A stretch of 64,000 bases of DNA from an uncultured Clostridia bacterium. GTDB lineage: Bacteria > Acidobacteriota > Aminicenantia > UBA2199. Shown here piece after piece: positions 1 through 64,000 of the stretch (the stretch's first letter is position 1; every line of letters starts with the position of its first letter). Location of the stretch: contig CAZWFY010000003.1 of the NCBI GenBank assembly GCA_964633415.1, positions 12,460 to 76,459 of the forward strand, given 5' to 3'. A program made the position numbers and the translations under genes. Under the pieces are notes generated by a model, which was given only the letters and a program-made list of their open reading frames with translations, ran no database searches and had not been told where the DNA came from.

Positions 1-125
1 GCAATTGATTTTTCTATAGTGTTTACTTTTTCAGTGTCATTCGCTGTTACTTCATCTGCTTTTTTACATGAAACGATCATTAATAAGAATAGAAACAGAC
101 TAATAATTAAAATTAATTTTTTCAT
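1..125 (-). CDS. Lipoprotein, 5' part only (runs off window start)
   Basis: Translated manually: MKKLILIISLFLFLLMIVSCKKADEVTANDTEKVNTIEKSI. Basic N-terminus, hydrophobic core, lipobox IVS-C; SD-like GAGGTG just upstream. Not in ORF track because truncated. Confidence 0.8.
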   Translation of the reverse strand, partial: MKKLILIISLFLFLLMIVSCKKADEVTANDTEKVNTIEKSI

Positions 126-263
126 TTTCACCTCACAAATGAATTATGTGCTTATAGATAAAAATTGTCAACGGATAAATATCTTCTCAAATTTTAAAGA
201 AAATTAATAAAAATGTTGAAATATTAAAAAATAGTGAATATAATATTAATGATGAGGTAAAAG

Positions 264-611
264 ATGCCGAAAATAAAAAGAAAAGTTATAAATATTTCTC
301 TTGGAGATAAGACAAAGATGATGCTTTGGGAAGTATCGAAATATTTTAAAATCAGGGAATCAAATTTTATAGAGAAAGCTATAATGGATCTTGACAATGA
401 AGAGATAAGCAATGATTTCAAGAAGTTTTGTGAATTGATGGGCTATAAAAATATTGAAAAATCTGCAGAGCATAAACCTCTTTTTATTATGGAGAATCTT
501 GTATACAGAATAAAAAGAGATCATTTTGAATATAATTTAAAAAATCAGACGATTTTTATTAAATATTTGATATATTTTTATTATAATAAATATATCAAAC
601 CGATAATTTAA
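264..611 (+). CDS. Hypothetical protein, putative ribbon-helix-helix DNA-binding protein
   Basis: SD GAGGT before ATG. N-terminus RKVINISL-G-DKTKMMLWEVSKYF-KIR-ESNFIEKAIMDL fits the strand-helix-helix pattern of CopG/RHH proteins; a weaker second copy may lie in the C-terminal half. Confidence 0.5.
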   Translation: MPKIKRKVINISLGDKTKMMLWEVSKYFKIRESNFIEKAIMDLDNEEISNDFKKFCELMGYKNIEKSAEHKPLFIMENLVYRIKRDHFEYNLKNQTIFIKYLIYFYYNKYIKPII

Positions 612-793
612 AAATTCAAAAAATAAAACAGCGGAGGAAGGGGATTAGTAAATTTAAAAAGTTGAAAGTTTAACGAATTCTCAGGGTTTGAAGAAATGGA
701 AGAGAATCTGTTCTCAGTTAAGATGAAGAAAAAAAATAGTTTTTGCAAAAAACACTAATTCTCTTTGAAAAAACCGAAATCTCGTAAATATCT

Positions 794-1501
794 ATGAAAA
801 AAGCCATTATTTTAGTAGTGATATTAATTATTTGTTATTTAGATCTGCTTTCTTTTAAAAAAATTAATATTTTCGGCATCAGGTATGGTTTTTTTTTAAT
901 TTCAGTTTCAAAAAATCTAAATGTTTTTAAAAACGACAAATTAGTTTTTTCAGAAAAGGGAGATTTAATCTCCGAATATCTGATAATAGAAAGATCTGAT
1001 AATGTGATTTTATGTAAATCCAAAAAAGAATTTAAACTGCTTAATAAAAGATGTTATGTGAAAGCTGATCAAAATGTAATTATTGAGGAAACCGATAAGT
1101 TAATCGGGAATCGGAATTTAAAAAGTTATAAAAAGCGGTGGTTTGAATACATTAAAGGAATTGAGTTTAAAAGAGTAGCGGATAATGTCTTTGTAACTCT
1201 TGATCCTATTTCTGTTTCTATAATTATGGATTTGACTTATAAAGGATTAAAGAGATATGTAAAAAGTTTTCAGACTGAGTGTAAAACAGGATATAGCGTA
1301 GAAATGCTGAATACCATGGAGATAGAAAAATATATTGATTTAAAAAAGGGCAAAATACTACTCGGTATTTCGGAGGGGAGAGTGGTAATGGTTTATAAAA
1401 CAAACGGTAAGATACGAAGTAGTTTTATTACCGAATCTACAATAAGAAAGTTTAGTGGAAATATCTTTTTACCGCTGATACTTAAATATAAAAGGAGATA
1501 G
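794..1501 (+). CDS. Exported hypothetical protein
   Basis: 235-aa ORF with signal-peptide-like N-terminus (MKKAIILVVILIICY); first gene of a coupled operon. TLDPIS motif is faintly DUF3108-like. Confidence 0.6.
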   Translation: MKKAIILVVILIICYLDLLSFKKINIFGIRYGFFLISVSKNLNVFKNDKLVFSEKGDLISEYLIIERSDNVILCKSKKEFKLLNKRCYVKADQNVIIEETDKLIGNRNLKSYKKRWFEYIKGIEFKRVADNVFVTLDPISVSIIMDLTYKGLKRYVKSFQTECKTGYSVEMLNTMEIEKYIDLKKGKILLGISEGRVVMVYKTNGKIRSSFITESTIRKFSGNIFLPLILKYKRR

Positions 1502-1502
1502 A

Positions 1503-2597
1503 ATGAAAAAATTTTTAACTATTACACTGATTCTGTTTTTATCTCTGTTTTCCTATTCCGAATGGAAGAATAAAATATCAGAATATTGGGATGATTATGA
1601 AGATTTCAGTTCGATAATCAGATATCTCGAAAGAGATATTGAAAAAATTTCAAAAGTTGAGAGAGCAGAAGCTTTGGCAATTCTTTCTTATGCATATAAA
1701 AATGAGAATAATATTGCCGGAGAAGTGAGCTGTATTAAAAAACTATTTACGATGTTCGAGTTTAAATCAATTTCTCCGGATTTTTTAGATTTAAGTGCAA
1801 GAATGAAAATATTCGATTATATAGAGAGATGGAAAAAAGTATTTCCTGAGATATCGGGAGTTGAGTTTTGTAATATTGATGATGGAATAAGCTATTTTTC
1901 ACCACCTGAATTTATCAATATGAAAATCTGCTCTTCCACATCAGCCGGAATGAAATTAATTGATTCTTTAAACAGAGTGGTATTTTCAGTTTTCTTAAAA
2001 TCCGGGAAAAATTTTGTGAAAATTCCAATGAAAATTGTGGAAGTAGCTAATAATATTACAAAGTTTAGTATAAATGTTTATAGTGGTTCGGTTTCAATAA
2101 ATTATAAGTTTACTGTTGAAAAAGAGTATAAGATTCCTTCGGGAATAAACTTTAATCCCAATCTTGGATTTGTTAAATTGATTAACCGGAATTTTAAAAA
2201 GGAAAGCAAAAAGATAGTTAAAAAAGAAGGTAGAAGATATTTTGATAAAAAGATGTTTCTTGAAAAATCTTTGATTCCGTTAGGAGTAGGTATCACCTTT
2301 TTTTGTGCGGGAAATTTTTTGACGAATTCAAAAACAGTTACTCCCGATAAGTTTGTCAGCAGGCAGTCATTATGGTCTCTTGGGAAATCATCTAAATATT
2401 TCGGAGTAGGATTTTCAATTAAAAGCGTTATTAATTTAATACGATCATTCAAAAAGATAAATACATATAAAGTATATTTTGTAGAAGATCCCGATTCAAT
2501 TCATTATAACAATCTTCTCCGGAAAGTTCTGAAAAAAAAGAAAATGTTGATTAGAGTAAAACTAAAACTAACAAAGATGGAGGAAAAAAATGAATAG
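1503..2597 (+). CDS. Exported/membrane hypothetical protein with TPR-like helix pair
   Basis: SD GGAG, signal peptide MKKFLTITLILFLSLFSYS, TPR-like ERAEALAILSYAYKNENN, beta-rich middle, hydrophobic C-terminal segments. Confidence 0.65.
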   Translation: MKKFLTITLILFLSLFSYSEWKNKISEYWDDYEDFSSIIRYLERDIEKISKVERAEALAILSYAYKNENNIAGEVSCIKKLFTMFEFKSISPDFLDLSARMKIFDYIERWKKVFPEISGVEFCNIDDGISYFSPPEFINMKICSSTSAGMKLIDSLNRVVFSVFLKSGKNFVKIPMKIVEVANNITKFSINVYSGSVSINYKFTVEKEYKIPSGINFNPNLGFVKLINRNFKKESKKIVKKEGRRYFDKKMFLEKSLIPLGVGITFFCAGNFLTNSKTVTPDKFVSRQSLWSLGKSSKYFGVGFSIKSVINLIRSFKKINTYKVYFVEDPDSIHYNNLLRKVLKKKKMLIRVKLKLTKMEEKNE

Positions 2598-3210
2598 GGC
2601 AAGAATTGGAATAATACTGTTTGCTACCCTGTTAAGTTTTGGAATTGCCGAAACACAAACAGGTTTTTTTGTATCTTTAAAAGATATTGAAATGAGAGTT
2701 GATTTCTCAGGCGATGCGATAAAGAGTGACGATGTTAGCGGTAATTTAAGTGAATTTTTTTTTAAATTGTCAAATATCTCTCCCGGAAAAATCGAATTAA
2801 GTCTTATTCTTAATCTTTCCAAAGGATCTGTTATTAATGGTGAGAATCAGATAATAGAATACAGCCGTATAGGTACAGGTGCTGAATTAGGTAAAATATT
2901 TAATCTTTATTATGGGACCATTTTTGGGAAGAAGTGTATATTTGATATGGTTTGTGGGATTTCGGGAATAGTATATTTCAACGGGAAATCTGATACAGGA
3001 GAGTTTTCACTCACGGGGAGTGAGGAGCAAAAAGATAAACTTTTATATGATTTTGGAATATTTGCATCTTTAAAGATCGGGATAACAATGAGGAAGTTTT
3101 ATCTCTACATCGGTTTTCAATCAATCTATCCTCTGTATTCAAAGTCGATTTTAACAGATGAGAAAGTAAATTTCTTGAAATCTTATCTTTTTCTTGGAGT
3201 AGCATTTTGA
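2590..3210 (+). CDS. Putative outer-membrane beta-barrel protein
   Basis: Signal peptide, alternating Gly/aromatic strands, C-terminal YLFLGVAF with terminal Phe (BAM signal-like); overlaps both neighbours. Confidence 0.55.
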   Translation: MNRARIGIILFATLLSFGIAETQTGFFVSLKDIEMRVDFSGDAIKSDDVSGNLSEFFFKLSNISPGKIELSLILNLSKGSVINGENQIIEYSRIGTGAELGKIFNLYYGTIFGKKCIFDMVCGISGIVYFNGKSDTGEFSLTGSEEQKDKLLYDFGIFASLKIGITMRKFYLYIGFQSIYPLYSKSILTDEKVNFLKSYLFLGVAF

Positions 3211-4619
3211 AATATTGCCCCGAGTGTAATCGTTTTATTCCGCAAAAAAAATATATTTGCAGTCGTTGCGGATCATCCGGAATTTCAGATTTTATTTTAT
3301 TAAACAGAGAAAAAAAAGAGATTGATAAAATTATTCTATTTGTAGAATTACTAAAATTTGATGATTGTGAATATAAGATTATTGAAATTCTTGGGACCGG
3401 TGGATATGGAATAATTTTGAAAGTGGAAAGTGTTGAAAGAAAAAAATTTTATGCTCTTAAACTTCCGCTCTCATTCAAAAATATGTTTACAAACAGTGGA
3501 GGATATTCCGAAGAGGAGTTAAAAGGTTCTGATGAATCGGTTGAAAGTGAAATATCAATTCTCGAAAAATTTAGTGGAGAGAGATTGTTAAAATTGGAAG
3601 GAACAGGTGAGTTTGTTTGCCGGAATGGGAAGCTGGAGGGGAAATTTAAGGGAATCCTTCTTGAATTAGCAATTGGGACACTGAAGGACCTTATACTAAT
3701 GGAGTCGCGGGGAAAGGTTAAGATAGGGTTTAATGAAAAAATAGAAATATCGAGACAGATCATCGAAGATCTTCAATATTTACATTTAAGAAATACTGTT
3801 CATAGAGATATTGCCCTTGAGAATATCTTTATTGTTGATAGAGAGAATAAAATTAACTTTGTGCTTGGGGATTTCGGGACTTCAAAAGTCAGAAAGATTG
3901 TAAAGAACAGTTCAACAACCAAAATTATCGGTAAGGAAAAATATCTTGATCCGGCAAGGTTTATAAAAAAATACAGGACAGATCCGAGAATTGATATGTT
4001 TACTGCAGGAATTGTCATTACTGAAATTTTTATAGGGGATTTATGGGACAATATCATATTTGAACCACTTTCAGAGATGAATTTCGAGGAAGATTTTTTA
4101 AAAAATTATGTTTCAAGCCATCTTGATAAAAAATTTATAAGATTTATTGCAAAATCTTTAAAACCTGAAATAGAAAAGAGATATAGAAATACAGATGAGA
4201 TGAAAAAAAAATTTGAAAAACTTGTGAAATCTGTAAGAAAACGAAAACAGTCGATAAAAATCAGGAAAGATATAAAACTTCTTTACAATATAAAAATTCC
4301 ATGGGAAGAAAAAACAGGAAACAGAGAAAGGATTGTAGATTATGAAAATCACTGTAAGTTAAGTTTTGATGCTGATGAAAAGTTGGTGATCAACTTTAAA
4401 GGTGTCAGTATATCAAAGGTTATTTTGAAGAATACTCCGTTAATTAATATATCGAATTCAAAAAACAGTATAGAGATATCAATTGATAGAGATTTCGTAA
4501 AAGAGAGTTTGAGGATATTTTCGAAAAAGCATTATGACAAGGATAAAGGAATTCTCTATTTTCAAAATAACTTGAGAATTATCTATATTCTGTCTATGAC
4601 CAGATACAGGAGATATTAG
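3207..4619 (+). CDS. Hanks-type protein kinase with N-terminal zinc ribbon
   Basis: CPEC...CSRC ribbon; Gly loop LGTGGYG; YALKL lysine; HRDIALEN; DFG. TTG start overlaps upstream TGA. Confidence 0.88.
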   Translation: MKYCPECNRFIPQKKYICSRCGSSGISDFILLNREKKEIDKIILFVELLKFDDCEYKIIEILGTGGYGIILKVESVERKKFYALKLPLSFKNMFTNSGGYSEEELKGSDESVESEISILEKFSGERLLKLEGTGEFVCRNGKLEGKFKGILLELAIGTLKDLILMESRGKVKIGFNEKIEISRQIIEDLQYLHLRNTVHRDIALENIFIVDRENKINFVLGDFGTSKVRKIVKNSSTTKIIGKEKYLDPARFIKKYRTDPRIDMFTAGIVITEIFIGDLWDNIIFEPLSEMNFEEDFLKNYVSSHLDKKFIRFIAKSLKPEIEKRYRNTDEMKKKFEKLVKSVRKRKQSIKIRKDIKLLYNIKIPWEEKTGNRERIVDYENHCKLSFDADEKLVINFKGVSISKVILKNTPLINISNSKNSIEISIDRDFVKESLRIFSKKHYDKDKGILYFQNNLRIIYILSMTRYRRY

Positions 4620-5146
4620 TGAAGGAAAAATTTCTAAGAAAAAAATATAAAAGTTATCGGAAATTTTTCAGACTGTTGAAAAAATCCGGAATGTTTAAAG
4701 CGGTAATTTATGACGGAGAAAGTTTTAATGAATATTGCTACCCCGGAATAAGAATGGATTCATGGAAAGCAGAGCTGATAGTTCTTTTTATTCTTGTCTT
4801 AACTTTGGTATTAGTTCTTGAAATGAAAACCGTAGTACGTTTTGACTTGGCATATAATATCAGCGGAAGGATTAAGATTGAGAACAGGGTTGATAGAAAC
4901 GGTATATCAAATCTACATAAAGCTGTTATAAACAATAAGGAAAAATTTGTTAAAAAGATAGTTCAATATGGTGCTGACATTAATTCCACTGATGAGTATG
5001 GTTGGACACCTCTTCACTGGGCGAAGTTTCTCAAGAGATCAAAAATATCGGAATTTCTTATCAATCATGGTGCTCTATCTGACTTTCCTTCTGAAAAAGA
5101 TTGGTTTAAGTTTAAAAAAGGTACAACTCCCGATAGTATTAATTGA
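4619..5146 (+). CDS. Membrane-anchored ankyrin repeat protein
   Basis: TM segment LIVLFILVLTLVLVL, then NGISNLHKAV...GADIN and YGWTPLHWA...LINHGA ankyrin repeats. Confidence 0.85.
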   Translation: MKEKFLRKKYKSYRKFFRLLKKSGMFKAVIYDGESFNEYCYPGIRMDSWKAELIVLFILVLTLVLVLEMKTVVRFDLAYNISGRIKIENRVDRNGISNLHKAVINNKEKFVKKIVQYGADINSTDEYGWTPLHWAKFLKRSKISEFLINHGALSDFPSEKDWFKFKKGTTPDSIN

Positions 5147-5192
5147 TTATTTGAATTTAACTCTTTTCTTGAAAGATAGGAAAAAGTAAATG

Positions 5193-5225
5193 TATACACA
5201 ACCCCCTGGACGGGGGTTGTGTGTA
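5193..5225. terminator. Rho-independent, probably bidirectional terminator
   Basis: TATACACAACCCCC-TGGAC-GGGGGTTGTGTGTA, 14-bp stem with one G-U, between the convergent ankyrin and csp genes; short T-runs nearby on both strands. Confidence 0.8.
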
Positions 5226-5239
5226 ATGTTTTTAGTAGT

Positions 5240-5440
5240 CTATATTTTTACTACATTAGCTGCATAGTCACCCTTTTCATTCTGACGAATTTCAAATTCG
5301 ACCTGCTGCCCTTCATCTAACGATTTAAATCCGTCACCCTGGATCTCACTATGGTGCACAAAGATATCCTTGCTGCCTTCCATTTCGATAAATCCAAATC
5401 CTTTCTGAGGATCAAACCATTTTACTGTTCCGTTAGCCAT
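5240..5440 (-). CDS. cspA: Cold-shock protein (CSD)
   Basis: [18 protein letters not shown]...DIFVHHS (RNP1/RNP2); SD AGGAGG. Confidence 0.97.
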
Positions 5441-5555
5441 ATTTCTAACCTCCTTGTAAATTTAAAAGTAAATAGAGGTAGAAATTAAAACTTCAATAAA
5501 AAATAATTTTTGATTGGTCATTTTTATTATCTCTCACCTGTACTTACAAAATAAA

Positions 5556-5584
5556 ATTATATCAAATTGTTTTTTCTTTGTCAA
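5556..5584 (-). promoter_or_regulatory. Sigma70 promoter of csp gene
   Basis: Minus strand TTGACA-N17-TATAAT (perfect consensus), giving a ~110-nt 5' UTR typical of csp mRNAs. Confidence 0.85.
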
Positions 5585-5654
5585 AAATTTGATTTTTTTC
5601 TTGATTTCTTCAAATTATAGTTTAAAATAAAATAATAAGTACAAGGAGGAGGGA

Positions 5655-6044
5655 ATGAAAAGAGTTGTTTTATATTTTTCGATTTTTTTATTGGTTTTTG
5701 GGGTTGTTTCATTTCAGGGTTGCAAAAAAAGTGGAGATGATGAAAACATTGACGCTAATGCAGGTGTTGTAGGAACATGGAATCTTAGTATTACTTTTAA
5801 AAACAATTCTGTTGTTAAAAGAGTTATTACTTTTGCAGGAACAGCCGCCGAGGGAAAATTTTCGGATGATCTCGGTGATTCCGGAACATACAGGGTTGGT
5901 GATGTTGCAATTTATTTTACAAGAATCGCAAAGACAACAGGTGTTATTCAATATTTTATCGGAATAATTGCCGATAATAATAATATGTCCGGAACATTTA
6001 TCGGTACCGATACCGGAACAGGGACTTGGTCGGCAACAAGGTAA
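5655..6044 (+). CDS. Lipoprotein, lipocalin-like beta fold
   Basis: SD AGGAGG; lipobox FQG-C; VVGTWNL strand motif and beta-rich body. Confidence 0.7.
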   Translation: MKRVVLYFSIFLLVFGVVSFQGCKKSGDDENIDANAGVVGTWNLSITFKNNSVVKRVITFAGTAAEGKFSDDLGDSGTYRVGDVAIYFTRIAKTTGVIQYFIGIIADNNNMSGTFIGTDTGTGTWSATR

Positions 6045-6088
6045 ACAAGAAGTTTTTAATTTAGGAATAAATTTTTTATTTTAATAGG

Positions 6089-7231
6089 ATGTCTATGAAA
6101 CAAATAGGTTTTTATCAAAAAATTGTTTTAATGCTGATTGTTCTTTTTCTATTTAACTGTGATAGGGTTAGGGAGACGGAACATCATTATCATGTTGGAG
6201 ATGGAGAGTATTATGGAGAATATTATCCGACTGATTCTTGGAGAACCTGTTCCCCGGAAGCGGTGGGGATGGATTCCAAAAAACTTGAAATTGTTTATGA
6301 TTATGCCGCAAATCAAAATATACATACCGACGGACTGCTTATTGTAAAAAAAGGATATATTGTCCTTGAAGAATATTTCAGAGATTTTACGAAAAATTCA
6401 AGACATGAAAGCTATTCCGTTGCTAAAAGTTTTACAAATGCACTTATTGGAATAGCACTTGAAAAGGGGCTTATCGGATCTATAGATGAGAGAATTTCAA
6501 AATATTATCCTGAATTGAAAAAACCCGATGTTGATATCCGGAAAAAGGGCATAACGATAAAAAACCTGCTTTCTATGATGTCTGGCTTGACTTGGCAGGA
6601 AGAGGGAGAATTCTCCCATAGTGAAGATGATGCTTTTTTAATGATGGATCATGATGATTATATTAAATATGTTCTTGATAAACCGATGAGGTATAATCCG
6701 GGAAGTAAATGGTATTATTCAAGCGGTGATACAATGCTTTTATCAGGAATACTTGAAAAATCGACCGGAATGTCAGCGTTTTATTTTGCAAAAGAGAATC
6801 TTTTCAGTCATATTGGACTTCCTGATATTGAATGGGCTGCCGATCCGCTTGGTCATACGATTACACCCTGGGGTATTCAGGGAACATTGAAGGAGTTTGC
6901 AAAATTCGGTTTTTTGTATCTTAACAAAGGTAAGTGGGATGGAGAACAGGTTGTTAGCGAAAAGTGGATCGATGAATCTTTAAAGCCGGTTTTTCCTCCT
7001 GAAATATATTTCTATGGTTATCAATGGTGGCTTGGCAGTTCTTTTGAGAATTATAAAGCCTATGATCTTCCCGATGATATTTTTCTTGCATGGGGACTCT
7101 ATACTCAACTGGTATTTGTTATACCTTCACATGATCTGGTTATAGTCAGATTGGGTATGGACCCTTACAGTAGTTCCGACCAGTGGGATGAAGCGGAATT
7201 TATTTCATTGGTTCTTAATGCGGAAAAATAG
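6089..7231 (+). CDS. Serine hydrolase, beta-lactamase/class C-like family, likely lipoprotein
   Basis: SxxK (SVAK), LLSMMSG, Y-S-S, KFGFLYLNKGKWDGEQVVSEKW, YGYQWW; lipobox-like FLFN-C. Confidence 0.9.
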   Translation: MSMKQIGFYQKIVLMLIVLFLFNCDRVRETEHHYHVGDGEYYGEYYPTDSWRTCSPEAVGMDSKKLEIVYDYAANQNIHTDGLLIVKKGYIVLEEYFRDFTKNSRHESYSVAKSFTNALIGIALEKGLIGSIDERISKYYPELKKPDVDIRKKGITIKNLLSMMSGLTWQEEGEFSHSEDDAFLMMDHDDYIKYVLDKPMRYNPGSKWYYSSGDTMLLSGILEKSTGMSAFYFAKENLFSHIGLPDIEWAADPLGHTITPWGIQGTLKEFAKFGFLYLNKGKWDGEQVVSEKWIDESLKPVFPPEIYFYGYQWWLGSSFENYKAYDLPDDIFLAWGLYTQLVFVIPSHDLVIVRLGMDPYSSSDQWDEAEFISLVLNAEK

Positions 7232-7342
7232 GAGTAGAAACAATTTAAATAGTTAGAAATAACAGTTGTTTTTTGATTTATTCCTTTAATGAAATGTATA
7301 TTTTTGATATAAGTATTCATTAACCATAATTTGGAGATAAAA

Positions 7343-7744
7343 ATGGATATTTATAAACATAGATCGGATTTTGATGTCAGGGATTATGAACTTGATATGC
7401 AGGGGGTTGTGAATAATTCCGTTTATCAGAATTATCTTGAACATGCAAGGCATCTTTTCCTCAGAGATTTCGGAATAGATTTTTCGGAATTTACAAAAAA
7501 AGGAATTATTCTAACTGTAATTCGAGTTGAGATGGATTATAAATATCCTCTCGTTGGAGGAGATAAATTTTGGATAGGGACGAATCCGGTGAGAGTTTCA
7601 CCATTACGGATCGCATTTATTCAGGACATCTACAAATATCCGGATAATAAATTGATTTTAAAAGGGAAGGTTTTCGGGACGGTCCTGAATAAAAGCAGAA
7701 GACCAAAGATCCCTGAAGAGTTAGATAAATTGTTTCTGCATTAG
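7343..7744 (+). CDS. Acyl-CoA thioesterase (4HBT/YbgC hot-dog family)
   Basis: VRDYELDMQGVVNNSVYQNYLEHAR motif. ATG at 7343 with GGAG SD preferred over the ORF-track start at 7331. Confidence 0.92.
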   Translation: MDIYKHRSDFDVRDYELDMQGVVNNSVYQNYLEHARHLFLRDFGIDFSEFTKKGIILTVIRVEMDYKYPLVGGDKFWIGTNPVRVSPLRIAFIQDIYKYPDNKLILKGKVFGTVLNKSRRPKIPEELDKLFLH

Positions 7745-7793
7745 TTAGGAACGAATAGAAAGATATGTCATATACAACATTTATTGAAAATCA

Positions 7794-8684
7794 ATGAAAA
7801 TAATTACAAAACAGGATCTTTTCTTTAAGCTTTTTTATCTTTTTCTACCACTTATGACAGGAATATTTCTTGCTCTATATTCAAGAAAAATTGTTTTTAT
7901 AAAGGTAACTGTTATATTTCTCATTTTTTTTGCTTTGTTTATGTTTCGAAAGTCTTTGAGGAGAGCTAAAGCAGTAAGAGCCGTTCTACCCGATTTGTGG
8001 AAGCAGATAATTAAAAAGTATTCGGTCTTATACAGAGTGATTAATGGAGAGGAGAAGAAGCAATTTGAAAATGATATAAAAATTTTTTTAAAAGAATTTA
8101 ATATCACTGCCGCAGGATCGGTTGAAATTGATATCGAAACAAAACTACTTATTGCAATTGGAGTTGCTACAATTCTGCATGGACGAAAAGAGTGGGAACC
8201 TCCGTTTAAAGATGGTGTGGTTGTTTATCCGGGAGAGACATTTGACACTGATTTTAGGTTTAACAGGGGTGAGATCGCCGGGATGGCTGGAGAAAGGAGA
8301 CCACTTCTCATCACAAAGGATATTTTAAAAAAAAGTTTTGAAAATTCTTCAGACGGTTATAATTCACTGCTTCATGAGATTGCCCACTATTTTGATTTTG
8401 AGAATAGGGGATTAAGCGGGGTGCCATTAATCGGAAACAGTGCGGAGAATAGTTTAAAGTGGAAAAATGCTATTGAAAATGAGAGGGCAAAAATATCAGA
8501 TGGATCGTCTTTTTTAAGATCATATGGAGATGTTAATGATTCCGAATTCTTTGCAGTTGCAACGGAGTTCTTTTTTGAAAGACCTGAAGATATGTTTAAT
8601 GAAAATAAAGAATTATATCTTTTGCTAAAGAAATTTTATAATATTGATATGAAAGAATATTATAAAGAAAAATATTTAAATTAG
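7794..8684 (+). CDS. Zinc-dependent peptidase, MtfA/M90 family, with N-terminal membrane anchor
   Basis: HEIAH plus EFFAVATEFFFERP; two hydrophobic N-terminal segments. Confidence 0.85.
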   Translation: MKIITKQDLFFKLFYLFLPLMTGIFLALYSRKIVFIKVTVIFLIFFALFMFRKSLRRAKAVRAVLPDLWKQIIKKYSVLYRVINGEEKKQFENDIKIFLKEFNITAAGSVEIDIETKLLIAIGVATILHGRKEWEPPFKDGVVVYPGETFDTDFRFNRGEIAGMAGERRPLLITKDILKKSFENSSDGYNSLLHEIAHYFDFENRGLSGVPLIGNSAENSLKWKNAIENERAKISDGSSFLRSYGDVNDSEFFAVATEFFFERPEDMFNENKELYLLLKKFYNIDMKEYYKEKYLN

Positions 8685-8707
8685 TTATTTTTACAATTAT
8701 TATTTTT

Positions 8708-10318
8708 TTATTTGATTTTGACCTGGATAAAATCGGTTGCTATCTTACCGCTTATCATATCCTTTGCATCAATAACAAATTCATATCTACCTTTGCAAAT
8801 CCAATTAAACCCCATATTTAGATTTATTTCGGGTTTTGATGCAGATAATATTTTCTCTTTGTCAAAGATTGATATATCTTGCAAATTACTTATTCTGATC
8901 CTGAGACTTATCTGTCCGAAAGTTTGTTTATTAACTATCTTCATAAGAAATCCGTCTATTTTCATAGACAATTTTCTGTTTGAAAAACTCATATCCTTAA
9001 TTTTTATTTCGGAATTTTCATTAACATATTGAGATACGGTATTTTTCTTTGTGAATTCGGATCTTATATTATCATCGTATGCAAGTTTACATTTTTTTCT
9101 GTTAACTTTTATCTTAATTTTTTTCAGTTTTTCATTCTCTTTCGGCTCATAATTAAGTATGTAATAGACATCCTTTTTTTTTACGATTTTTGAAAGTGCT
9201 TCAGTTATGTTGTCAGATGCGATAAGCTCTCCGCCTGTCTTTTTTGTCAAGCTTCTTAAATTGTTTTCAAGGTCGGTTGATATTTTTTTGAACTCAATAT
9301 CCTTGCTGAATGTCTCTAAAGAAGATCTTATGAATACAGAATGAAAAGTTGCACCGACTTTAGTGAACATTTTTGTGATCTCTTCGGTTGGGAATCCTTT
9401 CGCAATATCCATCTCTTCTTTTAAATCGACAATCTGTCTGGAGACTATTCTTGACATACTGACGGTTTCGGGATTATTACTTGATTGCCATTTGTAGAGA
9501 AGTGATTGAAGCATTCTCATCAATTCTCCGGTAATTATTATTTTCGGGAACATCTCCTGTTGAAAAAAACTGATTACCCATTTCTCGTTTTTAATCTTTT
9601 GCAAATGTTTGGAAAAAAGAATATAGCTTTTCACATCGGGAATAAGATATTTGCTTTTATAATCTTTCCAGAGAATTGTATATTTTCTTAAAAATTCCGA
9701 AACAAATCTTGTATCATTCCTTAATTCAACGGGATTTTTTCCGCCTGTAGTAGTTTTTAGAGTGAGTTCAAATTTTGTTATATCTATTGCCTTTTCCAAT
9801 TCATTAAAATAGAGGATCATTCTTGTTCTGGCTTTTTGACTCTCCTCTTTTAGAAAGTGATTAAGTTTAGTTCTTATTGATTCTTTGTCGGCAATATTTC
9901 TAAAGAATTCAGTCCTGTTATTAATGAAAACAAGTAGTGAATCATTTTTTCTTAGGATTTGGTCAAGTAGATAGTCAACACCTTTTCTGATTTTATTTGA
10001 AAAATTTGTAATATTCATTGCAAGAATAAAATATCTTGAAGGAACTTGAGATTTTTTGGCTTCCAATCCGATGTTTTGGGTTTCTATAATTTTTCTCTTT
10101 ATATTGAAACCGGCAATTTCTTTTCTTTTACCGTTAATGAAAAGTTTAAAATCCTCTTTTTTTAAATTGTCAACTATTTTTCCTTTACTGAAAACTCTTA
10201 CCGGAATTTCAATATTGATTACGGAAACAGTCTCTCGTATTTTATTGTCTTTTCGGTCAGAATAAAGAGAGGCCAAAAACAGTATTATTGCTAACAATAT
10301 ATATAAAATCTTTTTCAT
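8708..10318 (-). CDS. VWFA-related (Acidobacterial-type) exported protein, degenerate MIDAS
   Basis: Signal peptide; VINIEIPVRVFSKGKIVDNLKKEDFKLF N-terminal motif; TKKTGGE and YYILNYEP late motifs; DxSxS replaced by NITNFS. Confidence 0.72.
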   Translation of the reverse strand: MKKILYILLAIILFLASLYSDRKDNKIRETVSVINIEIPVRVFSKGKIVDNLKKEDFKLFINGKRKEIAGFNIKRKIIETQNIGLEAKKSQVPSRYFILAMNITNFSNKIRKGVDYLLDQILRKNDSLLVFINNRTEFFRNIADKESIRTKLNHFLKEESQKARTRMILYFNELEKAIDITKFELTLKTTTGGKNPVELRNDTRFVSEFLRKYTILWKDYKSKYLIPDVKSYILFSKHLQKIKNEKWVISFFQQEMFPKIIITGELMRMLQSLLYKWQSSNNPETVSMSRIVSRQIVDLKEEMDIAKGFPTEEITKMFTKVGATFHSVFIRSSLETFSKDIEFKKISTDLENNLRSLTKKTGGELIASDNITEALSKIVKKKDVYYILNYEPKENEKLKKIKIKVNRKKCKLAYDDNIRSEFTKKNTVSQYVNENSEIKIKDMSFSNRKLSMKIDGFLMKIVNKQTFGQISLRIRISNLQDISIFDKEKILSASKPEINLNMGFNWICKGRYEFVIDAKDMISGKIATDFIQVKIK

Positions 10319-10327
10319 GTTTTCTCC

Positions 10328-11485
10328 TTAATAATAATAACCTTTAACAGTTCTTATTTTATAACCTCTTTTTTTGTTAAGTTTTACTTCTATCTTTCTG
10401 AATGTTTTAATCTTCCCTTTTGAAACAGGTGTGAAATATAATAGATATTTAGCTTGAATATCCCTTCTGATCTTTTTATACATTCTCTTTATATCTTTTA
10501 CATCATCAAAGAAGAAGGGGATTCCTCCCGAAGATTTAGAAATCTTTTCAAGCAGTGTTTTATATTGTTCGTCGGAATATGAATAGGTTCTTTTTCCTAT
10601 AGAGTAAATTTCTAAGTTTGATTTTTCGGCTTTTTTCATTAATGTATAAGGGTCAATAAAAGAGCTGTTATCCTCTCCATCCGAAAATACTACAATTATA
10701 TTCCTTCCGGGAATTCCTTTGACCAGATTTATGCAATGTGCTATTGCATCATAAAGAGCGGTCGCACCAAAGGGAAAAGCAAGTGAAATAGAGTTCACAA
10801 GATCATTAATATTATCGGTAAAATCCGTATCTTCAATAACTTCATGATTAAAGAAAATCACAATTGCCTGATCGTTTTTTTTCATAAGATCTTCAAGAAA
10901 CATTTTCGCAGCTTCTTTAATATATCCCATTTTATCTTTCATGGAAGAGCTTATATCAATAAGAAGTACAAGATGAGAGTTCCCCATCTGATTTTTGATT
11001 CGGTTTAAGATAGAGATCTCAATTGGTCTGCCATTCTCTATCAGTGTGAAATCTTCTTTTTTTAGCCCCTTAACATAATTCCCATGCCGGTCTATAACTG
11101 CGATTGGAATTGCCATCTCAACGACATTTACGCTCTGGACGTCATCAAAATGATATGATTTTATCTCTTTCCTAAGTAGAACTCCTCTAAAATCTCTTAA
11201 GATAACTTTTAACTTTCTGTTTTTCGGAGATTTCCCGAAATTATAATAGAATGAGAATGGAGGATTTTGAATCTCTTTTAAATATTTCCCGTTAAGATAA
11301 AATTCTACGGAATGGATCTCTTTCGTTTCGATACCGGTTATCTTGACTTCAATCTTTCTTTTCCCGACCCAGACATCTTCGGCATCCGGTGAAATAAATT
11401 TAATATCTATATTTTCCCGGGATAGAGAGAAAGAAAAAAGTATAAAAAGACCGATAGTTATTATAAAAAATTTTTTTATATTCAT
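10328..11485 (-). CDS. VWA domain protein with N-terminal Ig-like domain
   Basis: Signal peptide; Ig-like VEFYLNG...PPFSFYY; VKGLKKEDFTLIENG; MIDAS DISSS..T(ALYDA)..SDGED; C-terminal KIRTVKGYY. Confidence 0.9.
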   Translation of the reverse strand: MNIKKFFIITIGLFILFSFSLSRENIDIKFISPDAEDVWVGKRKIEVKITGIETKEIHSVEFYLNGKYLKEIQNPPFSFYYNFGKSPKNRKLKVILRDFRGVLLRKEIKSYHFDDVQSVNVVEMAIPIAVIDRHGNYVKGLKKEDFTLIENGRPIEISILNRIKNQMGNSHLVLLIDISSSMKDKMGYIKEAAKMFLEDLMKKNDQAIVIFFNHEVIEDTDFTDNINDLVNSISLAFPFGATALYDAIAHCINLVKGIPGRNIIVVFSDGEDNSSFIDPYTLMKKAEKSNLEIYSIGKRTYSYSDEQYKTLLEKISKSSGGIPFFFDDVKDIKRMYKKIRRDIQAKYLLYFTPVSKGKIKTFRKIEVKLNKKRGYKIRTVKGYYY

Positions 11486-14400
11486 CTTATCCTCACATAA
11501 CCTCTTCTTTTATATTTCTTGAGTATTTTTTTGAAGTTTGAATTATTCATAATATTAAATATAAAGTAAGTCGTAAAAATATCTTTTTCATAATTCTGCT
11601 GATAGAATCTCGGAAATGATGATAGCAGATAATTAAACAGGAAGTGACCGTAAAGAGCTGTAGAATATTTTTTCTTGGATGCAAGGTAAGAGAGTCTCAT
11701 TTTAAATTCATTGAACTCCTCACCGAGAAAATAACCGGATTTAAAAATGTCAGCTTCCTCAGGCGGAAAAAGGTCTCTCCATTTCGGTCTCAAAGAGCCT
11801 AAACAGTTATAATATATATTTCCGAAATTATCCTTTTCATGTAGAATTTCCAAGCTGAGCGGGAGTTGAAAATATTTTTTCAAACGATCCTTTTGAGAAA
11901 ATATTTCGAGACATTTATTACAATCAATAAGGGATTTTCCTATTTTAAAGTATTGATTATAGAAGAGCAACAATTCATCATTTTTTCCCTCAAGATATTC
12001 GGAAGATTTTTTATATGAGTATCCGGAAAACAATTTCCCGATCTTTTCCGAAAGGAGTTTGTTAATCATTTTATTCGATTTGGCTTTTTCCAGTAGCTCA
12101 AGTCCGTACTCTATCAGAAGGGATATATATTCGGGAAAATATTTTAAATTAACATATGGATAAAATTGAAGAACATTGTAAAGCAGAGATTGAACCAATT
12201 GACTGTCAAAAATTATATTACCTGCAAGCATCTGATCTTTCCACACAGATGCAAATAGAAGGTTAAGCCTTGATAATCCTCCTTTAAGTCTAAATCCGGG
12301 AATACTTTTAAGCGTGAGGCTGGATTCCGGTCTGCCGGAATAATTCCATGGAGTGTGGTTACTTGATGTTCTGAAATCATGTAGTTTCACAAGGTTTGGG
12401 TTAATGAACATTCGCAATCTTTCCGATTTTGCATTGATAGCATATGCAATTGTAACGAGAAAATTTTTCAAGTGTGGAAAAATATATTTTTTCCTGAATC
12501 GATTTAAAATATTTTGCAGTTTCTTTTCATTTCCGTCTTTTTTTAAACCAATCCCAAGTTTTTTCAGATCCCTGTTTAACTCCTTCCTGGAATATGTCAT
12601 TACCCTTCTTTTTATAAAATCCGGAGCTTCATCACTGATTTCAGGGTGAGGGATTATCTGGAATAGTTTAATGATATTTTTAAAGGCTCTGCTTCTTGTG
12701 TTTATATCAGAAGATAGAATGGCACTGAACAATTGCTCGAATTCAAAAATAGAGGATAGTCTGATCACTTCCTGGGAATTAATAATGCTGTTAATTGATT
12801 TTTTAGTTATATTATTTAATTGGAATTCATACTCTTCATCTTCAATGTCAATCATCCTATTATTCAATCCTTGTAAGAGAAATTCAATAAATCTGTTGTC
12901 GATATAATTTTTTTTTAACGGGATATTAAAATTTTTACCGAACCATTCAAACATATCGTGAATAAATGTAGATTTATTAAGAGGTATTTTCAGTAATTCG
13001 TTTATTGTGCGGTCAAAATCATTTCCGTTAGTGTGATTTTTTGTGACAAATGCAAGTATTTCGAAATATGATTGATAAACAGCTGAAAAGTCAGCCCTGT
13101 CCGAAAGATTTTTTGTTTGAAGTTTTTTTACCCAGTTGAACATATTTATTGCGGTTTCCCAATCCTTAATATCAATTTTATCAATAAAATCTATCAGTAT
13201 GTTGTAATCTTTGTATCCGTGAAAGAATAGTCTTAATGTATTTTCATCTAAAAGTTCAGGACGATCAAGAAATTTTGAGTAAATTGAAATAATCTTTTTG
13301 ACTGCCGGAAATTCATCTTTGTATGAATTTTTCTCAAGCACGGTTTTAATAAACAGAAATGTGAGCTTATTTGCGTCATCAATATTTTTAATTTTTTTTG
13401 TCAGTTTCTTCTTGTTTAATATTCTTATCCAATTTTTTATATTCCCCGGGAAATATATTTTTCCGTCCCTCTCTTCCAAAGCATAGAGAAGATTGAAAAA
13501 CCCCTGCTTTCTTAATCTGGCAAATCTGTTGTCGGTCAATTTTTCATTCTTACTAAGTTTCACTAAGGATAAAATTTTTTTCATTTTAATGGGATCGAAG
13601 TTAAAGAATAAGGATTTAAGCTTTTTATTTGATTGCCAAAAAGATATTGAGTAGAGATAGTTAAGCTTCCCGTCTAAAGATGTAGTAATATTTTTCAGGA
13701 ATTTAAATTTCTCCTTCGAATAATCGGCATCGGCTATAATTGACCAGAATTTAACCGCTTTGTCTCCTCCGGGAATGTTAAGCATGTTATTCTTAACCCT
13801 TAAAGAACCTGACAGATTAAACAGTCCCATTAAAAATTTCCCGTCTTCATAGATAGTTTTCCATGGATTTTTAATGCTCTTTGTTTTGAGGTTTGAGATA
13901 TAATCTATTTCCGAATCCGATAATCTGAAAATAATTCCAAGTAAGATAGAGAGTCTTTTTTCCCGAACTATTTTTAATAAAAAATTATCTTTGTTTAGTG
14001 AAAAACCGGTTATATTATTTAAAAAGTCAAAATTTATATTTGCAGGGATATCGGATGTGATGTGCCGGTAGAAAATACGTCTTGTTTTATTGATCTGCTT
14101 TTCAAGAGATTTAATGTTTAGGTTTATAAATTTATGATAATCAACTATTCCCGTGGAATTATCAGACTCTATATTATAACCTTCTCCGGATTTCTCCATT
14201 ATCAATCCAAGGTAATTCATTAGTTTAATTCCGTTCCGCAGCCCCTTTCTTTTTGAGATATTAATTGTAAACATATTTTTCTCGAACAGAAATTTCTTTT
14301 TTATCAACTGATCAATTCTTTTTTCCATTAATATGATATCCATGATCTTTTTTCTCACACCGTTTTTTATCAGGTTTTTTGTCGGGGATTCTGAAAATAT

Positions 14401-14583
14401 AAGAAGATCGTTGAAATGATACAAAAAGTCTTTTGTAGGTAGATTATAATAAAAGTTTATATACCTTGAAAGTAAAGTTGCATTTCCCGGAATTTTGATA
14501 TTTTCGGTTTTAGTCTCGGACATGAGAGTAAGTTGAAATAGGGAAATTATTATAATTATTTTAAGTATATTTTTTTTAAACAT
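11482..14583 (-). CDS. Large exported helical hypothetical protein (1033 aa)
   Basis: Intact long ORF with signal peptide; ATGA overlap with the VWA gene; no recognisable catalytic motif. Confidence 0.75.
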   Translation of the reverse strand: MFKKNILKIIIIISLFQLTLMSETKTENIKIPGNATLLSRYINFYYNLPTKDFLYHFNDLLIFSESPTKNLIKNGVRKKIMDIILMEKRIDQLIKKKFLFEKNMFTINISKRKGLRNGIKLMNYLGLIMEKSGEGYNIESDNSTGIVDYHKFINLNIKSLEKQINKTRRIFYRHITSDIPANINFDFLNNITGFSLNKDNFLLKIVREKRLSILLGIIFRLSDSEIDYISNLKTKSIKNPWKTIYEDGKFLMGLFNLSGSLRVKNNMLNIPGGDKAVKFWSIIADADYSKEKFKFLKNITTSLDGKLNYLYSISFWQSNKKLKSLFFNFDPIKMKKILSLVKLSKNEKLTDNRFARLRKQGFFNLLYALEERDGKIYFPGNIKNWIRILNKKKLTKKIKNIDDANKLTFLFIKTVLEKNSYKDEFPAVKKIISIYSKFLDRPELLDENTLRLFFHGYKDYNILIDFIDKIDIKDWETAINMFNWVKKLQTKNLSDRADFSAVYQSYFEILAFVTKNHTNGNDFDRTINELLKIPLNKSTFIHDMFEWFGKNFNIPLKKNYIDNRFIEFLLQGLNNRMIDIEDEEYEFQLNNITKKSINSIINSQEVIRLSSIFEFEQLFSAILSSDINTRSRAFKNIIKLFQIIPHPEISDEAPDFIKRRVMTYSRKELNRDLKKLGIGLKKDGNEKKLQNILNRFRKKYIFPHLKNFLVTIAYAINAKSERLRMFINPNLVKLHDFRTSSNHTPWNYSGRPESSLTLKSIPGFRLKGGLSRLNLLFASVWKDQMLAGNIIFDSQLVQSLLYNVLQFYPYVNLKYFPEYISLLIEYGLELLEKAKSNKMINKLLSEKIGKLFSGYSYKKSSEYLEGKNDELLLFYNQYFKIGKSLIDCNKCLEIFSQKDRLKKYFQLPLSLEILHEKDNFGNIYYNCLGSLRPKWRDLFPPEEADIFKSGYFLGEEFNEFKMRLSYLASKKKYSTALYGHFLFNYLLSSFPRFYQQNYEKDIFTTYFIFNIMNNSNFKKILKKYKRRGYVRIR

Positions 14584-14675
14584 TTTTGCTCCACTTCATT
14601 AATACGAATTAAAGATTAAAAACGGATTGAATATCGCTTCTAAAATAAAGAGTAATTCTATATAATGTATTAGTA

Positions 14676-17486
14676 ATGTCAATAAAAAAAAAAAAATTTA
14701 TTTTTATAAGTTTAATACTTATGTTTTTCTCCGTTTCTTGTAAAAAAAAAATAGATATTAAAACCGAACCGAAATTCGTTATAAGTGAAAATGAGAAGGC
14801 GGCAACAATTTTTGAAGATGAAGACTCATATAAGGCTTCAAATTTTTTTTTGAAAAGAGCGATAGATGATTACCTTAAAGAAGGACATTGGGAAAGAGCC
14901 ATTCAAAACTATATTAAGCTTGGAAATGGATTTTCAAGATTAAAAAATTTTAAATCCGCACTTAAATATTTGAATATGGGATTGAATTTATCGATGGAAC
15001 ATTCCGGATATAAGTATTCTATTCTTGCTAAGAGCTATCATAAAATAGCCTTCGGGTTTATGAAGGAGAGAAAGTTTGAAAAGGCTGTAGAGATATATAA
15101 GAAAGCTCTTAAATTGAAAAAATCAATTTACGGGAAATATCATAGTGAAGTTTCCAGAACATACAACAGCCTTTCTTTGGCATACAGAAACATGGGTGAT
15201 AGTAAAAATGCAGATAAATATTATTACAAATCTCTTTTGATAAAATTACACCATTTTGAGAAAATTGATGATAATTTTTTCAAGGGATTTAAGTTTGTTA
15301 ATCGAATAAGTGAAAAGAGAAAGCTGTATAAAGAGGCAAAAAAAGTTTTAAACAAATCATTGAAAGTCTATCTGGAAACTTTTGGAGGTTATAGTAATCT
15401 AACTGCTGTTATTTTTGAAAATATCGGAATAATATATGCAATGGAAGGTGCATTTGACAGATCATTGGAGAATTTCAGAAATGCTTTGAGAATAAGGATA
15501 AATCTTTTTGGAGAGAATAGTTTTGAGGCAGCTGATACACTTCATGATATGGGAGTAGTTTTTTCCCTCCGAGGAAATAACCGTGAAGCTAAAAAATATT
15601 TACAGGAATCTCTTAAGATAAAAATATCAAGAGTCGGTGAATTTCATCTCTTCACGGCCGACACCTATTTTCAACTGGGAAAAATTTGTTATTTAAAGGG
15701 TGATATTGACCATGCCCTTAAGTATTTTCAAAATTCTTTATATGCCATGAATAAAAAATTTTCAAAATGCAAATATTGTTCCGCTCAGTATGGAAATTTT
15801 AAAAAATCAGAATTTACCAAAGATATAATAAATGTACTGAAGTATAAAGCTAAATCCCTGGTGGCAAAATCGGAAGGAGGTAATAAAAAGTTTGAAATCC
15901 TTATATCGGCTCAAAAAACCTATATTTTTCTTGTTAAAATCATTGAAATATTAAAAGAGAGGTTTAGAAGAGGGGAGAATAACAGTGAATTCAATAAGAC
16001 AGCCCAGAAAACAATAAAAGATGCGATTGATATATCTTATCGATTATTTTCAATCAGTGGTGAAAACAGATATAAGAAAGAGGCTTTTTCCCTTTCCGAA
16101 AAGAGTAAAGCCTCTTTGCTTTTAAGCATGATACATGAATCCGAAGCAAAGCAATCTTTCGGTATTCCTGAAAAGTTGTTAATTAGAGAAAAATTTTTGC
16201 AAAAAAAAATATCAGATTTTCAACTCTATAATGCCAAGAAGAGATATCGAAATAATAGACTTTCAGAAGGTAATAAAGATCCGGAAGAGCTGGATTATTA
16301 TAAGACACAAAGAGAGTATAGAGTCCTATTAAAAAAATTTGAGAAGGATTACAAAAATTATTTTATGGTGAAATATGAAAAGAAAATTGTTGATCCGGAT
16401 CTGTTTAGGATGAGATTGAATAAAAACGAGGCTGTAATAGAATATCTTCTCGGAGCAAACTATATTTATACTTTTTTTCTTTCAAATGATGATTTTTTAT
16501 TTCAACGTTTTGAAATACCTGATGATTTTAAAAGTTTAATCAATACATTGTATATATCAATAGAAAAGATAGAAGAGGATATGTTTATTGATTCTTCTAA
16601 GGAGCTTTATAGGATTTTGATAAAGCCCTTCTTGAAAAATCTGTCCGGAAAGGAAAAGTTGGTGATAATTCCTCATGGAAAGCTATTTTTATTGCCTTTT
16701 GAAGTGTTAATACCGGATGATGTGGATTTTTCCTCATTCTCTGACTTGAAATATTTAGTGAAACGTTTTTCGATATCATATAACTATTCATTGACCATCC
16801 GGGATTATATTCATAGCAGAAAAGTGGAAAATAACGGAGGATTTATCGGATATGCTCCGGTTTTTGATTGGGCGGTTTCCGCTTTACCTTATTTAATGAA
16901 GAAGGAGTTGCCGAAACTGCCTGCATCGGATATAGAATTGAGAAGAATTATTGATCTGTTCAGAATGAAAAAATTGAAAGCAGAAGGTTTCTTTTATGAA
17001 GATGCAACGGAAAATAGTCTTAAGAAAAATTTATCTACTAAAGATTATGCATTTGTTCATATTGCAACTCATACGATAATAAACAGAGAAAAACCCAATT
17101 TGTCAGGATTGATTTTCTCAACCGAAGAGGAGAAACTCGGAGGAGATGACGGGATTTTATTTTCCGGAGAGATATATAATATGAAATTCAAAACTAATCT
17201 TCTTGTTCTGTCAAGTTGTGAGAGCGGTGTAGGAAAATTGATGGAGGGAGAGGGAGTCTTGACTTTAAGCAGAGGCTTTTTGTATGCAGGAGCTAATAAT
17301 ATTATCTTTTCTCTTTTGAAAGTTGAGGACAAATCAACCGGAAAGTTGATGATAAATTTTTATAGAAATGTTCTGAATGGAAAAGGGTTCGCCGAATCTC
17401 TGAGATCGGCTAAATTAAAGCTCGTAACCGACCCTTATACGGCTTTTCCAAAATATTGGGGCGGTTTTATTTTATTGGGGGAATAG
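14676..17486 (+). CDS. TPR-CHAT (caspase HetF-associated) protease, predicted lipoprotein
   Basis: Lipobox FSVS-C; KLC-type TPRs (GKYHSEVSRTYNSL, GENSFEAADTLHDMG); CHAT motifs LVIIPHGKLFLLPFEVL, VHIATH, LVLSSCESG, YWGGFILLG. Confidence 0.92.
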   Translation: MSIKKKKFIFISLILMFFSVSCKKKIDIKTEPKFVISENEKAATIFEDEDSYKASNFFLKRAIDDYLKEGHWERAIQNYIKLGNGFSRLKNFKSALKYLNMGLNLSMEHSGYKYSILAKSYHKIAFGFMKERKFEKAVEIYKKALKLKKSIYGKYHSEVSRTYNSLSLAYRNMGDSKNADKYYYKSLLIKLHHFEKIDDNFFKGFKFVNRISEKRKLYKEAKKVLNKSLKVYLETFGGYSNLTAVIFENIGIIYAMEGAFDRSLENFRNALRIRINLFGENSFEAADTLHDMGVVFSLRGNNREAKKYLQESLKIKISRVGEFHLFTADTYFQLGKICYLKGDIDHALKYFQNSLYAMNKKFSKCKYCSAQYGNFKKSEFTKDIINVLKYKAKSLVAKSEGGNKKFEILISAQKTYIFLVKIIEILKERFRRGENNSEFNKTAQKTIKDAIDISYRLFSISGENRYKKEAFSLSEKSKASLLLSMIHESEAKQSFGIPEKLLIREKFLQKKISDFQLYNAKKRYRNNRLSEGNKDPEELDYYKTQREYRVLLKKFEKDYKNYFMVKYEKKIVDPDLFRMRLNKNEAVIEYLLGANYIYTFFLSNDDFLFQRFEIPDDFKSLINTLYISIEKIEEDMFIDSSKELYRILIKPFLKNLSGKEKLVIIPHGKLFLLPFEVLIPDDVDFSSFSDLKYLVKRFSISYNYSLTIRDYIHSRKVENNGGFIGYAPVFDWAVSALPYLMKKELPKLPASDIELRRIIDLFRMKKLKAEGFFYEDATENSLKKNLSTKDYAFVHIATHTIINREKPNLSGLIFSTEEEKLGGDDGILFSGEIYNMKFKTNLLVLSSCESGVGKLMEGEGVLTLSRGFLYAGANNIIFSLLKVEDKSTGKLMINFYRNVLNGKGFAESLRSAKLKLVTDPYTAFPKYWGGFILLGE

Positions 17487-18246
17487 GATATGGGGCTATC
17501 TTAAATTTACCGATATAGTAGAGATTGTTTTTATCGGTAAGTTTCCAATAATACAATCCCGGAAGAAGTTTCTTGTTCAAGATAAAGTTATTTGCCGAAA
17601 CATTAAACGTAAAGACAATAAAATTTTTATTATCAACTATTGAAAGTGTGAGCTCTTTTGAATCTATTCTCCCCCAACTGAATTTCACATTGTCATTGCC
17701 TCTGACGAAAGAGTGAAAGGAGTTTTGCGAAGAAAGTGAACTTCTCTCTATGCCGTTAGTCATTGCTTCCATATTCGGATTAGGGTCAAATCTCAATGAG
17801 CTTTTAACTTTTGAATTGATCTCAGGGTTTTTCTTTTCGGTTTTAGCTTTATTGAGTATAAATGAAATTTTACTCTTTTTATTGTTAGTTTCCGTCAAAG
17901 TTCTTTTTTTTGAGATTTTCGTTGTGTAAAACACCGATAGAAAAAGAATAAGAATGAAAGTTGCTGCAATTTGACCTATATATCTTTTCTTAATAAGGTT
18001 GTCCGTGTAGGATTTTATTGCATTTTTTTTCTCTAAACTACTTCTTTTTGTTGGAGAAGAAGTGATAATAGTGGATGAAAGAATATCCATAATTTTATCT
18101 TTACAGGCTGGACATTTGTCAAGATGATCATCGACTTCAGGAGTAAGTTCTACTTTTGCTGTTTTTCTGATGTCATCAATTATGAGTGAAATTGAATAAT
18201 CATTTAAATGACCGTTTTTTAAAAAATAATCTTCTCTATGAAGCAT
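17467..18246 (-). CDS. Putative transmembrane anti-sigma factor
   Basis: N-terminal HLDKCPAC (zf-HC-like), TM IAATFILILFLSVFY, C-terminal beta domain (FSW...PGLYYWKL); overlaps the sigma gene. Confidence 0.72.
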   Translation of the reverse strand: MLHREDYFLKNGHLNDYSISLIIDDIRKTAKVELTPEVDDHLDKCPACKDKIMDILSSTIITSSPTKRSSLEKKNAIKSYTDNLIKKRYIGQIAATFILILFLSVFYTTKISKKRTLTETNNKKSKISFILNKAKTEKKNPEINSKVKSSLRFDPNPNMEAMTNGIERSSLSSQNSFHSFVRGNDNVKFSWGRIDSKELTLSIVDNKNFIVFTFNVSANNFILNKKLLPGLYYWKLTDKNNLYYIGKFKIAPYPIPPIK

Positions 18247-19237
18247 TCTTCATTCTCCCGGTTTGTTTGTTTCTGTTAAAAAAGATTAGAAAAAGATCTG
18301 GGATGTTTTTAGAGTTGTAAGGATTATTAGGATGTGTTTTATTCATATGGTCCTTTATTTCTCCGATTTTGTCTGATATCCATTTTCTTAATGAATCCGG
18401 TCTAAGTTTAGGAGAAGAATACCTACTGTAAACAGGAGTGATTATTTCAAAAATTTTCCTTTCGTAAAGTGTTGAAAAATCCGAGGACAGAATATCTATA
18501 TCACTCTTACTGCAATTTTCAAAGCAGGCAAGAATTTCATCCTTCGAAGGCTTCTGATTATATTTCATCTTAAGAGTTAAAATGATTTTTGCCTGATTTT
18601 TTCTATAAAGAGAAAGAAGCATTCTCAATTTTTGTAACTCTTCATCTATAATGAGATTTGTAAAACCCTCCTCTCTTTGTCTTCCGGCTATATTGAGAAT
18701 ATTCACTTCTTTTGCTACCTTTTTCTCCTCTTTTTTTTCTTTTCTAAGCATATCTATATATATATTACGTATTGTAACCATAAAGTAGGACGTAAAAGTC
18801 GGATTTTGTTTTTCGCTGAAAGAAAATACTGATTTAAACTTTTCTATTTTATTTTTTAAAACGATCGTTATTATATCATGAACGATATCTTCAACTTCAT
18901 TTTTATTAAAATGTTTTTGTGAAATATATCTCACTATTAGATTTCTGTATAGAAGAACAAGAACATTCGGATGGAATTTTATTAAAGAATTAAGATTTAA
19001 AGCTTTTTTTACATCTTCTTCTTTTACCTTAAAATATTGCCGATTATCATTTTTGTCTTGTTTTTCTTCTTTTTGTTTTGTTATTTTCAGATAAAGTCCG
19101 GATAGTAACGGAACAAGGTCAGGGAAAATAGTGATCGGGAATCTCTCTTCCGGATATAATTGTTCCGTGATTATTTTAATAAGCTTTTCCATGCTATCTT
19201 TCTGATATTTTTTATCCGGATTTTCTGTATTTTTCAT
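18236..19237 (-). CDS. Sigma70/ECF-like RNA polymerase sigma factor, atypically long
   Basis: Region 2-like EVEDIVHDII...FTSYFMVTIRNIYIDMLRK; divergent region 4-like C-terminus; precedes anti-sigma. Confidence 0.72.
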   Translation of the reverse strand: MKNTENPDKKYQKDSMEKLIKIITEQLYPEERFPITIFPDLVPLLSGLYLKITKQKEEKQDKNDNRQYFKVKEEDVKKALNLNSLIKFHPNVLVLLYRNLIVRYISQKHFNKNEVEDIVHDIITIVLKNKIEKFKSVFSFSEKQNPTFTSYFMVTIRNIYIDMLRKEKKEEKKVAKEVNILNIAGRQREEGFTNLIIDEELQKLRMLLSLYRKNQAKIILTLKMKYNQKPSKDEILACFENCSKSDIDILSSDFSTLYERKIFEIITPVYSRYSSPKLRPDSLRKWISDKIGEIKDHMNKTHPNNPYNSKNIPDLFLIFFNRNKQTGRMKNAS

Positions 19238-19399
19238 TTGGGATGATCATTATATCATAATATGCAGATGCATCTAAATCAAAATGAAAAAAAGAGAAGT
19301 TTTATAAAGATTTAATTGCAAAAGTGAAAAGTTTGCTATAGAATTGGATTTGATTTTTTTTATAATGATAAAGCAAATTAATTCCGGAGGTTTTCTGGT

Positions 19400-20698
19400 A
19401 TGAAAAAAGTTTATGTAGGAATGAGTGCGGATATAATCCACACGGGTCATCTAAATATAATTAACGAAGCAAAAAAATATGGAGAAGTTATAGTAGGAGT
19501 TTTAACTGACAAAGCGATTGCATCGTATAAAAGACTCCCGTATTTATCACTGGAAGAGAGAAAGACCATAATAGAAAATATAAAAGGTGTATCAAAAGTC
19601 GTTTTACAGGAAACCCTTGATTATGTTCCCAATTTAAAAAAAATAAAACCCGATTTTGTGGTTCACGGCGATGACTGGAGAACGGGTCCTCAAAGAGAGA
19701 CTAGAGAAAGAGTCCTTGAAACTTTAAAGGAGTGGGGAGGGAAGTTGATCGAACCGGAATATACTCCCGGAATATCTTCTACAATGCTGAATGCAAAGGT
19801 AAGAGAGGTCGGAACCACTCCGGGAATAAGGATAAGAGCCTTAAGACGATTACTTGCAGCAAAAGGAATTGTGAGAATTATGGAAGCTCATAACGGATTA
19901 ACCGGGCTTATAGTGGAAAAGACAAAAATAAAGAAGAATGGAAGTGAAAAAGAGTTCGACGGAATATGGCTAAGCAGTCTGACCGATTCCGTTTCAAAAG
20001 GCAAACCGGATATAGGTTTTGTGGATCTTACCTCCAGAATGAATACTTTGAATAATATTCTGGAAGTGACAACAAAACCGATTATATTTGACGGAGATTC
20101 GGGGGGTCTTTCCGAACATTTCAGCTTTATGGTGAAAACACTGGAGAGAGAGGGCATCTCTGCAGTAATAATCGAGGATAAGGTGGGATCAAAGAGAAAT
20201 TCGCTTTTCGGAACGGAGGTAAAGCAAACTCAGGATTCCATAGAAAATTTTTGTGAAAAAATACGTGCCGGAAAAGAATCGCTTGTAACAAATGATTTTA
20301 TGATAATTGCAAGAATTGAGAGTCTTATTTTAAAGGCGGGAATGGAGGATGCAATAAAGAGAGCCGAAGCTTATATCGAAGCCGGTGCCGATGCAATAAT
20401 GATACATAGTAAAGAGAAGAGAGCCGACGAGATTCTGGAATTCTGTAGAAGATATAAGAAAATAAAGAACAATGTCCCGCTTGTTGTCGTTCCGAGTACA
20501 TATTCACATATAACCGAGGAAGAACTTGGAAAAGAAGGAGTAAGAATTGTAATTTACGCCAATCAGTTGCTGAGAAGCAGTTATCCTGTTATGAAAAAGG
20601 TCGCTGAATCAATTCTTGAGCATGGAAGAGCGAAGGAATGCGATGAGATGTGTATATCGATAAAAGATATCTTAACACTTATTCCAGGGAGCAAATAG
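19400..20698 (+). CDS. pepM: Phosphoenolpyruvate mutase with N-terminal cytidylyltransferase domain
   Basis: N-terminal HxGH (HTGH) nucleotidyltransferase; PepM signature EDKxxxxxNS ([10 protein letters not shown]), EAHNGL, DGDSG, ARIESL. Confidence 0.97.
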
Positions 20699-20700
20699 TA

Positions 20701-21798
20701 ATGGATCCAAAAAATTTTGTTGATGAAATAATAAAAAAAGGTTTCAACCCTTTTATGGGAGTTCCCTGTTCCGTTTTCACTTCGCTTTTAAACTATATTA
20801 ACGACAGTGCAAATACGGAAAATTATATATGTACATCGGAAGGAGAAGCGATGGGACTTGCGGGAGGATTCGCTTTGTCGGGAAAATATCCTGTTGTCTA
20901 TATGCAAAACGACGGTTACGGAAATGCTGTGAATCCTTTATCGTCACTTCAACTGCTTTATGATCTTCCTGCTCTTTTGTTGATTTCGTGGAGAGGATTC
21001 CCCGGAAAGAAAGATGCGCCTCAACATATGCTGATGGGAAAAACGATCGTTGAATTCCTTGAAATTTTTAAAATCCCTTATAAAATCCTTTCTGAAACAG
21101 ACGAAGATCTGAGAGAAATCTTAAACGAAGCTTCGGAATATTGTAAGAAGGAGAGCAAACCATTTGCGTTGATAGTGAAAAAGGGATATTTCTCTGAATA
21201 TTTAAGTGAAAGAACAGATAAAAAGAATCTGTTACCCATAAGGATTGAATACCTTAATGCATTAAAATCGGAATTGAAGAAAGATGATATTCTGTTAGGT
21301 ACAACCGGATTTACCGGACGTGAACTATATCAATCTATAGAGCATCCCGGTAAATTTTATATGACCGGATCAATGGGTTGTCTTGCATCTTTAGGACTTG
21401 GGATTGCAACCGAGAACCGGGGGAAAAGGATATTCCTTCTTGATGGTGACGGAGCTGTACTTATGAAGATGGGAAGCCTTGCTACAATCGGACACTATTC
21501 TCCTAAAAATTTCATTCATATATGCTTTGATAATTCTGCATACGAATCTACCGGAAGTCAGCCCACGGTTTCTTCGGGAACCGACCTGTGTAAAGTTGCG
21601 GAAGCAAGCGGATACAAATATACGTTAACTGTAACCGGTATCGAACAATTCAAAGAGATAGTAAAAAGTATCGACAAGTTGGAAAAACCGATGTTTTTAA
21701 GAGTTATGATACGTCCCGGAACTATAAACGGTTTGCAAAGACCATCCGATACACCTTTGCAAATGAAAGAAAAATTCAGAGATTTTATAAGAAGGTGA
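20701..21798 (+). CDS. ppd: Phosphonopyruvate decarboxylase
   Basis: GVPCS, EGEAMGLAGG, QNDGYGNAVNPL, HPGKFYMTGSMG, ThDP motif DGDGAVLM...DN. ATG 20701 follows the pepM stop (ORF track starts at 20650). Confidence 0.95.
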   Translation: MDPKNFVDEIIKKGFNPFMGVPCSVFTSLLNYINDSANTENYICTSEGEAMGLAGGFALSGKYPVVYMQNDGYGNAVNPLSSLQLLYDLPALLLISWRGFPGKKDAPQHMLMGKTIVEFLEIFKIPYKILSETDEDLREILNEASEYCKKESKPFALIVKKGYFSEYLSERTDKKNLLPIRIEYLNALKSELKKDDILLGTTGFTGRELYQSIEHPGKFYMTGSMGCLASLGLGIATENRGKRIFLLDGDGAVLMKMGSLATIGHYSPKNFIHICFDNSAYESTGSQPTVSSGTDLCKVAEASGYKYTLTVTGIEQFKEIVKSIDKLEKPMFLRVMIRPGTINGLQRPSDTPLQMKEKFRDFIRR

Positions 21799-22910
21799 GG
21801 TTGGAATATTTCAATCCGGTAAAAATACTTTTTGAAAATTTAAACTCAAAAAAAATGTCTGATATTTCCGGAAAAGGGAAGAGAAGGCTGATATTCTGTT
21901 ACGGAGGTTTTAAGGAGACTCCGGAATTATCGGCTTTTACAAAAGACAGCAAAAATGATTATATATATGGCGAAATTGAGAAGAACCCCTCTTTGGATAG
22001 TATTGACAGAGCTCTTAAGTTTGCAAGAGAGATCAAACCGGAAGTGATAATTGCAATCGGAGGCGGGTCGGTTATCGATACAGCTAAAGTCGTAAGATTC
22101 GGATGTCATTCCGATATATTTGATTCTTCCGAACTCATAGCTTTATCGAAGAACAGTGATTTGTCCACCGTTAAAAAACCGGTTTTTATAGCAATACCTA
22201 CTACACACGGGACAGGGTCGGAACTGACAATGTGGGCGACTGTTTGGGATAAAAAGAACAAAAAAAAACACTCGATTTCAAATAAAGATAATTATCCTGA
22301 TTTTGCCGTATATGATTTCGGACTTTTTTACTCTATCCCGTTAGAGGTTTCTATCTCATCTACTCTTGATGCATTATCACACTCATTTGAAGCGATATGG
22401 AATATCAACTCCAATCCTGTATCGGATCGTTTTGCATATGAAAGCATAAGATTGATTGCTGAAAATATCGGAAAGCTTAGCAGGATTACTCCGAAGGCGG
22501 TAAGGAAAGAATTGGTGTTATCCTCAATGTATGCGGGGTTGGCTTTCTCAAATACTAAAACAGCCGCTGCTCATTCGATAAGCTATCCGTTAACTCTGGA
22601 ATATGGAATTCCTCATGGAATAGCCTGCTCCATGCCACTTTTCCCTCTGCTTAAAATTAACGGGAGTAAAATCAAAGATAAGCTTTATGAACTTTTTAAA
22701 TGCACAAATTTAAACACTCCTGAAGAGTTGGAGGAGAGAATAAAGAGATCTATTGCAAACAGAGTGAATTTTTCGTTGAGAGATTACGGAGTGAAAGAGA
22801 AAGATCTGATTAACCTTGCTGAAAAATCTTTTACGAAAGAGAGAATGGCAAACAATATCGTTGAATTGACAAATAAAGATGTGTTTGAAATATTAAAGAG
22901 TATCTATTGA
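21795..22910 (+). CDS. Iron-containing alcohol dehydrogenase, probable phosphonoacetaldehyde reductase (gives 2-hydroxyethylphosphonate)
   Basis: GGGSVID, IPTTHGTGSE, DALSH, AHSISYPL, HG metal ligands; GTG start coupled to the ppd stop. Substrate inferred from context. Confidence 0.88.
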   Translation: MRLEYFNPVKILFENLNSKKMSDISGKGKRRLIFCYGGFKETPELSAFTKDSKNDYIYGEIEKNPSLDSIDRALKFAREIKPEVIIAIGGGSVIDTAKVVRFGCHSDIFDSSELIALSKNSDLSTVKKPVFIAIPTTHGTGSELTMWATVWDKKNKKKHSISNKDNYPDFAVYDFGLFYSIPLEVSISSTLDALSHSFEAIWNINSNPVSDRFAYESIRLIAENIGKLSRITPKAVRKELVLSSMYAGLAFSNTKTAAAHSISYPLTLEYGIPHGIACSMPLFPLLKINGSKIKDKLYELFKCTNLNTPEELEERIKRSIANRVNFSLRDYGVKEKDLINLAEKSFTKERMANNIVELTNKDVFEILKSIY

Positions 22911-22919
22911 GGGTTTTAA

Positions 22920-23609
22920 ATGAACAGTAGCAAAAAAAAACGGCTAAAAAATAGTGAATACGATTATAAAAAGTCTTTAAAAAGCGACGGATCCGACGGA
23001 AAAATTTCCAAATATTTGAATGTTGAAAAATATATTAATCGTCCTCTTGCTTCTCTTGTCGTGAAAATGGTTTTCAATACTAAAATAACTCCGAATCAGA
23101 TAACGCTTTTTTCCTTTTTTATAGGATTACTTGGAGCAGTCTGTTTTTCAGTCGGTAGCTATTCCTATGTTATTACAGGTGGGATTTTGATTCAGATTGC
23201 ATCGGTTTTTGATTGTTCCGACGGGATGCTCGCCCGTTCAAGAGGAGGAGGAACAATATTCGGAAAGTATCTGGATCTTTTCCTGGATAGAGTATCGGAT
23301 TTTATCATATTCTTCGGTGTTATTGCAGGTGTTTTCAGGGTTACTGGAAATTTCGAATTTTTGATTCTCGGGCTTTTTACTATTGGACTTTATATGCTTC
23401 AAGTTAACCTATTCTATATAAATAACCTTCTTGAGAAAAAGGGAACCGGAGAAACAGGGGAATTCAGAGCATTGGGTTTTTTTATATTAATGCTCCTTTC
23501 CATATTTAATAGAGTTGATATTTTTATTTATCTCTTGTCCGTTGAAGTAGTCTTAAATCTTATATTCAGGATATTGTATTTTCTTAAAACCGGAAGAGAA
23601 CTTGACTGA
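22920..23609 (+). CDS. CDP-alcohol phosphotransferase family protein
   Basis: Full motif DGxxAR-x8-G-x3-D-x3-D (DGMLARSRGGGTIFGKYLDLFLD); TPNQIT helix; multiple TMs. Confidence 0.92.
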   Translation: MNSSKKKRLKNSEYDYKKSLKSDGSDGKISKYLNVEKYINRPLASLVVKMVFNTKITPNQITLFSFFIGLLGAVCFSVGSYSYVITGGILIQIASVFDCSDGMLARSRGGGTIFGKYLDLFLDRVSDFIIFFGVIAGVFRVTGNFEFLILGLFTIGLYMLQVNLFYINNLLEKKGTGETGEFRALGFFILMLLSIFNRVDIFIYLLSVEVVLNLIFRILYFLKTGRELD

Positions 23610-23622
23610 ATCCGTTCATCTT

Positions 23623-25485
23623 TTAGTTGTTTAAATCAATCCCCAATTTTTTTAGTGTTCCTTTATCCGGGATTCCATTTCCATTGTAACCTCTTAATCT
23701 ATAATATTTTTTCAGCATTTTTGTTAGAGGGAATTTTTTTGTTTTTCCTTTTTTCTTATTCATTAATAACAACTTATCCGGCAGAGTGTCGTGGGAGGAA
23801 TTAACTCCTTCCCTGCAGTTCATATATCTTTCAAGAATGTGAATTCTTTTTCCCGCTCTTAAAAATTCTCTGTTTGATAATTTAATTCCCGTTACCGATG
23901 TGAACAAACCGGAATAGATTGAAAAATCAAGAAACGGTTTGGATAATCCCGGTAACAGCGTCATAACGATTTTCAGCAATAGTTTAGGTAAATATCTCAA
24001 TCTTAATGATTCGAGTATATAGGGATAGAATGTAAATAAGCAGGTGTGAATGGAATTGATTGATGAGATAATATTTTCAAAGAGAAAAACATATTTGGCT
24101 TTATTAAGTGTTGAGTTTTTTGGAATAAAACCGAGAGTTGTCTCAAGGGAAAAAATTGCAGATGAGAGATGACAGCCCCCTCTGTTTGCGACTGCATAAT
24201 TTAATCCCATACCCAAACTTCCCCTCGGATCATATCCGGCGACCTCAAGCCCTTTAACCTGAATTGCAAACTCTTTTCCGCCGTATTTTTCCGAGAGTTT
24301 TTTGCTCCCCATGGCGAGTTCCGCTCCGAAATTTCTTCTATATGCAATATCATAAAGTGTTTCGGAAATATTTTCAGAATTGCCGAATTTTAACGGGGAG
24401 TCGATAATTCCTTGTCCGGATGCTTCCATTGCATAAGCTATAGTACCTCCGGTTGATATCGTATCCAATCCCATTTCGGAACATATGTCATTCCATATCG
24501 CAATTGATTCCATATCAAATATCCCTATGTTGGATCCGAGAAGGACAGCAGATTCATATTCCGGTATTTTCATCTCTTTTCCGTTAAAATCCCCTTTGTG
24601 TCCACATAAGATTGAACAGTTTTTGCAGCTTTGATGTTTTGTTTTGAATTTTTTACTTATATATTCCCCTGATAGTTGTTCAGCTTTTTCACTGGTTCCT
24701 GAGGAAAAGTTATTAACCGGTAGTATTCCGGCTCTATTGTTTGATTTCACATACATTAACGTTCCGAATTTATTATATGCAGTTCCCGTATAATAGTTTC
24801 TCTTTATATATTGGAAACCCCTTTTTACAATTTTTTTAAAGGTTTTTTTATCGACAGGGTTAATGGAAAATTCATCTCCTTCAGCGACAATACCTTTGAT
24901 TTTTTTTGATCCGAGAACTGCACCGAGTCCTCCTCTTCCGAGAAATCTGTCATCTGAAGCAATATTTGCAAAATTGACGAGATTTTCTCCTGCAGGTCCT
25001 ATGACCATAGAGCCTTTCCCGTATTTTTGTAATAAACCGGAAGTATCACTTGTTGTCTTTCCCCATAGCTTTTTTGCATTTCGGAATTCTACGCCTGAAG
25101 AATCAATTCTTAAAAAGATAGGTTCTTCAGATCTTCCGGTAATTATCAGTCCATCCCATCCGGATGTTTTAAGTGCGTTTCCGAAAGAACCTCCGCAGGA
25201 AGAGTGGGTGATTATTCCTGTCAGGGGAGATTTGGAAACGGCTGAAAATCTTGCTGAATTCGGAGCTCCGGTTCCTATCAGGATTCCGGTTGCAATGATA
25301 AAAATGTTTTCACTACTTAACGGGTCAATTCCGGGTTTTAATCGTTCATAGAGTAATTTTAGTGCAAGACCTTTGCCGCCTAAAAATTTTTTCCTCTCAT
25401 CTTTTGAGATCAAGATTTCTTTATATATCTTTTTAGTTAAGTTTATTTCAATAAATCTGTTTGAAGTTCCTATTATCTCTTTCAC
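23623..25485 (-). CDS. aor: Tungsten-type aldehyde:ferredoxin oxidoreductase family protein
   Basis: FLGGKGLA, SKSPLTG, GRGGLGAVLGSK, CxxCxxxC (CKNCSILC), GLDTISTG, YDPRG, NRGGCH, YYRLRG. Confidence 0.92.
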   Translation of the reverse strand: MKEIIGTSNRFIEINLTKKIYKEILISKDERKKFLGGKGLALKLLYERLKPGIDPLSSENIFIIATGILIGTGAPNSARFSAVSKSPLTGIITHSSCGGSFGNALKTSGWDGLIITGRSEEPIFLRIDSSGVEFRNAKKLWGKTTSDTSGLLQKYGKGSMVIGPAGENLVNFANIASDDRFLGRGGLGAVLGSKKIKGIVAEGDEFSINPVDKKTFKKIVKRGFQYIKRNYYTGTAYNKFGTLMYVKSNNRAGILPVNNFSSGTSEKAEQLSGEYISKKFKTKHQSCKNCSILCGHKGDFNGKEMKIPEYESAVLLGSNIGIFDMESIAIWNDICSEMGLDTISTGGTIAYAMEASGQGIIDSPLKFGNSENISETLYDIAYRRNFGAELAMGSKKLSEKYGGKEFAIQVKGLEVAGYDPRGSLGMGLNYAVANRGGCHLSSAIFSLETTLGFIPKNSTLNKAKYVFLFENIISSINSIHTCLFTFYPYILESLRLRYLPKLLLKIVMTLLPGLSKPFLDFSIYSGLFTSVTGIKLSNREFLRAGKRIHILERYMNCREGVNSSHDTLPDKLLLMNKKKGKTKKFPLTKMLKKYYRLRGYNGNGIPDKGTLKKLGIDLNN

Positions 25486-27077
25486 TGTTTTTCAGTTTTT
25501 TTTGGAATATAACTCATAACTCTTTCTGCCATTGCAGTAATTGTAAGGCTTGGATTGACTCCGAGATTTGCGGGGATTGATGATCCGTCGATCACATACA
25601 TATTTTCATAACCGAAAACCTTATGATATTTATCAATAACACCTTCGCCGGCATCTTTTCCCATGGGGCATCCTCCGATAAGGTGTGCGGAGACCGGAGA
25701 ATTGAACAATATTTCGGTTACGGCACTCTGAGGAATTCCGTCAATTTTTTTTGCCATTTCTCTTGCTGCATCATTTGCGACCTGAATGTAAGCCGGGATC
25801 TTTTTTTCTCCCGTTATTGATGTTAAAACTTTTTTAAAAGGAAACAGCAGTCTTCTTTTTTTTGTGAGCCTTATTTTATTATCCGTAGTCTGCATCACGA
25901 GAAGAATTGTGGAAAGTTCCGCCCATCTATATGGGATTGATATTTTTAAAAACCTTAAAGGATGGATGATTATATCTTTTATCAGTTTAAAAAATCGTGG
26001 AACTTTTCCGGTCTTATCTACAAGAAGAGTTGTAAGAAAGTTCATTGCACTTGAGCCCTTAGGATATCGGACAACTTCTATATGAGTGGAGTCATTGACA
26101 TAAACCCCGGAAGTTATCGAAACGCCTTCGACTTTAAATCCTTTTCTTCTGTTTGCTGTGATTCCCGTCATAACTTCACTATTGGTTCTCGCACTGAAGC
26201 CGACTTTTTCAGATAATTTTTTCAAATATTCTTTTTCTTTACATTTAAGAAGAAGTTCATTGGTTCCCAAAGCACCTGCTGAAAATATGATACCTTTGGA
26301 GATAAATTTTTTCTTTTTATGCAAAGTTGCGATCCCGGTAACTTTTTTTGCCGAAATGCTGTAAGTTCCGTCACTATTCTGTGTGACCGATAATACTTTG
26401 TGCTGAGGAAGTATTTCCAGACCACGGTTCTCAGCGAGCCAGAGATAGTTTTTATCAAGACTGTTTTTCCCGTCGTCTCTGCATCCGACCATACAGTGCC
26501 CTGTTTTTGTGCAGCCTGTTCTTTCCGGTCCCTCTCCGTTGAAAAACGGATCCGGAACCTTTTTGCCGGGTTCACCGAAGAAGACTCCGACATCAGTGTT
26601 TTTAAAAAACTTTTCTCTTCCTATCTCTTTAGAATATTCGTATAACAGTTTATCTGCATCTGTCATTCCACTGTTTTTTGTTACTCCGAGCATCCTTTTT
26701 GCAGTATTATAGTGTGGGATAAGCTCCTTTTTCCAATCTTTATCAAGAGAGATCCACGATGGATCCGTGAAAAAGGGGTCGGGCGGGACGAGTAACGTAT
26801 TTGCATATACGAGGCTCCCGCCGCCGACTCCGCTCCCTGCTAGTATAAGGACATTTTTTAACGGTTGGATCCTTAATATCCCGTATAATCCGATTGCAGG
26901 AGCCCAGAGGAATTTACGAAGATTCCAGTTGGTTTTCGGGAAATTTTTTGGACGATATCTTTTTCCGCTCTCTATCATTAAGACCGAATAGCCTTTCTCA
27001 ACAAGTCTTAAAGCCGAAACACTTCCACCGAAACCCGAACCGATAATGATGTAGTCATAACTATTTGAATTTTCCAT
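25482..27077 (-). CDS. GMC-family FAD oxidoreductase (cholesterol oxidase ChoD-like)
   Basis: IIIGSGFGGSV FAD loop, GSGVGGGSLVYAN, HLIGGCPMG, GVNPSLTITAMAER. Confidence 0.9.
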   Translation of the reverse strand: MENSNSYDYIIIGSGFGGSVSALRLVEKGYSVLMIESGKRYRPKNFPKTNWNLRKFLWAPAIGLYGILRIQPLKNVLILAGSGVGGGSLVYANTLLVPPDPFFTDPSWISLDKDWKKELIPHYNTAKRMLGVTKNSGMTDADKLLYEYSKEIGREKFFKNTDVGVFFGEPGKKVPDPFFNGEGPERTGCTKTGHCMVGCRDDGKNSLDKNYLWLAENRGLEILPQHKVLSVTQNSDGTYSISAKKVTGIATLHKKKKFISKGIIFSAGALGTNELLLKCKEKEYLKKLSEKVGFSARTNSEVMTGITANRRKGFKVEGVSITSGVYVNDSTHIEVVRYPKGSSAMNFLTTLLVDKTGKVPRFFKLIKDIIIHPLRFLKISIPYRWAELSTILLVMQTTDNKIRLTKKRRLLFPFKKVLTSITGEKKIPAYIQVANDAAREMAKKIDGIPQSAVTEILFNSPVSAHLIGGCPMGKDAGEGVIDKYHKVFGYENMYVIDGSSIPANLGVNPSLTITAMAERVMSYIPKKTEKQ

Positions 27078-27160
27078 ATTGTTAATATAGAAAATACCAC
27101 ATATGCATTTTTTTTTCTAAAAAAAAAGAGCTTTCAGTCTATATTAAGTACTTACAGGGA

Positions 27161-27264
27161 TTGTCATTTGTAGTCATTAGTTCACTTCGTGAACGTCATT
27201 AAGAATTTACGGAGCTTGTCATTTTAATTAAGAATTTAGAATTCAAAATTGAGAATTTATAATT
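27161..27264. repeat. Degenerate heptanucleotide tandem repeats with a small hairpin
   Basis: GTCATT x4; hairpin GTTCAC-TTC-GTGAAC (27180-27194); AAGAATT TAGAATT CAAAATT GAGAATT TATAATT in 7-nt register. Confidence 0.7.
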
Positions 27265-27317
27265 CCTCTAAGTTAAAGGAATTGGGTTTCCCTAACCCTA
27301 TAGCTGATAACTGTACA

Positions 27318-28451
27318 TCAATATTTCATTGCTTTATAATTTTTTATTATCAATTTTTTTATTTTTATATCTTCCTTATCACTTTTGTCCACTGTATAGA
27401 TTACTCCGTTTCGGATAATTCTCGGAACATAAGGCATATTGACACGATATAGTAATTGCCCTTTTGTTGAAAAAATATCAACCACTTCGTATTTTTTTCT
27501 TGTAAGTACAGATTGAATTCTGACTACATAAATTCTGTTTTTCTCATCACAAAGTATCCTGTTAAAATATGGTTTGAATTTGGGAATGGGTATCAGTTTA
27601 TAATAATTTTTATTATTTACTTTAAAAAGCAATGTATCTTTTATTGCATTGATCTCATTTGATTTTACTTCATCTTTTAATAAATCAACTTTAATTGTCT
27701 TAATAACTTTCCCTTCAGAATTTGCAATGTAAATAGAATAATCTTCGTTGTAACCAAAGCATAACCCCCCACTATCTGTGGCACAAAAATAGATATATGG
27801 TGTATAGTAGTGTTTACACCCCATAATTACTCTCCGTATCTTTATAATAGTTTGATTCGGATAAGATAAAAATTCATTAACTTTCTTCCCCTTAAAGTTA
27901 AACTGTTTTAATGTAATATATCTGTTTTTTTTTCTGTCCCCTCTGTATGTGCTTTTCACACAAAAAATATACTTTTTTGATGATAAAATAAAATCTCCAA
28001 CACCAAATACTTTAATATTTTTTATAAATTTTCCTTCAGAGTTAAATTGAACGATTTTATTGCCGTCTGTAATATACAAATTATCTTTTTGATCAATATA
28101 TAATCTAAAAGGCTCTTGTTGTAATTCTCCCGGACCTTCACCTTTAATATTACAGAACATCCTTTGAAATTTTCCTTTTTTATTAAATTTTAAAACCTTA
28201 CTCCATGTTACAAAATAAAGATTTTCCATTGAATCAATTGCCATATCATATACACCAAGCAAATATTCATCGGGACAGTTACTCCCATTGATAAATGTCT
28301 CTTCATTGTAGTGCAATCTGAAATTACTTATTATTGGATTTTTATTAGCTCTTATTTGTAAATGTGCATTTATTATATCTGTGCAAATCACTATTATAAT
28401 AAATACTGAAACGAATGAGTTCAATATTATTTTTTTAACTTCTCTCTCCAT
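27318..28451 (-). CDS. 6-bladed beta-propeller (NHL-like) exported protein
   Basis: Signal/anchor; GEGPGEL motif; repeated D..(E/D)N.Y blades; KFNKKGKF, QFNSEGKF, IFSTKGQL. Confidence 0.8.
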   Translation of the reverse strand: MEREVKKIILNSFVSVFIIIVICTDIINAHLQIRANKNPIISNFRLHYNEETFINGSNCPDEYLLGVYDMAIDSMENLYFVTWSKVLKFNKKGKFQRMFCNIKGEGPGELQQEPFRLYIDQKDNLYITDGNKIVQFNSEGKFIKNIKVFGVGDFILSSKKYIFCVKSTYRGDRKKNRYITLKQFNFKGKKVNEFLSYPNQTIIKIRRVIMGCKHYYTPYIYFCATDSGGLCFGYNEDYSIYIANSEGKVIKTIKVDLLKDEVKSNEINAIKDTLLFKVNNKNYYKLIPIPKFKPYFNRILCDEKNRIYVVRIQSVLTRKKYEVVDIFSTKGQLLYRVNMPYVPRIIRNGVIYTVDKSDKEDIKIKKLIIKNYKAMKY

Positions 28452-28745
28452 ACAATTCTATAAAAGATAAAATAACCATTAATAAAAATATAGAAAATAT
28501 TGTATACAGCTTCATTTTTTTCTATTTATTTTTGTTTTAAGAAATCCCATTGTTTTCCATTCTCCTAAAACTGTTCCTTAAAAGCCATAAATATAAATTT
28601 AAATTCATACTATTGTATTAAAAATGGAAAATCAATTTTTTTTTTACGAAATATTTCGGTAAATTTTTTTCTTCTGCCGGAATTCAACTGATCAATAACT
28701 TTTTGAATAAATAACTTATAAAAAGTATGAGCATCTTAGTGAACG

Positions 28746-29426
28746 CTATTGAATGGTTGCATTTATTATAAGAATAAGTGCATTCCCGTTGTCCCCGAGT
28801 TTTGAGACCCCCGCAACGAGATACCCTTTATTCTTGATAAATGTTCTGGAATCCATTAAATGTGAGAGACTGAAACTAAAATAGATAATATCTTCATCTG
28901 ATCTGTTTTTACGTAAGTTTACTTTCCCTAACATAAGCTTAAATAACAGTCCGGTTTTTGACGGAAGAGTAACTCCATTAAAGTTAGAACCGTCTATAAC
29001 GTTTAGAAATGCAGTTCCATCAAGCTTAAATGATTTAAAACTAAGAACATCCTTTAATTCGGTAATGACTTTTCTTAGATCTCTGTTCTCAAATTTTTCT
29101 CCGGATGAATCTTTTTTATGTGAGCCTATAACAGAAAATATTCTAAAGCTTATTCTGCGTTTTTCAGTATCGATTTTTTTTAGAATTTTTTCAAATTTCC
29201 CAATATTTTTTCTTGCCATTTCAACCGATAAAATGTTTTTTTTTAAGGAATAGGTTTCAGTGTAAATTCTTAAAGTATCAATGGCATCTTTGGCTGAAAT
29301 ATTTTTCAGGAAATATGTTTTTTTTACATATTTACTAATATTATTGTTTTTGCTTTCTGCAAAAACCGAAAAAGATCCTGCCGTAAACAAAATTACAAAT
29401 AAAAAGATTAAAGATTTTTTTTTCAT
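28746..29426 (-). CDS. Exported protein with secretin-N-like (ring-building) domain
   Basis: Start re-called at MKKKSLIF (SD GGAGG, ATGA overlap with anti-sigma). KTYFLKNISAKDAIDTL...IEKILKKID resembles secretin N repeats; no full secretin barrel. Confidence 0.55.
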   Translation of the reverse strand: MKKKSLIFLFVILFTAGSFSVFAESKNNNISKYVKKTYFLKNISAKDAIDTLRIYTETYSLKKNILSVEMARKNIGKFEKILKKIDTEKRRISFRIFSVIGSHKKDSSGEKFENRDLRKVITELKDVLSFKSFKLDGTAFLNVIDGSNFNGVTLPSKTGLLFKLMLGKVNLRKNRSDEDIIYFSFSLSHLMDSRTFIKNKGYLVAGVSKLGDNGNALILIINATIQ

Positions 29427-29734
29427 TGTTTTATCCTCCGGAGTGAAAAATCCTTTTTTTTCACCCATATGATTTTTATATTTTTTCCTTTTAATTCATA
29501 CTCTATTTTAATCTCGTTCCGAATATTAAAACTCTCTTTATTTTCTAAAGAGAAGAAAATTCCCGCAACCAGCAATAATAGGGTTAATAGTACCGGAGTC
29601 CAATTGAATCCGTGTATGAAATTTTTTTGTCTGTATATTTTTTTGTTGATTTTATTCTCGATTTCATAAGGAATCTTCAGATCGACAGATTTTACAATAG
29701 TTTTTATACGTTCATTATTAATTTTATTTTTCAT
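29423..29734 (-). CDS. Putative anti-sigma factor (single TM)
   Basis: 103 aa, one TM (VLLTLLLLVAGIFFSL), coupled to the ECF gene. Confidence 0.65.
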   Translation of the reverse strand: MKNKINNERIKTIVKSVDLKIPYEIENKINKKIYRQKNFIHGFNWTPVLLTLLLLVAGIFFSLENKESFNIRNEIKIEYELKGKNIKIIWVKKKDFSLRRIKQ

Positions 29735-30300
29735 TTTTTTACTCCGAGTGATCTTCTTATTTTTTTTCTGGAATCCGATAGGATGACTTTTACGTTTCCG
29801 GGTTTAATTCCAATAATTTCAGAGATCTCATTGATATTGAAGCCACTGTCATAAAACATGAAAAAAATCTGTCTTTCCCTAAGTTTTAACTCTTGTGCGA
29901 TAGAGAAGATAATTTGGACAATCTCTTTGCCGGAGTCCTCCACCGACTGGAATTCCGTTGAATTGAATATGTTATCGACGAATTTGAACTGCGAGTTTTT
30001 TTTATAAAACCTTTTTATTTCATTATTGGCTATAGCAAATATCCATGGCTTGAAATCCAAAGATCTATCGAAATTTTTAAAATATTTAAATGCTCGTAAC
30101 ACTGTATTTTGATATATATCATTTCCGTCTTCTGCAAAATTAAGGGATTTCATAATAAAATTGTAGAGATTGATTTTTACGGGAGTAAATAAGTTCTTGA
30201 AAATTTCACTTCTTTGTTTATGGGTAGTTTTGTAAATACTTTTAGATTTTTTCTTTCCTGAAAATAAAAGTGACGAAAATCCCAATGCGATCTCTTTCAT
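29731..30300 (-). CDS. ECF RNA polymerase sigma factor
   Basis: DIYQNTVLRAFKY...FKPWIFAIANN (region 2); RERQIFFMFYDSGFNINEISEIIGIKPGNVKVILS (region 4). Confidence 0.92.
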   Translation of the reverse strand: MKEIALGFSSLLFSGKKKSKSIYKTTHKQRSEIFKNLFTPVKINLYNFIMKSLNFAEDGNDIYQNTVLRAFKYFKNFDRSLDFKPWIFAIANNEIKRFYKKNSQFKFVDNIFNSTEFQSVEDSGKEIVQIIFSIAQELKLRERQIFFMFYDSGFNINEISEIIGIKPGNVKVILSDSRKKIRRSLGVKK

Positions 30301-30370
30301 ATTATTTATATCACAAATATATCAAAAAGGTAAAAAAATAGATTAAGTTTACACTCAATACAATTAATTT

Positions 30371-30982
30371 CTAATGAGTGTTACCTGAATCAAGGAGGAA
30401 AATTGCTTCCTTTGCGAGAAGGTTAGGAAAAATTCTTATAATTCTGTTTTGAGAAATAAATGCCGAATTTAAAATTTTTATTTTTTTCTTGTCACAAAAG
30501 AGCATAAAATCCTTTATAGAAAGAAATCTCAGGTTTGGTGTTCCGAACCATTCATAGGGCAGGGAAGTTGTCATAGGGGTTCTTCCCCGAAAGAAGAGTT
30601 GATAACGTGTTTTAAAATATGCAAAGTTGGGAAATGCGATTATAACGGATCTTCCTATCCTCAATGCTTCATCTATGATCTTTTTCGGAAATTCCGTTTT
30701 CTGAAGACTGTTGTTAAGAATTACAAAGTCAAATGACTTGTCGGGAAAATGTATAAGACAGTCATTAAAGTCGAGGTTAAATACATTAAGCCCTTTTGAA
30801 ATACATTCGGATACTTTCTCACTGTCTCTCTCAATCCCTTGACATTTAGCTCCTCTTCTATCTTTTAATTTTTTCATAAGAGTTCCCGACCCGCATCCGA
30901 GATCCATGACTTTTGCTCTATCCGAGATAAATTCCGATATTATTTTATGATTTTTATCTTTTTTATAATTCATTTTCTTCAC
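30371..30982 (-). CDS. metW: Methionine biosynthesis protein MetW
   Basis: VMDLGCGSG SAM motif, AFPNFAY, GRTPMTTSLPYEWFGTPN; downstream of metX. Confidence 0.93.
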   Translation of the reverse strand: MKKMNYKKDKNHKIISEFISDRAKVMDLGCGSGTLMKKLKDRRGAKCQGIERDSEKVSECISKGLNVFNLDFNDCLIHFPDKSFDFVILNNSLQKTEFPKKIIDEALRIGRSVIIAFPNFAYFKTRYQLFFRGRTPMTTSLPYEWFGTPNLRFLSIKDFMLFCDKKKIKILNSAFISQNRIIRIFPNLLAKEAIFLLDSGNTH

Positions 30983-32099
30983 AAATCCTTTCTAAAAAAT
31001 TCTTTATTATTCCGGACTCTTTTTCCTGCTCAAGTAAAAATGCATCGTGTCCGTATGAAGATTTGATTTTTGCATATGTAGTGTTGACTCCTTTGCTCAT
31101 TAGAAAGTGAATTATATCTTCCGAATAGCTGTGAGGATAGAGCCAGTCCGAATCAAAAGAGATGAGAAGGAAGGATGGAAAGATATCGGAATAGTTCTTT
31201 ATCAGCTTGTCTTCTGAAACGTCAAAATAGTTGAGGGCACGTGTTATATAGAGGAAACTGTTTGCATCAAACCTATCAACAAAAGAGTTACCGTTATAAT
31301 TCAGATAACTCTCAACTTCAAAATCAATATCAAACGAATTGCTGAATTTTTTATTTTTTAATCGTCTTGAAAATTTTTCTTCCATGGAGATCTCGCTCAT
31401 ATAGGTGATATGTCCTATCATTCTTGACAATGACAATCCTTTTTTCGGGATTTGTTTTTCATAATAATTTCCGTTATTCCAGTTTGGATCCCTTATTATC
31501 GATTGTCTGGCAACTTCTGAGAAAGCAATTTGCATGGGAGATTGTTTCCATGCGGCTGAAATTGAGATTACTGAAGCGGTAAATTCTGGGAAATCCGATG
31601 CAATTTGCAAAGCAAGCATTCCGCCCATTGAACCTCCGGCGACAGAAAATAATTTTTTAATTCCCAGAAAATCCAATAATTTTTTTTGAGCTTTGATCAT
31701 ATCCGATAATGAAATAAACGGAAATTCAGTGCCATAAGGTTTCCCCGTATCCGGATTGTTTGAGGAAGGACCGGTAGATCCGCTGCAACCTCCGATGATA
31801 TTTGAACAGATAATGAAAAATTTTTCCGTATCAAATGCTTTTTTAGGACCGATAAGGTTATCCCACCACCCCGGTTTTTTATCCGAATTGTTGTAATATC
31901 CGGCCGCATGTGAATCCATAGTTAATGTGTGCTGGATCAATATGGCATTGTCTCTTTTAACATTTAAAGTGCCGTATGTTTCATAGGCGATTGTTATGGG
32001 GCCAAACACTATTCCCGACTCAAGTAAAAGACGGTCACTCTTTTTCCCCCCGAATGTAAAATAATTTTTCTTTACTTTCCCTATCGATCTGTTTCCCAT
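30963..32099 (-). CDS. metX: Homoserine O-acetyltransferase
   Basis: AYETYGTLN, GGSMGGM nucleophile elbow, FDANS, YGHDAFLLE. Confidence 0.95.
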   Translation of the reverse strand: MGNRSIGKVKKNYFTFGGKKSDRLLLESGIVFGPITIAYETYGTLNVKRDNAILIQHTLTMDSHAAGYYNNSDKKPGWWDNLIGPKKAFDTEKFFIICSNIIGGCSGSTGPSSNNPDTGKPYGTEFPFISLSDMIKAQKKLLDFLGIKKLFSVAGGSMGGMLALQIASDFPEFTASVISISAAWKQSPMQIAFSEVARQSIIRDPNWNNGNYYEKQIPKKGLSLSRMIGHITYMSEISMEEKFSRRLKNKKFSNSFDIDFEVESYLNYNGNSFVDRFDANSFLYITRALNYFDVSEDKLIKNYSDIFPSFLLISFDSDWLYPHSYSEDIIHFLMSKGVNTTYAKIKSSYGHDAFLLEQEKESGIIKNFLERICEENEL

Positions 32100-32100
32100 T

Positions 32101-33408
32101 TTATTCTCCGCCGTTTACTTTTTTTAATGCCTGATCCAGATCAGAGATGATATCGTCAGGGTTCTCTATTCCGACCGAGAGTCTTATAAAATCTTCCGTT
32201 ACTCCGGCTTCCAGTCTCTCTTTTGCCGTTAATCTCCGGTGGGTTGTTGACGCAGGATGAATTGCAAGTGTTCGTGTATCTCCGATATTTGCGAGATGAG
32301 CGATCAATCCGAGTGAATCAATAAATTTTTTTCCGGACTCCTTTCCGCCTTTTATTCCGAATCCGATCACAGCTCCGGTACCTTTCGGGAAATATTTATT
32401 TGCGAGAATATCATTCTCTTTGCTTCCCGAACCGGGAAAATTAACCCACGAAACTTTCGGATGCTCTTTTAAAAAAACAGTGATTTTTTTTGCATTTTTT
32501 ATATGTTCTCTCATTCTTACATGAAGTGTTTCAAGACCTTGCAGTAGAAGAAATGAATTAAATGGTGAAATGGATCCTCCGAGATCTCTTAACATAGTCA
32601 ATCTTGCTTTCATAATATAGGGTGTGCTTGCAGATACATTTTTAAATTTTTCGGAAAAAATCATTCCGTGGAATTCAGGGTCAGGTTCCGAGATATCCGG
32701 ATATTTCCCTTTACTCCAGTCGAATTTTCCGGAATCGACAACAAGTCCTCCCATTGAATTTCCGTGTCCTCCGATATATTTTGTTGCAGAATATACAACG
32801 ATGTCCGCTCCGAAATGAAAGGGCTGAAAAATATAGGGAGAAAAAGTGTTGTCAACGATCAAAGGAATATTATATTTTTTTAAAATATCCTTTAATCCTT
32901 CTATATCTGAAATAGTCAGAGAAGGATTACCAATTGATTCTGTGAAAACCGCTCTTGTTTTCTCGTTAATTAAAGGCTTAATCTTTTCAAATTCGTTGAT
33001 CGGAACAAAATGTGTGGTTATTCCGAATTTTTTAAATGTATATCTGAAAAGATTATGTGTGCCGCCATAGAGAGATTGGGAGGATATTATTTCATCTCCG
33101 GCTTTGGCGATTGATAATATAGATGAAGATATTGCTGCCAATCCGCTCGCAAATGCAACCGCACCTTTGCCACCCTCCAGTTCTGCTATCCGCTTTTCCA
33201 GAACGTCGGTCGTCGGGTTTGAGATCCGTGTATATATATTGCCTGCTTCATTCGATTCGAAGAGGGATGTTGCATGATCACTGTTTTTAAATCGAAATGA
33301 TGTGCTTTGGATAATAGGAACCGCTTGTGCTCCGAAAGCATCCCGGGGATCATATCCTGCATGCAGTAAAATTGTCTCTCTGTTATATTTTTTCTTTTTT
33401 TCAGTCAT
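32101..33408 (-). CDS. metY: O-acetylhomoserine sulfhydrylase (PLP)
   Basis: [22 protein letters not shown] (PLP Lys), [18 protein letters not shown]. Confidence 0.95.
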
Positions 33409-34793
33409 TTTTTATCCTTTATTCGGTTGAAAAATTCTTTATGAATGGCAGTCAATGCTTTTTTGCAATCACTGTCGTCTATGATCAGATACATTGAAGT
33501 CTCTGATGCTCCGAGAGAGATTATCCGGACGTTTATCTTCTCTTTGTTTAAAGCGGATAAAATTTTTGAAGCTATTCCGAATCGTTCTCCGATTCCTTCT
33601 CCGACTGCAGCAAGGATGGAAATATTATCTATTATTGAGATTTCTTCAAGTATAAAACTTTCGATATTTTCAAGTATTTTAAAGCTTTCCCTAATATCTT
33701 CCGTTGAAAGAAGAAAGTTTATAGATGTCTGTGATGTGATTATTGACTTGATGTTGATTCCGGCTTTATTGAATTTTTTAGATACAACAGCTATTATTCC
33801 CGGTTTTTCTCCGACATTGGCACCTTTAAGTCTTAGTATCGAGATATCATTATCATAAGTAATACTTTTTATTACATCTTTTACGACAGATCTTTTTGAA
33901 TTAATAACCGTAGCCGGCGAATATTTTCCGGAAATATCTCCCAAACCGAATATTCTCAATTCTATGTTTCTTTCCTTAATAGGGATGAATGCACCCGGAT
34001 GGATTATTTTAGCTCCGAAATATGATAATTCGGCAGCTTCTTCATAGCTTAAATGTTCAATAGGTTTCACCTCTTTTACTATTTTCGGATCGGATGTCAT
34101 AAACCCTTCGACATCTTTCCACAGATCAAGGAATTCGGCATCAATACATTTTGCGATCGATGCCGCTGTATAATCGCTTCCACCTCTTCCGAAAACCGAA
34201 ATACGCGAACCTTCGGAAATACCGTAAAATCCCGGAATTATATAATTTTTCTCCGGAGATAAGTTTTTCTTGACGGAATCAATTGAACGATTAAAATCGA
34301 CACCCGACCTGTCCGAAGAATCATATGAATATAATCCTATCTTTTCAGGGAGTGCTACACTGTTCACTATCCCGTAATGATTAAGGAACAGTGAAATAAG
34401 ATTTGATGACAATCTTTCCCCGAAACTGAGAACATATGAATGTGAAAAATCGGGAACATCGCTTATAAGTTGAAGTCCTGTGAGATAATTCTTTAATTGT
34501 TTCAGAAGTATAAGTATCTTCCTTCTGATTTCATTGGAGCTGCTTTTTTTATCTATGTTAATATTGATGAATGTAAAATGCAGTTCTTTCAAATATTCAA
34601 TGATATTATCAATGCTTTTTTTGTTAAAAACTCCCTTCTTTAAAAAGCAGGAGAGTTTGTCGGTAACTCCATACAGGGCAGATACCACAATTATCAGATA
34701 TTGAGAATATGACCGGACAGCGGAAAGGATCTTTTTAAAATCCGACGGCTCCTTTAGTACCGATCCGCCGAATTTAACTACGATCTTTTTCAC
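33405..34793 (-). CDS. lysC: Aspartate kinase with two ACT domains
   Basis: [36 protein letters not shown], two ACT repeats. GTG 34793 with SD GGAG preferred (alternatives 34805, 34829). Confidence 0.92.
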
Positions 34794-35817
34794 TGTTCTC
34801 TCCATAGAGTGATTGGAAGTATTCGGCATTAATCACCGATCCCCCCGCTCCTCCCCTTACAACGTTGTTCACAAGAAGATTGAATCCTATTTTCTCACCT
34901 TTTATTTTAAGTCCACCGGTAAAAACCTGCATTCCCCGGGGGGTTCCGAGGAAGGAGAGATTGTTGCGTGGTATTCCCTCATCGTCAAGATATATTACCG
35001 GTTTTTTTGGAATTGAAGGAAGATCTGTTATCTGTGACAATAAACCCCATTTTTTCAAAATACTTTCTTTGTCAGGATATGTGTTTAATTTCACCCAGAC
35101 GGTTTCGAGATGTCCGAATCTGACGGGAACTCTGACTGATGAAGCGAATATATCAAAATTGATATTGAGTATCGCCTTTGTCTCAAACTCAATTTTTTCT
35201 TCTTCACCCTTTATGAAAGGTATAACGTTATCTGAAATATCGATTGCAGAATGACCCGGATATCCGGCTCCCGAGATTGCCTGATAAGTGGATACGGTGA
35301 CCTCTTTAATCCCGAACTCTTTTAAAGGTGAAAGTGCTATTGCAAGTCCCGATGTGCTGCAATTAGAATTTGTGATTATAAATCCTTTATCAGGGAAGCC
35401 CTGCTTTTTTATCAGCTCTATAGTATCCGGGTTTACATCCGGGATAAGTATCGGAACGTCTTTATCCCGCCTGTGTGCCGATGAATTTGAAAAGATATAG
35501 AATCCTCCTTCGCGGAGGAATGATTCGATCTTATTTCCCGATTCCGCCGGTAGTGCTGAAAAGATATATTTAATTCCGCGTGACTTAAGTGCCCCGGCAT
35601 CGAGTTCTTCAAGAGTCATATTGAATATTTTCTCGTTCGGAGCGAAGGGAAGTTGCCATTTCACTTGATCCTTATATCTTTTTCCCGCTCTTTTTTTTGA
35701 AGCGATCAAGCTTTTAATTTCAAAAACATCATGATCCGAAAGCATACTGGTAAAGACCTGTCCTATAATTCCGGTAGCACCGATTATCGCTGCTTTTTCA
35801 GTTTTATTTTTCTTCAT
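34774..35817 (-). CDS. asd: Aspartate-semialdehyde dehydrogenase (archaeal/eukaryote-type)
   Basis: IIGATGIIG, SALP, NSNCSTSG catalytic Cys, QAISGAGYPG, VRVPVRFGH, NNVVRGGAG; SD AAGGAG. Confidence 0.94.
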   Translation of the reverse strand: MKKNKTEKAAIIGATGIIGQVFTSMLSDHDVFEIKSLIASKKRAGKRYKDQVKWQLPFAPNEKIFNMTLEELDAGALKSRGIKYIFSALPAESGNKIESFLREGGFYIFSNSSAHRRDKDVPILIPDVNPDTIELIKKQGFPDKGFIITNSNCSTSGLAIALSPLKEFGIKEVTVSTYQAISGAGYPGHSAIDISDNVIPFIKGEEEKIEFETKAILNINFDIFASSVRVPVRFGHLETVWVKLNTYPDKESILKKWGLLSQITDLPSIPKKPVIYLDDEGIPRNNLSFLGTPRGMQVFTGGLKIKGEKIGFNLLVNNVVRGGAGGSVINAEYFQSLYGENSEKDRS

Positions 35818-35876
35818 TTGAATTTCTCCTTTGATTTTTTTTGTATGGATTTCCCTAAGGAAAATAGATTTGAGAT

Positions 35877-35895
35877 GCCCCGATAGTTTCGGGGC
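35877..35895 (-). terminator. GC-rich hairpin in met leader (attenuator-like, no canonical U-tract on the coding strand)
   Basis: GCCCCGA-AACTA-TCGGGGC, starting 1 nt after the leader ORF stop. Confidence 0.5.
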
Positions 35896-35896
35896 T

Positions 35897-35926
35897 TTAC
35901 ATCAACATAAGTGAAAATATAAACAT
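35897..35926 (-). CDS. Putative Met-rich leader peptide MFIFSLMLM
   Basis: AGGAGG-CGGTAA-ATG TTT ATA TTT TCA CTT ATG TTG ATG TAA; 3 of 9 codons Met, upstream of a Met biosynthesis operon. Confidence 0.55.
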   Translation of the reverse strand: MFIFSLMLM

Positions 35927-35942
35927 TTACCGCCTCCTGAAT

Positions 35943-36042
35943 ACTATTCAGGGAAATAGTCCCTGCCGGATTACCACCTTATTCATAGAGAACAGGTTGG
36001 TGAGGATCGTAGAGTTCCGGACTCTCACCTCGTCTTCATAGC
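35943..36042 (-). ncRNA. SAM-I (S-box) riboswitch, non-consensus variant
   Basis: Folded by hand: P1 GCUAU/AUAGU; J1/2 GAAGAC; P2 GAGG/CCUC and GAGU/ACUC around a K-turn (tandem GA, UAC bulge); L2 CCGGA pairs with J3/4 UCCGG (pseudoknot); P3 ACC-AA-CC/GG-U-GGU; P4 CAGGGA/UCCCUG; upstream of met genes. Confidence 0.88.
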
Positions 36043-36072
36043 GTAAAGGCTCTGAAGAGATTAAACGAAATA

Positions 36073-36101
36073 AAGTTATCAAAAAATGTCGAATGTGTCA
36101 A
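36073..36101 (-). promoter_or_regulatory. Sigma70 promoter of riboswitch/met operon
   Basis: Minus strand TTGACA-N17-TAACTT, about 30 nt upstream of P1. Confidence 0.7.
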
Positions 36102-36147
36102 GCGAGTTTAAAATATTTTGGTTTTGAAGTGACATATAGTATATTAT

Positions 36148-37326
36148 GTGACTGGAATAAAAATGGATCAGATAAAAAAGTTTTATATTACCGAGTTTTT
36201 AAAAACACAGAACTATTTTATCCCTGTAATGATACTTTTTCTTCAGTTCAACAAGCTTAATTACACTCAGATCTTTACATTATACTCCATTCAATCTGCA
36301 GCTGTTTTTCTCCTTGAAATCCCGAGCGGAATACTTGCGGATCGAATAGGAAAGAAACCCGCTCTGTTAGTTTCCAGAGTTTCTCTTATTCCTGCTTATT
36401 TTATTTTTGCTTTTCTTTCCGGATTCTTATGGTTCCTGTTTGCAATGATATTTCTTGCTGTAAATAAAGCCTTTAAGTCGGGTACTCATAAAGCGTTTAT
36501 TTTTGACTATCTGAAATATAGCGGCTCGGAAGTGACTCCAACCGAAGTTTATGGCAAGTGTAAGTTCTGGGCAAGGATCGGTGAAGCCATCGCTTCCGTT
36601 GCAGGAGGGGTTATTGCCGTAAAATACGGATATGAAACGGTTTTTCTTGCAGCGTTAATACCGGTTATTCTGAATATATTTAATACTGTAAGTTATGCTG
36701 ATATTGAGGGAAAAATTGGGATACGAATTCCGGGATTAAGAGAACAGTTCATTCATATTAAGAATTCAGCTATGGAGATATATGGGAAGAAAAATATGTT
36801 AAAGCTGATTCTTAATTCCGCTCTTTTTATTTTTTGTATCGAAGCTTCTGAAAAATTCCTTCAGCCATATATGGTGTCGGCAAAGATAAAAGTTGAATAT
36901 TTCGGTGTAATTTATATGATATTTATGCTCATAACCGCTTTTGCATCGAGATATTCATATACATTGGAAAAGCATTTCAAAAGATATTCGATAATAAATT
37001 CTCTGGGAATATTTGCGATCATCCCGTTTATATTTTTTTGGATCGGTATTGTTGAAAAATGGGGGATAGTTTTTTTTCTGATGATCTTTTTGTTAAAAAA
37101 TCTAAGAAGACCCATCTTAACTACAGCGTTGAATGAAAATATATCTTCATCAAACAGAGCGACGATTCTTTCGATCACGGCTCTTGCAAAATCAGTTTTC
37201 CTTATGCTTTTTCTACCGGTTATCGGATATATCTCCGATAATTTTTCAATGACCGGTGCTTTTATTGTAATCGGTCTGCTTGCTTTAATAAACGGAATTG
37301 TTTTTAAAATAGACAATACACCCTGA
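36148..37326 (+). CDS. MFS transporter
   Basis: LEIPSGILADRIGKK motif A; about 12 hydrophobic segments; NRATILSI. Start may be ATG 36163. Confidence 0.92.
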   Translation: MTGIKMDQIKKFYITEFLKTQNYFIPVMILFLQFNKLNYTQIFTLYSIQSAAVFLLEIPSGILADRIGKKPALLVSRVSLIPAYFIFAFLSGFLWFLFAMIFLAVNKAFKSGTHKAFIFDYLKYSGSEVTPTEVYGKCKFWARIGEAIASVAGGVIAVKYGYETVFLAALIPVILNIFNTVSYADIEGKIGIRIPGLREQFIHIKNSAMEIYGKKNMLKLILNSALFIFCIEASEKFLQPYMVSAKIKVEYFGVIYMIFMLITAFASRYSYTLEKHFKRYSIINSLGIFAIIPFIFFWIGIVEKWGIVFFLMIFLLKNLRRPILTTALNENISSSNRATILSITALAKSVFLMLFLPVIGYISDNFSMTGAFIVIGLLALINGIVFKIDNTP

Positions 37327-37408
37327 GTTGTTAAAAAAACAGAAAAATTTCCGAAATAGTTTTTGATCTTACATAAAAAAGTATCTTAAAACAGAATTAA
37401 GAAATTTT

Positions 37409-38605
37409 TTATTTACTCCATGTCTGTCCCCAGTTAATAAACTTAGTCTTCAAGTTTTTCTTCTTTGTATACATGAATACTTCGATTTTCTGAGAAGAAA
37501 AAGGTGAAGATCCAGTGTAGTTCAACTCTACAATCACTTGATTTTTAAAGTGAACCTGCCCTTTCGGTACTCCGTAAGGAAGACCTCCCGCCGGAATATA
37601 TGACCAGTTATTGGTTCCCACGATATGAGCTCCTAAAAAACATGCTTTTTGAAATTCGGGTGATATGAAATATCTGACCTGAAATTTTACTTTGGAGGGG
37701 GTAATGAAAATCATATTTATATCCTGAATATCAAACTTATATTGAGGTATTGCTTTCATAAGTTTTACCGGATCATATGCTTTTAGTAATTTCTTTGGAA
37801 AAAATTTGTTTTTATTACTGTTTTTACTCCATGTTTTTACCCAGTTCACTCTGGTACTCCTCAGAGTATTCTCTTTAGTATAAATAAAAAATTCTATCTT
37901 TTTTGAAGTAAAGGGTGCAGATCCGGTATAGTTTAATTCAAGGGAAATATTGTCTCTAAAGTTTATCTGTCCTTTCGGTACTCCATTAGGAATTCTTCCT
38001 GCAGGGATATATGACCAGTTATTAGTTCCGACTATGCGTGCTCCGATAAAGCATGGTTTGTTATATTTGGGGGTAATAAAATATCGGATTAAAAACTTTT
38101 CTTTGGAAGGTGATTTAAAAGTGCTCCTTACATTGAAAATCTGAAATTTATCAAAATCTTTATTCCATGTTTGTCCCCAATTTATATCCATACTTTTCAA
38201 TGTCTTATCCTTTGTATAGATATATACTTCAATCTTTTCCGATGTAAAGGGAGATGATCCGGTATAGTTTAATTCAACGGATACATTATTATCAAAATGT
38301 ATTTGTCCTTTCGGAACACCATAGGGAACTCTTCCTGCGGGGATATATGACCAATTGTCTGTCCCTTTAATATGTGCTCCTATAAAGCAGGGTTTTGGGA
38401 ATTTTGGAGATATGAAATATTGAACCAAAAATTTTATTTTGGCTGGATTTGTAATAATTCTCTTTATACCCTGAATATCAAATTTATAAAGCTGCATAAC
38501 CTTTAAAGCTTTAACAGGATATACTTCTGCATACTGAAATTGTCGAGAAAAGAAAAACAGAGATAATGCAAATAAAATTAAGATAAAAATTGTTGATTTT
38601 TTCAT
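37409..38605 (-). CDS. Secreted protein of three ~110-aa tandem repeats (unrecognised domain)
   Basis: Signal peptide; repeats at aa 40-149, 152-261, 289-398 share CFxGAxIxGTxNWSYIPAGxxPxGVPKGQ and ELNYTGSxPFxSxKIE. Confidence 0.85.
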   Translation of the reverse strand: MKKSTIFILILFALSLFFFSRQFQYAEVYPVKALKVMQLYKFDIQGIKRIITNPAKIKFLVQYFISPKFPKPCFIGAHIKGTDNWSYIPAGRVPYGVPKGQIHFDNNVSVELNYTGSSPFTSEKIEVYIYTKDKTLKSMDINWGQTWNKDFDKFQIFNVRSTFKSPSKEKFLIRYFITPKYNKPCFIGARIVGTNNWSYIPAGRIPNGVPKGQINFRDNISLELNYTGSAPFTSKKIEFFIYTKENTLRSTRVNWVKTWSKNSNKNKFFPKKLLKAYDPVKLMKAIPQYKFDIQDINMIFITPSKVKFQVRYFISPEFQKACFLGAHIVGTNNWSYIPAGGLPYGVPKGQVHFKNQVIVELNYTGSSPFSSQKIEVFMYTKKKNLKTKFINWGQTWSK

Positions 38606-38760
38606 TATTCCTCCATAATTTATTTTAGTATAATTAAATATAAAAATTCAATATAAGTCTCAAAAAATATTTAGATAGAAGAATTTATGATTCTTCTTGG
38701 TACAGCAATTTTTAGTATAACTTCAGCAAATGGTCTTGTTTTTATTCTATTTCAGCTTTT

Positions 38761-39993
38761 CTATTCCGTCCAAAGTTTCATTAGGTTGACTATTACTTCG
38801 GAGGCTTTTTCCATATCTTCAAGAGTGATCCATTCATATCTTGAATGGAAATTTGAACCGCCTGTGAAAATATTGGGTGTCGGTAGTCCCATGAAGCTTA
38901 ATCTTGCACCGTCTGTCCCGCCTCTGATAATATTTTTCTTCGGTTCTATTCCCGACAATTTTATTGCATCAACCGCTTTTTTTGTAACTTGAGGATACTT
39001 ATCAAGAATGATCTTCATATTTCTATATGATTCGATCTCTTTGATCTCCGCTTTGGCACCTTTGAATTGTTTCAATACTTCATCGACCGTATTTTTAATA
39101 TATATCTCTTTTTCTTTAAGTCCGGATTCTTCAAAATCTCTGATAAGTATTTTTATTATTACTTTTTCACCGCCCCCGGAAATAGTAAAAGGATGTATAT
39201 ATCCCTCACGTTTTTCAGTTGTTTCAGGAGACAATGAATCTTTCGGAAAAGAATCGATTATCGCTCCTGCAACTTTGATGGCGTTTACCAGTTTCCCTTT
39301 GGCATATCCCGGATGAACCATAATTCCGGTAATATGAATTTCAACCGTATCCGCACAGAAAGTTTCATCTTCTATCTCTCCCAGTTTCTCTCCGTCAAGT
39401 GTATATCCGTAATCAGCGTTTATCTGTTCCGTTGTAATGTGCTCTGTCCCTCTTCCGACCTCTTCATCGGGTGTGAATAGTATCCTGATATTAGGTCGGG
39501 GAGAATCCGGATTGTTTATAAGATAATTGATCGCACACATTATTTCGGATACACCGGCTTTGTCATCAGCTCCGAGAAGTGTAGTGCCGTCGGATGTTAT
39601 TATGGTCTTTCCTGTTTTTTTAGATAACTCGGGGGTCTCTGAAATTTTTAATATTATATTTTCGTTTCTGTTTATTACTATATCCTTTCCATTATAATTT
39701 TTATGAATCAGAGGTTTTACATCTTTCCCCGATACATCCGGAGAAGTATCAACATGGCTTATTAGTGCAATAGTAGGCATTTTTTCTTTTTGGTTTGTTT
39801 TTAACGTAGCCGTCAGGTATCCCCATTTATCAAGATTGACATCATCAAGATTCATATCATTTAATTCGGATTTCAATTTGTTTAAAAGGTCGAATTGTTT
39901 TTTTGTTGAAGGAAAGCTTTCCGATTCTTCATCGGATTGAGTATCGATCTTAACATAACTAAGAAATCTGTCTAAAATATTCGGAAAATTCAT
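38761..39993 (-). CDS. pepT: Peptidase T (M20B tripeptidase)
   Basis: SHVDTS, TLLGADDKAG, PDEEVG, HPGYAKGK, IRGGTDG, NFHSRYE. Confidence 0.96.
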   Translation of the reverse strand: MNFPNILDRFLSYVKIDTQSDEESESFPSTKKQFDLLNKLKSELNDMNLDDVNLDKWGYLTATLKTNQKEKMPTIALISHVDTSPDVSGKDVKPLIHKNYNGKDIVINRNENIILKISETPELSKKTGKTIITSDGTTLLGADDKAGVSEIMCAINYLINNPDSPRPNIRILFTPDEEVGRGTEHITTEQINADYGYTLDGEKLGEIEDETFCADTVEIHITGIMVHPGYAKGKLVNAIKVAGAIIDSFPKDSLSPETTEKREGYIHPFTISGGGEKVIIKILIRDFEESGLKEKEIYIKNTVDEVLKQFKGAKAEIKEIESYRNMKIILDKYPQVTKKAVDAIKLSGIEPKKNIIRGGTDGARLSFMGLPTPNIFTGGSNFHSRYEWITLEDMEKASEVIVNLMKLWTE

Positions 39994-40272
39994 TGTTTAC
40001 CTCCATTAAAACTTAATACAAATATTATATAGCAATTCAACAATCAATAACAGAAAAAGATTAATTTTTTTGTTGAGAATTTTTTCCCGTTATTCTACTA
40101 TGTTATATATGAAAAGAAATATGTCGGGAAACTGTTATCTATTTCCGACAGAAGAAGTAAACTTTTTTAAAATAATATCTATAATAACTATTTGTATCCT
40201 TTTTACAGGGTTATATTCTTTTACTTCCGGTAATTCTATTGTATATTTTGGAAATGTTTACAGGGAGAAAAG

Positions 40273-41802
40273 TTGAAAAAGAAAATAGTTTTAATAATTA
40301 TATTAATGCTGACAATAGTTATAAACGGTTTTGGAGAATGCAATATTATAGTTGCAGGAACTTCAAGATTCCCGGTTACTTTGGATCCGGCAGAACCATG
40401 GGATGACAGTTCAACAATTTATATAAAAAGCATTTTTGATACACTTGTAACGTTAGAGCCTTCAACTCTTAGAGTATTGCCGTCACTTGCCATATCATGG
40501 AAATCATCTGACAATGGGTTAAACTGGATATTTAATTTAAGACACGGAGTAAGCTTTCACGATGGAACTCCTTTTAATGCGGATGCTGTCGTTTTTACAT
40601 TTGATAGATTGAGAAATAAAAAATCCAAGTATAGATTTTATGCTTTCCCTCTATATGATGAGATATTCTATGCATTAAAGGAAGTTAAAAAGATTGATGA
40701 ATATACGGTTGCTTTCACTCTTTCCGAGCCTTTTGCTCCTTTTCTTGCTACTTTAAGTGTTGATTGCGTGTCAATTATTTCACCTTCAGCAGTGAAAAAT
40801 CATAAAGCTGATTTTCACAACCATCCGGTAGGAACCGGTCCCTTTAAGTTAAGTATGTGGAAAAAAGAGAAAAGACTAGAGCTTCTGAGATTTGATGGTT
40901 ACTGGGGAAAGAAACCAGGTTTTTCTAAATATATCACTATTTTGAGTAATAATCTTAATAGTCTGCTTAACTCTTTTAAAGAAAAGAAAATTGATGTATT
41001 GTTTAGTTTTTCTATTTCCCGACTTGTATCTTTAAAAGGACTTAGTTGGGTTGGAAGATCGGAAACAATGAGTCTGGCTTCAACCTTTCTTGTGTTTAAT
41101 TTTAACAATACTTATTTAAAGAACCCTCTCTTCAGGAAAGCTATGAATTATTTGTGGAATCCGAAAATCGTAAAACTTGTATATCAAAATTATGCATCAC
41201 CACTTTATTCTGTAATTCCTTATGGAGTTCCGGGTTACAGAAAAGATAATTTATATCCGTTCTCTGTGGAGAAAGCAAAAAGAATGCTATCAAAAGCAGG
41301 CATTAAGAATAATATTAATCTACGTTTTCTCTTAATGGAAGGATCCGGGCTTGCTCTTCATATTATTACACTTTATTCAAGAAATCTTAGAAAAGCAGGA
41401 ATAAAATTGAAAATTGAAAGAGTTAAAACCGGAAAAGAGTATAATGATAAAATAGTTAAAGGGGATTTTGATCTTACTTATTCAGGTTGGATCGCTGATT
41501 ATCCCGACACTGATTCAATGGTAAGACCTCTATTTTCCAAAGATATGAAAAAAAATGGGTTTCCGAATTTTTCGGAATGGAAAAATGATAAGGTAAGAAA
41601 ACTGATAAATGAAGCGAGGAAGACAGGGGATATTAAAAAGAGGGAATTGTTGTATAAGAAGATAAATAATATTATAAGTATAAATGCTCTGAGTGTTCCT
41701 TTATATCAGAGTAAATTGGTTGTGATATACAATAGGAGAATAGGGGAATTAAAGGTAACACCGTTTAGAATGATGAATTTATTGTCACTCGGGGAAAAAT
41801 GA
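40273..41802 (+). CDS. Family 5 (Opp/Dpp-like) extracellular solute-binding protein
   Basis: TLDPAE, LAISWKSSDNGLNWIFNLRHGVSFHDGTPFNADAVVFT signature, GTGPFKL; no permease/ATPase adjacent. Confidence 0.92.
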   Translation: MKKKIVLIIILMLTIVINGFGECNIIVAGTSRFPVTLDPAEPWDDSSTIYIKSIFDTLVTLEPSTLRVLPSLAISWKSSDNGLNWIFNLRHGVSFHDGTPFNADAVVFTFDRLRNKKSKYRFYAFPLYDEIFYALKEVKKIDEYTVAFTLSEPFAPFLATLSVDCVSIISPSAVKNHKADFHNHPVGTGPFKLSMWKKEKRLELLRFDGYWGKKPGFSKYITILSNNLNSLLNSFKEKKIDVLFSFSISRLVSLKGLSWVGRSETMSLASTFLVFNFNNTYLKNPLFRKAMNYLWNPKIVKLVYQNYASPLYSVIPYGVPGYRKDNLYPFSVEKAKRMLSKAGIKNNINLRFLLMEGSGLALHIITLYSRNLRKAGIKLKIERVKTGKEYNDKIVKGDFDLTYSGWIADYPDTDSMVRPLFSKDMKKNGFPNFSEWKNDKVRKLINEARKTGDIKKRELLYKKINNIISINALSVPLYQSKLVVIYNRRIGELKVTPFRMMNLLSLGEK

Positions 41803-43994
41803 AGATAACATTAAAGCTATTTATTTCGTTTTTTATTATTGCTGCTTTGGTATCATTTGTCTCGATATTTTTCTCTATAAAATCAATCTCATCCAGATAT
41901 GAGAGTTCTGCAAATAATGAAATCAGAGATTTATCTCAACAAACCGAGAATGTTTTTTATGAATATCTCAGTGAATTATCAAGGAAGGCACTCTTTTTGT
42001 CGGAGTTGAGAGAGATTACGGATAATCTGGATAATCCGGATGAGATTTTAACTATGATCGAATTGAAAGCTTTTTTTCTTACATCTGTAAATGTCAGAAT
42101 TATAAACGAAAAGAATAAAATAGTTGTTTATAAGAATTTTTCGTCCGAGTGTAATCTTCCGAAAGATAATCTGTTTAAAATATCATTTTTTTCCAACATA
42201 AAAGATACTTTCCTTAGAAAATCAGGTCTTGTGGAGATAAACGGGAATATTTCCATGCTCTCTATTTCACCGATAATTGATTCCGACTCATTTGAAAGTA
42301 TAGGCAGACTTATTCTTGAAATCCCCATAGATTCCGAATTTGCAGATCAGATCAGGGAAAAGGTAAAATCCGAGATAATTTTATCTTCAAATAGAAAAAA
42401 GATAGGTACGACATTTTTGGATTCCAATGGGGAAAGGTTGTTCCCGAAAACAAAATTAGTTTCTAATAACAAAGATAAAAGGGTTAGAATTGAGAATAAA
42501 ACATACCTATCAAATTTTATCTCTATAAAGGATAATCTCGGAGAAAAAGTCGGGTATATTGAAGTGTTTTTGAATATTGATGATCTTTTGCAGGCAAAAA
42601 GTCTTGATATAAGAAGTCTGATATGGGTATCGTTTATTGTATTTGTTGTTATCATAATAATCAGCTTTATTATCGGTAGAAAATTATCGGAACCAATATT
42701 AAATCTTTCGAAAAGTGCCGAATCGATATCAAAAGGTGATCTTGATATTAGTATAAAAGCGGTTTCTCATGATGAGATAGGGACTTTAACGGTCACATTC
42801 AACAAGATGGCGGAATCTCTGAAATCTCAAAGGGAAAATCTTGAGCATATACGTCTATATCTGAAAAATATTATTGATTCAATGCCTTCTATCCTGATCG
42901 GTGTCGATACGAATGGCAGGGTAACCCAGTGGAATGCCGAAGCAGAAAGAAAAACATCAGTTGCAAGCGATAATGCAATAGGTAAATCATTGAAGGATCT
43001 TTTCCCTCAATTCGAAAATGATCTGGAACTTATAAAGAGATCTATTAAGGATAAAAAACCCCAGAAGATAGAAAAAGTTCTTGCTAAAATTCAGGATGAT
43101 ATTCAATATACGGATATTATGATATATCCTTTGGTTGCAAACGGAGTAGAGGGTGCCGTTATACGGATGGACGATGTGACTTCCCGTGTAAGAATTGAGA
43201 ATATGATGATGCAGACGGAAAAAATGATGTCTGTCGGAGGACTTGCTGCAGGAATGGCACATGAGATAAACAATCCTTTGGGCGGAATACTGCTCGGAGT
43301 CCAGAATATTTTGAGAAGATTATCCGATGATTTTGAGTCTAATGTAAAAACAGCTGAAGAGTGCGGAATTGATTTTGAAAAATTGAAATTATATATGGAA
43401 AAACAGAAGATTATTAGTTTTCTTGAAATTATTCATAAGTCGGGAGAAAGGGCTTCTAATATTGTTTCAAATATGCTTAATTTCAGCAGAAGAAGTGAAT
43501 CAAAAAAGGGTCCGGTTGATCTTGACATTGTTATTAATACTACTATCGAACTTGCAAGAAATGATTATGATTTAAAGAAAAAATATGATTTCAGACATAT
43601 GGATATCTCATTGGAGTATGATGATCCCATACCCAAGATTATGTGTGTGGAAAATGAGATACAACAGGTAATATTAAATCTACTGAAGAATTCCGTCCAG
43701 GCTATTTTTAACATGAAAAATATCGTTAAAGATCCGAAAATTGTGATCTCTCTGAAAAAAGAGGATAAAATGGCAGTGATTAGAATTAGGGATAATGGTC
43801 CCGGAATGGATGAGGATACTCTTAAAAGAATTTTTGAACCGTTTTTTACAACTAAGGTTGTAGGAGAAGGAACCGGGTTGGGTTTGTCGGTTTCATATTT
43901 TATTATTTCCACAAATCATAAGGGGGTTATTTATGCCGAGTCGGAACTTGGGAAGGGGACTACTTTTGTTGTAAAACTTCCCTATACGGAGTAA
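41799..43994 (+). CDS. Sensor histidine kinase (TM sensor-HAMP-PAS-HisKA-HATPase)
   Basis: Two TMs, HAMP (DEIGTL), PAS (WNAEAE), [35 protein letters not shown]. Confidence 0.96.
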
Positions 43995-43999
43995 CCGGA

Positions 44000-44368
44000 T
44001 TGGGGAAAAAAATCAAAATCCTTATAGTAGATGATGAAGATATTGTAAGGATTGCATTGGAAGAATATTTAAAAGATGAAGGGTTTGATGTATCTTCTTC
44101 GGTAAGCGGGGAAGAGGCTCTCGAAATAATTAAAAAAAAAATAATGGATATCGGGATAATTGATATGAGATTACCCGGTATTGACGGAAATTCTCTTATT
44201 ATTGAAGCGAAAAAGATCAATCCGGATATGAAGTTTGTTGTCCATACCGGGTCGATGGGATATTCAATTCCAAAATCTTTGCAGGAAATCGGAATAACAG
44301 AATCTCTGGTATTTAAGAAACCGATCAGTGATATTAATCTTTTTGTGAAAACATTAAAAACACTTTAA
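44000..44368 (+). CDS. Stand-alone response regulator receiver
   Basis: ILIVDDE, IIDMRLPGIDG (phospho-Asp), HTG, FKKP; no output domain. Confidence 0.93.
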   Translation: MGKKIKILIVDDEDIVRIALEEYLKDEGFDVSSSVSGEEALEIIKKKIMDIGIIDMRLPGIDGNSLIIEAKKINPDMKFVVHTGSMGYSIPKSLQEIGITESLVFKKPISDINLFVKTLKTL

Positions 44369-44492
44369 AATAATTTTTCTATTTTACAAGCTTATAATTT
44401 CTAAATTCTATCTAAATTGAAATAACTCATTTACTTTGTTAAAATATATTATATTCGGGAAAGTTAAAATAAAGAGTTTTTAGGAGAAAATT

Positions 44493-45761
44493 TTGAACTT
44501 AGCAGTAATGGGACTTCAATGGGGAGATGAAGGTAAAGGTAAAGCAATAGATTTTCTGGCATCGGATTATGAAGTTGTAATTAGATATCAGGGAGGGCAT
44601 AATGCGGGGCATACAATATATTTTAAGGGGAAAAAAATTGTACTCCACCTTTTACCCTCGGGGATCTTTTCACCGGAGACAGTTTCCGTGATCGGAAATG
44701 GAGTTGTTATCAATCCTGTCGAACTTCTCAAAGAGATGAAAGCTGTAGAAAATAGCGGTATCAAGTTGGATAATCTGATCTTAAGTTCGATGGCACCGTT
44801 GATACTTCCTATGCATCAAAAGCTTGATATGATCTATGAAAATTCCAGATATATAAAAATCGGAACTACGAAAAGAGGCATCGGTCCTGCTTATGAGGAT
44901 TTGACAGGAAGAAGATCACTCTTTGTAAAAGATCTGTTTGACAGGGATGTTTTTTTGAGAAAGGTAAAGCCTTTAAATGAGTATTACAACAGAATAGTTG
45001 AAGTTTACGGAGGGGAAAAGATCGATATGTATTCCTATGTAGATAGTTATATCGAAGCCGGTGCCGATTTAAAAAAATATACTAAAGATACCGTTTATCT
45101 TTTAAACTCATTATTCAATAAAGGAAAAAAAATTCTATTTGAGGGAGCGCAGGGATCACTTCTTGATATAAATTTCGGGACTTTTCCTTATGTTACTTCA
45201 TCCAATCCTACTGTCGGAGGAATATTTACCGGGTCAGGTCTTTCTCATAAAGCTTTGGATAAGATTATCGGTGTGACGAAAGCATATACAACAAGAGTCG
45301 GGGGAGGTCCTTTCCCATCGGAGTTGACAGATTCAACAGGAGAATATTTAAGAAAAAAAGGTAATGAGTTCGGAGCGACTACCGGAAGACCGAGAAGAGT
45401 CGGTTGGCTTGATCTGGTTGCTCTTAAATATGCAGTAATGATAAACGGAGTTGATTCTCTATTCCTTACGAAACTTGACGTACTTGATGATCTGGATGAG
45501 ATTAAGCTCATTACCTCTTATAAAGATATTTCCGGTGAGAGTAAAGAGTTTATTTCGTATCTGGAGTATATTGAGTCCGTAAAAGGCATCGGAAATTCAT
45601 TTCCGGGATGGAAAGAGAGAACTGATCAAGTTGTAAAATATACCGATCTTCCTGTAAATTCAAAGAGATATATAAAATTTATTGAAGATTATGTTGGGAT
45701 TCCGGTTGAATTTATATCAAATGGAGTAAAGAGAGATCAAACTATCAGGAGAAGCATCTGA
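44493..45761 (+). CDS. purA: Adenylosuccinate synthetase
   Basis: GLQWGDEGKGK, GGHNAGHT, EGAQG, EFGATTGRPRRVGW; TTG start with AGGAG SD. Confidence 0.98.
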   Translation: MNLAVMGLQWGDEGKGKAIDFLASDYEVVIRYQGGHNAGHTIYFKGKKIVLHLLPSGIFSPETVSVIGNGVVINPVELLKEMKAVENSGIKLDNLILSSMAPLILPMHQKLDMIYENSRYIKIGTTKRGIGPAYEDLTGRRSLFVKDLFDRDVFLRKVKPLNEYYNRIVEVYGGEKIDMYSYVDSYIEAGADLKKYTKDTVYLLNSLFNKGKKILFEGAQGSLLDINFGTFPYVTSSNPTVGGIFTGSGLSHKALDKIIGVTKAYTTRVGGGPFPSELTDSTGEYLRKKGNEFGATTGRPRRVGWLDLVALKYAVMINGVDSLFLTKLDVLDDLDEIKLITSYKDISGESKEFISYLEYIESVKGIGNSFPGWKERTDQVVKYTDLPVNSKRYIKFIEDYVGIPVEFISNGVKRDQTIRRSI

Positions 45762-45764
45762 TAA

Positions 45765-46778
45765 ATGTATGATAAAAATCAAATTATAAAAGAAATAAAA
45801 AGAGTGGCCAAAGTTTTAGGGGAAAAAAGTTTAGACAGGAGTGACTTTATTTCCCGGACAATGATCCCTGAAAAAACAGTGGATTTTTATATAGTCTCTT
45901 GGCAGGATGCATTGGTTGAGGCAGGACTAGAGCCCCATGGTAAAAAACTGAATGATATTTCCGACAATAAACTCCTTGAGGATCTTATCAGGTTGTATAA
46001 TCAGTATGGGGAAATACCTACTATGTCTCTGATTCACGACAGTGGGAAATATCCCGGCGAAAAATACAAAGAGAGATGGAGAACTTTGGAAGATGCAATG
46101 AATGTTGCAAAAAGAAAATTTCCTGAATATATTAAAGAAAATGAGGTTAATCACATTTATGAGGATAAGAGTGCGGCTTCCGATTCTTCGATCTTTAATC
46201 TTGATGATACCATGGTCTCAATTAACAGAGAAGATCTGATACTGAAAAAAAGTGATAATAAGGAGATAAAGCATAAAGAGGAAAAAGATGAGGATTACGA
46301 TTTTAATTTCAGAACGGATAATGTTGGAATTGAAAATCTTCTTAGTGAACTGCCGAAAAAAAACAAAAAGAAAAAAAGAAAGATAATACCTAAAACAATT
46401 AAGCCGGATAAAAAAAATATTCTTAAAGACGATATAATAGATTTCAGAGGTTTAAAAACAATTCCGGATAAAAAAGAGGAGCTGATATTTCTGTTCGGGA
46501 TGGTTTGCGAGGAGTTGAATTATAATATTATCTCTTTTTCGAAAAAGAGCGGGTGCTTCTCCGGGAAAAGACTTTCCGGAGAAAAAAAGAGTGCATGGGA
46601 GAATATAAACATCTCTTTTTTTGTAAACAGTTCCGACTGTAAAGATTATTTAAGTTCAGACCATAGTTGTGATCTTGTTGTATGCTGGAATCATGATTGG
46701 ATTAAATGTCCGGTTGAGATCTTAGAGTTGAAATCGACAATAGAGTTGCTTGAAAATTACAGCCCTTTCGAAAAATAG
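45765..46778 (+). CDS. Homing-endonuclease-associated (HNH) repeat protein with degenerate nuclease-like C-terminal domain
   Basis: Two helical repeats (IIKEIKRVAKVLG...SWQDALVEAGL; LLEDLIRLYNQYGEIPT...RWRTLEDAM); acidic/basic linker; C-terminal LFGMVCEEL...CDLVVCWNHDWIKCPVEILELK. Confidence 0.65.
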   Translation: MYDKNQIIKEIKRVAKVLGEKSLDRSDFISRTMIPEKTVDFYIVSWQDALVEAGLEPHGKKLNDISDNKLLEDLIRLYNQYGEIPTMSLIHDSGKYPGEKYKERWRTLEDAMNVAKRKFPEYIKENEVNHIYEDKSAASDSSIFNLDDTMVSINREDLILKKSDNKEIKHKEEKDEDYDFNFRTDNVGIENLLSELPKKNKKKKRKIIPKTIKPDKKNILKDDIIDFRGLKTIPDKKEELIFLFGMVCEELNYNIISFSKKSGCFSGKRLSGEKKSAWENINISFFVNSSDCKDYLSSDHSCDLVVCWNHDWIKCPVEILELKSTIELLENYSPFEK

Positions 46779-46780
46779 CG

Positions 46781-46809
46781 TTGACTTAATAGCACTAATA
46801 AGGTATAAT
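46781..46809 (+). promoter_or_regulatory. Sigma70 promoter of thioredoxin
   Basis: TTGACT-N17-TATAAT. Confidence 0.8.
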
Positions 46810-46858
46810 TAAACTTTAACATTAAAAATTCTTGTAAAGAATTCGATAGAGGAGAAAA

Positions 46859-47215
46859 ATGGAACATTTAACTAAAGAAACTTTTATTGAAAAGGTTTTT
46901 GATTATGAAAATGAAAAAGAGTGGAAATTCAAGGGAGAACTTCCCTGTATAATAGATTTTTATGCCGATTGGTGTCAGCCGTGTAAAATTGTTTCACCGG
47001 TCTTGGAAAAACTTCAGAAAGAGTATGAAGGAAAGATAAATATATTTAAAATTGATACTGAAGCTGAGAGAGAACTTGCGGGAGTATTTCAAATTACAAG
47101 CATCCCCTCAATTCTTTTCTGCCCCAAAGGTGAGAAACCTCAGATGGCACTCGGTGCTCTACCGAAAGCCAGCATTGAAGATGCTATCAAAAATGTTCTC
47201 AAAGTAGAAAAATAG
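46859..47215 (+). CDS. trxA: Thioredoxin
   Basis: DFYADWCQPCK active site, cis-Pro SIP; SD AGGAG. Confidence 0.95.
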   Translation: MEHLTKETFIEKVFDYENEKEWKFKGELPCIIDFYADWCQPCKIVSPVLEKLQKEYEGKINIFKIDTEAERELAGVFQITSIPSILFCPKGEKPQMALGALPKASIEDAIKNVLKVEK

Positions 47216-47239
47216 TATTTTATTTTTCTACTTTGAAGA

Positions 47240-49324
47240 TCAGGTACCGCCGCATCTTGTCCATGCACAATTAGGACATGTTGGGCATTTTTCATCAGGA
47301 AGAGTTGCCCCGCACATCGGACAGGTTATTGAATTGACATCTTGATTTGCTACATTTACTTCCCCGATGTGTTTCTCAAGAGCTTGGGCTATAGCATCCG
47401 GAATTGACTGTATTAATGCACCGTTGTGAAATGTCGGCTCCGATCCGCCTATTCCTTTAAGTTGGCTTACTACATCTGCAGCTGAGATCCCGCTCCTTAA
47501 TGCAAGAGATGTCAGTCTGCCTATGGCTTCCGCATCAGCCATTGTGGTGTATCCGCTTTTTCCAATAGAGCAAAATACTTCAAACGGCTGTTTGTTAAAA
47601 TGAGTTATTGTAATATAAAGTCTTCCCAATCCGGTTGATATTTTGTGTGTTGTTGACGGCAGAGAATCCGGTCTGTCCATAGGTTGAGGGTTATTCTCTC
47701 CGTCCATCTTGTTAAGAACTTGAATTGCTCTACAGCCGTCACGATAAACGGTGATTCCTTTAATATCCATTTCAAACGCTTTGAGATAAGCATTTGCAAT
47801 ATCTTCTCTTGATGCATTATTCGGAAAATTAATTGTTTTTGACACGGCACTGTCAACGCTTTTCTGAAATACTTCTTGCATTTTCAGATGGTCTTCCGGA
47901 GAAATTTCAGAAGCGGTTATGAAATAATCAGGTGGCTCTTTGCCTTCGTTTTTAGTTTCCCATTCCAGAAATAACGGGTGAAAATCTTTTATCTCTCCGT
48001 CCAGTATTTTTGAAACAATCTTGAAAGCAAACACCGGTTCGATACTTGAAGAACATCCTGCAATTCTTGATATTGTTCCCGTAGGTGCAACGGTTAAAAT
48101 CGCCGCATTTCTCATGGTTTTCCCTTTATAGATGGATTTTTCAATATTGGGGAAATTTCCTCTTTCAACTGCGAGTTCCTCCGAAGCTGTTTCTGCTTCC
48201 TTCCTTAAAAATATTGCAATTTTTTCTCCGAAATCGCGGGCTTTTTTTGTATTGTATCTGATCTTTCTTTTAATTAAGAGATCCGCAAATCCCATGACAC
48301 CAAGTCCTATCCTTCTATTGGCTTTCGCAATCTCATCTATCTGTTGTAAGGGATATATATTCATGTCAATTACATCATCGAGAAATCGGACACCCATTTT
48401 TATTGTCTCTCTGAACCTTTCCCAGTCAAATTCATCTTTGTTGTCCGGAATATAATAATTTGAAAGATTTATCGAACCGAGGTTACATGATTCATAGTCA
48501 TGCAGCGGTTGCTCACCGCAGGGGTTTGTTGCTCGGATCGGTCCCTGTGCTCTTGTCGGGTTTAATCTGTTTACTTTGTCAATAAAAATTAATCCGGGAT
48601 CACCGTTTCTCCATGCGGAATCGACGATGATGTCAAATATCTCTTCCGCATCCATCTTGCCGCTCTCTTTTCCTGTTTTCGGATCAATCAGATCGTATGT
48701 GCCTTTATTTTTAAGAGCTTCAATGAATTTATCGGTAATTGCAACAGAGATATTGAAGTTTTGAGCAGTTCTTCCATTGAGTTTCATGGTTATAAACTCT
48801 TTGATGTCCGGATGATCGACACGAAGAACTCCCATATTAGCTCCTCTTCTTGTTCCTCCCTGTTTAACGGCTTCGGTTCCGGCATCAATGACTTTTAAAA
48901 ATGAAACAGGTCCTGAAGCGATACCCTGAGTTTTTTTCACAAAACTCCCCTGAGGTCTGATTAGTGAAAAATCAAAACCAGTACCGCCGCCTTCTTTATG
49001 AACCAGTGCAGCATTTTTTACAGTTTCAAAAATATTTTCAAGAGAATCTTTGATAGGCAGAACAAAGCATGCAGAGAGACACATCCCTCTGTCCGCTCCC
49101 GTTAATGTCGGGGAATTCGGCATAAAATCTCTGTTCATCATTGTATTGAAAAATTTTTTTTCCCAATATACTCTGTCTTTATCGGTTTTTTCGGCTTTTG
49201 CTATATATTTTGATACTCTTTTAAATAGGTCGGAAGGTTTTTTCTCAAGAAGCGAACCGTCCGCATTTTTTTTGAAATATCTTGCCTTTAGTATTTTTAG
49301 TGCATTTTCAGAAAAATTTTCCAT
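47240..49324 (-). CDS. nrdJ: Adenosylcobalamin-dependent (class II) ribonucleotide reductase with C-terminal TSCPD domain and zinc ribbon
   Basis: PNSPTL, LSACFV, RRGANMG, NPCGEQ, CNLGS, APTGTIS, SAVSKTIN, VYRDG; C-terminal CPMC...CPTC. Confidence 0.96.
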   Translation of the reverse strand: MENFSENALKILKARYFKKNADGSLLEKKPSDLFKRVSKYIAKAEKTDKDRVYWEKKFFNTMMNRDFMPNSPTLTGADRGMCLSACFVLPIKDSLENIFETVKNAALVHKEGGGTGFDFSLIRPQGSFVKKTQGIASGPVSFLKVIDAGTEAVKQGGTRRGANMGVLRVDHPDIKEFITMKLNGRTAQNFNISVAITDKFIEALKNKGTYDLIDPKTGKESGKMDAEEIFDIIVDSAWRNGDPGLIFIDKVNRLNPTRAQGPIRATNPCGEQPLHDYESCNLGSINLSNYYIPDNKDEFDWERFRETIKMGVRFLDDVIDMNIYPLQQIDEIAKANRRIGLGVMGFADLLIKRKIRYNTKKARDFGEKIAIFLRKEAETASEELAVERGNFPNIEKSIYKGKTMRNAAILTVAPTGTISRIAGCSSSIEPVFAFKIVSKILDGEIKDFHPLFLEWETKNEGKEPPDYFITASEISPEDHLKMQEVFQKSVDSAVSKTINFPNNASREDIANAYLKAFEMDIKGITVYRDGCRAIQVLNKMDGENNPQPMDRPDSLPSTTHKISTGLGRLYITITHFNKQPFEVFCSIGKSGYTTMADAEAIGRLTSLALRSGISAADVVSQLKGIGGSEPTFHNGALIQSIPDAIAQALEKHIGEVNVANQDVNSITCPMCGATLPDEKCPTCPNCAWTRCGGT

Positions 49325-49338
49325 TTCTTTCTCCTTTA

Positions 49339-49385
49339 GTGTTGTATATAGTTATGTGTAAATTTTAAAACACTATATATAGTGT
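49339..49385. promoter_or_regulatory. Tandem NrdR boxes upstream of nrdJ
   Basis: Perfect palindrome ACACTATATATAGTGT (49370-49385) matches the NrdR consensus; degenerate copy (minus strand TAACTATATACAACAC, 49339-49354) lies 31 bp away. Confidence 0.85.
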
Positions 49386-49450
49386 GTCAATAGATATATT
49401 TAAAAAAAAATATTTTTTTTTTAAATAATACATTTTTTTTTTGAAAAATC

Positions 49451-49480
49451 TTGACATTTAAAGTATATATATATTAATAT
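49451..49480 (+). promoter_or_regulatory. Sigma70 promoter of dcw cluster
   Basis: TTGACA-N18-TAATAT upstream of mraZ. Confidence 0.6.
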
Positions 49481-49510
49481 AAATGGGAAGAAATGGGACA
49501 AAATGGGATG
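49481..49510 (+). promoter_or_regulatory. MraZ-binding direct repeats
   Basis: AAATGGGAAG AAATGGGACA AAATGGGATG: three TGGGA at 10-nt period, matching the described TGGGN-N5 MraZ boxes. Confidence 0.85.
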
Positions 49511-49984
49511 AAGAAAAGATTTAGAGGAAGTTTTATACTTAAAATTGATGATCGAAGCAGAATAAAGATACCATCGCAGTATAAAAATATCCTTGAAAAC
49601 CAGTATGGTAAGGAGGTGTATCTCACTTCTGTAAATAATGATCATATTCTGTTTTATCCTCTGAAAACTTGGGAAACTATAGAACAGAAGATTGAAAAAA
49701 ACAAATTCAGAAGCAGAAAGATAGAAGATTTTATAAGATTGACAAGTTACTGGGGGACGGAAACCGAAATAGATCCGAGAGGAAGGATCTTAATTCCTTC
49801 CAAGTTGAGAGAAAAGATAAATTTACAAGAAAATGTTTTGATTATCGGACAGATTGACTATTTGGCAATCTGGAATTGTGAGGAGTATGAAAGTAAATAT
49901 GCTTCCAAATCTTTCTCAGACAGAGAACTTGATGAGATATCGAGGATATTAAATGATGAACCGGCACTATCCGGTAATGAATAG
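49508..49984 (+). CDS. mraZ: Division/cell-wall cluster transcriptional repressor MraZ
   Basis: Two DxxxR motifs (IDDRSRIKIP, IDPRGRILIP). ATG 49508 preferred; ORF track starts at 49493. Confidence 0.95.
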   Translation: MKKRFRGSFILKIDDRSRIKIPSQYKNILENQYGKEVYLTSVNNDHILFYPLKTWETIEQKIEKNKFRSRKIEDFIRLTSYWGTETEIDPRGRILIPSKLREKINLQENVLIIGQIDYLAIWNCEEYESKYASKSFSDRELDEISRILNDEPALSGNE

Positions 49985-50837
49985 GGAGGTTTTGTCTCTC
50001 TTTAAAACAAGGGGGAGAGGTCTTTATATTGATTGTACGGTAGGATTGGGAGGTCATGCAGGTTTGATTCTGAAAAACATACCGGATTCGAAACTAATAG
50101 GAATTGATGTTGACGAGGAGAGCCTTGATATTGCGAGAAAGAATTTGGAAGAGTTCGGGGATAGAGCAGAGTTGTTGAAAATGGAATTTAAAGATATTTT
50201 TAATGTCAAAGAAATTGAGTGGAAAAATGTTAAAGGTGTGCTTGTTGATCCGGGGCTGTCAATGTTTCAGTTAAGGAGTAATGAACGCGGCTTTTCCTAT
50301 ATTGAGGATTCAAAACTTGATATGAGAAAGGACAGATCGGGTAAAATGGACGCAGAACAGGTCGTGAATACTTTCTCTGAGAAAGATCTGTCGGAAATAT
50401 TTAAAAAATATGGAGATGTGAAGGGTTCGAAAGGGCTTGCGAAAAGAATTATCGAAAGAAGGCTTTTTGACCGTATCGACACTACACATAAATTAAAAGC
50501 AATTATTGAGAAGTTTTTCGGTTGGAAACCCACAAAAGGGAAATCCCATCCTGCCGCGAAAGTTTTTCAGGCACTGAGGATATTTATTAACAATGAACTT
50601 GAAGGAGTTGAGGAGTTTATAAAAAATATTCCGAATTATCTGCAGAGCGGGTCATTATTTGTTTTTTTAACATATCATTCCACTGAAGACAGAATAGTTA
50701 AAAAAACGTTGAAATCACTTGAAGAGGAAAAGATTGTAAAACTTGTGAAACCGTTTCCGATGAAACCAAAAGATGGAGAAGTCAGAGAGAATTTTCCTTC
50801 AAGATCTGCGAGTCTCAGGGCTGTGGAGTTGTTGTGA
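49953..50837 (+). CDS. rsmH: 16S rRNA m4C1402 methyltransferase
   Basis: HYPVM, DCTVGLGGH, RGFSY, LDMR, VFQALRIFINNEL, YHSTEDRIVK, RSASLR. Confidence 0.97.
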   Translation: MMNRHYPVMNREVLSLFKTRGRGLYIDCTVGLGGHAGLILKNIPDSKLIGIDVDEESLDIARKNLEEFGDRAELLKMEFKDIFNVKEIEWKNVKGVLVDPGLSMFQLRSNERGFSYIEDSKLDMRKDRSGKMDAEQVVNTFSEKDLSEIFKKYGDVKGSKGLAKRIIERRLFDRIDTTHKLKAIIEKFFGWKPTKGKSHPAAKVFQALRIFINNELEGVEEFIKNIPNYLQSGSLFVFLTYHSTEDRIVKKTLKSLEEEKIVKLVKPFPMKPKDGEVRENFPSRSASLRAVELL

Positions 50838-51115
50838 AAAAAAAGAAATATTTAGGTACTGCTTTTTTTGCCATTGCATTAATGGTTTTTATATTGCTGT
50901 TCACATATTCCAGCCTTAATCTTAAAAATATAGATTACGGTTATGAGTTACAAAAATTATTGAGAAAGGAAGAAAAATTAAAAGAGGCAATAAATATCCT
51001 CGAAGCGGAAAGAGCTAAATTGCTTAAACTGAGCAGAATTGAAAATATTGTCAAGAACAAACTGGGATATATATATCCGTCGGAAGAACAGATAATCAGG
51101 GTATATGAGGATTAG
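50834..51115 (+). CDS. ftsL: Cell division protein FtsL
   Basis: Short TM plus coiled coil, RIENIVKNKLG; position between rsmH and ftsI. Confidence 0.85.
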   Translation: MKKKKYLGTAFFAIALMVFILLFTYSSLNLKNIDYGYELQKLLRKEEKLKEAINILEAERAKLLKLSRIENIVKNKLGYIYPSEEQIIRVYED

Positions 51116-52816
51116 ATGAAAATAAACAGAAACGAAAGAAGAAGAGTCCTTGTGGTTTTTTCTGTTTTTGTTTTATGGCTTGTCGCTGTTATTGTAATGC
51201 TCTTTAAAATTCAGGTTTTCGGTTTTAACAAATATCTGGAAAAGATAAAAATTCAAAGCAACAGAGTAATGACACTGCATCCGAAGCGGGGAACTATTTT
51301 TGACAGCAACAATGAGATTATGTCAATATCAATTCTATCAAAGTCATTGTTTATTACCAATAAAAAGAAAAGCAGTTCTTTAAAATTATTGAATAGAATT
51401 AAAAAGAAAATTTATATAAGTAATAATGATAAGAAAAAAATAGTTAAAAGAATAAATTCCGGGAAAAGTTTTATATGGATAAAGAGGAAATTGACCGGAA
51501 ACGAATATAGATCCGTATTAAAAATAGATGTAAAAAAATATCTGTCGAAATTTAGTTTTGTTGACGAATATAAGAGGATATATCCCAATGGAGAACTAAG
51601 CGGTCATATACTCGGAGGTGTCGGAGTTGATGAGCAGGGTTTGGCAGGGCTCGAATTCTCACTTGATTCCGTAATTATGGGTAAAGGTGGGAAAATCAGT
51701 GCACAGATTGATGCGAGAAGTAAGATATTTAAATTCGATTATATTAGAGAGAGGGTTCCGGGCAGGAATATTTCTTTGACAATAGATTCTTCCGTACAGT
51801 ATTTTGTTCAGAAAGAATTAAAAAATACTATTCGTAAATATCATGCCAGATCCGGATCGGTAATAGTGATGGATAGCAATGACGGCTCAATTCTTGCAAT
51901 GGCAAGTTATCCCTATTATAACCCTTCAAATATTAAATATACGAAACCGAGTATTGTAAAAAACAATGCCGTTTCTTTCCTGTATTATCCCGGTTCCACA
52001 TTTAAAGTCATACTTGCGGCTTCAGCACTTAAGCGAGGTGTATGTAATCTGGGAAAAATGATTAATTGTTATAACGGTTCTTTCTCAATAAATAGTTTGA
52101 AGATCACTGATGATCATCCACATAGTGAATTGAGTTTCAGAGAGGTCATCATATATTCAAGCAATATCGGAGCTGCACAGATTGGAATGAAAATAGGCGA
52201 CAGCAGATTGTATAATGATATTAATAAATTCGGGATAGGAGTTCCTCTTGAGATAAGATTACCTGCCAAGGAAAAGGGTATTCTCAACCCGCTTAATAGA
52301 TGGGATAAATATTCAGCTGCCTATATTTCCCATGGATATGAAGTTTATGTGACCCCGATACAGATGATAAGGGCTTTTAATGTGATTGCATCGGGAGGAT
52401 TCATGGTTGAACCCAGGATATTGAATTCGGTTGATGGAATCGTTTTTAAAAAAATTCACAAAGAAAGAATTATTTCAGAGAGTATTGCTTCGGATATTAG
52501 AGACGTGATGATAGATGTAGTTAAGCAGGGAACCGGAAAAAAAGCTTTTATAAACGGGGTGGATATTGCAGGGAAAACCGGAACGGCTAAAAAGTATAAA
52601 AGAAATAAATTCATTGATATGTATGTATCCTCGTTCGGAGGATTTTTTCCGGCAAAAAAGCCTGAAGTTACGATGTTTGTTGTCATTAACGAACCTAAGG
52701 GAAGTTTTTACGGTGGAGATGTTGCTGCACCGCTTTTTAAAAAAATTGCCGAAAAAATTATAGTTTTAAGAGAAATCAACTATCCTGCCGGAAAAAGCGG
52801 AGTGATAAAACTATGA
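51116..52816 (+). CDS. ftsI: Class B penicillin-binding protein (septal transpeptidase)
   Basis: RGTIFD, RIYP, GLE, SxxK (STFK), SxN (SSN), KTG; TM anchor. Confidence 0.95.
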   Translation: MKINRNERRRVLVVFSVFVLWLVAVIVMLFKIQVFGFNKYLEKIKIQSNRVMTLHPKRGTIFDSNNEIMSISILSKSLFITNKKKSSSLKLLNRIKKKIYISNNDKKKIVKRINSGKSFIWIKRKLTGNEYRSVLKIDVKKYLSKFSFVDEYKRIYPNGELSGHILGGVGVDEQGLAGLEFSLDSVIMGKGGKISAQIDARSKIFKFDYIRERVPGRNISLTIDSSVQYFVQKELKNTIRKYHARSGSVIVMDSNDGSILAMASYPYYNPSNIKYTKPSIVKNNAVSFLYYPGSTFKVILAASALKRGVCNLGKMINCYNGSFSINSLKITDDHPHSELSFREVIIYSSNIGAAQIGMKIGDSRLYNDINKFGIGVPLEIRLPAKEKGILNPLNRWDKYSAAYISHGYEVYVTPIQMIRAFNVIASGGFMVEPRILNSVDGIVFKKIHKERIISESIASDIRDVMIDVVKQGTGKKAFINGVDIAGKTGTAKKYKRNKFIDMYVSSFGGFFPAKKPEVTMFVVINEPKGSFYGGDVAAPLFKKIAEKIIVLREINYPAGKSGVIKL

Positions 52817-54282
52817 TCAGAGCAAAAGAACTGATCCGGGGGATTGAGATAATAGATTGTTATGGAAGTTGTGAGATCTCTATCTCAGGAGTTTCATACG
52901 ATTCAAGAAGTGTAGAAAACGGTTTTTGTTTTATTGCCATAGAGGGATTCAATAGTGATGGGAACAGGTTTGTCATAGATGCGGTTAACAAAGGAGCATC
53001 TATGATCATATCTGAAAAGAACCCTCCGGAAGATCTTAAGCAATCTATTGTCTGGGTTATTTTAAAGGATATAAGGAAAGCTTATTTCCAGATTGTTTCG
53101 AATTTTTACGGAGATCCTCTCTCGGAAAAATATGTGATCGGAGTGACGGGGACAAATGGTAAGACAACCGTTGTATCCATTCTATATAAGATATTTTCAA
53201 ATATTTTTAAAGTTGTGAAAACCGGTACACTCGGAATGGAATGCAATGGTGTTTTTTGTGAAACTAAGTTAACCACACCCGAAGCCGGAGATCTTTTCAG
53301 ATTTTTATCTGAAGATTGCAAAAATGATTTTGATACGGTGATAATGGAAGTATCTTCCGCCGGGCTGACAATGAATAGGGTTGAAGGAATTAAATTTTCT
53401 CAGGCGGTTTTTACGAATTTGTCCGGAGATCATCTCGATTTTCATGGCACAATGGATGAATATTTTTCTTCTAAATTATCTCTTTTTAGAAATCTCTCTT
53501 CGGACAGTTGGGCTGTTATTAACATTGATGATAAAAAAGGTGAAAAGATAATTAAAGAGAGTAACTCAAAATATATTACGTTTGGATTCTCTGATGAAGC
53601 TGATGTATATCCGGAAAAATATAAAACGGACATTGACGGAATAAGTGCTAGAATTGTCTCACCCAGGGGAATTCTGAATATAAAAAGCAGCTTGATCGGA
53701 AGAGTAAATCTATATAATATTCTGGCTGCGGTTGCCTCTTCAACTGTAAAGAATATTCCGATTAGTATTATTGAAAGATCAATAGAAGATTTTAAGCAGG
53801 TTAAAGGGAGATTGAATTTCGCCTATAAGGGAGATTTCTCCGTAATTGTTGATTATGCTCACAGTGATGATGCTTTAAAAAATCTCTTAGAGTCAATAAG
53901 GGAATTAACGGAGGAAAAGTTAATTCTTGTTTTTGGTGCGGGAGGTTCGAGAGATATTTCAAAAAGACCGAGAATGGGAAAGATTGCTTCGGAATATGCT
54001 GACATTGTAATTATTACGAGTGATAATCCGAGAAGGGAAGAACCAATGGATATCATATCTCAGATAATCTCCGGATTTCCGAAAAGTTTTAACGGATATG
54101 TAGTTGAATCGGACAGAAAAAAAGCAATTGAGACCGGACTCTCTCTTGCAGGAAAGGGAGATATTGTGGTTATTGCAGGGAAAGGTCATGAAGATTATCA
54201 GATTTTCAAGGACCGAACGATACATTTTGATGATTTTGAAATAGTCGAATCTTTAACGGGAGGATCGTATGCCGGCGTTTAA
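52813..54282 (+). CDS. murE: UDP-MurNAc-dipeptide:meso-DAP ligase
   Basis: GVTGTNGKTT, MEVSS, TNLSGDHLDFH, DYAH, DNPR (DAP specificity), AGKGHE. Confidence 0.97.
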   Translation: MIRAKELIRGIEIIDCYGSCEISISGVSYDSRSVENGFCFIAIEGFNSDGNRFVIDAVNKGASMIISEKNPPEDLKQSIVWVILKDIRKAYFQIVSNFYGDPLSEKYVIGVTGTNGKTTVVSILYKIFSNIFKVVKTGTLGMECNGVFCETKLTTPEAGDLFRFLSEDCKNDFDTVIMEVSSAGLTMNRVEGIKFSQAVFTNLSGDHLDFHGTMDEYFSSKLSLFRNLSSDSWAVINIDDKKGEKIIKESNSKYITFGFSDEADVYPEKYKTDIDGISARIVSPRGILNIKSSLIGRVNLYNILAAVASSTVKNIPISIIERSIEDFKQVKGRLNFAYKGDFSVIVDYAHSDDALKNLLESIRELTEEKLILVFGAGGSRDISKRPRMGKIASEYADIVIITSDNPRREEPMDIISQIISGFPKSFNGYVVESDRKKAIETGLSLAGKGDIVVIAGKGHEDYQIFKDRTIHFDDFEIVESLTGGSYAGV

Positions 54283-55657
54283 ATTAGATGAGATCTCAAA
54301 AATCATAGATGGAGTGATTGTTAATAGTACCTCCGATATTGTTTTTACAGATTATCAGTTTGATACAAGGTTGATCGGAAGTGAGCCGACTCTTTTTTTT
54401 GCATTAAAGTCTGAAAAAGGACACGGGCATAAATTTGTGGGAAAACTTAATGGAAACAATCAAATAGCTGCAGTGGTTGAAAAAGATTTTGATACTTCCG
54501 GTGTCAAAATACCTTTAATAGTTGTGAGTGATTCGTTAAAAGCAGCTCATAAGCTTGCTTCATATATAAGAAATAAGTTTAATAACATTAAATATATAGG
54601 AATTACGGGAAGTGCGGGAAAAACAACTTCCAAAGAATTTGTTGCACAGTTACTCTCTTTTAAATATAAGGTTTTTAAATCTTTTCAAAACTGGAATAAC
54701 TGGATCGGAATGCCGTTTTCCATGATGAAATTGAAAGGTGATGAGGATTTTGCCGTTTTTGAATTGGCAATGAGTTATCCGGGAATAGGAGAAATTGATC
54801 TGTTGACCGAAATACTAAAACCGGATATAGCTGTAATTCTTAATGTTTTTCCCGTTCATCTTGAATTTTTAAAAACTTTGGAAAATGTTGCATTGGGAAA
54901 ATCCGAGATATTGAATTATCTTGATTCCGACTCTATCGCATTTGTAACCGGAGATTCCCCCGAAGTGCTTGATATTGTAAAAGGGAAACGAGGAAGAAAA
55001 ATATTTTTCGGAAATAATAACGATTCAAACGATATAATTTTGAAAAAGAGCGAAAGATATGAGGATGGAACAAAACTGCTGATAGATTTTTATGGAATTG
55101 AAACCCGGTTTTTTACACCTTTTGTGAATAGAATTCATGTTGAGAATCTTTTTGCGGCAATTATAGTGTCTCAAAATGCAGGTATGAAAAATTTTGAAAT
55201 GGAGGAAGCTATAAAGAGAATAAAGCCTCTAAGTAACAGGGGAAGGATTAAGGAAATAAAGGATTTCACGGTAATTGATGAAACCTATAACTCCAATCCC
55301 ATGGCTCTTGAAAAAACACTTTCCTGGGTTGACCGGGAGTTTGAAAAAGTAAAGATAGCGGTTATAGGAGATATGCTTGAACTCGGGGAAAAAGAAAATG
55401 ACTATCATCTTAAAGCAGGAAGGTTTTTTTCAGGGCTCAATTTTTCTCTTCTTATCACTGTAGGAAAGAGAGCGGAAAAGATTGCAGACGGAGCTGTTGA
55501 AGGAGGATTCCCGTCAGAGAGTATAGTGAGTTTTGCAGACTCCTCCGATGCGGGGAAATTTATATTTAAAGAAGTCAAAAAGGGAAGTGTCATTCTTTTT
55601 AAAGCATCCAGAGGGATCGCCTTGGAGAATGCAATTAAAGAGATAGAAAATGGGTAA
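54269..55657 (+). CDS. murF: UDP-MurNAc-tripeptide:D-Ala-D-Ala ligase
   Basis: GITGSAGKTT, NNWIG.P, FELAM, DETYNSNP, GDMLELG, KASRG. Confidence 0.97.
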   Translation: MPAFKLDEISKIIDGVIVNSTSDIVFTDYQFDTRLIGSEPTLFFALKSEKGHGHKFVGKLNGNNQIAAVVEKDFDTSGVKIPLIVVSDSLKAAHKLASYIRNKFNNIKYIGITGSAGKTTSKEFVAQLLSFKYKVFKSFQNWNNWIGMPFSMMKLKGDEDFAVFELAMSYPGIGEIDLLTEILKPDIAVILNVFPVHLEFLKTLENVALGKSEILNYLDSDSIAFVTGDSPEVLDIVKGKRGRKIFFGNNNDSNDIILKKSERYEDGTKLLIDFYGIETRFFTPFVNRIHVENLFAAIIVSQNAGMKNFEMEEAIKRIKPLSNRGRIKEIKDFTVIDETYNSNPMALEKTLSWVDREFEKVKIAVIGDMLELGEKENDYHLKAGRFFSGLNFSLLITVGKRAEKIADGAVEGGFPSESIVSFADSSDAGKFIFKEVKKGSVILFKASRGIALENAIKEIENG

Positions 55658-57032
55658 TGGTATAGGAATAGTCGGATTCGGGAAAACGGGACGTGCAGTT
55701 CTCGATTTTCTCTTTGGAAGAGATGATAAAAGAAAAATTATAATTTTTGATGATAAAAAATCCGAGCAGATTGTATTGGGAAGCAAATATAAAGGGATGA
55801 ATATATCGGTCATTCAGGATCCGGCTGGAATTAATAGATTATTTGAGATTGATAAAATTGTAATTAGTCCCGGTGTAAACGGCAGGGAAAAAAGATTTAA
55901 TCTGCTTAAAAATTCAGGCATTGATATTGTTTCGGAAATAGAATTTGCTTATGATTATATCTCATCTCCGATAATAGCTGTAACCGGAAGTAATGGAAAA
56001 TCAACTACGGTAAGTCTTATTCACCATTTTTTAGAGAATGGAAATAAAAGATCTGTTCTTGCCGGTAATATAGGAACTCCTTTAATATCCGTTGTTGATA
56101 AGATAACTCCTGAAACTTTTGTTGTTTTGGAAGTGTCAAGTTTCCAACTTGAAGAGATAAAGAGATTTAAGCCGTTTATTTCGGTTTTGCTTAATCTTAC
56201 ACCGGATCATCTTGACAGATATGATAACTTTGATGAGTATGTGGAAGCAAAACTTCGTTTGATGGAAAATCAGAAAGACGGGGATTTCTCTATACTCAAT
56301 TATTCGGATGATCTTATCAGAGAAAAATTCTTTAAAAACAATGGAAGCGGAATAAGTCCTGAAAAAATCTGGTTTCAGTTGAATAATAATAATGAGGGGG
56401 CGTATGCCTATACGGATGGTTTGGGAATAAATGTCAGATTGAATAATCAAGTAGAAAGAATCTCTCTTGCATCTAATACTCTTATAGGATCTCATAATAA
56501 AGAAAATATCATGGCTGCTTCTGTTGCATCGCTGATTGCGGGAGTTACACCGAAAGATATAGAAAGGTCTCTGAGAAGTTTTAGAGGACTTTCTCACAGA
56601 ATGGAAAAATGCGGCAGTTTCGGGAATATAGAATTTATAAATGATTCGAAAGCAACAAATATAGATGCAACATTAAAGGCTATAACAGGGATTGATAAAG
56701 ATATAGTCATTATTTTAGGCGGGAAGGATAAAGGGAGTGATTTTTCAGTTCTCACAAAATATATCGGTGATAGAGTGAAACAGGTCATGTTGATCGGTGA
56801 AGCATCGGAAATTATTGCAAATCAGCTTAGACCCGTAAGTAAATATTTGAACCGGATAAAGGATCTGAAGGATGGGATAAGATCAGGATATGATTTTCTG
56901 AAAGATTCCGGCGGTGTTGTGCTTCTTTCTCCCGGCTGTGCAAGTTATGACATGTTTAACAACTTTGAGGAGAGAGGTGATGAGTTTAAAAAGGAAGTTA
57001 TGAAGTTTGTAGGAAATTTAAAAAATGGTTAA
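55650..57032 (+). CDS. murD: UDP-MurNAc-L-Ala:D-Glu ligase
   Basis: TGSNGKST, GNIG.P, EVSSFQL, PDHLDRY, NDSKATN, LSPGCASYD. Confidence 0.97.
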   Translation: MGNGIGIVGFGKTGRAVLDFLFGRDDKRKIIIFDDKKSEQIVLGSKYKGMNISVIQDPAGINRLFEIDKIVISPGVNGREKRFNLLKNSGIDIVSEIEFAYDYISSPIIAVTGSNGKSTTVSLIHHFLENGNKRSVLAGNIGTPLISVVDKITPETFVVLEVSSFQLEEIKRFKPFISVLLNLTPDHLDRYDNFDEYVEAKLRLMENQKDGDFSILNYSDDLIREKFFKNNGSGISPEKIWFQLNNNNEGAYAYTDGLGINVRLNNQVERISLASNTLIGSHNKENIMAASVASLIAGVTPKDIERSLRSFRGLSHRMEKCGSFGNIEFINDSKATNIDATLKAITGIDKDIVIILGGKDKGSDFSVLTKYIGDRVKQVMLIGEASEIIANQLRPVSKYLNRIKDLKDGIRSGYDFLKDSGGVVLLSPGCASYDMFNNFEERGDEFKKEVMKFVGNLKNG

Positions 57033-58131
57033 GAGTGTAGGGGTTGATAAAATTATGATAGCAGTGGTAACCATACTTATACTTTTCGGACTTATAATGG
57101 TTTACAGCTCAACCATGATAATTGCCAAAGAAAAATTTGGTGACAGTCTTCATTTTCTGAAACGACAGATAATTTGGCTTATTTTGGGAAGCTTGATATT
57201 CGGTTTTTTAGCCTCATTAAAGAGACCTCTGTTTCTTGAGAGAAATTTTATCTATATTTTTATGTTTTTAACCTATTTAGGCCTTATATCAGTCTTTTTC
57301 ATAGGAAAGATTAACAATAGTTTCCGATGGATTAAATTGGGGAATTTTTCAGTGCAGCCGTCCGAATTTGCAAAAATAGCAGTTGTGCTTTATCTGGCGT
57401 TCAGTCTTACAAAAAAAAAGTCTGATGTGAACGATCCGAAAAAATTACTAATGCTGCTTATTCCCGTGATAATCATAGAACTACTTATTCTTCGCGAACC
57501 TGATTTCGGTACATTTACTCTTATTTTAATTGTAACTGTCATTATGTTGTTTATATCAGGTTTGAAATTTTCATATCTTTTCGGAGGTTTTTTGTTTATT
57601 CTTCCTTCACTTATACTTGTTGTTAAAATGAATCCCGACAAGATGAACAGAATACTCGCATTTATGAATCCGGAGGCGTTTTCATCAACTTATGGATTTC
57701 AAGCCTTACAGTCCGTCTATGCAATAGGGTCGGGAGGAATATTCGGACAGGGATTGGGGAATTCGGTTCAGAAACTATATTTTCTCCCTTATGCATATTC
57801 GGATTTTATTTTTTCAATAATAGGGGAAGAAGTAGGGTTGATAGGGTGTTTGCTTCTGATTTCTCTATTTTTTGTTTTTCTTGTAAGAGGATTAAATATT
57901 GCCAAGATGTCCGGAAACAGTTATACATATCTTCTTGTAACCGGGCTTACATTCATGGTTGTAATTCAGGCAATGATAAATATTTCAGTATCTATAGGAC
58001 TTTTCCCTACGAAAGGAATTCCTCTTCCGTTTATTTCAAACGGAGGAAGTTCACTCATCTCAAGCCTTATAATTGCAGGTATTGTTTTAAATGTTTCGAG
58101 ACAGAGAAAAATGGTGTTGTTAAATGATTAG
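57025..58131 (+). CDS. ftsW: SEDS peptidoglycan polymerase FtsW
   Basis: RWI, QPSEFAK, EPDFGT, LPYAYSDFIF, PTKGIPLPFISNGGSS. Confidence 0.96.
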   Translation: MVKSVGVDKIMIAVVTILILFGLIMVYSSTMIIAKEKFGDSLHFLKRQIIWLILGSLIFGFLASLKRPLFLERNFIYIFMFLTYLGLISVFFIGKINNSFRWIKLGNFSVQPSEFAKIAVVLYLAFSLTKKKSDVNDPKKLLMLLIPVIIIELLILREPDFGTFTLILIVTVIMLFISGLKFSYLFGGFLFILPSLILVVKMNPDKMNRILAFMNPEAFSSTYGFQALQSVYAIGSGGIFGQGLGNSVQKLYFLPYAYSDFIFSIIGEEVGLIGCLLLISLFFVFLVRGLNIAKMSGNSYTYLLVTGLTFMVVIQAMINISVSIGLFPTKGIPLPFISNGGSSLISSLIIAGIVLNVSRQRKMVLLND

Positions 58132-59509
58132 ATTCAGCCGGATTAAAAAGTTGCATTTTGTTGGAATAGGCGGTTCGGGTATGTCCGGAATTGCCGAAGT
58201 TTTAAATAATATGGGTTTTATCGTGTCCGGATCCGACATAGCTGAAAGTAAAGTAATATCACGTTTGAGAAAATCAGGAATTAAAATTTATATCGGTCAT
58301 AGTGGTGAAAATATAAGAGATTCCGAAACACTTATATATTCCAGTGCAATAAATAGTGATAATGTTGAGATAAAAGCGGCAAGGGAAAATAATATTCCAA
58401 TTATCCCGAGAGCTGAAATGTTAGCGGAACTTATGAGGGTAAAATATTCCATTTCTATTGCAGGTACGCATGGAAAGACTACAACGACATCGATGATTGC
58501 AACGATTTTAAGTGAAGCGGGAAAGGATCCCACTTATGTTGTAGGGGGAAAGTTGATGATGCAGGAAAGTGGTGCCAAGCTCGGGAAATCAAATTTTCTT
58601 GTAGCTGAAGCCGATGAGTCGGATGGCAGTTTTTTACAGCTTTTCCCAACTATTGCCGTGATAACAAATATAGAGAATGATCATCTGGATTATTACGGGT
58701 CAATGGAGAATTTGATTAAGGCTTTTGAAAGTTTCGGAAATAAAGTACCTTTTTACGGTTTGGTGGTAATTAATGCCGATTGTAAAAATTCCGAAAAAGT
58801 AATAAAAAATTTAAACAAAAGAGTTATCACCTTCGGTCTTTCCGATGATGCTGATATCAGAGCAAAGGAGATAAAAACAGATGTAAAGGGAACAAGTTAT
58901 AAACTTATAATTAACGGGAAAAAAGAAGGAACAGTGAAAATGAAGATCGGTGGGATTCACAATGTGATGAACTCACTTGCATCGATTGCAGCTTCGATTG
59001 AATCGGGAATTGATCTTGAAACGGTGAAAAACGGACTTATGGAATTTTGTTTGCCGGAAAGAAGATTTCAAAAACTCTATGATTCAAACGGCATTTTGGT
59101 TGTTGATGATTATGCCCATCATCCGACTGAGATAAAAGCGGCTTTAAGTATTCTGTCGGGTAGTGAATATAAACGAGTAATTGCCGTGTTTCAACCTCAC
59201 CGATATACAAGACTGAAACTGCTGATGAAAGAATTTGCCGAATCATTTGATGTGGTGGATAAGTTAATTATTGCAAAACTTTATAGTGCTAATCAGAAAG
59301 AGATTAAAGATGTAAATAGCGGAAGATTGACTGAATTAGTTAAATCATATGGTATTAAAGATGTAATTTATATTGAGGATTTTGATGAGATTGCGAAATA
59401 TCTTTTGAGTATAGTTAAGAAGAGTGATGCGATTATTTTTCTTTCAGCCGGAAATTTGACAAAGACTGCACATGAATTCGGAAACTCTCTTCGGGAGAGA
59501 ATAAAATGA
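58124..59509 (+). CDS. murC: UDP-MurNAc:L-Ala ligase
   Basis: GIGGSGMS, GTHGKTTT, EADESD, DHLD, DDYAHHPTEI, FQPHRY. Confidence 0.97.
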   Translation: MIRFSRIKKLHFVGIGGSGMSGIAEVLNNMGFIVSGSDIAESKVISRLRKSGIKIYIGHSGENIRDSETLIYSSAINSDNVEIKAARENNIPIIPRAEMLAELMRVKYSISIAGTHGKTTTTSMIATILSEAGKDPTYVVGGKLMMQESGAKLGKSNFLVAEADESDGSFLQLFPTIAVITNIENDHLDYYGSMENLIKAFESFGNKVPFYGLVVINADCKNSEKVIKNLNKRVITFGLSDDADIRAKEIKTDVKGTSYKLIINGKKEGTVKMKIGGIHNVMNSLASIAASIESGIDLETVKNGLMEFCLPERRFQKLYDSNGILVVDDYAHHPTEIKAALSILSGSEYKRVIAVFQPHRYTRLKLLMKEFAESFDVVDKLIIAKLYSANQKEIKDVNSGRLTELVKSYGIKDVIYIEDFDEIAKYLLSIVKKSDAIIFLSAGNLTKTAHEFGNSLRERIK

Positions 59510-60309
59510 GGCGTGCCGCTGTTTTTAATCCCGGTGGGGAGATAGAATTTCTAAGAAAAAGAAATAATAAAAACCTTTATAGAAAAAAAAAGATAAGGTC
59601 AATCAAATTGAAGGGATTTCATATATTTTTATTGGTTCTTTTCTTTATGATTATTGCTTTAGGTGTTTTTAAAATGGGAAAATTCATAACCGAGTGGGAA
59701 GTGTTGTCGGTTAAATCCTTTAAACTTGTTAATCCGCCTCATTATATGAAACATAAGGTTAGAGATATTTTGAAATCATTCGGTGGGAATATTTTAACAA
59801 TTAATTTAAAAGAATTGAGACGAAAATTAATAGGAATAGGAGAGATAAGAGATGTTAACATTTCCAGAAAACTTCCTTCCACATTACAAATTGATTTTTT
59901 TCTAAGGAAACCGGTTTTTCAGATACGGGATGGAAAAATTGTAAAATTAATAGACAGGGAGGGAGTTATTGTTAATGAATCTAAAAGTTTACAGCCGGAT
60001 CTTATATTAATAAAAGACGGTGCCGGGATTAATCTTGGAGAATTAAATTCCGGATTAACGGAGTTGAGTAAAATACGAAGATCAATTGAATATATTTCTT
60101 ATAAAAATCCTTACGGTTTGGTTCTTAAACTAAAAAGATCGAAAGAACTGTTTTACACCGGGGAGAAAAATTTTATCCCGAAGTTAAAGAAGTTTTTCAA
60201 ATTAGAGAAGAAACTTGTTTTGAATGGAAATAGAATAAAAGCGGTTGATCTCAGATTTAAGGATAGGTTTTATCTTGAGTTCGAGAGGGGGTGTGTAAAT
60301 GAAGAATAA
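59506..60309 (+). CDS. ftsQ: Cell division protein FtsQ/DivIB
   Basis: Basic N-terminus, TM, POTRA-like (RKLPSTLQI), C-terminal VDLRF; position before ftsA. Confidence 0.88.
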   Translation: MRRAAVFNPGGEIEFLRKRNNKNLYRKKKIRSIKLKGFHIFLLVLFFMIIALGVFKMGKFITEWEVLSVKSFKLVNPPHYMKHKVRDILKSFGGNILTINLKELRRKLIGIGEIRDVNISRKLPSTLQIDFFLRKPVFQIRDGKIVKLIDREGVIVNESKSLQPDLILIKDGAGINLGELNSGLTELSKIRRSIEYISYKNPYGLVLKLKRSKELFYTGEKNFIPKLKKFFKLEKKLVLNGNRIKAVDLRFKDRFYLEFERGCVNEE

Positions 60310-61522
60310 TTTTTTGGTTGGAATTGATGTCGGTACTAATAAAATAAGTACGATTATCGGTCAGGTTAAAACTGAAGAGGGTAATGATGATATTGAAGTA
60401 ATCGGTTATGGCGTTTCGGAATCAAACGGAATGAAAAGAGGCGTTATAGTCGACATGAACAGAACAGTCGAGGATATAAAAAAATCAGTAAAGGAAGCGG
60501 AGCTGACAGCCGGGGTGGAAGTAGAGTCGGCATACGTTAATATTTCAGGAAATCATATACAATCGATAAGTGCAAAGGGTAGCATCAATATTACGGGAGG
60601 AAGAAACAGAGAGATCACTCAGGATGATGTGGACAGGGCAATTACCCACGGAAGTAGCATAATGCTTCCGAATGACAAGGATATTCTTCATGTTCTTCCG
60701 CAGGAATTTATAATTGATTTGCAGGAGGATATTAAAAATCCTGTGGGAATGACGGGTTCAAATCTCGAAGTATATATTCTTATTGTTACAGCTGCACGTT
60801 CAGCCACAAGAAATCTACTGATATGTCTGAAAAAAGCAAAAATTGATGTGTTGAAAATGGTTCTTTCACATATAGCAACGGCAGAAGCGGTTTTGACTCC
60901 GGATGAGAAGGAACTTGGCGTGCTGTTAGTCGATATTGGCGGAGGAACTACGGATTTTTCGATCTACGAAAAGGGAGCTCTTAAATTTTCTTCAACAATC
61001 GGGGTCGGTGGTTTTAATTTTACAAATGATCTTGCAATCGGAACAAGAACACCTATAGATAAAGCGGAACTTATTAAAAGAAAATATGGAAGCGGAACCG
61101 ATCCCAATTTACGAAATCAGAATATTGAGATCCCAAGTGTAGGGGGCAAGAAAGTACGATTGATTAATCCGTCTCTTCTGACTGAGATTCTTAAGCCCAG
61201 AGCCGAAGAGATATTTGAAATGATTAAAAATAAAATTGAGCAGGAGGGGCTGGAAAATAAGATAAATGCAGGTGTTGTTCTCACGGGAGGAACATCGCAG
61301 CTTGACGGATTGCTTGAAATAGCAGACGATATCTTTGCAGCTCCTATAAGGATTGGGAAACCGTTCGGACTTGGCGGTCTTATTGATAAAGTTAATACAC
61401 CGGATTTTTCAACTTCCCTCGGTCTTATTAAATATGGTCTGCTTGATATGAGAACTCGTGGAGTAATTTCCGGTTCTTCGCAAGGTTTTATGCAAAAATT
61501 AAGGGATTTTTTAGGTTTTTAG
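60299..61522 (+). CDS. ftsA: Cell division protein FtsA
   Basis: GIDVGTNKI, DIGGGTTD, GVVLTGG, C-terminal amphipathic MQKLRDFLGF. Confidence 0.98.
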   Translation: MKNNFLVGIDVGTNKISTIIGQVKTEEGNDDIEVIGYGVSESNGMKRGVIVDMNRTVEDIKKSVKEAELTAGVEVESAYVNISGNHIQSISAKGSINITGGRNREITQDDVDRAITHGSSIMLPNDKDILHVLPQEFIIDLQEDIKNPVGMTGSNLEVYILIVTAARSATRNLLICLKKAKIDVLKMVLSHIATAEAVLTPDEKELGVLLVDIGGGTTDFSIYEKGALKFSSTIGVGGFNFTNDLAIGTRTPIDKAELIKRKYGSGTDPNLRNQNIEIPSVGGKKVRLINPSLLTEILKPRAEEIFEMIKNKIEQEGLENKINAGVVLTGGTSQLDGLLEIADDIFAAPIRIGKPFGLGGLIDKVNTPDFSTSLGLIKYGLLDMRTRGVISGSSQGFMQKLRDFLGF

Positions 61523-61531
61523 GAGGTTTTT

Positions 61532-62812
61532 ATGGGAGAAGAAATGAAAATAACCATTAAAAAGGAACGTAAACTCGGTGCAGTATTGAAAGTTATCGGG
61601 ATTGGTGGCGGTGGAGGTAATGCAATAAACAGAATGATAGAGGAAAAATTGTCGGGTGTTGATTTTATTGCTGTAAATACCGATCTGCAGGATCTCTCAA
61701 CTGTGAAAACTCCTGCAATTCCATTGCAGATAGGTGAAAAACTTACAAAGGGATTAGGCAGCGGGTCAAATGCCGAGATCGGAATGCAGGCAGCGTTGGA
61801 AAGCACGGAGATAATTACAGATATTCTCGAAAATGCCGATATGGTTTTTCTTACGGCGGGAATGGGAGGAGGAACCGGAACGGGAGCTTCTCAGGTTATT
61901 GCAAATCATGCATCTTCAATGGGTATTTTAACTGTAGCGATTGTTACAAAACCATTTGAGTTTGAGGGACAACATAGAATGGAAGTTGCTGAAGAGGGTG
62001 TTAAAAATCTGCTCGGCAGTGTAGATGCAATAATTGTTATTCCTAATGAAAAATTGTTTGAGATTGATGATGATGATATACCGTTGAGAGATTCATATAG
62101 AAAGGTTGATGAAATACTTTTAAAAGCTGTAAGGGGTATATCGGATATAATAAACACTTCGGGTTTTCAGAATGTTGATTTTGCCGATGTTAAAGCTACA
62201 ATGGCCGAAAAAGGTATGACTATGATGGGAACAGGTGAATCCAAAGGTGAAAATCGTGCTGAGGAAGCGGTTAATAAAGCACTCAATTCTCCTCTACTTG
62301 ACAATATATCTATCGAAGGTGCAACTGGAGTGCTGTTTAATATTACTACATCTCCTGCTTATCCTTTGAGAAGAGATGAACTGAAAATTATTGCCGATAC
62401 AATTGGTAAAAAGGTTGCTCCCGATGTAAAAAGTAAATTCGGTGTTGTTGAAGATGATAATTTAGGAGATATTTTAAGGGTTACTGTTATTGCAACAGGT
62501 TTTGACAGTGTTAAAAAGAAAAAGTTTTTTAAGGAGAAAACTCAGGTTGAAGAAAGTATCTCTTTACCTTCAAATCGTGCCGTAACTCCTCAAAGAGTTA
62601 ATACCGATGAGATCTCAAGCTTGAGTTTTGTTAGAAGAAAGGAAGAAAATAACCCGCTAAGAGAAAGAGATGTAACTCCTTTGAATCTTATCAATAATGG
62701 AAGAGAGTATATAACGGAGGGAAATCATCCTAATATTACACACAGTGATGATTATCCGGAAGAAGATTTATTAGATGTTCCGACCTTCCAGAGACCGAAG
62801 AGAAGAAGTTGA
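61532..62812 (+). CDS. ftsZ: Cell division protein FtsZ
   Basis: GGGGGNA, GGGTGTG signature, NVDFAD, C-terminal LDVPTFQR peptide. Confidence 0.99.
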   Translation: MGEEMKITIKKERKLGAVLKVIGIGGGGGNAINRMIEEKLSGVDFIAVNTDLQDLSTVKTPAIPLQIGEKLTKGLGSGSNAEIGMQAALESTEIITDILENADMVFLTAGMGGGTGTGASQVIANHASSMGILTVAIVTKPFEFEGQHRMEVAEEGVKNLLGSVDAIIVIPNEKLFEIDDDDIPLRDSYRKVDEILLKAVRGISDIINTSGFQNVDFADVKATMAEKGMTMMGTGESKGENRAEEAVNKALNSPLLDNISIEGATGVLFNITTSPAYPLRRDELKIIADTIGKKVAPDVKSKFGVVEDDNLGDILRVTVIATGFDSVKKKKFFKEKTQVEESISLPSNRAVTPQRVNTDEISSLSFVRRKEENNPLRERDVTPLNLINNGREYITEGNHPNITHSDDYPEEDLLDVPTFQRPKRRS

Positions 62813-62813
62813 A

Positions 62814-64000
62814 ATGATAGAGATAGATTTACTTATTAAAAATATTAAAGAGCTTGTTAACCCTCCTTCCGATCGGGTTGTTCGAGGAGAAGAACTGAAC
62901 TCAATAAAAGTATCGAAGAATGTATGGTTAGGTTCAACCGGGGAGCAGATATCATTTCTCGGTTTTGAAAATGATTTTAATGAGAAATGTATTTTAAGTG
63001 AAGATGCGGTTATAATTGACGGCTCGGATTTTGTAGTAATACCGGGATTTGTAGATCCTCATACACATCTTCCTTTCGCAGGAACCAGACAAGATGAATT
63101 CAGAAGAAAACTTCAGGGCGTAAGTTATGTCGAGATAGCTAAAGAGGGCGGGGGAATTAAGGGGACGGTAAAAAAAACGCGAGAGATAACAATGAAAGAT
63201 CTTCTGTTTCAAAGTGAATGGAGATTGGACAGAATTCTTCTTGCAGGTACAACAACTTTAGAAGCAAAGAGCGGATACGGTTTAAACAAGGATGCAGAGT
63301 TAAAACAATTAGAGACACTTAAAGCACTGAACTCTTTCCATCCTGTTGAAATTGTATCAACTTTTATGGGAGCACATGATATCCCTGAAGAGTTCAAGGG
63401 CAGAAATATGGACTTCCTCAAATATATGTCGGAAGAAGTTCTCCCGGAAGTAAAAGAGAGAGAACTGGCCGAGTTTGGCGATATTTTTTGTGAAGACGGA
63501 TACTTTTCATATAAGGATTCGGAATACTATTTGGATAAATTGATAAGTAATGGTTTAAAAGTTAAAGTTCATTCCGATGAATTCAGTTCGAATAACGCAG
63601 CATTGCTTGCCGTAAAGAAAAATGCAGTTTCAGCGGAGCATCTGATTGAGATGACAGATGAAGAGATCGATACTATTGCAATGTCAGATACGGCAGCAGT
63701 ATTTCTTCCGGGAGTTTCATTTTTTTTAAAGATGGATAAATATGCTCCTGCAAAAAAAGTGATGGAAAAAAATGGAATTGTTTCACTCGGCTCGGATTTC
63801 AATCCCGGCAGTTCAATGGTTTCATCACAGCTGTTTATTTTTTATCTTGCAATTTTTAAAATGGGATTTACTATTGAAGAAGCAATAAATGCGGTAACTA
63901 TTAATGCGGCTTATGCAATTGACAGATCGGATAAGATCGGCTCTTTTGCACTTGGAAAAAAGATGGATGCACTTTTACTTGAGATACCGGATTACAGCTA
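62814..64000 (+). CDS. hutI: Imidazolonepropionase (partial, runs off window end)
   Basis: Translated manually from ATG 62814: PGFVDPHTHLPFAG.RQDEF, GGGI, EAKSGYG, MGAH, VHSDE, SAEHL, GSDFNPGSS. Absent from the ORF track because the stop is outside the window. Confidence 0.94.
   Translation, partial: MIEIDLLIKNIKELVNPPSDRVVRGEELNSIKVSKNVWLGSTGEQISFLGFENDFNEKCILSEDAVIIDGSDFVVIPGFVDPHTHLPFAGTRQDEFRRKLQGVSYVEIAKEGGGIKGTVKKTREITMKDLLFQSEWRLDRILLAGTTTLEAKSGYGLNKDAELKQLETLKALNSFHPVEIVSTFMGAHDIPEEFKGRNMDFLKYMSEEVLPEVKERELAEFGDIFCEDGYFSYKDSEYYLDKLISNGLKVKVHSDEFSSNNAALLAVKKNAVSAEHLIEMTDEEIDTIAMSDTAAVFLPGVSFFLKMDKYAPAKKVMEKNGIVSLGSDFNPGSSMVSSQLFIFYLAIFKMGFTIEEAINAVTINAAYAIDRSDKIGSFALGKKMDALLLEIPDYS

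Follow-up and report, generated by a model that had tools for sequence, protein, structure and literature searches.

A divergent SAM-I-type aptamer subclass of Aminicenantes and related Acidobacteriota, with a conserved methionine-codon mini-ORF in its leader

The window analysed here, a single stretch of DNA 64,000 nucleotides in length, carries on its reverse strand a putative operon of methionine synthesis, in whose leader a preliminary description had recognized a divergent SAM-I aptamer that covariance searches might score poorly. Is this leader RNA a SAM riboswitch, which compound would it bind, and by what route could binding reach the genes downstream? Those genes, identified by Pfam, are the following:

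30371..35817, minus strand: controlled operon asd-ask-metY-metX-metW
34774-35817, minus strand: asd
33405-34829, minus strand: aspartate kinase (ask)
32101-33408, minus strand: metY-like gene
30963-32099, minus strand: metX-like gene
30371-30982, minus strand: metW

Genes beside the copies of the leader found in relatives are asd, metY or aspartokinase.

At the gathering threshold, no Rfam family matched anywhere in the 64-kb window. By cmscan, the SAM-I model (RF00162) aligned full-length, from model position 1 to 108, to 35941-36044(-) with a score of 40.6 bits (E 1.5e-07), which falls short of the RF00162 gathering score of 44.4 bits, as had been predicted. The comparison with the Rfam SAM models that had been proposed as a check therefore yielded a full-length match below gathering, and RF00162 was still the best model within its clan (CL00012). 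The other candidates in that clan, SAM-IV and SAM-I/IV, are without a SAM-I-type P4 and without a K-turn and have another pseudoknot; because both P4 and a K-turn are present in the window copy and cmscan keeps RF00162, these two identities were rejected. Two further RF00162 matches, L002 (the second match in the same genome, with 22 bits) and L006, are without aptamer features and look spurious.

The window copy is one of 45 copies (37 of them non-redundant) in genomes of Aminicenantes and Acidobacteriota and in metagenomes, the metagenome copies having been retrieved by an exact core pattern, so that conservation of the core is in part a matter of ascertainment. Not one of the 38 variant copies tested reaches the RF00162 gathering score, and at that threshold neither the window copy nor 18 further copies are listed for RF00162. 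Permissive RF00162 searches recovered six other variant copies with 27.6–34.6 bits, and the remaining genome copies were absent from the permissive lists at E <= 0.01; the window copy is the best RF00162 scorer among the variant copies. These copies form a coherent variant subclass, in agreement with the preliminary description. Across 20 copies, 94 per cent of cells are paired (versus 41–52 per cent in slid controls), two-sided changes occur at 12 pairs, and 0 of 500 shuffles were as good as the real covariation. The aptamer fold is conserved far beyond chance.

In the cmscan alignment, the four-way junction is complete, with each of the described helices, P1 to P4, found in the window copy. 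Its parts are located as follows:

35941..36044, minus strand: SAM-I aptamer (full-length RF00162 match below gathering; covariation)
36038..36042, minus strand: 5' strand of P1, GCUAU, pairing with AUAGU at 35947-35943; invariant in the class
35943..35947, minus strand: 3' strand of P1, AUAGU, pairing with GCUAU
36016..36020, minus strand: pseudoknot strand CCGGA in the P2 loop, pairing with UCCGG at 35970-35966; co-varies across copies
35966..35970, minus strand: pseudoknot strand UCCGG in J3/4, pairing with CCGGA
35973..36001, minus strand: P3 with the swapped base ACCA(A)CC...GGUGGU (from the alignment); invariant in 20 copies
35949..35965, minus strand: P4 hairpin CAGGGA/UCCCUG; two-sided changes in five of its six pairs across copies

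The 5-bp pseudoknot that had been reported (36020-36016 with 35970-35966) was recovered, and pseudoknots of 4–8 bp with compensatory changes are present in 20/20 genome copies. Its variants include CCGGUA/UACCGG, UCCGAU/AUCGGA, UCUGAAU/AUUCAGA and CGCCG/CGGCG, and in three relatives the fifth pair is A-U, U-A or C-G. The reported K-turn can also form, with possible tandem G.A/A.G pairs (G36026/A36025 opposite G36008/A36007) after the bulge UAC. The 2n position of the K-turn is variable in the class (G, U, C or A) and a few copies are without G at 1b; the motif is relaxed in some class members. P1, the base of P3 and the stems of a 5' hairpin located below are invariant and hence show no covariation of their own.

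Each departure from the SAM-I consensus that had been singled out is present in the alignment. At the base of P3, ACCAACC...GGUGGU replaces GGCAACC...GGUGCC by two compensated swaps, A36001-U35973 and C36000-G35974 standing in place of consensus G-C and G-C. In Thermoanaerobacter tengcongensis numbering, which was placed on the alignment by means of what we take to be the sequence of that aptamer, G42-C60 is A-U here and G43-C59 is C-G. At the top of P1, a G is opposite an A (marked by cmscan as a non-standard pair), J4/1 is shortened by the deletion of three model positions, and J1/2 has an extra C, C36032, where a consensus G opens P2 and whose partner position is deleted. Other conserved SAM-I positions also differ: U4 is replaced by C and A24 by U, and A61 is variable within the class. 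The G43-C59 swap does not exclude SAM-I membership, because the same swap is found alone in the family members L004, L007, L025 and L026, which score 44–65 bits. L025 and L026 had been considered as P4-less copies, which was ruled out, as both are canonical SAM-I aptamers of 60–65 bits.

Which compound would such an aptamer bind? In SAM-I, carbonyls of the U7 and U88 pairs read the sulfonium. All 12 conserved ligand-contact positions of SAM-I (A6, U7, G11, A12, C44, A45, C47, G56, U57, G58, A87 and U88; PMC3764141) are kept in the window copy as aligned to the consensus, bearing out the match of SAM-contacting positions noted earlier, and they are invariant across the 20 copies from the covariance search. 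The preliminary description had also raised an altered specificity (SAM versus SAH). On such a reading, the swapped P3 base, the G.A atop P1 and the truncated J4/1 would adapt the pocket to SAH or to a different SAM-related compound. Although the differences at highly conserved SAM-I positions (G43-C59, U4, A24 and A61; PMC3764141) would fit such a change, it is very unlikely: the direct contacts are invariant down to the U7 and U88 pairs, the P3 swaps fall in the first and second pairs beneath the contact layer, and the G43-C59 swap is shared with canonical SAM-I family members of 60–65 bits. Moreover, the genes under control serve de novo methionine synthesis and the logic is OFF, which fits SAM feedback and not SAH recycling. 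We did not retain this part of the earlier interpretation.

To follow how SAM could act on the operon, the rest of the leader is needed:

36073..36101, minus strand: putative promoter, with TTGACA at 36101-36096, a 17-nt spacer and TAACTT at 36078-36073 (read from the sequence)
36033..36058, minus strand: 5' anti-aptamer hairpin UCUUCA.AGC (loop CUUUAC) GCU.UGAAGA, from energy and conservation; present in the centroid fold
36045..36050, minus strand: anti-SD GCCUUU, the 5' strand of an outer P1 extension, pairing with GGAGGC at 35937-35932
35932..35937, minus strand: Shine-Dalgarno (SD) sequence of the mini-ORF, GGAGG(C), the 3' strand of the outer P1 extension; a start codon follows in all copies
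35897..35926, minus strand: mini-ORF ATG TTT ATA TTT TCA CTT ATG TTG ATG TAA, encoding MFIFSLMLM*; conserved frame
35877..35895, minus strand: GC hairpin GCCCCG-AAACUAU-CGGGGC, -12.7 kcal/mol, starting 4 nt past the last Met codon

A consensus promoter scan of the window made no call at the putative promoter, where TAACTT has 3/6 matches. The pattern TTGACA-N17-TAnnnT, ending 8–13 nt 5' of UCUUCA, recurs in nearly all copies, and by this comparison the RNA would start a few bases 5' of UCUUCA. The pairing of UCUUCA with UGAAGA, described earlier as a possible anti-aptamer, proved to extend to AGC:GCU and to reach -8.7 kcal/mol, versus -2.1 kcal/mol for shuffles. It is kept in all 37 non-redundant copies, in which the equivalent 5' hairpins have energies of -8.2 to -12.3 kcal/mol (mean z -4.6). 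The hairpin takes up the 5' strand of P1 and J1/2 (the equivalents of A9, A10 and G11), and the anti-SD lies in its stem and loop. In the window, two alternative folds of -33.7 and -32.9 kcal/mol are 0.8 kcal/mol apart; P1 and the anti-SD:SD outer helix are part of the unconstrained MFE fold, and the 5' hairpin is part of the centroid.

Complementarity of anti-SD and SD is found in all copies and includes the two-sided changes CUUCUAA:UUAGGAG, CUUCUGU:ACAGGAG, ACCUC:GAGGU and GCCUUU:GGAGGC. The two strands pair better within than between copies (0/2000 permutations), in a test that is inflated by related copies. The SD side is nearly fixed (GGAGG), and most changes in the outer helix are one-sided. 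Two other pairings were rejected. A hairpin of the 3' strands of P4 and P1 with the first half of the SD is not conserved, as the linker from P1 to the SD varies freely (AUUCA, GAUCG, GAACA, GUCA and others), and by inspection it is in the window only that the 5' extension can pair with the mini-ORF end (CUUUAC:GUAAAG).

These observations suggest two states of the leader. Without SAM, as conservation and energy indicate, the 5' hairpin would hold the 5' strand of P1, the J1/2 core and the anti-SD, leaving GGAGG free. With SAM, the aptamer would fold, and its short P1 would continue over an internal loop into GCCUUU/GGAGGC, so that the ligand-bound fold would mask the ribosome-binding site of the mini-ORF; covariation and energy speak for this helix, and its dependence on the ligand is what we infer. 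Because the competitor hairpin lies upstream and forms first in transcription, SAM must act near equilibrium, which plausibly suits translational control. We consider it probable that the element functions as a riboswitch of the SAM-I type, that it belongs to a subclass of Aminicenantes and related Acidobacteriota, and that it is a translational OFF switch on the leader mini-ORF rather than a terminator.

Characterised SAM-I switches are mostly transcriptional. On that precedent, the GC hairpin might be a terminator and the 3' strands of P4 and P1 its antiterminator, with the mini-ORF incidental, and in the window CCCUGAAUAGU can pair with the hairpin's ACUAUCGGGG at -11.6 kcal/mol. However, the 10-bp match in the window is not copy-specific (own -6.08 versus cross -5.92 kcal/mol; 506/2000 permutations as good), no U-tract adjoins the GC hairpin, and a terminator scan of the window called none. 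Canonical SAM-I copies of the same family (L004 and L007) do have terminators made of a hairpin and a U-tract, which shows that ordinary terminators are available to the lineage and are not used in this leader. The SD, start codon, frame and Met codons are, in addition, kept across 28 distinct peptides, and we regard a classical terminator and antiterminator as improbable.

Under the preferred reading, that of a riboswitch on the mini-ORF, the frame itself deserves attention. GGAGG, 4–9 nt and a start codon (GTG in place of ATG in three copies) follow one another in 45/45 copies. The mini-ORF is 6–9 codons long in the class, with Met codons at its end and a length that varies in frame. Met makes up 49 of the 190 internal codons (25.8 per cent), and in 25 of the 28 peptides it lies within the last three codons. 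The peptide MSKRMP is preserved via synonymous changes, and the GC core of the following hairpin starts 4–5 nt past the last Met codon, also in copies with a shifted stop codon. In 35/37 copies, this hairpin has an energy of -5 kcal/mol or below; L042 and L064, which have no GC hairpin, are off the pattern, as is L022, the only copy whose mini-ORF is without an internal Met codon and shares the ATGA of its stop with the start of the aspartokinase gene. From the mini-ORF stop to the main gene there are 79 nt in the window and 43–315 nt in most copies, a gap that makes termination-reinitiation unlikely in both. Some relatives have extra conserved elements 3' of the mini-ORF, to which no Rfam family was matched.

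How might translation of the mini-ORF affect the operon? Expression of asd-ask-metY-metX-metW would need translation of the mini-ORF, and the ATGA overlap in L022 is a pointer to such positive coupling. Given that fixed Met codons lie 4–5 nt 5' of the GC hairpin, a ribosome waiting there for Met-tRNA would keep the hairpin melted, and methionine supply could thus be a second input. Once formed, the hairpin might cause a pause, act in termination of a non-canonical or Rho-assisted kind, or mark the mRNA for decay. The genome encodes Rho; a role for it in the leader is unsupported, and a Rho-loading tract was rejected, the 78 nt past the hairpin being on average neither C-rich nor G-poor (C 0.198, G 0.188). 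A relay by unmasking of the main SD was likewise rejected, since a ribosome footprint forced on the last Met codon left the predicted accessibility of the main SD unchanged in six copies. We tentatively propose a two-input gate in series, in which SAM would gate ribosome loading, and charged elongator Met-tRNA, via dwell on the terminal Met codons, would set the opening of the hairpin; this two-input arrangement, which would be conserved across Aminicenantes, is somewhat less likely than not.

The Met codons could instead sense nothing, the aptamer simply gating the mini-ORF and the ATGs being kept for another reason, such as an RNA motif beside the hairpin. Conservation of AUGAUAAUGUGAAGCCC as nucleotides in many copies, with ATA in 17/25 middle codons, is consistent with such a motif, but the codon between the fixed ATGs varies (ATA, ATC, TTG, TCT, TCC, TAT or TTT), and unrelated C-termini (LMxM*, RMP*, RMS*, KLMC*, RRM* and MVMFSR*) all have Met near the end. 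A pure relay has a published precedent in uPPE2 of Mycobacterium tuberculosis (PMC11260477) and would account for L022, with its direct overlap and lack of internal Met; it would leave aside that the distance from Met to hairpin is held where the stop codon moved and that the regulatory codon is that of the pathway's end product. We therefore find a relay alone rather unlikely.

It is extremely unlikely that the peptide is the sensor, with a nascent M-x-x-L-M-x-M arresting the ribosome in response to methionine or SAM, much as TnaC or the MTO1 region of plant CGS1 does. The short conserved C-terminal motif lies beside the stop codon, and arrest peptides of similar size exist (for TnaC, PMC8429421). 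With 6–9 residues, however, the products are too short to fill the exit tunnel, their non-Met residues vary freely, and their C-termini are of several unrelated kinds.

A whole SAM-I subclass in an uncultured lineage thus lies under the Rfam cut-off, which makes its methionine regulation invisible to standard annotation, and the set of 45 copies could seed a model that recovers it. The subclass also indicates which 'highly conserved' SAM-I features can be dispensed with as long as the contact layer stays intact: G43-C59, U4, A24, A61, the 2n position of the K-turn, and the lengths of P1 and J4/1. Most unusual is its expression platform, in three respects: it has the competitor helix upstream, it carries the SD inside the P1 extension, and what it would gate is a mini-ORF with Met codons instead of an enzyme gene. 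Should the Met codons be sensed, such a leader would amount to a compact logic gate of riboswitch plus attenuator and to a case of methionine-codon attenuation. SAM and methionine supply may both be read by a single leader.

With SAM-I (the S-box, RF00162, of the T. tengcongensis metF and Bacillus subtilis yitJ types), the variant shares the P1–P4 junction, the P2 K-turn, the pseudoknot that joins J3/4 to the P2 loop, the J1/2 core AAGA, the layer of C44-G58, A45-U57 and C47-G56, methionine genes downstream and OFF logic. It differs in scoring below the cut-off, in the swapped G43-C59 and G42-C60, in a P1 of only 5 bp topped by G.A, in a short J4/1, and in the variable A61 and K-turn 2n position. 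Unlike SAM-I, it is without a terminator and antiterminator, and it has its competitor helix upstream and a leader-ORF SD within the P1 extension.

In the uPPE2 system, a B12 riboswitch masks the ribosome-binding site of a uORF whose translation the downstream gene needs (PMC11260477). The arrangement proposed here similarly places a riboswitch over the ribosome-binding site of a short uORF, and L022 shares the ATGA stop-start overlap, whereas the ligand and aptamer are different, a gap of 43–315 nt is present in most copies, and the uORF codons are those of the pathway end product. The latter feature, an ORF rich in codons for the pathway amino acid and followed by a hairpin, recalls the trpL, hisL and pheL attenuators and the mycobacterial polycysteine uORFs (bioRxiv 10.1101/834739). 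In contrast to leader-peptide attenuators, the leader has no terminator/antiterminator pair and no U-tract, and access to its ORF would be gated by a riboswitch. A literature search found no published Met-codon attenuator, and to our knowledge methionine-codon attenuation was never found in classical work.

The Salmonella mgtA leader combines a Mg2+ riboswitch with a proline-codon ORF, mgtL. Like the arrangement proposed here, it joins a ligand-sensing RNA to a short ORF whose codons report a second signal (mgtA is reviewed in PMC12360218). The ligand, codons and logic are different, and the mgtA ORF has its effect through alternative stem-loops and Rho-dependent termination, for which no equivalent pairing was found here. 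SAM-I(Xcc) of Xanthomonas campestris, on a met operon, is controlled mainly at translation by anti-SD/SD pairing and receives a second methionine-related signal (PMC7270179). Our leader resembles it in having a SAM-I element on a met operon, an anti-SD/SD pairing and, as proposed, a second methionine-related input. In SAM-I(Xcc), that signal is uncharged initiator tRNA, which binds the expression platform directly, and the SD belongs to the first enzyme gene, whereas here the signal would be ribosome dwell on mini-ORF Met codons and the SD is that of the mini-ORF.

The window carries a variant SAM-I aptamer in which peripheral conservation is relaxed and whose expression platform, distinctive and well conserved, probably gates a mini-ORF rich in methionine codons. 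At gathering thresholds no Rfam family matched anywhere in the window, and a permissive scan of positions 35500–36500 returned a full-length match to the SAM-I (S-box) model RF00162 (model positions 1–108) at 35941–36044 on the minus strand. The preliminary description had predicted a poor covariance score, and this was exactly right, since the match has 40.6 bits (E 1.5e-07), below the gathering score of 44.4. The alignment and its pair list likewise bear out the architecture described there, with all helices, the K-turn, a 5-bp pseudoknot, a swapped P3 base, a G/A apposition at the top of P1, a shortened J4/1, and an extra C in J1/2.

Elements of the window aptamer, all on the minus strand (RF00162 alignment and pair list)
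P1: GCUAU/AUAGU
P2a: GAGG/CCUC
P2b: (A)GAG/CUC(U)
K-turn: tandem G.A/A.G
Pseudoknot, 5 bp: CCGGA/UCCGG
P3: ACCA(A)CC...GGUGGU (consensus GGCA(A)CC...GGUGCC)
P4: CAGGGA/UCCCUG
Top of P1: G opposite A
J4/1: three model positions deleted
C36032: in place of the consensus G that opens P2

The window copy is the sole credible SAM-I match that RF00162 finds in its 2.5-Mb assembly. Two matches of 22–24 bits, one in the same genome (L002, G000:C23:24312–24416; L numbers denote individual aptamer copies or loci, G numbers genomes) and one in another (L006, G035:C20), have none of the conserved aptamer motifs on inspection and are probably due to chance. RF00162 matched 5 of 41 relatives' genomes, mostly with 22–45 bits, and two of these matches, both from one genome of another genus, carry all the peculiarities of the window copy. 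A covariance model built from these three copies (R1) gave 21 matches in 18 of the 72 genomes of the family (8 of 18 genera). Of these, 19 are variants, and the two lowest scorers, L025 and L026, turned out to be canonical SAM-I. Across the taxonomic class, R1 matched only this family and one genome of a second, and the phylum sample added one match, in a third family. A search of about 185,000 species genomes for the invariant core, GCTATGAAGACGAG-N20-45-CTCACCAACCTG, gave just 18 stretches, and 25 metagenome contigs have it as well. Where titles are informative, the stretches come from Candidatus Aminicenantes or Acidobacteriota MAGs; the generic title 'uncultured Clostridia bacterium' is borne by seven, 'uncultured bacterium' by one, and most are contigs of the window's family. 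We examined 45 copies (37 non-redundant) plus one from genome G317, and none of the 38 tested reached the RF00162 cut-off, the window copy scoring best. SAM-I copies of 44–65 bits occur in genus g14 and genome G012 of the same family, which means that the lineage has the canonical form alongside the variant one. The features shared across copies uphold the earlier proposal of a variant subclass: the window aptamer belongs to one and is not a one-off.

Covariation was assessed in 20 genome copies aligned to R1. In this alignment, which is fitted to the model's structure, standard pairs fill 94 per cent of cells, versus 41–52 per cent with partners slid by 1–3 columns; two-sided changes occur at 12 pairs, and 0 of 500 shuffles equalled any of five covariation measures. 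P4 and P2b co-vary freely, and the pseudoknot is in every copy a 4–8 bp duplex of changing sequence (CCGGA/UCCGG, CCGGUA/UACCGG, CCGGCU/AGCCGG, UCCGAU/AUCGGA, UCUGAAU/AUUCAGA, CGCCG/CGGCG). P1, P2a, and the P3 base are invariant and therefore speak neither for nor against their pairing.

Genes of the operon downstream of the aptamer
34774–35817, minus strand: aspartate-semialdehyde dehydrogenase (asd)
33405–34829, minus strand: aspartate kinase with ACT domains (ask)
32101–33408, minus strand: Cys/Met PLP enzyme, MetY type
30963–32099, minus strand: alpha/beta hydrolase, MetX type
30371–30982, minus strand: MetW

The leader precedes asd in most relatives' copies, metY in L010, L011, and L013, and the aspartokinase gene in L022 and L075. 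The operon (30371–35817) has no homoserine dehydrogenase gene, which must be located elsewhere. Another ORF in the window, 37409–38605 on the minus strand (398 aa), has no Pfam match at E 0.001.

Positions reported as highly conserved in SAM-I include U4, A6, U7, A87, and U88 in P1, G11 and A12 in J1/2, G19, A20, G35, and A36 in the K-turn, G21, A24, and C31 in P2b, G43, C44, A45, C47, G56, U57, G58, and C59 in P3, and A61 in J3/4; G11 and C44-G58 together recognise the methionine main chain, and the U7 carbonyl faces the sulfonium (PMC3764141). The window retains A6, U7, G11, A12, C44, A45, C47, G56, U57, G58, A87, and U88, all 12 invariant in the 20 covariance-search copies, in agreement with the preliminary description's match of SAM-contacting positions. 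It departs at G43-C59 (C-G), G42-C60 (A-U), U4 (C), and A24 (U), and two further positions, A61 and the 2n base of the K-turn, are variable across the subclass. Judged by alignment, these differences surround the contact layer, with none inside it. The same description had suggested that such departures might alter specificity (SAM versus SAH), for which we found no evidence: SAH or another ligand is unsupported because the contact layer is kept, the G43-C59 swap is present too in the family's canonical-scoring copies, and the genes controlled are those of de novo methionine synthesis, which SAM feedback fits. We predict that the element is very probably a working SAM switch.

In a scan of 35780–36160, neither a sigma-70 consensus promoter nor an intrinsic terminator was called. 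In nearly all copies a putative promoter, TTGACA-N17-TAnnnT, ends 8–13 nt upstream of UCUUCA, which would therefore be the 5' end of the RNA. The pairing of UCUUCA with UGAAGA of J1/2, proposed earlier as an anti-aptamer, is extended by AGC with GCU of the P1 5' strand, and the resulting 5' hairpin is found in 37 of 37 non-redundant copies (−8.2 to −12.3 kcal/mol versus −1 to −3.5 for shuffles; mean z −4.6). In L057 the inner stem differs (CACUG/CAGUG), and in L022 an inserted U is compensated by an extra A-U pair. Between the hairpin halves lies a pyrimidine stretch (anti-SD) complementary to GGAGG, the Shine-Dalgarno (SD) sequence of the mini-ORF, which follows P1 after a variable linker of 4–7 nt. 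The window's anti-SD reads GCCUUU, where other copies have GCUUCU, CUCUU, CUUUCUG, or ACCUC, and the duplex shows two-sided changes (CUUCUAA:UUAGGAG, CUUCUGU:ACAGGAG, UUUCUG:CAGGAGG, ACCUC:GAGGU, GCCUUU:GGAGGC); anti-SDs pair more strongly with the SD of their own copy than with those of other copies (−5.32 versus −4.60 kcal/mol; 0 of 2000 permutations). Beyond an internal loop, this helix extends P1 coaxially.

Computed states of the window leader, 36060–35915 (explicit evaluation; P2–P4 formed in each)
5' hairpin, SD free: −33.7 kcal/mol
P1 with anti-SD:SD helix: −32.9 kcal/mol
P1 alone: −26.5 kcal/mol

In the unconstrained fold, the minimum free energy structure (MFE) has P1 with the anti-SD:SD helix and the centroid has the 5' hairpin. 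That MFE also pairs CUCUUC (36058–36053) with GAAGAA (35816–35811) at the asd start codon, AUGAAGAAA, probably a coincidence because other copies start asd differently. As modelled, before ligand and tertiary contacts are counted, little energy separates the two competing folds, which is what a ligand-tipped equilibrium switch would be expected to show. Since the competitor helix lies upstream and is the first to form, SAM must act close to equilibrium, which suits translational control. The switch likely acts by hiding the SD of the mini-ORF.

In 45 of 45 copies, a start codon and short ORF follow GGAGG by 4–9 nt (mostly 5–6). The 37 non-redundant copies encode 28 distinct peptides of 6–9 residues, except two of 11 and one of 21, among them MFIFSLMLM (window), MNSLMIM, MNPLMSM, MILHMIM, MMLLAMIM, MLYLNFMIM, MLTMIM, MSKRMP, MTTRMS, MLKRMT, MIHRRM, MMSCMR, and MNKLMC; the most distant copy has MVMFSR. 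The SD-to-start spacing is conserved, GTG replaces ATG in three copies, length changes by whole codons only, and MSKRMP is retained despite synonymous changes (TCA/TCG, CCC/CCG, TGA/TAG), which argues that the mini-ORF is translated and, on this comparative evidence, a real coding feature.

Methionine makes up 49 of 190 internal codons (25.8 per cent) and stands among the last three codons in 25 of the 28 peptides; in the ATG-NNN-ATG-stop type the ATGs are fixed and the middle codon is ATA, ATC, TTG, TCT, TCC, TAT, or TTT. A hairpin of −5 kcal/mol or stronger lies 3' of the mini-ORF in 35 of 37 copies, and in most its GC core starts 4–5 nt past the last Met codon. L017 and L019, with stop codons shifted into the hairpin loop, keep this distance too, so the conserved relation is that of Met codon to hairpin. 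Given the extent of the ribosome footprint, the hairpin's 5' arm would be held within the mRNA channel of a ribosome whose A site is occupied by the last Met codon. We tentatively suggest that the Met codons could be a second sensor.

Because SAM must turn methionine synthesis off, the mini-ORF must be positively coupled to the operon; in L022, its stop overlaps the aspartokinase start (ATGA), a direct positive coupling. A classical antiterminator was rejected, as the strand that would pair with the hairpin shows no preference for its own copy (506 of 2000 permutations were as good) and a U-tract is absent. Canonical copies L004 and L007 of the same family end in hairpin and U-tract terminators; thus, the lack of a terminator is a property of the variant class, not of the lineage. 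Although Rho is encoded in the window's genome, a Rho-loading tract found no support, since the stretch 3' of the hairpin shows no enrichment in C (C 0.198, G 0.188). Unmasking of the main SD was discarded too, its predicted accessibility being unchanged by a stalled ribosome. The candidates left are a pause or non-canonical termination that depends on the hairpin and that the ribosome relieves, Rho acting with no signature in base composition, and an influence on mRNA decay. On balance, we favour the whole chain from SAM switch to operon, positive coupling included. Separately, an 8-bp pairing is possible between UUUUCCUU (35874–35867) and the asd ribosome-binding site AAGGAGAA (35831–35824), whose predicted SD accessibility is only about 0.4, with or without a ribosome on the mini-ORF.

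Several relatives' leaders hold further elements. In genus g8, asd leaders L012 (~1700–1760), L015, L027 (~1690–1760), and L029, and also L054 and L069, have an extra conserved element between mini-ORF hairpin and asd (CCGGAUC...GAUCCGG, then UCCGGGGUYAGAGG...AGAGGU), for which a 55–57 nt spacer stands in sister copies L028, L073, and L051. It matches no Rfam family and may represent an additional regulatory RNA, for a gene common to the Lys, Thr, and Met pathways. In L016/L053, L063, L050/L059/L068, and L058/L070, the mini-ORF is 200–315 nt from asd, and the stretch 3' of its hairpin, without an Rfam match, has long-range helices (for example UCCCUUACAC...GUGUAAAGGGA) as well as repeated ACGUGUA/CGUGUA motifs. 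L004 and L007, from genome G012, are near-threshold SAM-I copies (45.4 and 44.5 bits) with P3 base GCCAACC/GGUGGC, G at position 8, and a GC-rich hairpin (GCGGGGCCCGGCGCCCCGC) upstream of each; the gene that follows one of them encodes a product beginning MKKEKKREVLVEEIRGLPLEMAPIPAGSFTMGS and is not an obvious Met gene.

Our literature search found no mention of riboswitches in Aminicenantes and no published case of either a Met-codon attenuator or a SAM riboswitch linked to a leader ORF with Met codons. The systems nearest to the window leader are the Salmonella mgtA leader, which carries a proline-codon ORF, the uPPE2 B12 switch, the Xanthomonas SAM-I riboswitch, and polycysteine uORF attenuators. 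The B12 switches of M. tuberculosis act through uORFs, with uPPE2 as an obligatory relay (PMC11260477); Xanthomonas SAM-I is translational and senses uncharged tRNA-fMet too (PMC7270179); and the polycysteine uORF attenuators are those of mycobacteria (bioRxiv 10.1101/834739).
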